From the NCBI RefSeq assembly GCF_001194135.2, contig NC_068986.1, forward strand, positions 47,732,510 to 47,767,392: a stretch of DNA of 34,883 nucleotides, in the 5' to 3' direction. Every line of letters begins with the position of its first letter. Position 1 is the stretch's first letter. The position numbers and the translations under genes were made by a program. Shown piece after piece: positions 1 to 34,883 of this stretch. Source of the stretch: Octopus bimaculoides. Its lineage: Eukaryota. The notes beneath the pieces were generated by a model, which worked only from the letters and a program-made list of their open reading frames with translations, searched no databases and had not been told where the DNA came from.

Positions 1-1358
1 CAGACTCTTCCAATTGTGTACTCAACAAACTGGTATAAATGCTCACGTGTTACTGACTCTTTCTATTTGCTGTAATATTTCACATACACATACATGTATC
101 ACTCACACACACTCTTTTCTTTATATGACGGCCTGTCTTTTATTATGTTTTTATATGTCGCATTCACACTCACGATCAACAGACCAGTTAAAATCTTCAG
201 TACCAGGTAACAGGTCCCAACTAGCATCCGACGCTCAACTACAGCTCTGCTCACTGACCACAACTTCCTGCGTATTAACATTCATTTCTTTGATTTTCTT
301 TGTGTGTGTTGATAGTTCAGAGTTCTGCGTTACGTTGTTTATTTAGAATTTAATATAGGAAAGCAGGTGTACACCTAATGGTGTATAACCACTTTCCTAA
401 ATACATTTTTCAACTGCTTACTTAATCTGCGAATTCATGCCAGGCAAAAACAGTACATCTCTGGATTTCTACTTCATTATTAAAATATCTTCGTGTGCCT
501 GATGAATCTTATTTTCTATTTCACTTCTCAGCAATTCAAAGATGATAAGTTTTGTAGCTTGATCATGTGGTTGATTATATTTGTTCAGGCTGCGTGTTGT
601 TTCCGCAAATAAAAACCAAATAACAATATTTATTGTTCAATGGAGCACATTTATTTTCATAATGACATTACAGCTGTAATGCTGAATATTAGACGTGTGT
701 TTATGTATGAATGTTTGGCTAGAAATGAAAATGTATACTGGCATGAAGTGGGGTCGTTTTATCCGCATTGAGACGAGAAGAAAAAGTAAAGTGTTTAGGT
801 GGATGTGACCCAAGGCCAGAAAGATCATTGATATCACGAGAAAGAATCTTAAGTGATGGATACGGGACTGCAGTGGCCCATTCGAGTGTATTCGAATAGC
901 ATGCAATGTCATTTGTGTGCATTGCTTGCAGTTTGGGCTTTGAGCAGTGTCGGCTTATGTATGTATAGGTTTCGTGCTAATTGAGTTTGGGTCAGCGTTA
1001 AGAGAGCGTGTGCATGACTCAGTAACAGACTGCGTGTACTTGCGCAAGAGAAATGATGCTGCTGCGGACTTTTATTGAAAGGTACAGAAGTAAGAGTGTG
1101 ATGGATAATAATGATTACAAGACATCGCACCAATGTAATACGCGTGTAAAATTACGTCGAAAGAATTGTATTGATTTTAAATAAAGAGCGTTGTTCGTTC
1201 CATTTTCTATCATTTATCTGTTTATATAAACTCTATGGATGCTATGGAATTCTTAATGTATATCCAATAGCAAGAGAATTTCCACTGTCTGATGACATCA
1301 GGTAGCCAATAACTGCAGACGAGCTTTGCATAGCATCCTACAGAGTTTTACGCGAATC

Positions 1359-1395
<37 letters not shown>

Positions 1396-1396
<1 letters not shown>

Positions 1397-1535
1397 GACG
1401 GGCTTCTTTCACTTTCCATCTACCAACTACCAAACCCACTCACAAGTCTTTGGCCTGCTCGAAGCTATAGTAGGAGACACTTTTCCAAGGTGCCGCGCAG
1501 TGCAATTGAACTCCGAACTATGTGGTTAGGGTGCA
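1396..1535 (-). mobile_element. 5' part of an abundant tRNA-type SINE (family A), next to (CA)n
   Basis: Reverse-complement similarity to the fuller copy at 8163-8583 (ccacatggtt...ttgggcaagtgtcttct...ctatagc...ttgtgagtg...gaaagaagccc). Confidence 0.75.
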
Positions 1536-1617
1536 GAAAAAGAGAGAGATGACCTATCGAAATGCCTCCTCTCGCCTTTGTTTCCTTATAAGTTTCTTTA
1601 AGTGTACATTTTTAGTA

Positions 1618-1935
1618 NNNNNNNNNNNNNNNNNNNNNNNNNNNNNNNNNNNNNNNNNNNNNNNNNNNNNNNNNNNNNNNNNNNNNNNNNNNNNNNNNNN
1701 NNNNNNNNNNNNNNNNNNNNNNNNNNNNNNNNNNNNNNNNNNNNNNNNNNNNNNNNNNNNNNNNNNNNNNNNNNNNNNNNNNNNNNNNNNNNNNNNNNNN
1801 NNNNNNNNNNNNNNNNNNNNNNNNNNNNNNNNNNNNNNNNNNNNNNNNNNNNNNNNNNNNNNNNNNNNNNNNNNNNNNNNNNNNNNNNNNNNNNNNNNNN
1901 NNNNNNNNNNNNNNNNNNNNNNNNNNNNNNNNNNN
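1618..1935. other. Assembly gap (further gaps at 14190-14334, 18994-19273, 21035-21044, 27855-28543, 30257-31134)
   Basis: Runs of N. The long X-containing ORFs in the track are artefacts of these. Confidence 1.
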
Positions 1936-2110
1936 AAACTCCTTTTACAACTTTTATTGGGATAACCCTAATCTACATCCTTGAAGAATGTCACTGTCTC
2001 TGGGGGAAAAAATTCGATTAAAAATATGCATTTTAAACAAAGATAGGGGGAAACGCAGTCCCTTTCCACAGATAGCTAGCTAGCTAGATAGATAGATAGA
2101 TAGATAGAGA

Positions 2111-2309
2111 GATAAATAGATAGATAGATGGATGGATGGATGGATGGATTTCTTTATTAGCCACACAGGGCCGAACACAGAGGGGACAAAATACAATGTA
2201 GAGCTTTTCTTTTCGAAAGAAAGAAGAAGAGAATAGGAAAAAAAAAAGGAGGAAAACATTTCGATCAAAAGGGATCGTGTAAGAAAAAAAGATAAATAGA
2301 TAGATAGAT
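2111..2309 (-). mobile_element. Short retroposon/LINE 3' end with AATAAA and (ATCC)n tail, inserted in a GATA microsatellite
   Basis: The - strand reads ...ggccctgtgtggctAATAAAgaaat(ccat)n. An identical 19-mer GATAAATAGATAGATAGAT lies at 2111-2129 and 2291-2309. Confidence 0.55.
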
Positions 2310-2577
2310 AGATAGATGGACGGACGGACGGATGGATGGATACTGCATTTTACCTTTCTTAAAGTAAAACATTATTTGAGGGGTATTTTGCTGCTATTTC
2401 TAGTAGGCGAAGCATCTGTATTGAGCGGTTTCTATGTTGGCTCCAAGAAAAGGTAATCAAATGAATAAATCTGTTTTGAGACGTACCAAGAAATCATCAG
2501 TCATCTCCCCTGTTAATGTAACTCTTTCGAATGCCCTTCCCTCACTTGTGTCCTCTCGGTGATCGGCTTTTCTCAAA

Positions 2578-2649
2578 ATGTTCTATAAATTTAACAGTTT
2601 ACGGGGCAAAATTGTTCCATCGAGTCAGGAAGCAGCATATTCTCCTCAG
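2578..2649 (+). CDS. COX7A2L: COX7A-related protein (COX7A2L/SCAF1-like), coding exon 1: MFYKFNSLRGKIVPSSQEAAYSPQ
   Basis: ATG at 2578, 24 codons, GT donor at 2650 (phase 0). The peptide resembles the vertebrate COX7A2L N-terminus as I recall it (MYYKFS...EAYSPQ). Confidence 0.9.
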
Positions 2650-2804
2650 GTATTATTTGGTCTTTATAATAGTTCAACATCATTATTTAAATATTTCTAA
2701 GCTTTGTGCCCTTGACTAACATCATCACAGACCTCTAATTCGTTTGACTAAGCAGACTACTTGTTATTGTTAGATTCATATATATGTGTATGTACACACA
2801 CACA

Positions 2805-2849
<45 letters not shown>

Positions 2850-3477
2850 TTATGTAGTATGTGTATGTAATATTGTTTATGCTTTGTTTTATTTTCAGGA
2901 TTAAAGTTGCTATTCTTTCACTATTTGTTTCATATCACTTTCGAAAATATTAGCTAAAAAAAAAACTTGAATGTCATTTGGGATTTTACATTAAACTATC
3001 GAAAAAATATATTTTACAGGAAAACGTCTATTTATATTAATATAGTGATACAAGTAAATTCTTTCACATTTTTTTGTTTGGTGCCCTACTTAGCACTAAG
3101 TGAGCAGACCTATGATCAAAAACGTTTCAGTTGTGATTAGGGGTGGGGAAGAAATTTCGGTGGCGATCTTTTACTATAGCTTACCACTTGCATATCCTTA
3201 AATTTGAGCTGATATCAGTTTGAAGAATGCCTTTATAGTGGATTCCTATTCATTTTTATAGTTTTTGTTCTTCATTTGTGTGTGTGTGTGTGTGCGCGTA
3301 AAGAATGTTGTTTAAGATAGGAAGGCATTGCTTATGCTAAGCTACATTATCTTGTGTGTCCTTTTATAATATTGGAGTATGATTTGAGGGAGATTCAGTT
3401 CATGTTTCCAGCAAATTGATCGTCCGTCTAAAGGTTCCCTCGTTCTTTTATACCCACTAAAAAAAATAAGAAAGAGG

Positions 3478-3645
3478 CATCAACATAATTCTCTCCAATT
3501 TTGGTACAGAGCTAGCAGGGAGTAGCCGATTACATTGACCCCAGTGTTCAACTTCTATTTATTTTATCTCTCCAGAAAAGATCAGTGGCAAAGTCAACCT
3601 CGACAGCATTTGAACTAAGAATGCAAAGAGCAGGGGAAATGCTTC
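3478..3645 (-). mobile_element. SINE family B copy (intron 1)
   Basis: Reverse-complement similarity to the SINE copies at 23088-23750 (ttcaaatgctgtcgaggttgactttgcc...gtcaatgtaatcggct). Confidence 0.7.
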
Positions 3646-4431
3646 TAAGCATTTCATCCCATTTCATCTGATCTGCTAACGATTCTGCCAGCTTGTTGCC
3701 CTAGACATCAGCATAATATCTTCCTAATAACTTTCCTTAGAGCAGTGGATGGATGACAGATATAGTAGGAGCGCTGGGCAAAATGTTGAAGGGATACCTT
3801 GCACTGATTTTGAGCTCTGCCTTTTGTCTTTCTGTGATCAACCAAATAAATACAATTAATGGTTGAATTATCCTCCCACTTCAAATGTATGTCTTAATGC
3901 CATCTCCTGCTTATTGGGAAAATATAACTCAATAAAGATGGCATTTATGAAGTAATTCTTGCTGCTACTGACCATCAAGTTTCCTTGGAATCCAGGGCAC
4001 AGGCATGGCTGTTTTGTTCTGGATTCAAACCCTTTGCCTAGCACTTTCGGCAATTGACATCTACTGTAGTTGTGAATTAACATAAAACTTGTGAGGGAAA
4101 TTTTCTATTGCAGAAACTTTGTGTACAACCGTTGGAAGGACTGTTCCTTTTCTTGAATGGCAAAGTAATCCTTTACCTGATTTAACATCTATACATGGGG
4201 TGCTTTTTAGCAGAATCCATTCTGTTGCAAGTATTTAAGCCAGGTCACTGGTTTGAGAATAACTTTCTTCCTTCTTGCCATTAGTTACAGGAACCCTGTA
4301 AAGAATCCTAGTTATGACCTTTCCTCCACTGTTTAGACTTTTAAAAAATAACAGAAAGAACAGCAGCTCCTGACTCAACAATGCTGAGAATGTGGAGAAG
4401 AATGATTATTAATTTAAAATATACTTCAAAA

Positions 4432-4473
4432 TATAACCTGGATGATGGGCAGTCTGACCGAAATATTGTTATT
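4432..4473 (+). ncRNA. Degenerate minimal type I hammerhead ribozyme
   Basis: ATAAC / CTGGATGA / T GGGCA-GTC-TGACC / GAAA / TA / TT / GTTAT. Stem I ATAAC:GTTAT, stem II with one mismatch, palindromic minimal stem III. The core has one extra G. Confidence 0.5.
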
Positions 4474-4629
4474 TATAGACGTTCACCTGGGTATGGTGTT
4501 AGGAATTATTTTGTAATTATTGTTATGAATTCATAACACTAATGTGTTATGAATTTATTGGTAAAGATGATAAAAATTACTAGAGTACCTATGTGTGTGT
4601 GTGTACTAAATCATATTCATCATCATACA

Positions 4630-4990
4630 TCCATTGTTTCACTCCTGCAAGAGTGAAGCAGAATGCGTTGGAGCAGATTTTTCTATGACCAGATATCCTT
4701 CCTGTCACCAACCCTCACTTGTTTCCAAGCACACGGTAATAGTTGAACATGTTTTTCACATAAGACTAGAAATGAACAGCCTTGCCTGTATGATTATGTC
4801 TCTCATTCACAGCCATCTTGTGATGTTTAGACAAGAGTACACACATACACACAGAATGGACTGCTTTCAATTCCCATCTACCAAATCCATTCGCAAGGCT
4901 TTTGTCAGCCCAATCCTATAGCAAAAGACACTTGCCCAGGGTGCTATGCAGTAGGACCCAACTCAAGAGCACATGATTGGGAAGTTAGTT
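4630..4990 (-). mobile_element. SINE family A copy (degenerate)
   Basis: ttcccatctaccaaatccattcgcaaggcttttgtcagccc...gacacttgcccagggtgc matches the reverse complement of 8163-8330. Confidence 0.65.
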
Positions 4991-5274
4991 TCTATCAGTA
5001 AATATTTAATTCCTCTATAAAATATTATAGAGTATTTTCAACAGCATGAGATAAAAATAAAATTATCTGGTTTCATTGTTACCTAACAACCCTTCAGGAT
5101 TAGTTTTCTTTTTTGACAGCAGTGGAAAACCACTTATTAAATTGTAAACCAGCATGTATGTTGTTACATTCTTAAACCTCCAATATCATAGTATGGTTGA
5201 TAAGTGTCGACGATAAAGAATTTTTTCTCTGCTGCTGTGAGCATGTAAACTGAATCACTGGTTTTGTACTTCCA

Positions 5275-5854
5275 TCTTGTGTAGCAAAACTATTCCTAAT
5301 CCATACTCCAAAGCATCAGATGCTACAACAAGGTCCATTTCAGGATTGAAATTCACTAGCAACAAATCTGTGATAAGAATTTTTTTTATTTCTTCAAACG
5401 TGTTTTGGCATTTAACCGACCATTTCCACTTTACTTCTTTTTTTAATAAGTCATTCAATGGAGCTCTTAGTTTGTACATGTTAGGAATGTAGTTCTGGTA
5501 GTAGTTTGCCATCCCAAGAAACGCTTGTAATGCTTTTATATTTGTCGGAGCAGGCATATTCTTTATTGTCTGCCCTTGGCAGGTCAGGCTGTCTACCATT
5601 TTTATCATTCATTTGCCCCTAAGTACCTAATTTGAGGCAAAAAAAGAATTCTCATTTTTTTCTTCACTCAAAGTGAACCTGTACTCTTTAATTTTCTTGA
5701 ACGCAGCTTTAATATGCTCCACATGCTGTTCATGCAAATTACTCTAAATCAATATAGTGTCCAAATAAGGGATTGCAAATACACAATCAGATAACATAGC
5801 ATCCATGATTTGCTGAAATATTGCCGGTGCAACCTTTTATCCAAAAAGTAAACC
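5275..5854 (-). mobile_element. Ty3/Gypsy LTR-retrotransposon pol remnant (RT C-half to RNase H start), antisense in intron 1
   Basis: The - strand translates as LLFG*KVAPAIFQQIMD...IPYLDTILI (YLDD-like)...IRYLG, then ALQAFLGMANYYQNYIPN...LRAPLNDLLKK...ASDALEYGLGIVLLH. It carries stops and frameshifts. Confidence 0.9.
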
Positions 5855-6256
5855 AGGTGTATCAGTACAATCTGCCATGTATATTTATTGTCAGATACTT
5901 TGAGCATTTGTCATTTACTTTAATCTGTAAATAAGCATCTACTTGTTTTATGTTCAAACTGCCCAAATCTGGCTTAACTTATCACTAGATCTTGTAGGGA
6001 AAATAGCATAAAGCACAGTATGTACATTCTATAGTTGGTGAGGCCTTACCTGAACATTGCATTGATACTCCAAATTCACTCCCTGTCATCATCTATAAAT
6101 GTAATAGAACAAAATTCTTTTCTAGGAATCAGCTTAGTAGAAGCAAGTCTCAAGATTGGTATTTATCTGCTTTAATTTATTCTTTAGTTTCTTCTTGAAG
6201 TGTTGCAGTCCTGACAAGATTTATTTGTTTGGTTATTCTATGTTTTCTTGTTGCAG

Positions 6257-6433
6257 GGGTTAAATCAATTGAAAGAATTTGATTCTAAACTGACTTTTGA
6301 GAGCAAATCTGTTATTACAACACGTGTTGTACCTGAGCCAATGGCAGAAGCTGCATATTCAGGTCCAGCACTTGGATTAGTTCCCAAAACATCTACTTAT
6401 AAAGGCGTCATGGAATTACAGAAACTCTTTCTG
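6257..6433 (+). CDS. COX7A2L: COX7A-related protein, coding exon 2: GLNQLKEFDSKLTFESKSVITTRVVPEPMAEAAYSGPALGLVPKTSTYKGVMELQKLFL
   Basis: Acceptor ttcttgttgcAG ends at 6256, 177 nt open, donor GTAAAT at 6434, phase 0/0. ELQKLF matches the COX7A-family motif (E/K)xQKxFQ. Confidence 0.92.
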
Positions 6434-6507
6434 GTAAATAATTGTTTGTTTGTTTGTTTTTTTTTGGGGGGGGGGTGTTTTGTGTGTTTTGGTTTTTCTT
6501 TCCCATA

Positions 6508-6843
6508 TACACCTTCTCAACTTACGACCATCCGCACTTATGACCACAAAAAGTAGGAAATAAAAAAACAAATAGATAAATAATTGATTTTTGGATGCAC
6601 AATTGCCCCAAAGTTTTCAACTTTGGGCAGTTGTGCATACAATAACTATGTCAGCATCTGGCAACACAGGCCTCCCTCAGACCCAGGCATCCACTGCCTG
6701 CCACTGTCTCTCAATCACTTTCAAGCATCAGTTGCATTTGAATGAAAATAGTGTTGAAAAATGTACATCCAACATATGACCAGATTGACTTACGACCAGT
6801 CAGTCAGAAATGGAACTCAGTCATAAGTCGAGTAGAAGGTATA
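6508..6843. mobile_element. TA-flanked MITE with about 25-bp TIRs (pogo/Tigger-like, Tc1/mariner superfamily)
   Basis: The left end TAcaccttctcaacttacgacc is an imperfect inverted repeat of the right end agtcataagtcgagtagaaggtaTA. GACTTA(C/T)GACC motifs recur internally. Confidence 0.65.
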
Positions 6844-6926
6844 TTTAGTGTTTGTGATGATGTCAAGATTTTTGCTATAGTAGCTTTCAGTGACGGTTTG
6901 TCTTAGAAGTTGTTTAGATCTTAGAT

Positions 6927-7070
6927 CATCATCATCATTTAATGTCTGTTTTCCATGCTGGCATGGGTTGTACAGCTTGACTGAAAACTGGTAAGCTGGA
7001 GAGCTGCAGCAGATTCCTGTCTGATTTGGCATGGTTTCTGCAGCTGGATGTCCTTCCTAATGCCAGAACA
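6927..7070 (-). mobile_element. Retroposon 3' end with (GAT)n tail (RTE-like); a second copy is at about 10167-10250
   Basis: catcatcatcatttaatgtctgttttccatgctggcatgggttg... recurs at 10167 (catcatcatcaaaatttaatgtccattttccatactggcatgaattgg). The RTE assignment is inference from the tail type. Confidence 0.55.
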
Positions 7071-8162
7071 AGAAAGAATTGTGTTGAAGTTGATAAATCA
7101 GATCTTGTTAAATTAATACAGAAATACACGACTGTAGTTTATGGTACCTCTGCATCTCTAAACAACATAAAGAATTGATTTTTTAAATCAATGTTTGATT
7201 ACAAAATTGATGGTGCTGACAATGACAATGATTGTGATTATCATTCTAATTAAAGTCCTGGTGAAAATGGCAATCTGAGAAAGGAAAAAAAAAAAAAAAG
7301 ATATCAGTGATGTTATAGTGTATCCAGACTTTGTGGTCACCCTGTATAGTATTTTTTTTTAAATAGCTTTTTTATTGTTGTTTTTCAACTCCAGTTCAGC
7401 CCTGAACTGAAGATTACAAAAGAAATTTACAAAATTAAATGTTAATTTGAAATTTAATATTTCTTCATTATTTCTTTATATTGAGATTTTACATCTACAT
7501 TCCGTTGCTTCCAAGGGTAGAATAATCATTTTGTCGCAACAGTTGTTTTAGTTTGAAGCTTTTCCTACTTGTTAAACCACTAATCAGAGAAGCGCAGTGA
7601 AACATATGTGACAATTAGAGTAGAGCATGCAGAGTTATGTACCTTGATCACAGGCTTAACAAAACGACTGTTGCTGTAACACATGGTGCTTTTTGCAGCT
7701 GTTGTAGCTTTGTATTATTTATACATAAATTCTTAGCTGTTACTTTATAATTCATCTACGTTTTGAGGAGTTAATAATTATACCAAACAATAGATTAAGG
7801 CAGGCCATCTTGCATAACTGTAGTTCAGTTGCTGATTATGAGATGTCAGGAAGATAATATTGATAAAAGTAACAGTATAGTAGATAGACATGTAAATTTT
7901 TGAAGGATAAAAATGTACATGGAATGTAGTAGAAATAGTTCCACATTTGCCCAATATGCAAGAGATGTGTTATTTGTTTTTTTGTTGTTTTTTTTAAATC
8001 TCAAATTGTTTACAACTATATTTTTAATGCTGTTTGTATTGAAAATCTCAAGCAGTTATATTTATATGTGTATGTATGTCTGTAAGCATGCATGGCAAAC
8101 AACATCCATATAATACACACACACACACACACACACACATGCACATGTGTATGCATGTAAGT

Positions 8163-8583
8163 ATGGGTGCAGGCATGGCTGTGTCCTAAGAAGCTTGCTT
8201 CCCAACCACATGGTTCCAAATTCAGTTCCACCGTGTGGCACTTGAGCATGTGTCTTCTGCTATAGCCTCAGGCTGACCAAAGCCTTGTGAGTGAATTTGG
8301 TTGATGAAAACTGAAAGAAGCCTGTCGCATATATGCATACATACATATCTATATCTGTGTGTGTGTGTCTTTGTCTCTGTGTTTTTGTCCTTCACCACTG
8401 CTTGACAATTGGTGTTTGTGTGTTTACATTCCCGTAACTTAGCAATTCAGCTAAAGATATTGATAGAATAAGTTGTTGACTTAAAAAAAAGTACTGGGGC
8501 CCGATTCATTTAGCAAAATATTTTTCAAGGTGGTGCCCCAGCATGGCCACAGTGTAATGACTGAAACAAGTAAAAGATAAAAG
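8163..8583 (+). mobile_element. Near full-length SINE family A (tRNA-like head, central (TA/TG)n, tail ...gactgaaacaagtaaaagataaaag)
   Basis: Pol III-like boxes (tggctgtgtcctaag; ggttccaaattcagttcca). It has many partial homologues in the window (1396, 4630, 8923-9300, 21250, 21590, 22835, 25690, 28745). Confidence 0.8.
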
Positions 8584-8922
8584 ATATATATATTTATATA
8601 CACACACACACATACTATACATTTATTTGACCAAGTAATATGTTTTGGAATGGCAGACAAAATATTTTGCATGGTATTTAGTTAAGTTGCTTTATATTTC
8701 AAGTTCAAATCCCACTGGGTCAACTTTATCTTCAGTCCTCAAAGAGCCATTAAAATAATCAATTAGTGAAGTATTAATTTGATTCAATAAAATATACTCT
8801 CTCCCAGAATTCATGGGCATATGCCAATGTTAGAAATCAATAATTATGAGTTTTCCTTTACAAAATTCAATTGCTGAAAGGAGATTTTTCACGCTGTGTT
8901 GATTAGATCTCTCTTTTTCTCT

Positions 8923-9300
8923 TTTACTTGTTTCAGTCATTTGACTGTGACCATGCTGGAGCACCACCTTTAGTTGAGCAAATCGACCCCAGGACTTATT
9001 CTTTGTAAGCCTAGTACTTATTCTATCGGTCTCTTTTGCCGAACTGCTACCAAATCCACTAACAAGGCTCTGGTCAGCCCAAGTTTATAGAAGACACTTG
9101 CCCAAGATGCCATACAGTGAGACTGTATCTGGAATAATGTTGTTGGAAAGCAAGCTTTTTATCACACAGCCACATGATGGGCTTCTTTCAGTTTCTGTCA
9201 ATGAAATCCATTCCCAAGGGTTTGCAGTGTGGGGTTATTGTAGGAGACACTTGCCTAAGGTGCTGTGCCGTGAAACTGAACCGGAGACCACTTGATTGGG
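8923..9300 (-). mobile_element. Stack of SINE family A fragments
   Basis: A 3' half (ttttacttgtttcagtcatttgact...) is followed by two successive 5' halves, each with gacacttgcc(c/t)aag. Confidence 0.7.
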
Positions 9301-9469
9301 AACATTATTCCATGACACTTTATGAGGGTTTCCCAAACGGATGAAAGGAAGAGTGAAAGTTATCCTCAAACAGGAAATGCACCCTGAATGTTTATAATAG
9401 AGCAAACTCCTCCAATAAAGGTACCTTAGGATTAGGTGGTAATGTTAAACTGGACAACAGGTAAGTTCA

Positions 9470-9678
9470 AAAACATGTCACATTTAATCCAGCCAAAATA
9501 TTCTACCAGTCTTATGTTAAAACTGACCACATCCAACCTCTCACACCTACCCTACAACATCATTCTATAAATTATGCAAACACACCGTTGAAATCTTGAA
9601 ACTACAAGATAATGCATGACTAATTCAAAATAATGTGAATAAATAAGCAATACATTTGACAAAGTGCTAAAGTGTTAA
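9470..9678 (+). mobile_element. piggyBac-like MITE family P1 (degenerate)
   Basis: Homologous to 12575-13006. It ends gctaaagtgTTAA. Confidence 0.7.
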
Positions 9679-9786
9679 ATTCTTGGTTGTGAAATTATTT
9701 GAAAACTGGATAGTAGTCATTCCATAGAATGAAGCTTTTAATAGCATTCTTCAAACTCTAATCAATTTATATTATTTCTTTTTCAG

Positions 9787-9925
9787 AAAGAAGATGGCTT
9801 GTTAGTGTGGCAAAAACGAGGAATACGGGATCGATCTATGTATATATTCTCAGTTGGCTTGTGTATTGCTGGATTAGCTCTTTGTGGGAAAACATTATTC
9901 ACGATGTCATTTCCTCGTAAAAGTG
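9787..9925 (+). CDS. COX7A2L: COX7A-related protein, coding exon 3: KEDGLLVWQKRGIRDRSMYIFSVGLCIAGLALCGKTLFTMSFPRKS
   Basis: Acceptor tttcttttttcAG ends at 9786, donor GTAAGT at 9926. KxDG-x4-KRG-x2-D followed by one hydrophobic helix and FPRK is the COX7A fold (cf. KADGVPVYLKRGLPD...SQPK). Confidence 0.93.
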
Positions 9926-10540
9926 GTAAGTATGATGCTAATACATCTAAGTTATTTATTGTTGGTTAGCCTCAAGTCAACCCTATTTGAGAAGACATGT
10001 TTGTTTTTCTCAGGGGCATCTAGAACTACATTATTCAGTGTGTCCTTTATTGTTTTTGAAGAGAGTAAAAGGAGATAAGTTGCTTGACCTGCTTCTAGTG
10101 GGTCAAACAACTTATATAAAAAGCATACATGTAGGAGTTTATTGCTCTGTTACCTAATTTCTCAGATATCATCATCATCAAAATTTAATGTCCATTTTCC
10201 ATACTGGCATGAATTGGACGGTTTGACAGAAGCTGGCAGAGAAGCTTGGCAGAATTTGAACTCAGAACGTAGAGATGGATGAAATGCCACTAAGCCTTTT
10301 GCCTGGTATGCTAAAGAGCCTTCCAGCTCACTGCATTCACGTCTTTTTTTACATAGGATATGTATGTGTAATTATATTTACATGAGAGACGCATAGACTT
10401 TGAGTTATTCCCCTTGCGTTCAACATCGGTTTGTTCAATTCTTAATACAATCCTTCATCCCATATATTTATTGATATACTTTCACTTACTTCTATATTTT
10501 ATGCACACAGTTTAGGAAACATCACTCTTCACACTTTGAA

Positions 10541-10880
10541 GGCATGTGACCTAGTGGTTTAGGTGTAGCACTCACAGTCTTAAGATCATGCTGTCAATTC
10601 CTGGATCAGGCAGTGCATTCATTTCATGTTGTCCAGTTCATGTAGCTTAGTGGTTTGAGTGTTGGACTCACGATCGTAAGATTGTGGTTCCAATTACTGG
10701 ACTAACCAATGCATTGTGTTCTTGAGCAAAACACTTCATTTCACGTTGCTCCAGTCCACTCAGCTGGCATAAATCAGTAATCCTGTAACTGACCAGTCTC
10801 CCATCCACGTGGGGAATATATATATTATGAAACTGGGAAACTGGCCCTTATCAATCGGTATGACTTAAGAAGGTAACTTA
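10541..10880 (+). mobile_element. tRNA-derived SINE with CORE-like middle (family C), preceded by a truncated second head
   Basis: A-box-like tagcttagtggtttg and B-box-like gtggttccaattac, then ttgagcaaaacacttcatttcacgttgctccagtccactcagctgg. A similar head starts at 10541. Confidence 0.7.
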
Positions 10881-11790
10881 ACTTGGTGTTGCCATGGGAC
10901 TCGTGGCAAGAAAAAATAAGTATACTTGCACTGTTAAGCTAATATTTTCTTCGCTACAAGGTCAGGTCTCAACTTCTTTAGCATTAAACAAATAAAATGT
11001 AAATCTTCCTCTTTAGAACTATAGACAACTTTTCTTGTGAGAGGAATTGAACTTAGTACAGCAAAACAAAAAAACTTCAGTGCTGATGCTACTTACAGTA
11101 CTTAACTATACCACCCATGGTAACTAGCTAATAATGATGGTGGGGGTGCTCCACTTTGTTGTTTTAATTGATGGAAAACAACTGTCAAATTTCTTGTAAA
11201 TCACATAGTACCATCTTAAATAAGGAAAGAACGCAGTGAACAATCTGGTTCTATGCACTCCTTAAAAGATGGGATGGCCCCGTCTAGAATTCCTTTCATC
11301 ATAGTTCTCCCTGGATTGACCTTCAGCTAAACAACAGTAACTTAAAATCCAAGTTGATTTCAGCCATTGAGTGTTAGTGTCTAACTTTGCCACAGATAGA
11401 ATGCAACACTAGGGATAGGGCATGTTTTCATGATTAGGTATCTGGTTCTTTGTCTATTCAGCTAGTGACATTGTCAGTTGAGAGTAATGAGTTAATTGGA
11501 TTTATCATGAAGAAATGTTGATCACACTGGTTTGTCTTCATCTTAACTTATGATATTGATTAAAACACATTCAGTGATATCTGGATACCAATACATACCT
11601 TCTTTTATATGTGGTTATAGGTAAACTTCAATGCATGAAGATTACTGCAGAAATAAAATACATTTCTGTTACATTATAGGTAATAGATTATTGAAATGTA
11701 TCCTCTGTTAATTCTATATACATTTCACTACATTGCAAAAGGCATACTTTATTTTATCTACAAATGAATCCTAGTTCTCTGTGGAGACTG

Positions 11791-12050
11791 CTTTGGGTTA
11801 AAATCCCATTTGCTGCTAAATTTTCCATGAAATACACATCTTTGTTTCATGAGTTTGAAAATAAGAGAGAATATAGTAAAATAACTTTGTCACTATTAAG
11901 CTGATGTTTGAAACATAAATTAACATGTAACTTTAATGAGAAAGTTTTAATTTAGACCATTTTAAAACAGAAAGTTTTAATTTAGACCATTTTAAAACAG
12001 AAAGTTTGTACCATAGAACCAGGGCTAGTCTCAGGTTGGTTTGTAAGCAC
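11791..12050 (+). mobile_element. Second MITE-like repeat family (P2) containing a perfect 30-bp tandem duplication
   Basis: It starts ggTTAAaatccc. AAAGTTTTAATTTAGACCATTTTAAAACAG is repeated exactly at 11941 and 11971. The family assignment is from recollection of octopus repeats. Confidence 0.45.
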
Positions 12051-12412
12051 AAATGATCATAGTTTCACTGTTATGATTTTGTTTCTTCTCAGCTCTTTTC
12101 AAACCAAGGATAGCAGTTACATATGCTCTCATTAAGGCAAATGCATGCCAAATCTGATTTCAGTATTGGATTCCAATTTTATGCTCATCACAATACAGTA
12201 CCTTTTAATACTGGATAATGCTTGTTCAAAAAAACTAGGCTCTTAAAAAGACTGCCTATGTTTGAATATTCATTTCTGTATATTCATGTATTTATGTTCA
12301 TGCACAGTTTACTCATGTCCACATGCACACAAAAAATTGTATTTTGTTTATGAGTTACAACTGTTTTATGTTCAATTCAAATATATATTATGATATTTTT
12401 CTTCTTTTACAG

Positions 12413-12417
12413 AATAA
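12413..12417 (+). CDS. COX7A2L: COX7A-related protein, terminal exon coding part (G|AA TAA = Glu, stop)
   Basis: Strong acceptor tttttcttcttttacAG ends at 12412. It completes the phase-1 codon and then gives TAA. Overlapping AATAAA signals lie about 70 nt downstream. Confidence 0.7.
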
Positions 12418-12486
12418 TGTATGAGGAAATTAGTTCAACAATTTAGTGTGAAAGGAGTTCATATTCTATTATAAACATTTTAGATT

Positions 12487-12496
12487 AATAAATAAA
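12487..12496 (+). terminator. Polyadenylation signal(s) AATAAATAAA of the COX7A-related gene
   Basis: Two overlapping AATAAA hexamers, followed by a T/GT-rich tract (ttttcttgtttttgg). Confidence 0.6.
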
Positions 12497-12574
12497 ACAT
12501 AAACATTTTCTTGTTTTTGGAGTTTTTCATTTATTTTTCTTTACACAATTATTTTAAAAATATTTGGTAAGATG

Positions 12575-13006
12575 TCTTTAGCATTTAAACCAACAAAATC
12601 CGGCTCAAATATTCTACATGTTTTACATTTAGATTGGCTATATCTGACTTCTCACATCTAACCTATGCTAATATTTTAAAAATAAATAATCAAATCATTG
12701 AAACCTCAAAACTATATGATGGTGCATGATTAATTCAAAACAATTTGAATAAAAAAACTATTACATTTGACTAAGTAATTTGAACGCTAAAGGGTTAAAC
12801 AGGCCATATGCAGCCCAAATATACTACTTGTTATATGTTCAAACAGGTGAGATCCAGCCTCTCACACCTACCCTGCAATGTCATTCTAAAAATCAGCAAT
12901 CACATTTTTGAAATTTCAAAGCTATGAGATGATACAGGATTAATCTTATAGAAATAAATATATAAGTATAACATTTGACAAAGTAATCTGAATGCTAAAG
13001 GGTTAA
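12575..13006 (+). mobile_element. Two head-to-tail piggyBac-like MITEs (family P1)
   Basis: Left end (c)ctttagcatt. The right ends aacgctaaaGGG-TTAA (12798) and aatgctaaaGGG-TTAA (13006) give CCC...GGG termini with TTAA. Confidence 0.75.
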
Positions 13007-13257
13007 TCTTTAATTTTTGTAGCCTGCTTTTTACTCATTAAAAAAATTAGATTTTATCTGTCAGTTAAATTATTATTAAATTATACTACTCTGACTAGAA
13101 ATGTGAACTCTTTAGACCATAACGTAGATCTCTTTTCATCTACCATGACTTACAGGCAATAGCATTCATGGCTTCCTTGCCAGAGTCTGAAGATTCAGGA
13201 TTTTTCTTGAGAAAGATACAGTTATGATTTCCTGTTGTCTTTACCCAGATTAAGTTA

Positions 13258-13461
13258 ATGTGTAAACCAGCCATATCTGGGTCAAATATTCTGGCTGTTT
13301 TATGTTCAAATTGACAAGATTTAGCCTTTTACTCCTACCCTTCAATGTCCTAAAAATAAGCAATCACATCATGGAAATCTCAAAGCTAGAAGTTAATGAG
13401 TTATTCAAAATAATGTGAATAAAAGGGGATTACATTTGACAGGATAATCTGAATACTAAAA
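13258..13461 (+). mobile_element. piggyBac-like MITE family P1 (ends eroded)
   Basis: aaaccagccatatctgggtcaaatattct...tacatttgacaggataatctgaatactaaaa aligns by eye with 12799-13006. Confidence 0.7.
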
Positions 13462-14852
13462 AGGTGGAGTTTACTCTGCTAGTCTCCTTGGGGTATTGGG
13501 GCTATTTAACTTTTGAGCAGAGAGACTGATTCTCATAACATCTGGGCATATGCACCCATTTGTGGGCCTATGTGAAACGTCTTGTGGCTAGCCCTATTCC
13601 AATTCTTGTATGCCTTATTTAATCCATAACTGGAGCCTTTGTTAACTACTCTCACCTTGAGCCATAGTGGACATGGGAGTAGTGGTGACTAACTCTATAC
13701 ACCCCCAAATAGCTAAACTCCTAGATTGGAGCTTCACCACCAGAAGCAGTTAAACTTTTTGCCCAAGACAAAGAAAATCACTTGCATCAAGTTTTTTTAT
13801 GTGAAAGTTTTCCCAAATAATAATGACTTCAAAGAAGGATATAAATTTTCCCATGTAAAACTTGAACTACCATTTTTCTCTTTCGATTTTATGTATTTTT
13901 ACTTGTAATTTTACATGCAGCTCCTGCAATAGATGGTTACTTACTAAGTCTTCCTAGTGAAATACTGAATTTTAAATCCATCTAATAAAACTATTAGGTT
14001 ATAAAAAGTTTTTTTTATTTTTTTTATGTGTCCTTTTGTTTCTCTGTATCCCAATGTTGCTATCTCTACAACTTGTAATGTGATTTAAACAGGTGACTAC
14101 TTTTATAATTTTCCTGTTATATTTCTATTGACAAAAACATTAAGTATAAGTTTTATCATTATATATATATATATAATGTATATATATATNNNNNNNNNNN
14201 NNNNNNNNNNNNNNNNNNNNNNNNNNNNNNNNNNNNNNNNNNNNNNNNNNNNNNNNNNNNNNNNNNNNNNNNNNNNNNNNNNNNNNNNNNNNNNNNNNNN
14301 NNNNNNNNNNNNNNNNNNNNNNNNNNNNNNNNNNTATATATATAGTTGAAAAAGGATTAGAGATCTATACAAATCAAATTTTTATATGTAAAAAAGATGG
14401 AGGTGGAAATAGCACAGAAATAGGTCCACAGCATACACACCCATCAACACATAGCTGGTCATTTTTCAAAACATATTGAAAGGACATTCAACACAATGCA
14501 CACAGGTGGACATAAAACCCATTCAATAAATGCTTTTTAGCCACCTCCTTGACAGAAACACACAAAGATGTCTTTTAGACAATAGACACCCTTTCTCTCA
14601 CTCTCTAACACGAAACTATATTTAAAGAAAACTTCAATGAAAAATCTCCTGACATGTTCTTGACCACCAGACAGAAGATAACTGTTTTTACTGATATTTG
14701 ATAAGATGAAATACATCAAAACCAGTAATATTTTTATTTATATAATCTTTTATTACATTCCTTCTTAAATTGAAATGTTTTAGACTTACTTATTTGATAT
14801 TTCCACCTCAATACTGTATATAATCTTTTTCCAACTATTATAAACTATACAA

Positions 14853-16647
14853 ATGTGGAAAATGGCACCAAATGCCAAAATTCCAGACTCAAATGTAAAT
14901 GAAAAAATCCTAACAGACTTGCAAAACATAAAATCAGAAAAGCTCGAGAAGATACTCAACCCTACACTCGATACCAAGAGTGAAGACAACGAAAGCTCTC
15001 TTCCAGCATACAGCAACTGTGTAACATCATGGAAAAATTAATCAACTGCAAAACAGAATAAGATACACCACGCCTTACTAGAAGAAGCATAATCGGACAC
15101 GTTGGGAAAAAAAAAAAACTTTTAAGAACTAGAAAGTTTACAGTTTGGAACATGGTTAAAAACTTTAACAAATCTGGAATTAATGAGCCAGAACAATGAA
15201 GAAAACTACGAGAACAAATGTCCCTCAATAGAATAAGCATGGAAATTGAACTTTTAAAATTAAGAGCCACAACCAATGAACAAAAAATCAAAGATATCGA
15301 TCAACAAATAGAAGAAGAATATATACCAAAAAATGTGAGGGAACCAACTTGTAACACCTCAAACTCTGGAAACAAGATTATGAATATGCAGAGCTTATAT
15401 CTCTCCAACGATGGGGAAAATGTGAGATGTGGTTCCTTAAATACGAAGAGGATTTTTTAAACAATACGCATCACAGACAACTCTTTTATCAAAAAACAAA
15501 ACAAAACACGAAACCCTGCAGAAACAATCAGACCATCAAACACAAGACACCTGACCCACAAACACAGTTCCCCCAACCCAAACGAAATAAAACCCAACTG
15601 CAACCGAAGAAAAACCACACCCAACCACTACACAAATATTCTCCAAGTTTTTTCTCACAAATCCAAATCCAAATAAATCCAAAAACATCATAAATAACCT
15701 CAGCAATAACATCCAATTCACAATAGAGTTTAACCCCAAAGAACTTGCCTTTCTAGATATCCTAATCAAAAACCAAGATGAGAAAGTAGAAACAGACATA
15801 TTCTACAAACCGACCGACTCCAAACAGTACCTTCTTTTCACATCATATCACCGAAACACACCAAACTCAACATTCCCTTTAACCTGGCAAAGCAAATTTG
15901 TACCATATTATCAGAACCATCCAAACGAGAACAAAAACTAGAGGAACTGAAGGACACACTTATCTAAAGAGCCTTCCCTCCTGGCACAGTCACCAACAGA
16001 ATAAACAAGGCGAAATAAATGGATGTGAATGAACTTACGAAAACGAAAATAACAAAATGAGAAATGTCTTACCATTCGTATCAACCTTCAATTCCAGGAA
16101 CATCAAAATATTTGATCACATCCACAAAAACCTTCCCATCTTACTTGCAGATAAAAACACGAGGAAAATCTTAGAAAAACAACAAATCATCAAAAATAAA
16201 AGGCAGTCCACAACACTAAAACTCATTCTCACTGGAGCAAAAACACACAATGAAACCCTCAAGCCAACGGTCACAAAATGCGGAAGAACAAACCGCGAAT
16301 TTAAATTCAAAGATGGCCATACTTTCAAAGTCAAATCCAATTTCACCTGCAACACGGAAAACTTGATCTACGTAATCATATGCAATGGTTGCCAACATAA
16401 TTACATAGGTCAGACGGGTGGATCGTTACGCAACAGAATGACGACCCATCACCAACAGGTCCGAAGCAAAAGCACAAGAAAAATTCCTTCAAGCAGTCAC
16501 ATTGCAGCCTGTGCAGGAATGGTCTTACTTAGTTTCAAAATATTTCCCCTCTACAAGTGCTCAGATTCTCTCAATCAACAAGAAAGGCAATTTATCAACA
16601 AGTATAAACCACAATTAAATATAGAGCCAATCACAACCAATACATAA
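14853..16647 (+). mobile_element. Penelope-like retroelement remnant (N-terminal region, RT C-terminus/thumb, GIY-YIG endonuclease)
   Basis: NNIQFTIEFNPKELAFLDILI...TDIFYKPTDSKQYL...H(P)KHTKLNIPFNLAKQIC is PLE RT motif 6-7 and thumb. The ORF at 16057-16647 has FTCNTENLIYVIICNGCQHNYIGQT...RMTTH...E...INKYKPQLN (GIY-YIG). Several stops and frameshifts are present. Confidence 0.9.
16057..16647 (+). pseudogene. GIY-YIG endonuclease domain of the Penelope-like element
   Basis: LIY-x3-C-x2-C-x3-YIGQT, conserved Arg, His and Glu, and a terminal LN. It is separated from the RT by stops. Confidence 0.85.
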
Positions 16648-17189
16648 GAATAGATACTTAAAACAATTTTATACATATTGTTACCATTTAAAAAAAATAG
16701 TTCCCATCGTTTCTTAAATCTTTTTTCAATATTCATATATGCCAGAACACACACACACACGCACACACAAACATACACAAAAAAACATCACAAAAACACA
16801 CACACGCACAAACCCACATACAGAAAAAAGAAAACCACAAAAGCACATACACACACAGCTGGTGACCACACACATACACACAGGTGGAAACACTCAAATG
16901 AATACATCTAACCCAAGGAAAAATCCTAATTCTTTTTTCAACAAAATAAATTCTTCACAATTTACACACCTATCAACTCAGAGCTGGTGACGTCCTGTAC
17001 CCATATATGCATATGTATGTATATACGTACATATATATATTATATATTATTTATTATACATATATATATAATAAATAATATGTAATATATATCATATATT
17101 ATTTATTATATATATATATATAAATAATGTATGTATGTATGTATGATTTCATCTCGTAGGGCCTATTCAAGCCATCGACGATGGAGAAA

Positions 17190-17900
17190 AAAATTGAAGT
17201 TCTTTTTAAAGTTTGGAAGAAAGTTCATCATTCTCGAACTCTTGAAGCTGATTGAGAGAGTACCAAATTAAGTGAATGTGTATAACAATGTACAACTTGT
17301 GTCAGTGATGCAGTTTTTCTGTCTTTACTGACATCGCCTCTCCTGAACCTTTCTTGAAACCTTTCCTTCTCATCAATAAATCGCAAAACATGTAACAGTT
17401 AAGATTTCATTTGAAGGTTTGTAATCTCACCAAACATAACGGCAGCAAATACTGTTTTTTTTTCTTTGCGATCATTGGTTTCCTGCTCACTTCAGTTTTG
17501 ATTTTCAGCTTAAGCTTTGATTTTTATTTTCTGAGAATGATAATATTCTTCTTGTCTGTTTCAAAGTTGGGAAAAATAGAGAGAAAACTGAACTTTTGCC
17601 ATCCTGGGGGTAATTGAAAACATAAGAAATTCTTCTGAGTTATAATCTTTTTAAATTAACCGAAGCTTTATGTTAATAAATAATTTAGGTGCTAGTTTAT
17701 TTTTTTTACGTAGAAGATAAAAGATAAAATGTGTACTCTTCGGCACTGAATAATCGTACAAAATATATCAGAAGGCAATAAAACAACCTTGTCAACTGAC
17801 TAAATATGCATTTCTCATCTAAATCTGTCCGACTCTGAGGAAAGTCTCAGGAAAGTCCTCTGAATAGGCAAGTTTTTGATCTCTGCTGCACAGGACAGTA
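17190..17900 (-). mobile_element. hAT-superfamily transposase remnant (ZMYM1/THAP12-like type)
   Basis: The - strand at 17290-17261 reads HCYTHSLNLV (hAT HCxxHxLNL motif) then LSQSAS...TFFQTL. Upstream AVMFGEITNLQ...HVLRFIDE resembles the first catalytic Asp region. It is heavily deleted. Confidence 0.7.
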
Positions 17901-18349
17901 AAAAACATTAGTACTTCAAGAGAAAAAGAATTGACAGTGTGTCTGCTGGCTTATCACATCTGAAAGGCAGGCAATAACATTTCTACTTCCTCTTTCTTGG
18001 TCACTTCTTTTACTATGACTGAAAGCAAGTAGTAAAAAATTCACTATCTGTTGACAACTTAACACGGCTGAAAGGAAAGCAGTAAAACATCTGCTTTCTG
18101 TCTTCCTCTTTCTTGACTGGTACAGTATTATATATATTTGAAACAATGGGGAGAGATGGCTTTTTTTGAAAGGATGATTTGTATTCTAATCTTAATAATA
18201 ATGTTTACAGTGAGTTACTCTGATATGAGTTTTGATCTTCAAATAGCCGTTTTCAAACTGAAAAATGTATGTTTTACTGGATTCTTAAAAAGCAAAAGAT
18301 TTTTTCTTACAAGTATACATACACAAAAATATACACAGAAAAAGAAAAG

Positions 18350-19803
18350 AGACCTTGATGCACCCGCCCTCTTTGCAATATACTTTGCTGTTGTGTTGTC
18401 ACACGCTTTTCAAAACTCTGAGGAGGGTATTTACATAAAATATCGAACAACAGGGTATGTTTTTAATCTAAGCAGACTGAAATTCAAAACGAAGGTTTTT
18501 ACTTCACTCATTAGGGAGCTTTTATACGCTGACGATTGCGATCTTGTCAGTCATTCTGAAACTGGTCTGCAATCCCTTGTATCTGCAGTTGACTCAGATT
18601 GTGATTATTTTCGCTTGATCACCAACTTGAAAAAAACAAACAAAAAAAAACCGGTTGTAATGCATCCTCCTGTGTGTGGTCCTGTTTGTAACCCCGCTAA
18701 AATTTTTGTTAAGGGAAAGTTACTTGAGGTTGTCGATTTGTTCGTCTACCTTGGAAGCTCTGTTCAAAATGTTGGAAATCTCGATACAGAAATACAGCTG
18801 CGAATTCAAAGGGCAGTAAAAGCATTTAGTGGCTTGGAGTCACGCGTTTGGTGCCAGCGACATATAAATAAGAATAAAAGGTGGCTCTTTACAAATCATT
18901 TCTCTTAACATCCCTGTTGTATTCCTGTGAAACTTGAACTTGTTATGAAAGGCATTTTAAACTGTTAGAACAATTCCACCAAAAATGCCTTCANNNNNNN
19001 NNNNNNNNNNNNNNNNNNNNNNNNNNNNNNNNNNNNNNNNNNNNNNNNNNNNNNNNNNNNNNNNNNNNNNNNNNNNNNNNNNNNNNNNNNNNNNNNNNNN
19101 NNNNNNNNNNNNNNNNNNNNNNNNNNNNNNNNNNNNNNNNNNNNNNNNNNNNNNNNNNNNNNNNNNNNNNNNNNNNNNNNNNNNNNNNNNNNNNNNNNNN
19201 NNNNNNNNNNNNNNNNNNNNNNNNNNNNNNNNNNNNNNNNNNNNNNNNNNNNNNNNNNNNNNNNNNNNNNNNNGTTACTTGGAATGGTTCCAGAAGATAT
19301 AGAAACTCTTAATTCGGATCGAGTTGGATGGCGAACAAAGGTGTGGAGTAGAGTGAAAGCATTTGAATTGGCCAGGATAACGCAAGTAAGACTCAAAAGA
19401 AATCTAAGGAAGAATGTAACGATCAAGAAGGTGAATGACAATGATCTTTTGTGTGCACAGTCTGTGACAAATCATGCCTGTCTTTTGCTGGCCTCAAATC
19501 TCATCTGCGAACGCATGGAAAACGAACCCCCACTAACTACCTTGCCTATATGTCTGTGGACACCTTTGAATGCAGTGTATGCCAGAAGGTCTGCAAATCC
19601 AACGGAGGCCTCAAAAGACATGTTAAGATCCACAAAGAGCAGGACTTATCTGCAGGTCATGGTGGTCCAAATCAGAGGTGCAAGCTATGTGGGTGCCTAT
19701 TCAGAACATTATCTGGTTTAAAAAGTCACATCAGACGCCATGATGGTACTGGGGTGTAGGTACAGGAGGTGGTCAAACTCTGTATAAGGAGTAGACAACC
19801 ACT
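18350..19803 (+). mobile_element. 5'-truncated RTE-clade LINE (RT, C-terminal region, three C2H2 zinc fingers), interrupted by an N gap
   Basis: APALFAIYF...FNLSRLKFKTKV...ELLYADDCDLVSHSE...FVYLGS...EIQLRIQRA, then LLYSCET*...FHQKCL. After the gap come SDRVGWR and three CxxC-x12-HxxxH fingers. It ends in (TA)n. Confidence 0.92.
19451..19759 (+). pseudogene. Triple C2H2 zinc-finger tail of the RTE ORF (frameshifted near 19450)
   Basis: CTVC-x12-HLRTH, CSVC-x12-HVKIH and CKLC-x12-HIRRH, with no TGEKP linkers. Confidence 0.85.
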
Positions 19804-20068
19804 ATATATATATATAATGGAGAAATTGTACAAAATGTAGAAATGGATGAGTAAAGCACCGACAATGTCTACTACACATTCCATCTCATACTTTATTAAT
19901 ACTACATATATATATATATATACAAAGTATGGAGGGTTAATTCACAGGTGATCTAAACGATTAGGTACGCTAGGTAAGTGCTGTAACGGATTTCTAGGGC
20001 ACCAAGGTTATAGCTGAGACTGTAGTTATGGAGCCATTGCACATTTCCGATATAGCAGATATATAATT

Positions 20069-20270
20069 GTTAAAGAGGACAACAAACTTTAAGGCAAGGT
20101 AAACATCTCAAGTTATATACATTATTATTATTGGAGAAAATTCAAAATCTTAAAGCTGTTTCTGAGATATCCCAGAAACAGCTGTGAGACTTTGAATTTT
20201 TCCAATAATAATAATGTATATGACTTGAGATGTTTGCCTTGCCTTAAGTAACGCTTGTTGTCCTCTTTAA

Positions 20271-20271
<1 letters not shown>
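20069..20271. repeat. Spacer-less imperfect palindrome, about 203 bp
   Basis: The arms gttaaagaggacaacaa...gctgtttctgagat | atcccagaaacagc...ttgttgtcctctttaac differ by several substitutions and a 4-nt indel. Confidence 0.95.
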
Positions 20272-20315
<44 letters not shown>

Positions 20316-20477
20316 CATAAGCATGTATGAAGAAGAGGGAGGAAGAGGAGGAGCAGAAAGAAGAAGAAGAAGAATATGATTAATAGAAACTGAAAACAGT
20401 GGGGAGATTTAAGTCTATCAGGAATAAGGAAATGGAATATTTTGGAGTGGTTAGTACTGTTGTGTTCTTGTCAAAAG

Positions 20478-20959
20478 ATAACCTGTGTGGTGTTTATCGA
20501 TTTGAGGTCACCTATTCAGTTCCCACAGGTGGTATGGTGTACACACACACACACACACTTATATATATGTATATATACACATACACACACATATATGCAT
20601 ACATATATATACATACATATACATACACATATATACATATATACATACACATACGTATACACATACATGTACACGCATACATACATTCACACATATACAT
20701 ACACGCACACACACATATATATACATATATACACACATATACACATACATACATATAAATACTTACACGCATACATATACATACATAAATGTACATGCAC
20801 ACATATATATATACGTATGGTCATATCTCAAGACACACATGTATACACACATGCATACACACATGCATACACATACATTTGTGTGAATACACACACCTAC
20901 ATAACTAAACTAACCTATTCATATGTGCAAGTATGTGCATGTATGCATGTATATATATA

Positions 20960-21021
<62 letters not shown>

Positions 21022-21034
21022 GCATACATTATAT
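20478..21034. repeat. Compound (CA)/(TA)/(TACA) low-complexity microsatellite block
   Basis: Seen directly. It produces the spurious H/T/Y/I-rich ORFs in the track. Confidence 0.95.
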
Positions 21035-21044
21035 NNNNNNNNNN

Positions 21045-21248
21045 CGTGTTTTTGTGTCTGTGTTTGTCACTCCACTATCGCTTGTCAACCGATGTTGGTA
21101 TGTTTATGTCCCCGAAACTTAGCGTTATATATTTAATATATGTATGCATACATATATTAAATATATAACGCTAAGTTTCGGGGACATAAACATACCAACA
21201 TCGGTTGACAAGCGATAGTGGAGTGACAAACACAGACACAAAAACACG
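21045..21248. repeat. Perfect 204-bp palindrome made of SINE family A sequence, abutting a 10-N gap
   Basis: The arms are exact reverse complements by eye, centred on atg|cat at 21146/21147. Confidence 0.95.
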
Positions 21249-21339
21249 TTCACATAAATAAATATACATGTATATATACACGACATGCATCTATCAGTTT
21301 CCATCTACCAAATCTAGTCCCAAGGCTGTGGTCGAACCG

Positions 21340-21382
<43 letters not shown>

Positions 21383-23087
21383 GCCCGCCTGCACAGAGAT
21401 GTGCAGTACCTTTGTGCTGGGGTTGATGTATGTGTGTGTGTGTGTGTGAGAGAGTGAGTGAGCAAAGTTCATTGCTCGTCTGGAAGTTGACAGCAGGCTA
21501 TACAGGTGTTTACAGAACAGGTGCATTTTTAAAGTTTGTTTTTATATAGATACAAAAATGGGTAAGTAGTGAAAAGGTGCATTTCAGAAACATATGGTTT
21601 TTGGTTCAGTCTTAACGCATTGCACTTTTGCCAAGTATCTTGTGCTATAGCTCATGCAATACTTGTGTGTGTATGTGTGTCTGTCCGCGTGTTCGTCTTC
21701 TATCACTTAATAACTGGTATCTGTCTAAGTTTCATAACGTAGCAATTCAGTCAAAAGAGTTCAATAGCATAATACCAGACTCAGCTAAATAAATAAATGA
21801 GATCTAAGATCAAATTGATCACCTAAATTTTTCAGGCAGTGCAATACAGTGACTGAAAAGAAAAAAAAATGTAAGTGTGGGTGTAGGAGCAACAGTTATG
21901 CCACAGTATGGTCTTGACTGTGATGGTTAAAATAAACTGAAGAGTGTATGATATTGCAATATGTGTATATAGTTTTATGTAGTGGAGAAACAGCCAAGAT
22001 GAAATATCAGGCAACTTAAACTACATAAGACACACACGCATACAAATGATTGTTGTTTTTTTCAATGGCGTTTGAGGAGGACGGGCTGTGTCTCTCCCTT
22101 TGTCTGGACTTTTGAGAATAGCAGTAGGAAGTTATCCTTAGTCAAGAAATCAAGAGATACTTCTGCAATATGTGATTTCATCTATGGTGGTTGCGTTGGG
22201 TTGTTGACTGCTTGTAAAGGATAAACAATACTCACGAACAATCAGCAGAAGCTATTTTTAGCACACATAATTGTTTAATCATTTGCCATGTTGACCTTTG
22301 GATGAAGAATGAATACAATAATTTATACACATTAGGAGAAACAAAACACTGGAATCTACAACGAAATAGCTTGAACGTATAGACCTGTTATCAGGCCATC
22401 TCAACAGAAGAAATATCGTGCTAAATTCATGATGGCAGATCTGTACCTTCAATCAGAATGGAAACATGAGTATGGAGTTGTTAAAACAACTGTCTCGGCA
22501 TCTTGTATCTACTGCAAGCGACTGGAGAATGAAATGAGAATGGAGTTGTCACCACAACACACTTGACAATTACTACCAAAAATTCGCCTTTTTGTATCCC
22601 TGATGACTTGATATTGATTGCTCAACAAACTGGCCGATCACGTGAAATGGCTGTGATTGGGCCGTGACGCTTACTCAGCTATTCGGCGTTTCAATTTTGA
22701 ATTTTTTACGCTTGCAATAAAACAGACTTCATTAAAGGCATTCAAGGGTCATGTGGTGGTGTTAAACTGGACAATGGATTTAAGCATGCCCCCAGGAAAC
22801 AGAACCAAACTACCTCTGATCGTTTTTTCTTCCACAGTCTCCATCTACTAAATTCCATACAAAGTTTTTGGTAGAACGGCTAGCTATTGTAGGAAATACT
22901 TGCCTAAGATGCTACTCAGCGGGATCAAACATAGGGTCAGGTAACTGTGAAGCGAACTGCTCTGTCGTACAACCACACCTGTGTGTTGTTAATGATAGGA
23001 TTTTGAACCATTTACCTTTTAACCAGTAGGCTGAAAACTCAGCTGTTCCTCTTGACCTTTATTTCATGTTAGTATATGTATTGCATA

Positions 23088-23945
23088 AAGGCAGCGAGTT
23101 GGCAGATTCGTTGCTATGTCAGACAAAGTGCTTAACGGCATTTCATCCGTTTTCATGATCTGAGTTCAAACTCCACCGAGGTCGACTTTGCCTTTTATGC
23201 TTTTGGAGTCGATAAAATAAGTAACTGTTGAATACGAGTCGGTGTAATCGGCTTACCACTCCTCTGAAATTGCTGACCGTATACCAAAATTTGAAATTAA
23301 TACATATGTTCCACAAAGGCAGTGAGTTGGCCGAGTCGTTAGCACACGGGACAAAATACTTAGTGACATCTCTTCAGGTCTAACGTTCTGTGATCAAATT
23401 CCGCCGAGGTCTACTTTGCCTTTCTTCTTTTCGGGGTTGGTTGATAAAATAAGCACTAGCTGAACACCACGACCGACGTAGTCGACTAACCCACCTCACC
23501 GTAAATTTTAAACCATGTGTCTGTAGAGGAAAGAAATATATATGTTACAGTGGGCGGCGAACTCATAGAATCGTTGCTGATTAGGGGCATTTCTTCCGGC
23601 TGTTTATGCTTAGAGTGCAAATATCGCCGAGATAAATTTTGCTTTTCATCTTTCGGAGTCGATAAAATAAGTACCTGTTAAGCATTGGAGTCAATGTACT
23701 TGACTCCTCCTGTTCACTTAAAATTGCTGGCCTTGTGCCAAATTAGAAAATATGTATGCGTTCCATCTTTAGAGATAGGCGAGGGAGGGCTTAGCAGAAT
23801 GCATAAAGCGTTGGACAAAATGTGTTGTCATATACAATTTCATTTCTTTGCGTTCTGATCTCGAATTTTCACCAAATCGACTCAGCCTTTCATTCTTCCG
23901 AAGCAAACAAAATATGTAGCAATCAAGTAATTTTGTTGAGGTGGG
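23088..23945 (+). mobile_element. Tandem array of four SINE family B copies
   Basis: Heads start at about 23088, 23316, 23551 and 23776 (aaggcagcgagttggcaga-type). Each has a ttcaaat...ccgaggtcgactttgcc...gtcgataaaataagta-like block. Confidence 0.85.
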
Positions 23946-24194
23946 TCTCTGTATGTATGTACATGTAAACGCGAGTGTCACGCATTGCTACAACGAGCAC
24001 CAAAGTATCTCGAGTCTTTAGATGAGACAAAAATCCAGTTGCTAAGACATTAAAGCAACATACTGAATTCCACTCGCCTAATAACACACGGTTAAAGACC
24101 GTCAGTCTCTCATAATCTAGTATCTATAACAATATTAGAACTGCATCCCAGAGCTGGCATACAATTTAAAATCCAACTAGGAGCAAAACACAAG

Positions 24195-24783
24195 TTTACG
24201 AGTGATTTCCCTGCTTTAGAAATGGCCACTTGTCGCTTGAAGACCAACTGCGTTCAGGACGACCGTCGATCTCCCGAACGAATGAAAACATCATGAAAAT
24301 TCTTGAACTCATCTTGAGGGACCGTCACCGAACAATTGACGAACTTGCTGATATGACTGGTGCGTCTTGGAGCTCCTGCCAATGAATTTTGAGCGAGGAA
24401 TTGTGAATGAAAGGAGTTGCAGCAAAATTTGTTCCTCGCTTGCTCACGGAACATCAAAAGCAGTTACGACTGAATGCCTGCGGTGAAATGAAAGAACAGG
24501 TGTAAGTTGAGCCGGATCTCTTTTGGAATTTTATCACTGGTGACGGAAGATGGTGCTACGGAATTTTCAAATGTTGAAGAGGTGAAGAAAGAACGACGGA
24601 GGGGTTAAAAGGCTTCACTTCGCAAGAGTTCCAGCACTGCTTCGAATAATGGAAAATGCGCCTGGACCGATGCACTGCTTCAAATGGATAATACTTTGAA
24701 TGTGATAAAAGTGAAAACGAGTAAAACTAAGTGAATAAAATAATATTACAAAATTCCTGTTTCTTTTAGGAACTCCATCATAC
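24195..24783 (+). mobile_element. Internally deleted mariner transposon
   Basis: SLEDQLRSGRPS...IDELAD...AAKFVPRLLT...FITGDGRWCYG is joined directly to the C-terminal FQHCFE*WKMRLDRC...G*YFE. The right TIR-like ttttaggaactccatca-TA is at about 24765-24783. Confidence 0.88.
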
Positions 24784-24887
24784 GTACGTACATACATACA
24801 TACATACATACATACACACACATGCACACACACACACACAGAACGGGAGAGGGGAGAGAGTGACTTCCTCTATAGGTTATTCAATCC

Positions 24888-25118
24888 CAATGGCTCTCAA
24901 CCAATTGTTTTCCCCTTTGATTCCTATTCTACTCTACTCGCCCTCCATGTTAAAATATTTATTACATTTTTTATAATTAAATATTAGGAATTTTATTTTA
25001 AAAGAATGTTAAAATACTTTGTGTATAGCAGAAGTACAACCAATTTATTGCGCATAAACTTTAACAAAATTTTATATGAAACCCCAAGGGTCATATGAAC
25101 CCCGTTTCAGAAACACTG
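24888..25118. mobile_element. Possible hAT/Charlie-type MITE
   Basis: The ends caatggctctcaacc and ccgtttcagaaacactg resemble CAGTGGTTCTCAACC-type TIRs. No 8-bp TSD is seen. Confidence 0.4.
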
Positions 25119-25204
25119 CTCTATACAAAACTAACTGAACAAAAGACAATCTTTCAGATTTTAAAAATGGAAAAGAGTTTAAAGCGTAAAGAATTTTATA
25201 CGTA

Positions 25205-25545
25205 CGAGAAGGTATCGATAAATTCCCGGGCTAGTTATATTTAATAAAAAAAAATAACTTATTCAACTAAGTTTTAACATCATCTCCTTCGAAATTTTTA
25301 CCTTGCACAGCAATACACTGGTCCCAGCATTTCTGCCACTTTCGGAATCCGGCCTAGAAATTGTTTTCCGTAAGCAAGTCAGGGACCTTCAGCGATTCGC
25401 TCTTGATCTTTGAGCAGCATTTTCCTCTTGAGGAAGAAATGGAAGCCCGCAGGTGCTAACTCTAGCTCTCACTACGTATGTAACCGTGTGCTGTCATCTG
25501 TTGGCACGCTGCAGAACTAGTCTGGAAATGTTTGATACCACCTCG
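25205..25545 (-). mobile_element. Mariner-derived MITE with both TIRs and TA TSD
   Basis: TA-cgagaaggtatcgataaattcccgggctagtt ... aactagtctggaaatgtttgataccacctcg-TA. The inside keeps the transposase end GFRKWQKCWDQCIAVQGKNFEGDD on the - strand. Confidence 0.88.
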
Positions 25546-25888
25546 TAATAATATGAAAGGAAAGAAAATTTTGAAACAAAAGAATTCAAAAAGAGTAAGA
25601 TTAAAACAAAGTCAAATTTTAGCAATTCATAATTGTTTTGTTAATGATAGAGATACTAAATTCGTTTTCTTCTTGTCTCAGCTTTTAAATCTTTTATTTC
25701 TTTCAGTTATTGGGTTGCAGCCATGCTGGGACACTACCTTGAAGGATTTAATTGAACAAATTGACCCCAGTTCTTCTTTAAAGTCTTGTAATTTTTCTGT
25801 CGGTCTTTTTGTCAAACCGCTAGGTTACGTGGACATAAACCAATACCAGTTAAGTGGTAGTAGGGGAGGGGGAACAACACATGCACAT

Positions 25889-25946
<58 letters not shown>

Positions 25947-26107
25947 TAGCTTCCAGTCCTCTATTTCAGCTAACTTTTCTCTTAATCTCTATGCTCTCTA
26001 ACGCCGTTGACTATTCACCAATGCGTCAAGCAGTTCCGGAAAAAGACGAGGCGAGGATTAAAAAACTGTCAAATATAGCCCGAACAGCTAGTGTATATAT
26101 ACACATA

Positions 26108-26139
<32 letters not shown>

Positions 26140-26219
26140 CACAGAGACACACACACACACACGCACACGCACACGCACGCACACACACACACACACGCAC
26201 ACACAAATGTAAGTGCCTT

Positions 26220-26271
26220 CAATAGAGTATATTTCACTGCTCCCAGTGAAAGCAGTGAATATACTCTATTG
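26220..26271. repeat. Near-perfect 52-nt hairpin
   Basis: CAATAGAGTATATTTCACTGCT-cccagtgaa-AGCAGTGAATATACTCTATTG: about a 21-bp stem with one bulge. Confidence 0.9.
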
Positions 26272-26287
26272 GTTTTATTGACATCAT

Positions 26288-26630
26288 GTTAAGATGGTGC
26301 GTGATTGTTGATGAGTATTAGCGGAGATCATTTTTATCTTTCATCCTTTAGAGGTCGATAAAACAAAGTGCTAATCAAGTACTAGAATCGATATAAGCAA
26401 CTAATCAACTTCTCTTAAAATTGATGGCCTTGAGCCAAAAATTTGAAACAATTACTTGCAAATAGAATAAAGGTGGTAAGCTGGCAGAATTGATACCGCG
26501 CCGCACTAAATTGACTTTTACTTTCCATTCCATCGGGTTGAGTAAAATAGGCCACAGCTGAACACTGGTATGGATGTAATCAACTTACGTAATCTAAGAT
26601 CACCGCTTTGTTTCACGATTTGAAGCGTTT
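26288..26630 (+). mobile_element. Two degenerate tandem SINE family B copies
   Basis: tttcatcctttagaggtcgataaaacaaagt and aaggtggtaagctggcagaattg... blocks. Confidence 0.6.
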
Positions 26631-27119
26631 ATTTGTAAATAGAATCTCACACGTTTTTAGTCGCGCTCAGTTTTGTGGTCTGCAAATAACATTTTTTGTG
26701 GGGTTTTCATTGTTATTTTCTTCCGTTCTGATATGTACATGGACACAAACATGAATCGCCAAATTAAATTTAATGTTTCAAACTTAAACTCCCTTTTATT
26801 TCTTTCTCACATAAACTATTTCTTTTCTTTGTTATTACGTAAAAAATAATTCAAAAGGATTTGCTTTTATACGGTTCTGGATGCGATAATTTTATTCATG
26901 GGAATAATTGACCTTACTTGTTTATTGTTTGTGAATTTTCCCACGGCGGCGAGTAAAATGTGAACGGATCTCCGCTGCTGGAACAAATTAAATATCGACT
27001 CATTGTATTGCCACGTTAGTGGCTATGCACTCCACAGCTACGCGTACGTCTAATGTAATCTTTAGGCAAGATGAGTAGGACGCAGTAACTGCTATGCTAG
27101 ATCAATGTTCTTTTTCCTC

Positions 27120-27470
27120 TCATGCATATTCCTGGCATATAGTTTCAAGTCATCCACAAAGAAGTAGTTTGTAATTTTTGTATTTCTATCCCTTTGTAAA
27201 TAAACCAATGAGATACCCTTCAAAATTCCTCAACGTAAATGACAAGGGGTTTGCTGAAAGTATGAACAACATCACAGAGAGATTGTCCCACTGGAACATA
27301 CCTCTGGTATTTTATCAATGTTAATACAACAGTCTTTGTGTTTGACTTCAAGATGGTGGCCCACGATGAAGTCAGGTCAGCTATGGCTTTGACTGTGCTC
27401 TCTGGAACTCTAGCAAGTCGAAGAGCTTCTAGCATCCATAAGTGGGGAGAGAGCCAAAGGCTTCCTTGTA
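27120..27470 (-). mobile_element. R4/Dong-type (REL-endonuclease clade) non-LTR RT fragment
   Basis: PHLWMLEALRLARVPE...IKYQR-MFQWDNLSVMLFILSANPLS (GIFQGDSLS-like)...TNYFFVDDLKLYAR. FVDD is at 27160-27149. It is frameshifted. Confidence 0.8.
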
Positions 27471-27473
27471 GTC

Positions 27474-27830
27474 CAGCCACATTGCCATTGAAACCGGGAA
27501 ACCGGGCTCATGAGCCTGGCTAGGCTTTAAAAGAGCGCATTTATCTGTGGAGGTGCAATGGCCCAGTGATTAGGGCAGCGGATTCACGGTTGGAAGATCG
27601 CGGTTTTGATTCCCAGACAGGGCGTTGTCTGTGTTTATTGAGCGAAAACACCTAAAGCTCCAGGAGCCTCCGGCAGGGGGCTGGGTGGCGACCCCTGTTG
27701 TACTCTTTCAACTCAGCTTTCTCTCACTCTTTCTTCCTGTTTATTGAGTAAAAAGCTGCGATGGACTGGCGTCCCGTCCAGCTAAGGGGGAACACATATA
27801 CCATGTAAACCGGAAAACCGACCCACAAGG
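27474..27830 (+). mobile_element. tRNA-derived SINE (head at about 27547) preceded by the tail of another copy
   Basis: A box tggcccagtgattag and B box ggttttgattcc. The tail motif (g/t)aaaccggRaaaccg occurs at about 27490 and 27806. Confidence 0.75.
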
Positions 27831-28676
27831 GGCTAAGAGGATTTCCCCCATATANNNNNNNNNNNNNNNNNNNNNNNNNNNNNNNNNNNNNNNNNNNNNN
27901 NNNNNNNNNNNNNNNNNNNNNNNNNNNNNNNNNNNNNNNNNNNNNNNNNNNNNNNNNNNNNNNNNNNNNNNNNNNNNNNNNNNNNNNNNNNNNNNNNNNN
28001 NNNNNNNNNNNNNNNNNNNNNNNNNNNNNNNNNNNNNNNNNNNNNNNNNNNNNNNNNNNNNNNNNNNNNNNNNNNNNNNNNNNNNNNNNNNNNNNNNNNN
28101 NNNNNNNNNNNNNNNNNNNNNNNNNNNNNNNNNNNNNNNNNNNNNNNNNNNNNNNNNNNNNNNNNNNNNNNNNNNNNNNNNNNNNNNNNNNNNNNNNNNN
28201 NNNNNNNNNNNNNNNNNNNNNNNNNNNNNNNNNNNNNNNNNNNNNNNNNNNNNNNNNNNNNNNNNNNNNNNNNNNNNNNNNNNNNNNNNNNNNNNNNNNN
28301 NNNNNNNNNNNNNNNNNNNNNNNNNNNNNNNNNNNNNNNNNNNNNNNNNNNNNNNNNNNNNNNNNNNNNNNNNNNNNNNNNNNNNNNNNNNNNNNNNNNN
28401 NNNNNNNNNNNNNNNNNNNNNNNNNNNNNNNNNNNNNNNNNNNNNNNNNNNNNNNNNNNNNNNNNNNNNNNNNNNNNNNNNNNNNNNNNNNNNNNNNNNN
28501 NNNNNNNNNNNNNNNNNNNNNNNNNNNNNNNNNNNNNNNNNNNATTCGCGTACTAGTTTCGGAATTAATATTCTCTTACCGAGGATATCTGTCCCTCTTT
28601 TGAGAACTATTAGGTCTTAGTAGACACAACATGTGATCTTCTTCTAGCACATTAAATGTCCACTTTAGTGGTCATC

Positions 28677-28739
<63 letters not shown>

Positions 28740-29654
28740 ACGTATATACATATATATACGACGGTCTTCTTCCAGTTTCCGTCTACTAAATCCACTCACA
28801 AGACTTTGGTCTGGCCGAGGCTATTGTAAAAAAATACTTTCCCAAGGTACCAAGCAGAGGGATTGAACCCAGAACCATGTGGTTAGAAAACAAGCTTCTT
28901 ACCACAGAGTCACGCTTATAATAATTTATTATATGTTATGCACTTCACTGTGTTTTGGTATGCGCATTTCCCCCTTGTCCGAAAAGAGGTCCATGATGCA
29001 AAAAGAAAGACAAGGGATCGCTCCTTTATGTTACTCAGAATGTACGAAATTAGGGTTAACTAAAAGTCTGAAAACAAACATGGATGTTTAGGTCTAACAA
29101 ATGAAAATGCTTTGGACCGGCTAAGGGTTAATCATTGCAACGTACATGTCTCTCATTCATCATTCTCTCCCCCCCCCTCTCTTTCAGGTCTCGAACATGG
29201 ATGCATAACAAAGAAGTTTTCTATTTTTATTATTTTTTTCCGTGTTGTCAGTTCTACTTCTCTGAAGTCGTTCACCTCTGATTGATATTTGTAACATTAA
29301 AAAATAAAACTTGCTGAATGAGAACATTCGTCAATTTATTTCTTATACTTTAAAGCTGTGCTTAGTTTTTCTCATCAACATCTAGTCAACAACCTACCAT
29401 CAAAAATGTCATTGTTGTTGACTCACCTTCAGTTTGTAATACTTCAGCGTTGTATATTTATTAGCTTCATTTAATCTCGATAGTAATGAAGTAAAAAAGT
29501 TCATATGAACACGAAAAATATATACGCAATAAAATTGAAAGCTTAATATAAAATGCAGAAACACGAAAAGCACTTTGTTGTATGCATGTATGCATGTATG
29601 CATATTTATGTGTGTGTGTGAATACATATATGTTTGTACGTAGGTATGTATGCA

Positions 29655-30030
29655 ATTATTCAGTTTTATTTCAAGATTTCTTGCCAATAGAGAAAGAGCC
29701 GGTTTCTAACCTAGGTCCAAGGCTCCTTCACTGGAATTTCAACAACATCAACAGGGTATTTTTGAATATACGTATATATGCAGAATTGAATGTTTTGTTT
29801 TTATAGTGAAGGTTTGTTGCCGACTTAATGTGGCAGTCCCAGTATGCAACTGCTTTTTAGCCCCAGGAAACACCGTTTCCAGCTGGCTATGTGACACAAG
29901 CGTGCTGTGTCCTTATGTTTTCAAACAGGGGAGATAAGCACCTCCACCTAGCAAAGCCATCATCCAGAGACTAGTTTCAGAGTCATTGCTCTTCACCAGT
30001 CAGGAGTAGTTTGGCTCGCTAGTTGAATTT
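29655..30030 (-). mobile_element. Composite non-coding element: hammerhead + about 165-nt middle + R4/Dong-like LINE 3' tail ending in (CATA)n
   Basis: 29655-29796 is the reverse-complement homologue of the LINE 3' UTR at about 33045-33191. The hammerhead is at 29963-30005 on the same strand. Confidence 0.6.
29963..30005 (-). ncRNA. Minimal type I hammerhead ribozyme (one core substitution)
   Basis: TCCTGA / CTGGTGA / AGAG-CAATGA-CTCT / GAAA / C-TA-G / TC / TCTGGA. Stem I 5 of 6 bp, stem II 4 bp, palindromic CTAG stem III, GUC cleavage triplet. Confidence 0.75.
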
Positions 30031-31134
30031 TTTATTATGATTATAAGAAATCTTACACAGATGGAGACATTACAAGACATTACAAATACATTTTCTTGCT
30101 CTGTTAAAGTATTTGAGAAAAATTATATTAATGTGTTCAACTGATAAAAATTCTATTTATTTGTGCAGCCGACGATAGCTCTGCATTTAAATTGATGTAA
30201 TGATTGCATTGTTCAATTCTTGATATCCTGTTGCTTATTTTGATTATATATATATANNNNNNNNNNNNNNNNNNNNNNNNNNNNNNNNNNNNNNNNNNNN
30301 NNNNNNNNNNNNNNNNNNNNNNNNNNNNNNNNNNNNNNNNNNNNNNNNNNNNNNNNNNNNNNNNNNNNNNNNNNNNNNNNNNNNNNNNNNNNNNNNNNNN
30401 NNNNNNNNNNNNNNNNNNNNNNNNNNNNNNNNNNNNNNNNNNNNNNNNNNNNNNNNNNNNNNNNNNNNNNNNNNNNNNNNNNNNNNNNNNNNNNNNNNNN
30501 NNNNNNNNNNNNNNNNNNNNNNNNNNNNNNNNNNNNNNNNNNNNNNNNNNNNNNNNNNNNNNNNNNNNNNNNNNNNNNNNNNNNNNNNNNNNNNNNNNNN
30601 NNNNNNNNNNNNNNNNNNNNNNNNNNNNNNNNNNNNNNNNNNNNNNNNNNNNNNNNNNNNNNNNNNNNNNNNNNNNNNNNNNNNNNNNNNNNNNNNNNNN
30701 NNNNNNNNNNNNNNNNNNNNNNNNNNNNNNNNNNNNNNNNNNNNNNNNNNNNNNNNNNNNNNNNNNNNNNNNNNNNNNNNNNNNNNNNNNNNNNNNNNNN
30801 NNNNNNNNNNNNNNNNNNNNNNNNNNNNNNNNNNNNNNNNNNNNNNNNNNNNNNNNNNNNNNNNNNNNNNNNNNNNNNNNNNNNNNNNNNNNNNNNNNNN
30901 NNNNNNNNNNNNNNNNNNNNNNNNNNNNNNNNNNNNNNNNNNNNNNNNNNNNNNNNNNNNNNNNNNNNNNNNNNNNNNNNNNNNNNNNNNNNNNNNNNNN
31001 NNNNNNNNNNNNNNNNNNNNNNNNNNNNNNNNNNNNNNNNNNNNNNNNNNNNNNNNNNNNNNNNNNNNNNNNNNNNNNNNNNNNNNNNNNNNNNNNNNNN
31101 NNNNNNNNNNNNNNNNNNNNNNNNNNNNNNNNNN

Positions 31135-31640
31135 TGTCTGAAAACGGCTCCAAAATCTGGCGCATGCATTCTTCACTGCGTCTCTGGGAAGATCCTGAAA
31201 CATACTCTTAATCCGGGCCACCAGTTCGGCCTCGGTGTTGCAGGTAGAGCGGTCGATGTCTTTCTCAACCGTGCTCCACACATTGTGATCCATGTGATTA
31301 CAATCCGAGAAATTAGGCCAGAATTTGGAGATGGTGAAGTCGTAGAAATTTTCTGACAATCACTTCAGATTCTTTTCGGAGGTATGGCTACGAGCCGATT
31401 CCTGTGCTACATGCATAGCCTTCCAGCTGCAATCCTCTTCAGCCTGTGATTGATTACTGTATCCAACAGCTTTACATAGCTGCATGCCCTGTTCAAAGAT
31501 GAAATCCGGCCGGTGGACTCGATCAGAATGCCCGCTGTGTCCCTTCTTGCTAACTACAATTTGGTAGTCTCCGTTGCAGCTGCTCCATGACTCCTTTACA
31601 ATGCAGCCTTTACAATGACCACAGAGCATTGAGTAGCAGT
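31135..31640 (-). mobile_element. Internally deleted DD37D (maT-type) Tc1/mariner transposase remnant
   Basis: AQESARSHTSEKNLK*LSENFYDF...WPNFSDCNHMDHNVWS is a decayed QQDSAPCH...WPPNSPDxNPxDY. The spacing is 36 here, i.e. 37 with one codon lost. Confidence 0.82.
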
Positions 31641-31849
31641 CATGATGTCGGCATTTGACAGCTGGTGAGAGTCATAATGATACAGGTGACTCTTATTCAA
31701 TATTCACATGGCTTCTAGCCCTCCATTTGAGCTAATTGTTTCTCAACTACAACTTTAAACTCTATGCTCTCTCACGCTGTTGAGCGTTCACTAATATATC
31801 AAACTTTTCCTAAAAAAGCAGGTATATATAGAGAGAGAAGGCATTTGGC

Positions 31850-32050
31850 TTTTCACGTAACTGCAGTCCACTCAGCTGTCAAAAATGAGTAGTACCAGTA
31901 TTTCAAAAAGCCAGCCTTGTCACATTCTGTGTCACGCTGAATCTCCCTGATAACCACGTTAAGGGTACACGTGTCTGTGAGGTGCTCAGCAGGCAATCCC
32001 GTTGATCGGATCAACTGTAAACCTGGTCGACCTAACCGACGGAGTGTCTG
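31850..32050 (+). mobile_element. SINE 3' portion sharing the family C core but with a different tail
   Basis: tttcacgtaactgcagtccactcagctgtc matches 10740-10768; the downstream sequence differs from 10770-10880. Confidence 0.6.
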
Positions 32051-32055
32051 TTTAT

Positions 32056-32086
<31 letters not shown>

Positions 32087-32678
32087 TGTATGTATGTATG
32101 TATATGTACATATATATATGTAAGCTTACGTAGTAGACATACCAACACGAGCACCAACATGTCGATTTTACTTATTTCTTTGTAGACTGGAACAAAAGAA
32201 GATTAAGCTGCGTTTTGATTCTTCTAGGTGTATATATTACTTAACCAATCCCAGATTAATGAATAGCCTTTCTGTTTATATACATATTAGATTTAATATT
32301 TATTGAGAATTGGAGCTATTAAATTACCTACCATTACCGTTTATCAGTTTAAATAATATTAGTGGCCTGTCAACGGCGAGCCATTCTACTCAGTATCAGG
32401 ATATGATGTGACATATGTAAACCTATGTTGTAGACATACAAATATGTTAATTTTACCTATTTCCTTGTAGATAGGAAAAGATGATGGACAGCCGAAATCA
32501 ATTTTTGACCCTTATTGGAATTTCATCAATGGTGTCTATATCACTCGACCAATCTCAGAGAAATGAATACCCGCTCTGTTTATATATACATCAAATCTAG
32601 TGGCTACAGGGAAATGAAATCGTTAATTTACATAGCGTTTATACCTGGAGCACTCAGTCTACACAATAACGAAGTATA

Positions 32679-32716
<38 letters not shown>

Positions 32717-32869
32717 CTTAATTTCGTAAACATTTTACGTAGGTAAAAAAATACAAATACCAATTTTGAATTAAAGGTCTTTTTTAATGATTGGCAGATA
32801 CACAATATCGATACTTCATATACATACATACATACATACATACATACATACATACATACATACATACGT

Positions 32870-33191
32870 ATCAATTTTGAGAAATTAGGCTTCTCAAAAC
32901 CTGAAAGGAGAAAGCTGATTCGAAGACTACAGATCCAATCCATCACTGGAACTGTTCAAATCTATAAAACTTTCCAGTTTATCATTTAAATATACATGAG
33001 CATGTCTAGATATGCAAGTATATGCATGAGAAGGCATACATAAAAAATACAATTCTGCACATATACATACATACATGCATACAAAAATACCCTGTTGTTG
33101 ATGTTGAAATTCCAATGAAGGAGTCTTTGATCTAGCTTAGGAACCGGCTTTTTCTCTTCTGGCAAGAAATCTTGAAATAAAACTGAATAAT
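32870..33191 (+). mobile_element. 5'-truncated R4/Dong-like LINE 3' end inside a (TACA)n microsatellite
   Basis: The in-frame C-terminus FEKLGFSKPERRKLIRRLQIQSITGTVQIYKTFQFII* (stop 32987-32989) resembles REL-LINE ends (LQK-x2-I-x-GT-x2-I). It is followed by a 200-nt 3' UTR and a CATA-type tail. Confidence 0.7.
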
Positions 33192-33222
33192 TACATGCAT
33201 ACATACACACACATACAAATCG

Positions 33223-33297
<75 letters not shown>

Positions 33298-34111
33298 CAT
33301 ATAAGAGATACAAGGAGTTTTCGTCAGGGTGACTCGAACCAGTCTGTATGCGTTCTGGGTACTCATATAGATATGCCAATAAAATTCCGGTTTGAATAGC
33401 AGTTGAAGTTGTGATTTTGTGACTGCTTTATTCAAAACAACTAGAAGTGGCTTACCCTTGAGTCAGTAAGTATAGGTTAAAGTTAAAATGGAAAGGCAAA
33501 CAATTTGGCAAGACTTGACATAAACATTTATTCTAACTTTTTCCCGTCATCGAAGAAAGATAGGTTAAACATATGTAACAGAGGAAGGAAGCTCCTCGTT
33601 AATGATAGTTGTTGTGGCTCATTATGTCCAGAAATGCAGGAGAAATCAAAGTAAATCCAGTTAGATCGAGTATTCCTTATGTAAATCCATGATGAGAGAG
33701 AACGTTTAAATAGTAATCCATACCGAGGGGAAATGGATGGGTCCCAAAATTTGGCAAATAATGAGAGGAGGAATAAATACAGTACATTGTGGTGGGGGAA
33801 AGACAGGCAGTTAAGAGTTTTGTATTGGATATATACTAATCAGTACAGCGAGTGGTACACAACTATCATAAATGAGGAACTTTCTTCCATTGTTACATAT
33901 GTTTAAGCTATGCCACTCGGATGACAGGATACTCAGATTATGGAATCTTCACTCGATATGATGTTGTAATAGTTGGGATATCCTAGAAACAGCTATCATA
34001 GGTTATGTCTATCTTTCATTATATAGCTAAATTAAATTAAATTAAATGTCTTTGTCAAGTCTTGGTAAATTGCTTGCCTTTCCTTTCTACTTTAACCTGT
34101 ATGTATATATA

Positions 34112-34790
34112 CAAGGTGCGAAACATATTTGAGGACATACCCTTTTTGGGTCATTGCTACATCTTTGCTAACTCTGTATAATCTTTGTTTCAGAAAATAA
34201 TAATGGCAGACCCTCAGATTACTCAAGAAATAAAGATATATGCTGTTATTGTGGTTATAAACACTGAGCATAATGATTTAGAAATATTTTGATTTTTAAA
34301 ACTTGCCAGATCTTTCGTCTACAAAGTTTGTACGGAGCTAGAGACTGAAGATGGAAACGTATCACCAGTATCAAAGCATAAAAAGCATTCTAAACGCCCT
34401 GAAATCTTCAGAACACCTGAATTTATCCAGCAAGTTCAACAGACGATTGATTACAATCCCAGAAAGTCCATAAGATCAGTTGCAAAAGATCTCCATGTGT
34501 CAGAAGGAACAGTCAGAAATGTGGTCCACAAAGACATCAGATATAAAACTTATATGATAAGGAAAGGTCAATTTGTCAGAAAAAAAGCAGAAGAAAATCA
34601 CTACATAAGATTTAAAAGGCTCTTAAACAAATTTAAAAATCCAGCAGAAGATTTGATTTGGTTTTTCTCAAACGAGGAAAAAGTTAACAAAAGAAATGAC
34701 AGATGGTTATGTGCAGACCCTTCTGAAGTTCCAAGTGTTATGCATACAAAATTTCCTGAAACTGTCATAGTTTTAGGGGTTGTCAGCAAT
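34112..34790 (+). mobile_element. 5' half of a DD37D (maT-type) transposon
   Basis: TA-caaggtgcg TIR start and ATG at 34203: MADPQITQE...RTPEFIQQV...NPRKSIRSVAKDLHVSEGTVRNVV...WFFSNE...NKRNDRWL...HTKFPETVIVLGVVS. One in-frame stop; SDE has decayed to SNE. Confidence 0.88.
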
Positions 34791-34850
34791 TACAGATACT
34801 CCATGATCGATACTTCCCAAAATTTCACTCCTAAGCTATTAGCGTGGTTC

Positions 34851-34883
<33 letters not shown>

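What the first reader, a model, noticed from the sequence alone, without database searches (positions are those of the whole stretch)
29655..30030. Candidate ribozyme-containing non-autonomous retroelement: a hammerhead joined to an R4/Dong LINE 3' tail
Seen on the - strand: a complete minimal type I hammerhead (only CUGAUGA changed to CUGGUGA and one stem-I mismatch), predicted cleavage between 29969 and 29968, about 165 nt of non-coding sequence, then about 140 nt homologous to the 3' UTR of the LINE copy at 32870-33191, ending at the same point in a (CATA)n tail. Established: R2/R4-type LINEs are known to use HDV-like 5' ribozymes and spawn short internally deleted derivatives, while minimal hammerheads are typical of Penelope elements and retrozymes. 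SINEs borrow LINE 3' tails for mobilisation. Inference: a Pol III-independent SINE-like RNA of about 315 nt, released from read-through transcripts by hammerhead cleavage and retrotransposed by a Dong-like LINE into (TACA)n. I do not know of this hammerhead + REL-LINE-tail pairing having been described.
Basis: partly seen in the sequence, partly recalled or inferred. Interest (0 to 1): 0.8.

Follow-up and report, generated by a model that had tools for sequence, protein, structure and literature searches.

The report
Decayed hammerhead fused to LINE tail
A worn-out copy of a self-cutting RNA motif (a hammerhead ribozyme) sits directly in front of the tail end of a jumping gene (a LINE); both pieces are real, but whether they form a new kind of mobile element could not be tested here, and the proposed way of working has a logical flaw.

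Summary
Both observations hold. On the - strand, 30022-29948 has the full architecture of a canonical animal type I hammerhead. Helix I has 6 bp plus an internal loop and an 11-bp closing stem. Helix II has 4 bp with a 6-nt loop. Helix III is the palindrome ACUAGU, and the cut falls at 29969|29968. It has three defects: G at core position 6, a U.U in helix I, and A-U at 10.1-11.1. No Rfam hammerhead model scores it, and its lowest-energy fold is an inactive hairpin. It heads a 216-nt GC-rich block (30022-29807). That block abuts the last ~150 nt of a LINE 3' end (29806-29654), which is 90% identical over 110 nt to the copy at 33083-33192. Both end at the same base before (ACAT)-like repeats.

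A type I hammerhead cuts 3' of its own core, so an RNA released by it would lack the ribozyme. This copy keeps the core, so it was not made from cleaved RNA.

The best reading is one dead composite retrocopy made by the LINE machinery.

The parts
29948..30022 (-). Complete hammerhead domain (type I). Closing stem 30022-30012 with 29959-29948. Internal loop 1. Helix I 30005-30000 with 29968-29963. Core CUGGUGA 29999-29993. Helix II and loop 29992-29979. GAAA 29978-29975. Palindromic helix III ACUAGU 29975-29970. C17 at 29969, predicted cut 29969|29968.
   Evidence: Direct reading plus scripts. Chance estimates. The lowest-energy fold is -30.5 kcal/mol, an alternative hairpin, against -19.1 for the hammerhead-compatible fold.
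29807..29947 (-). It is non-coding, has no relative in the window, and forms several hairpins.
   Evidence: GC is 0.50 against 0.25-0.30 in both flanks. There is no other copy in the window. It shows no similarity to the LINE ORF end or UTR or to L003-L006. The 207-nt stretch 30022-29816 folds at -68.6 kcal/mol, z = -2.3.
29779..29806 (-). Last 28 nt of the LINE 3' UTR, part A (CTATAAAAACAAAACATTCAATTCTGCA). This is where homology to the LINE begins.
   Evidence: It aligns with + ~33035-33062 and with the UTR end of the related LINE in L003.
29764..29778 (-). Short degenerate internal microsatellite, matching (ACAT)-like 33063-33082 in the + copy.
29654..29763 (-). LINE 3' module B, 110 nt, ending in CTGAATAATT.
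   Evidence: 99/110 identical to + 33083-33192. Both copies end at the same base.
29575..29653 (-). (ACAT/GCAT)-like microsatellite after the tail. It is either the element's own tail or the target.
   Evidence: The below-threshold Rfam mir-297 hit here is a repeat artefact.
32870..33192 (+). Reference 5'-truncated LINE copy. ORF end 32870-32986, stop 32987-32989, then UTR part A to about 33062, internal (ACAT)-like repeat 33063-33082, and module B 33083-33192. It is flanked by (ACAT)12 at 32818-32868 and by ACAT-like repeats after 33192.
   Evidence: The ORF end matches P0003 (E = 8e-5, 65% identity). DNA is 73-80% identical to L003-L006 over 32874-33082. In those loci the UTR ends at CAATTCTGCAC followed by (ACCT)n, with no module B.

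Best explanation
The stretch 30022-29654 (- strand) is one old, dead composite retrocopy.

Its 3' 153 nt are the terminal part of a microsatellite-tailed LINE 3' UTR, probably of the REL-endonuclease type. This part was copied by that LINE's reverse transcriptase, primed at an (ACAT)n-type site.

Its 5' 216 nt are a GC-rich RNA that opens with a canonical animal type I hammerhead domain. This is the kind carried by non-LTR retrozymes and related repeats.

The hammerhead is a passenger, inherited only because the template RNA was not cut, or was cut and bridged. It did not create the 5' end of this copy. It cannot act as a heritable 5'-processing ribozyme, because it cuts downstream of its own core.

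Shown: the two parts, their exact junction, the shared 3' terminus, and the damaged core.

Inferred: that both parts entered together, and that the LINE enzyme made the copy.

Open: whether the head-tail fusion is a replicating SINE-like family (my estimate about 0.3-0.35) or a one-off chimera from template switching (about 0.3).
For: - Hammerhead architecture with an extended helix I. It matches the published definition of canonical animal type I motifs: helix I 6 bp, helix II 4 bp, helix III 1-2 bp with a palindromic loop (PMC4209133; PMC7229834).
- Tail: 90% identity over 110 nt, and the same end point as the LINE copy.
- LINE nature of the donor.
- The GC-rich block and the LINE part together sit between two AT-rich flanks (GC 0.25 and 0.30). 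The block does not resume beyond the tail. This fits one insertion better than a LINE landing inside an older repeat.
- There is no microsatellite at the internal junction 29807/29806, whereas the plain truncated LINE copy has (ACAT)12 at its 5' junction.
- Topology argument: the core at 29999-29975 lies upstream of the cut at 29969|29968. The same loss-on-cleavage problem is described for schistosome hammerhead SINEs (PMC6765202).
- R2-type reverse transcriptases copy across discontinuous templates (Bibillo & Eickbush 2002, seen only in the reference list of PMC6765202; the rest is established knowledge).
Against: - Only one copy was seen, and no genome-wide data were available.
- No target-site duplication and no defined 5' boundary.
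- No Rfam hammerhead hit.
- The core has G at position 6 and A-U at 10.1-11.1, so the identification rests on architecture, not on a scored model.
- An 878-N gap lies 234 nt upstream. It could hide tandem copies or a parent element.
- Co-insertion is inferred from base composition only.
Confidence: 0.55

Rival explanations
1. A Pol III-independent SINE-like family whose ~315-nt transposition intermediate is released from read-through transcripts by cleavage at 29969|29968, then copied by the Dong-like LINE.
For: A hammerhead domain and a LINE tail lie in one block, and the 315-nt distance fits small retroposons. Animal hammerhead repeats are proposed to be mobilised by 'LINEs or PLEs' (PMC7229834). 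If the window is from an octopus (unverified), such genomes hold about 900 unclassified SINE families and active Dong-R4 LINEs (PMC13282606).
Against: The cleaved RNA would lack the ribozyme core, so copies could not inherit it. This very copy retains the core and 54 nt upstream of the cut. The weak helix III implies activity only as a dimer (PMC4209133; PMC7229834), and no second motif lies within reach. This copy's core is mutated and mis-folded.
Confidence: 0.07
2. Chance adjacency. An older hammerhead-bearing repeat (a retrozyme monomer or a Penelope-related fragment) happened to lie next to a site where an ordinary 5'-truncated 153-nt LINE copy later inserted.
For: 5'-truncated copies of this LINE exist 3.2 kb away. 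Solitary retrozyme monomers are common in other animals (10.64898/2026.07.22.740005). A Penelope-like remnant with a GIY-YIG domain is in the window. No target-site duplication brackets the composite.
Against: There is no (ACAT)n at the LINE fragment's 5' junction, unlike the other copy. The GC-rich block ends exactly at the junction and does not resume after the tail.
Confidence: 0.2
3. SIDE-like internally deleted LINE. The 216-nt block is the LINE's own 5' UTR, joined by deletion to its 3' end, as in the short internally deleted elements of R2.
For: R2 SIDEs keep the 5' ribozyme and 3' end of the parent (PMC6765202). The block starts exactly at the base of the hammerhead domain.
Against: No full-length LINE was available. 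The last ~1.4 kb of the related LINE (L003) shows no similarity to the block. A type I hammerhead at a 5' end would remove itself on cleavage.
Confidence: 0.08
4. Not a hammerhead at all. The domain is an imperfect 75-nt hairpin that mimics the motif by chance.
For: No Rfam hammerhead match. The lowest-energy fold is a plain long hairpin, -30.5 kcal/mol against -19.1 for the hammerhead-compatible fold. There are three departures from consensus. My descriptor was written after seeing the site. Genome-wide, about one such chance case is conceivable (extrapolated).
Against: 10 of 11 invariant core positions are present in the right register, with the helix lengths, loop size and palindromic helix III typical of animal type I motifs. 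The joint chance is about 1.6e-5 per window.
Confidence: 0.1

Closest known systems
Canonical type I hammerheads of animal non-LTR retrozymes (newt satellite 2, axolotl HHR_Amex1, coral and mussel repeats)
   Same: Type I topology, helix I of 6 bp with an internal loop, and helix II of 4 bp with a small loop. Helix III is one A-U pair capped by a palindromic tetraloop, implying action as a dimer. The surrounding unit is a few hundred nt (PMC4209133, PMC7229834).
   Different: A single copy rather than a tandem array. The core carries G at position 6 and A-U at 10.1-11.1. The unit ends in a LINE 3' UTR and microsatellite, which retrozymes are not reported to have. GC of 0.48-0.50 is at the upper edge of the reported range.
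Schistosome Sm-alpha / Sj-alpha SINE-like elements with a hammerhead
   Same: A short non-autonomous retroposon carrying a type I hammerhead. Cleavage separates the ribozyme or promoter part from the rest, so single copies cannot propagate (PMC6765202).
   Different: Sm-alpha has a tRNA-like Pol III promoter and occurs in tandem. Here ARAGORN found no tRNA-like part and a region-wide Rfam scan matched no tRNA family. No tandem partner was found. A LINE-derived tail is present.
Classical SINEs with LINE-derived 3' tails (including mollusc SINEs with multiple LINE partners)
   Same: A 3' end shared with a partner LINE, ending at the same base and the same kind of simple repeat.
   Different: The head is not derived from tRNA, 5S, 7SL or snRNA. 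Family status is unproven.
R2 SIDEs and the HDV-like 5' ribozymes of R2, RTE and L1Tc
   Same: A ribozyme at the 5' side and a LINE 3' end in a short non-coding element of a REL-endonuclease LINE lineage.
   Different: HDV-like ribozymes cut at their own 5' edge and remain on the element. A type I hammerhead cuts at its 3' edge and is lost.
Chimeric retrocopies from template switching by LINE reverse transcriptases (for example U6-L1 chimeras, R2 template jumps)
   Same: A LINE 3' part is fused at a sharp junction, without target sequence between, to an abundant structured cellular RNA.
   Different: The acceptor RNA would be a hammerhead-bearing repeat transcript. This has not been reported, and it is not shown here.

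Membership tests
Hammerhead ribozyme, type I (canonical animal architecture) | Invariant core C3 U4 G5 A6 N7 G8 A9 ... G12 A13 A14 A15.1 ... U16.1 H17 | tested here: not met
   10 of 11 invariant positions are present. Position 6 is G (29996). From established mutational work, which I recall rather than re-checked here, changes at A6 strongly reduce cleavage.
Hammerhead ribozyme, type I (canonical animal architecture) | Three helices around the core with helix I open. Helix I about 6 bp, helix II about 4 bp, helix III 1-2 bp with a small palindromic loop (PMC4209133). | tested here: met
   Helix I has 5/6 pairs plus an 11-bp closing stem. Helix II is 4 bp with a 6-nt loop. Helix III is A-[CUAG]-U, i.e. 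the palindrome ACUAGU. The self-duplex of the palindrome is -6.2 kcal/mol.
Hammerhead ribozyme, type I (canonical animal architecture) | Conserved G10.1-C11.1 pair | tested here: not met
   A-U at 29992/29979.
Hammerhead ribozyme, type I (canonical animal architecture) | Scores with the curated covariance models (Rfam hammerhead families) | tested here: not met
   No hammerhead hit at gathering score on the window, at E<=10 on 901 nt, or on 81 nt.
Hammerhead ribozyme, type I (canonical animal architecture) | Self-cleavage | not testable with these tools
   Needs in vitro transcription of monomer and dimer. Folding predicts that an inactive hairpin is favoured by 11 kcal/mol in this copy.
Animal non-LTR retrozyme | Head-to-tail tandem repeats of 150-450 bp, each with a type I hammerhead | tested here: not met
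   Only one motif in 34.9 kb, and no internal repeat. An 878-N gap 234 nt upstream prevents full exclusion.
Animal non-LTR retrozyme | Low GC (<45-50%) and expression as linear and circular RNA | tested here: inconclusive
   The block's GC is 0.48-0.50.
SINE with LINE-derived tail | 3' end homologous to, and co-terminal with, a LINE of the same genome | tested here: met
   99/110 identity in module B plus the 28-nt UTR-A end. Same last base and same type of repeat after it.
SINE with LINE-derived tail | Many copies with a fixed head-tail junction | not testable with these tools
   No eukaryotic genome or read set was reachable. The protein-database tricks were uninformative because the database holds almost nothing from this organism. 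The collection scans found nothing.
SINE with LINE-derived tail | Head derived from a small RNA with an internal Pol III promoter | tested here: not met
   ARAGORN found no tRNA in the window. No tRNA, 5S, 7SL or snRNA family matched in 29400-30300 at E<=10.
R4/Dong clade LINE (donor of the tail) | RT followed by a C-terminal REL (PD-(D/E)xK) endonuclease; clade placement by RT phylogeny | tested here: inconclusive
   The window has only the last 39 codons. The one relative, P0003, shows KPDIIIWD...ISSPADISV...K..EK..Y by eye. There was no Pfam or PDB match. No RT was available for a tree.
R4/Dong clade LINE (donor of the tail) | Simple-repeat 3' tail and insertion into simple repeats | tested here: met
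   The + copy is flanked by (ACAT)12 and ACAT-like repeats. The related element in L003 ends in (ACCT)n.
Penelope-like element pLTR mini-hammerhead | [quoted passage not shown] | tested here: not met
   Helix II is 4 bp, helix I is 6 bp, and there is no extra nucleotide. The only PLE remnant (GIY-YIG, 16033-16644, + strand) is 13 kb away on the other strand.

The most novel reading that the evidence does not exclude
The fusion is the founder or a member of a real SINE-like family. Its head would be a retrozyme-type hammerhead RNA and its tail the 3' module of an R4/Dong-like LINE. That would be the first direct evidence that animal hammerhead repeats can be mobilised by a LINE rather than only by Penelope-like elements.

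A speculative extension follows. The unusually long helix I (6 + 11 bp) could hold the 54-nt ribozyme fragment on the cleaved RNA. A template-jumping REL-LINE reverse transcriptase could then copy across the nick and regenerate the ribozyme in new copies.
Probability: 0.3. Interest if true: 0.7.

Novelty: new member of a known kind. Interest (0 to 1): 0.4.

Why it matters
Who mobilises animal hammerhead repeats is an open question. The 2020 description named 'LINEs or PLEs' (PMC7229834). A 2026 preprint argues for Penelope-like elements (10.64898/2026.07.22.740005). A hammerhead head welded to a LINE's own 3' recognition module would make LINE mobilisation directly testable, if it proves to be a family.

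If it is a single chimera, it is still a small natural record that a REL-type LINE enzyme copied a hammerhead RNA. As it stands, this is one decayed copy of two known kinds of sequence. The specific mechanism proposed for it does not work as stated.

Tried and rejected
- Rfam search for a hammerhead at three stringencies: none found.
- Search for other copies of the hammerhead or the block inside the window: none.
- Fishing for other genomic copies through ORFs called on non-coding DNA. An 83-aa read-through of the - frame found no candidate. Both negatives are uninformative, because the database holds almost nothing from this organism. A 204-aa GIY-YIG ORF found only two hits, at 38-45% identity. 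The window's own ORFs are not on record.
- Loci L001 and L002, fetched through the Penelope-like ORF, share no DNA with the window and contain no hammerhead.
- Exact-pattern scans with the tail and the hammerhead: metagenome contigs, viral contigs and prokaryote genomes all returned zero.
So read depth, RNA ends and circular RNA could not be examined.
- Similarity of the block to the LINE ORF end or UTR was not above shuffles.
- Target-site duplication search found nothing longer than 8 nt.
- Clade assignment of the LINE through Pfam and PDB gave no matches.
- Sequence-string searches of the literature returned only primers or nothing.
- Rejected idea: that the motif is the Penelope-type 'minimal' hammerhead. 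The helix lengths do not fit.
- Rejected idea: that the mir-297 hit at 29586-29658 is a microRNA. It is a simple-repeat artefact, 56 bits against a gathering score of 90.

Full report
**What the window is.** The window is a draft eukaryotic scaffold with six runs of N and about 35% GC. It is crowded with simple repeats and transposon debris:
- a Penelope-like remnant with a GIY-YIG domain at 16033-16644 (+) (Pfam 1.4e-7)
- a LINE RT fragment and C2H2 fingers at 18117-19756
- a gypsy RT/RNase H piece at 5258-5608 (-)
- Tc1/mariner-like pieces at 31135-31671 (-) and 34293-34883 (+)
- a repeat family that looks like a tRNA-derived SINE by eye (D15/D16/D18); ARAGORN calls no tRNA in the window

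From memory these features resemble octopus genomes. No tool confirmed the organism, so everything that depends on that is marked as unverified.

**The hammerhead, checked.** On the - strand the sequence reads ...CUAGCGAGCCA AAACUAC UCCUGA CUGGUGA AGAG CAAUGA CUCU GAAA CUAG UC | UCUGGA UGA UGGCUUUGCUAG....
- Helix I is 30005-30000 with 29968-29963, with 5 of 6 pairs and U.U at 30002/29966.
- The core is at 29999-29993, with G at 29996 instead of A6.
- Helix II is 4 bp with a 6-nt loop.
- GAAA is at 29978-29975.
- A15.1 to U16.1 enclose CUAG, so ACUAGU is a 6-nt palindrome.

First, helix I continues beyond an internal loop into an 11-bp closing stem (30022-30012 with 29959-29948, -16.2 kcal/mol). 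Second, the 10.1-11.1 pair is A-U rather than the usual G-C.

By the definitions of Cervera and de la Pena (PMC4209133), this is the canonical animal type I architecture: helix I 6 bp, helix II 4 bp, helix III 1-2 bp with a small palindromic loop. It is not the Penelope-type minimal motif, which has helix II of 7-8 bp, helix I of 4-5 bp and an extra nucleotide after position 9. A helix III of one pair capped by a palindromic tetraloop is what is described for newt and axolotl hammerheads that work only as dimers (PMC7229834). From memory of the Schistosoma hammerhead, a 6-nt loop 2 beginning CAA and a UAC just 5' of helix I are also familiar. That is a lead, not a test.

**Is it more than chance?** A relaxed descriptor finds exactly this one site in the window. 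It allows one core mismatch, helix II of at least 4 bp, GAAA, a palindromic or hairpin helix III, and helix I with at least 5 of 6 pairs. In 300 random sequences with the window's dinucleotide make-up, it is expected 0.013 times per window, and never with an exact core. Flanks pairing as well as the closing stem occur in 0.12% of equally spaced window segments. Taken as independent (my inference), that is about 1.6e-5 per window.

Two cautions apply. The descriptor was written after seeing the site. Over a genome of a few Gb, about one such chance case is conceivable.

Against the motif, no Rfam hammerhead model matches at any threshold tried. In addition, the lowest-energy fold of the 79-nt domain is a plain hairpin in which GACUGGU pairs with ACUAGUC. 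That fold is -30.5 kcal/mol, against -19.1 for the hammerhead-compatible fold. With A at position 6 the competing fold drops to -24.6.

I conclude that this is very probably (about 0.9) a real but decayed hammerhead, and that this copy is unlikely to cleave.

**The tail, checked.** The - strand 29806-29654 matches the + strand ~33035-33192 (I1, 11, 48, 80). The match is composite:
- 28 nt of UTR end (29806-29779)
- a short degenerate repeat (29778-29764)
- a 110-nt module (29763-29654) that is 99/110 identical to 33083-33192

Both copies stop at ...CTGAATAATT and run into (A/G)CAT repeats.

The + copy begins with an open 39-codon ORF end (32870-32986) and is preceded by (ACAT)12. A full HMMER scan of 1.84 billion representative proteins found one relative, P0003 (E = 8.3e-5, 65% identity). 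P0003 is a 105-aa product from four Logan contigs of runs SRR11869384-94. By eye it carries KPDIIIWD...ISSPADISV...K..EK..Y, which looks like a REL-type endonuclease. Neither Pfam nor PDB sequences confirm this.

At the DNA level these contigs align to 32874-33082 at 73-80% identity. They show the related element ending at CAATTCTGCAC followed by (ACCT)n, without the 110-nt module. So the tail donor is a simple-repeat-tailed LINE, plausibly of the REL-endonuclease group. 'R4/Dong' itself remains untested. In this genome the LINE's 3' end is bipartite.

**The junction and the block.** The hammerhead domain opens a 216-nt block (30022-29807) with GC 0.48-0.50. Both outer flanks are AT-rich (0.25 upstream, 0.30 downstream of the repeat), and the block does not resume beyond the tail.
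- The block has no other copy in the window.
- It has no similarity to the LINE's ORF end or UTR above shuffles, and none to L003-L006.
- It has no tRNA-like part.
- It is moderately structured (z = -2.3).
- There is no simple repeat at the block/LINE junction, whereas the ordinary truncated LINE copy has (ACAT)12 at its 5' junction.
- No target-site duplication brackets any plausible unit.

Composition and junction therefore favour one composite insertion over two independent ones. This is an inference.

**How it most likely works.** The shared, co-terminal 3' module says that the LINE's reverse transcriptase primed on this RNA end, as for SINEs and truncated LINE copies (established knowledge).

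A type I hammerhead cuts after position 17, at the 3' edge of the ribozyme. The downstream product, starting at 29968, carries only the 3' strand of helix I. Copies made from it would have no ribozyme. This locus retains the whole core plus 54 nt upstream, so its template was uncleaved.

The contrast with R2 matters here. HDV-like ribozymes cut at their own 5' edge and stay on the element. The same propagation problem is described for schistosome hammerhead SINEs, where single copies lose the ability to propagate and tandem pairs are needed (PMC6765202). The weak helix III also means little cleavage without a second motif, and none is nearby.

My best account (0.55) is a dead composite retrocopy: a hammerhead-bearing, retrozyme-type RNA as head and the LINE 3' module as tail, with the hammerhead as a passenger. 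Two origins are about equally likely and could not be separated:
- a replicating SINE-like family
- a one-off chimera from template switching, for which R2-type enzymes are known and for which abundant retrozyme RNAs would be likely partners (PMC7229834)

The rivals, with my estimates:
- chance adjacency of two insertions (0.2)
- a chance hammerhead look-alike (0.1)
- a SIDE-like deleted LINE whose 5' UTR is the block (0.08)

**Comparison with what is known.** The closest relatives in kind are:
- canonical hammerheads of animal non-LTR retrozymes: same ribozyme architecture, but those are tandem and have no LINE tail
- Sm-alpha elements: a hammerhead in a SINE-like element, but with a tRNA-type promoter and in tandem
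- LINE-tailed SINEs: same tail logic, different head
- R2 SIDEs: a ribozyme plus a LINE 3' end, but a ribozyme of the opposite polarity of use

In the literature library searched, no paper combined hammerhead ribozymes with LINE-derived SINE tails. That is absence in an open-access library, not proof of novelty.

**What could not be done.** The public collections that could be scanned gave nothing. The protein database holds almost nothing from this organism, so the negative ORF searches carry no weight. The decisive test, copy number and constancy of the 29807/29806 junction, therefore remains open.

**Verdict.** The best-supported reading is a new member of known kinds, with interest 0.4. 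If a family with this head-tail junction exists (about 0.3), it would be a new SINE variant, would bear directly on who mobilises animal hammerhead repeats, and would deserve about 0.7.

Noticed in passing
window 21045-21248: A perfect 102 + 102 nt inverted repeat with no spacer, starting right after a 10-N gap (21035-21044). It is probably an assembly or gap-filling artefact rather than biology (I2).
   Followed up: no
window 33063-33192 versus L003 1570-1613: The LINE's 3' end is bipartite in this genome: UTR, then an internal (ACAT)-like repeat, then a 110-nt module, then repeat. The related element in other runs ends right after the UTR with (ACCT)n. The 110-nt module may be an acquired second tail or a nested short element.
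   Followed up: partly
window 15200-16650 (+): A frameshifted Penelope-like remnant with a GIY-YIG domain in a very A-rich stretch (AT skew 0.33-0.37). No hammerhead was detectable next to it.
   Followed up: partly
window 18117-18905 and 19445-19756 (+): A LINE RT fragment (weak RVT_1 match, YADD motif). After a 280-N gap it is followed by three C2H2 zinc fingers on the same strand. This is an unusual order if they belong to one element.
   Followed up: no
window 1414-1532, 4865-4983, 9034-9302, 21292-21350, 22885-22951, 28770-28889: A repeat family of about 120 nt that looks like a tRNA-derived SINE by eye (...GACACTTGCCCAAGGTGCC...GAACC...), 61-78% alike (D15/D16/D18). ARAGORN calls no tRNA. 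It reminded me of octopus SINEs, but this is unverified.
   Followed up: no
window 9487-9613, 12598-12723, 12808-12933, 13275-13397: Four copies of another ~130-nt interspersed repeat, 66-81% alike (D14/D20).
   Followed up: no
window 3816, 23187, 23415, 23637, 23882, 26333 (43 nt each): Six copies of a short motif, TTTGCCTTT..GGAGTCGATAAAATAAGTA. Four of them are spaced about 230 nt apart at 23187-23924, suggesting a short tandem or clustered repeat (D17).
   Followed up: no
window 33542-33612 / 33859-33929: A 71-nt inverted repeat, 80% complementary, with 246 nt between the arms. It is MITE-like (I18).
   Followed up: no
window 29586-29658: A below-threshold Rfam mir-297 hit (56 bits against a gathering score of 90). 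It lies wholly in the (GCAT/ACAT) repeat after the tail and is a simple-repeat artefact.
   Followed up: yes
window 31135-31671 (-) and gap 30257-31134: The C-terminal part of a Tc1/mariner-like transposase runs into the 878-N gap, which ends 234 nt upstream (on the - strand) of the hammerhead domain. So the true upstream neighbour of the hammerhead block is unknown.
   Followed up: partly
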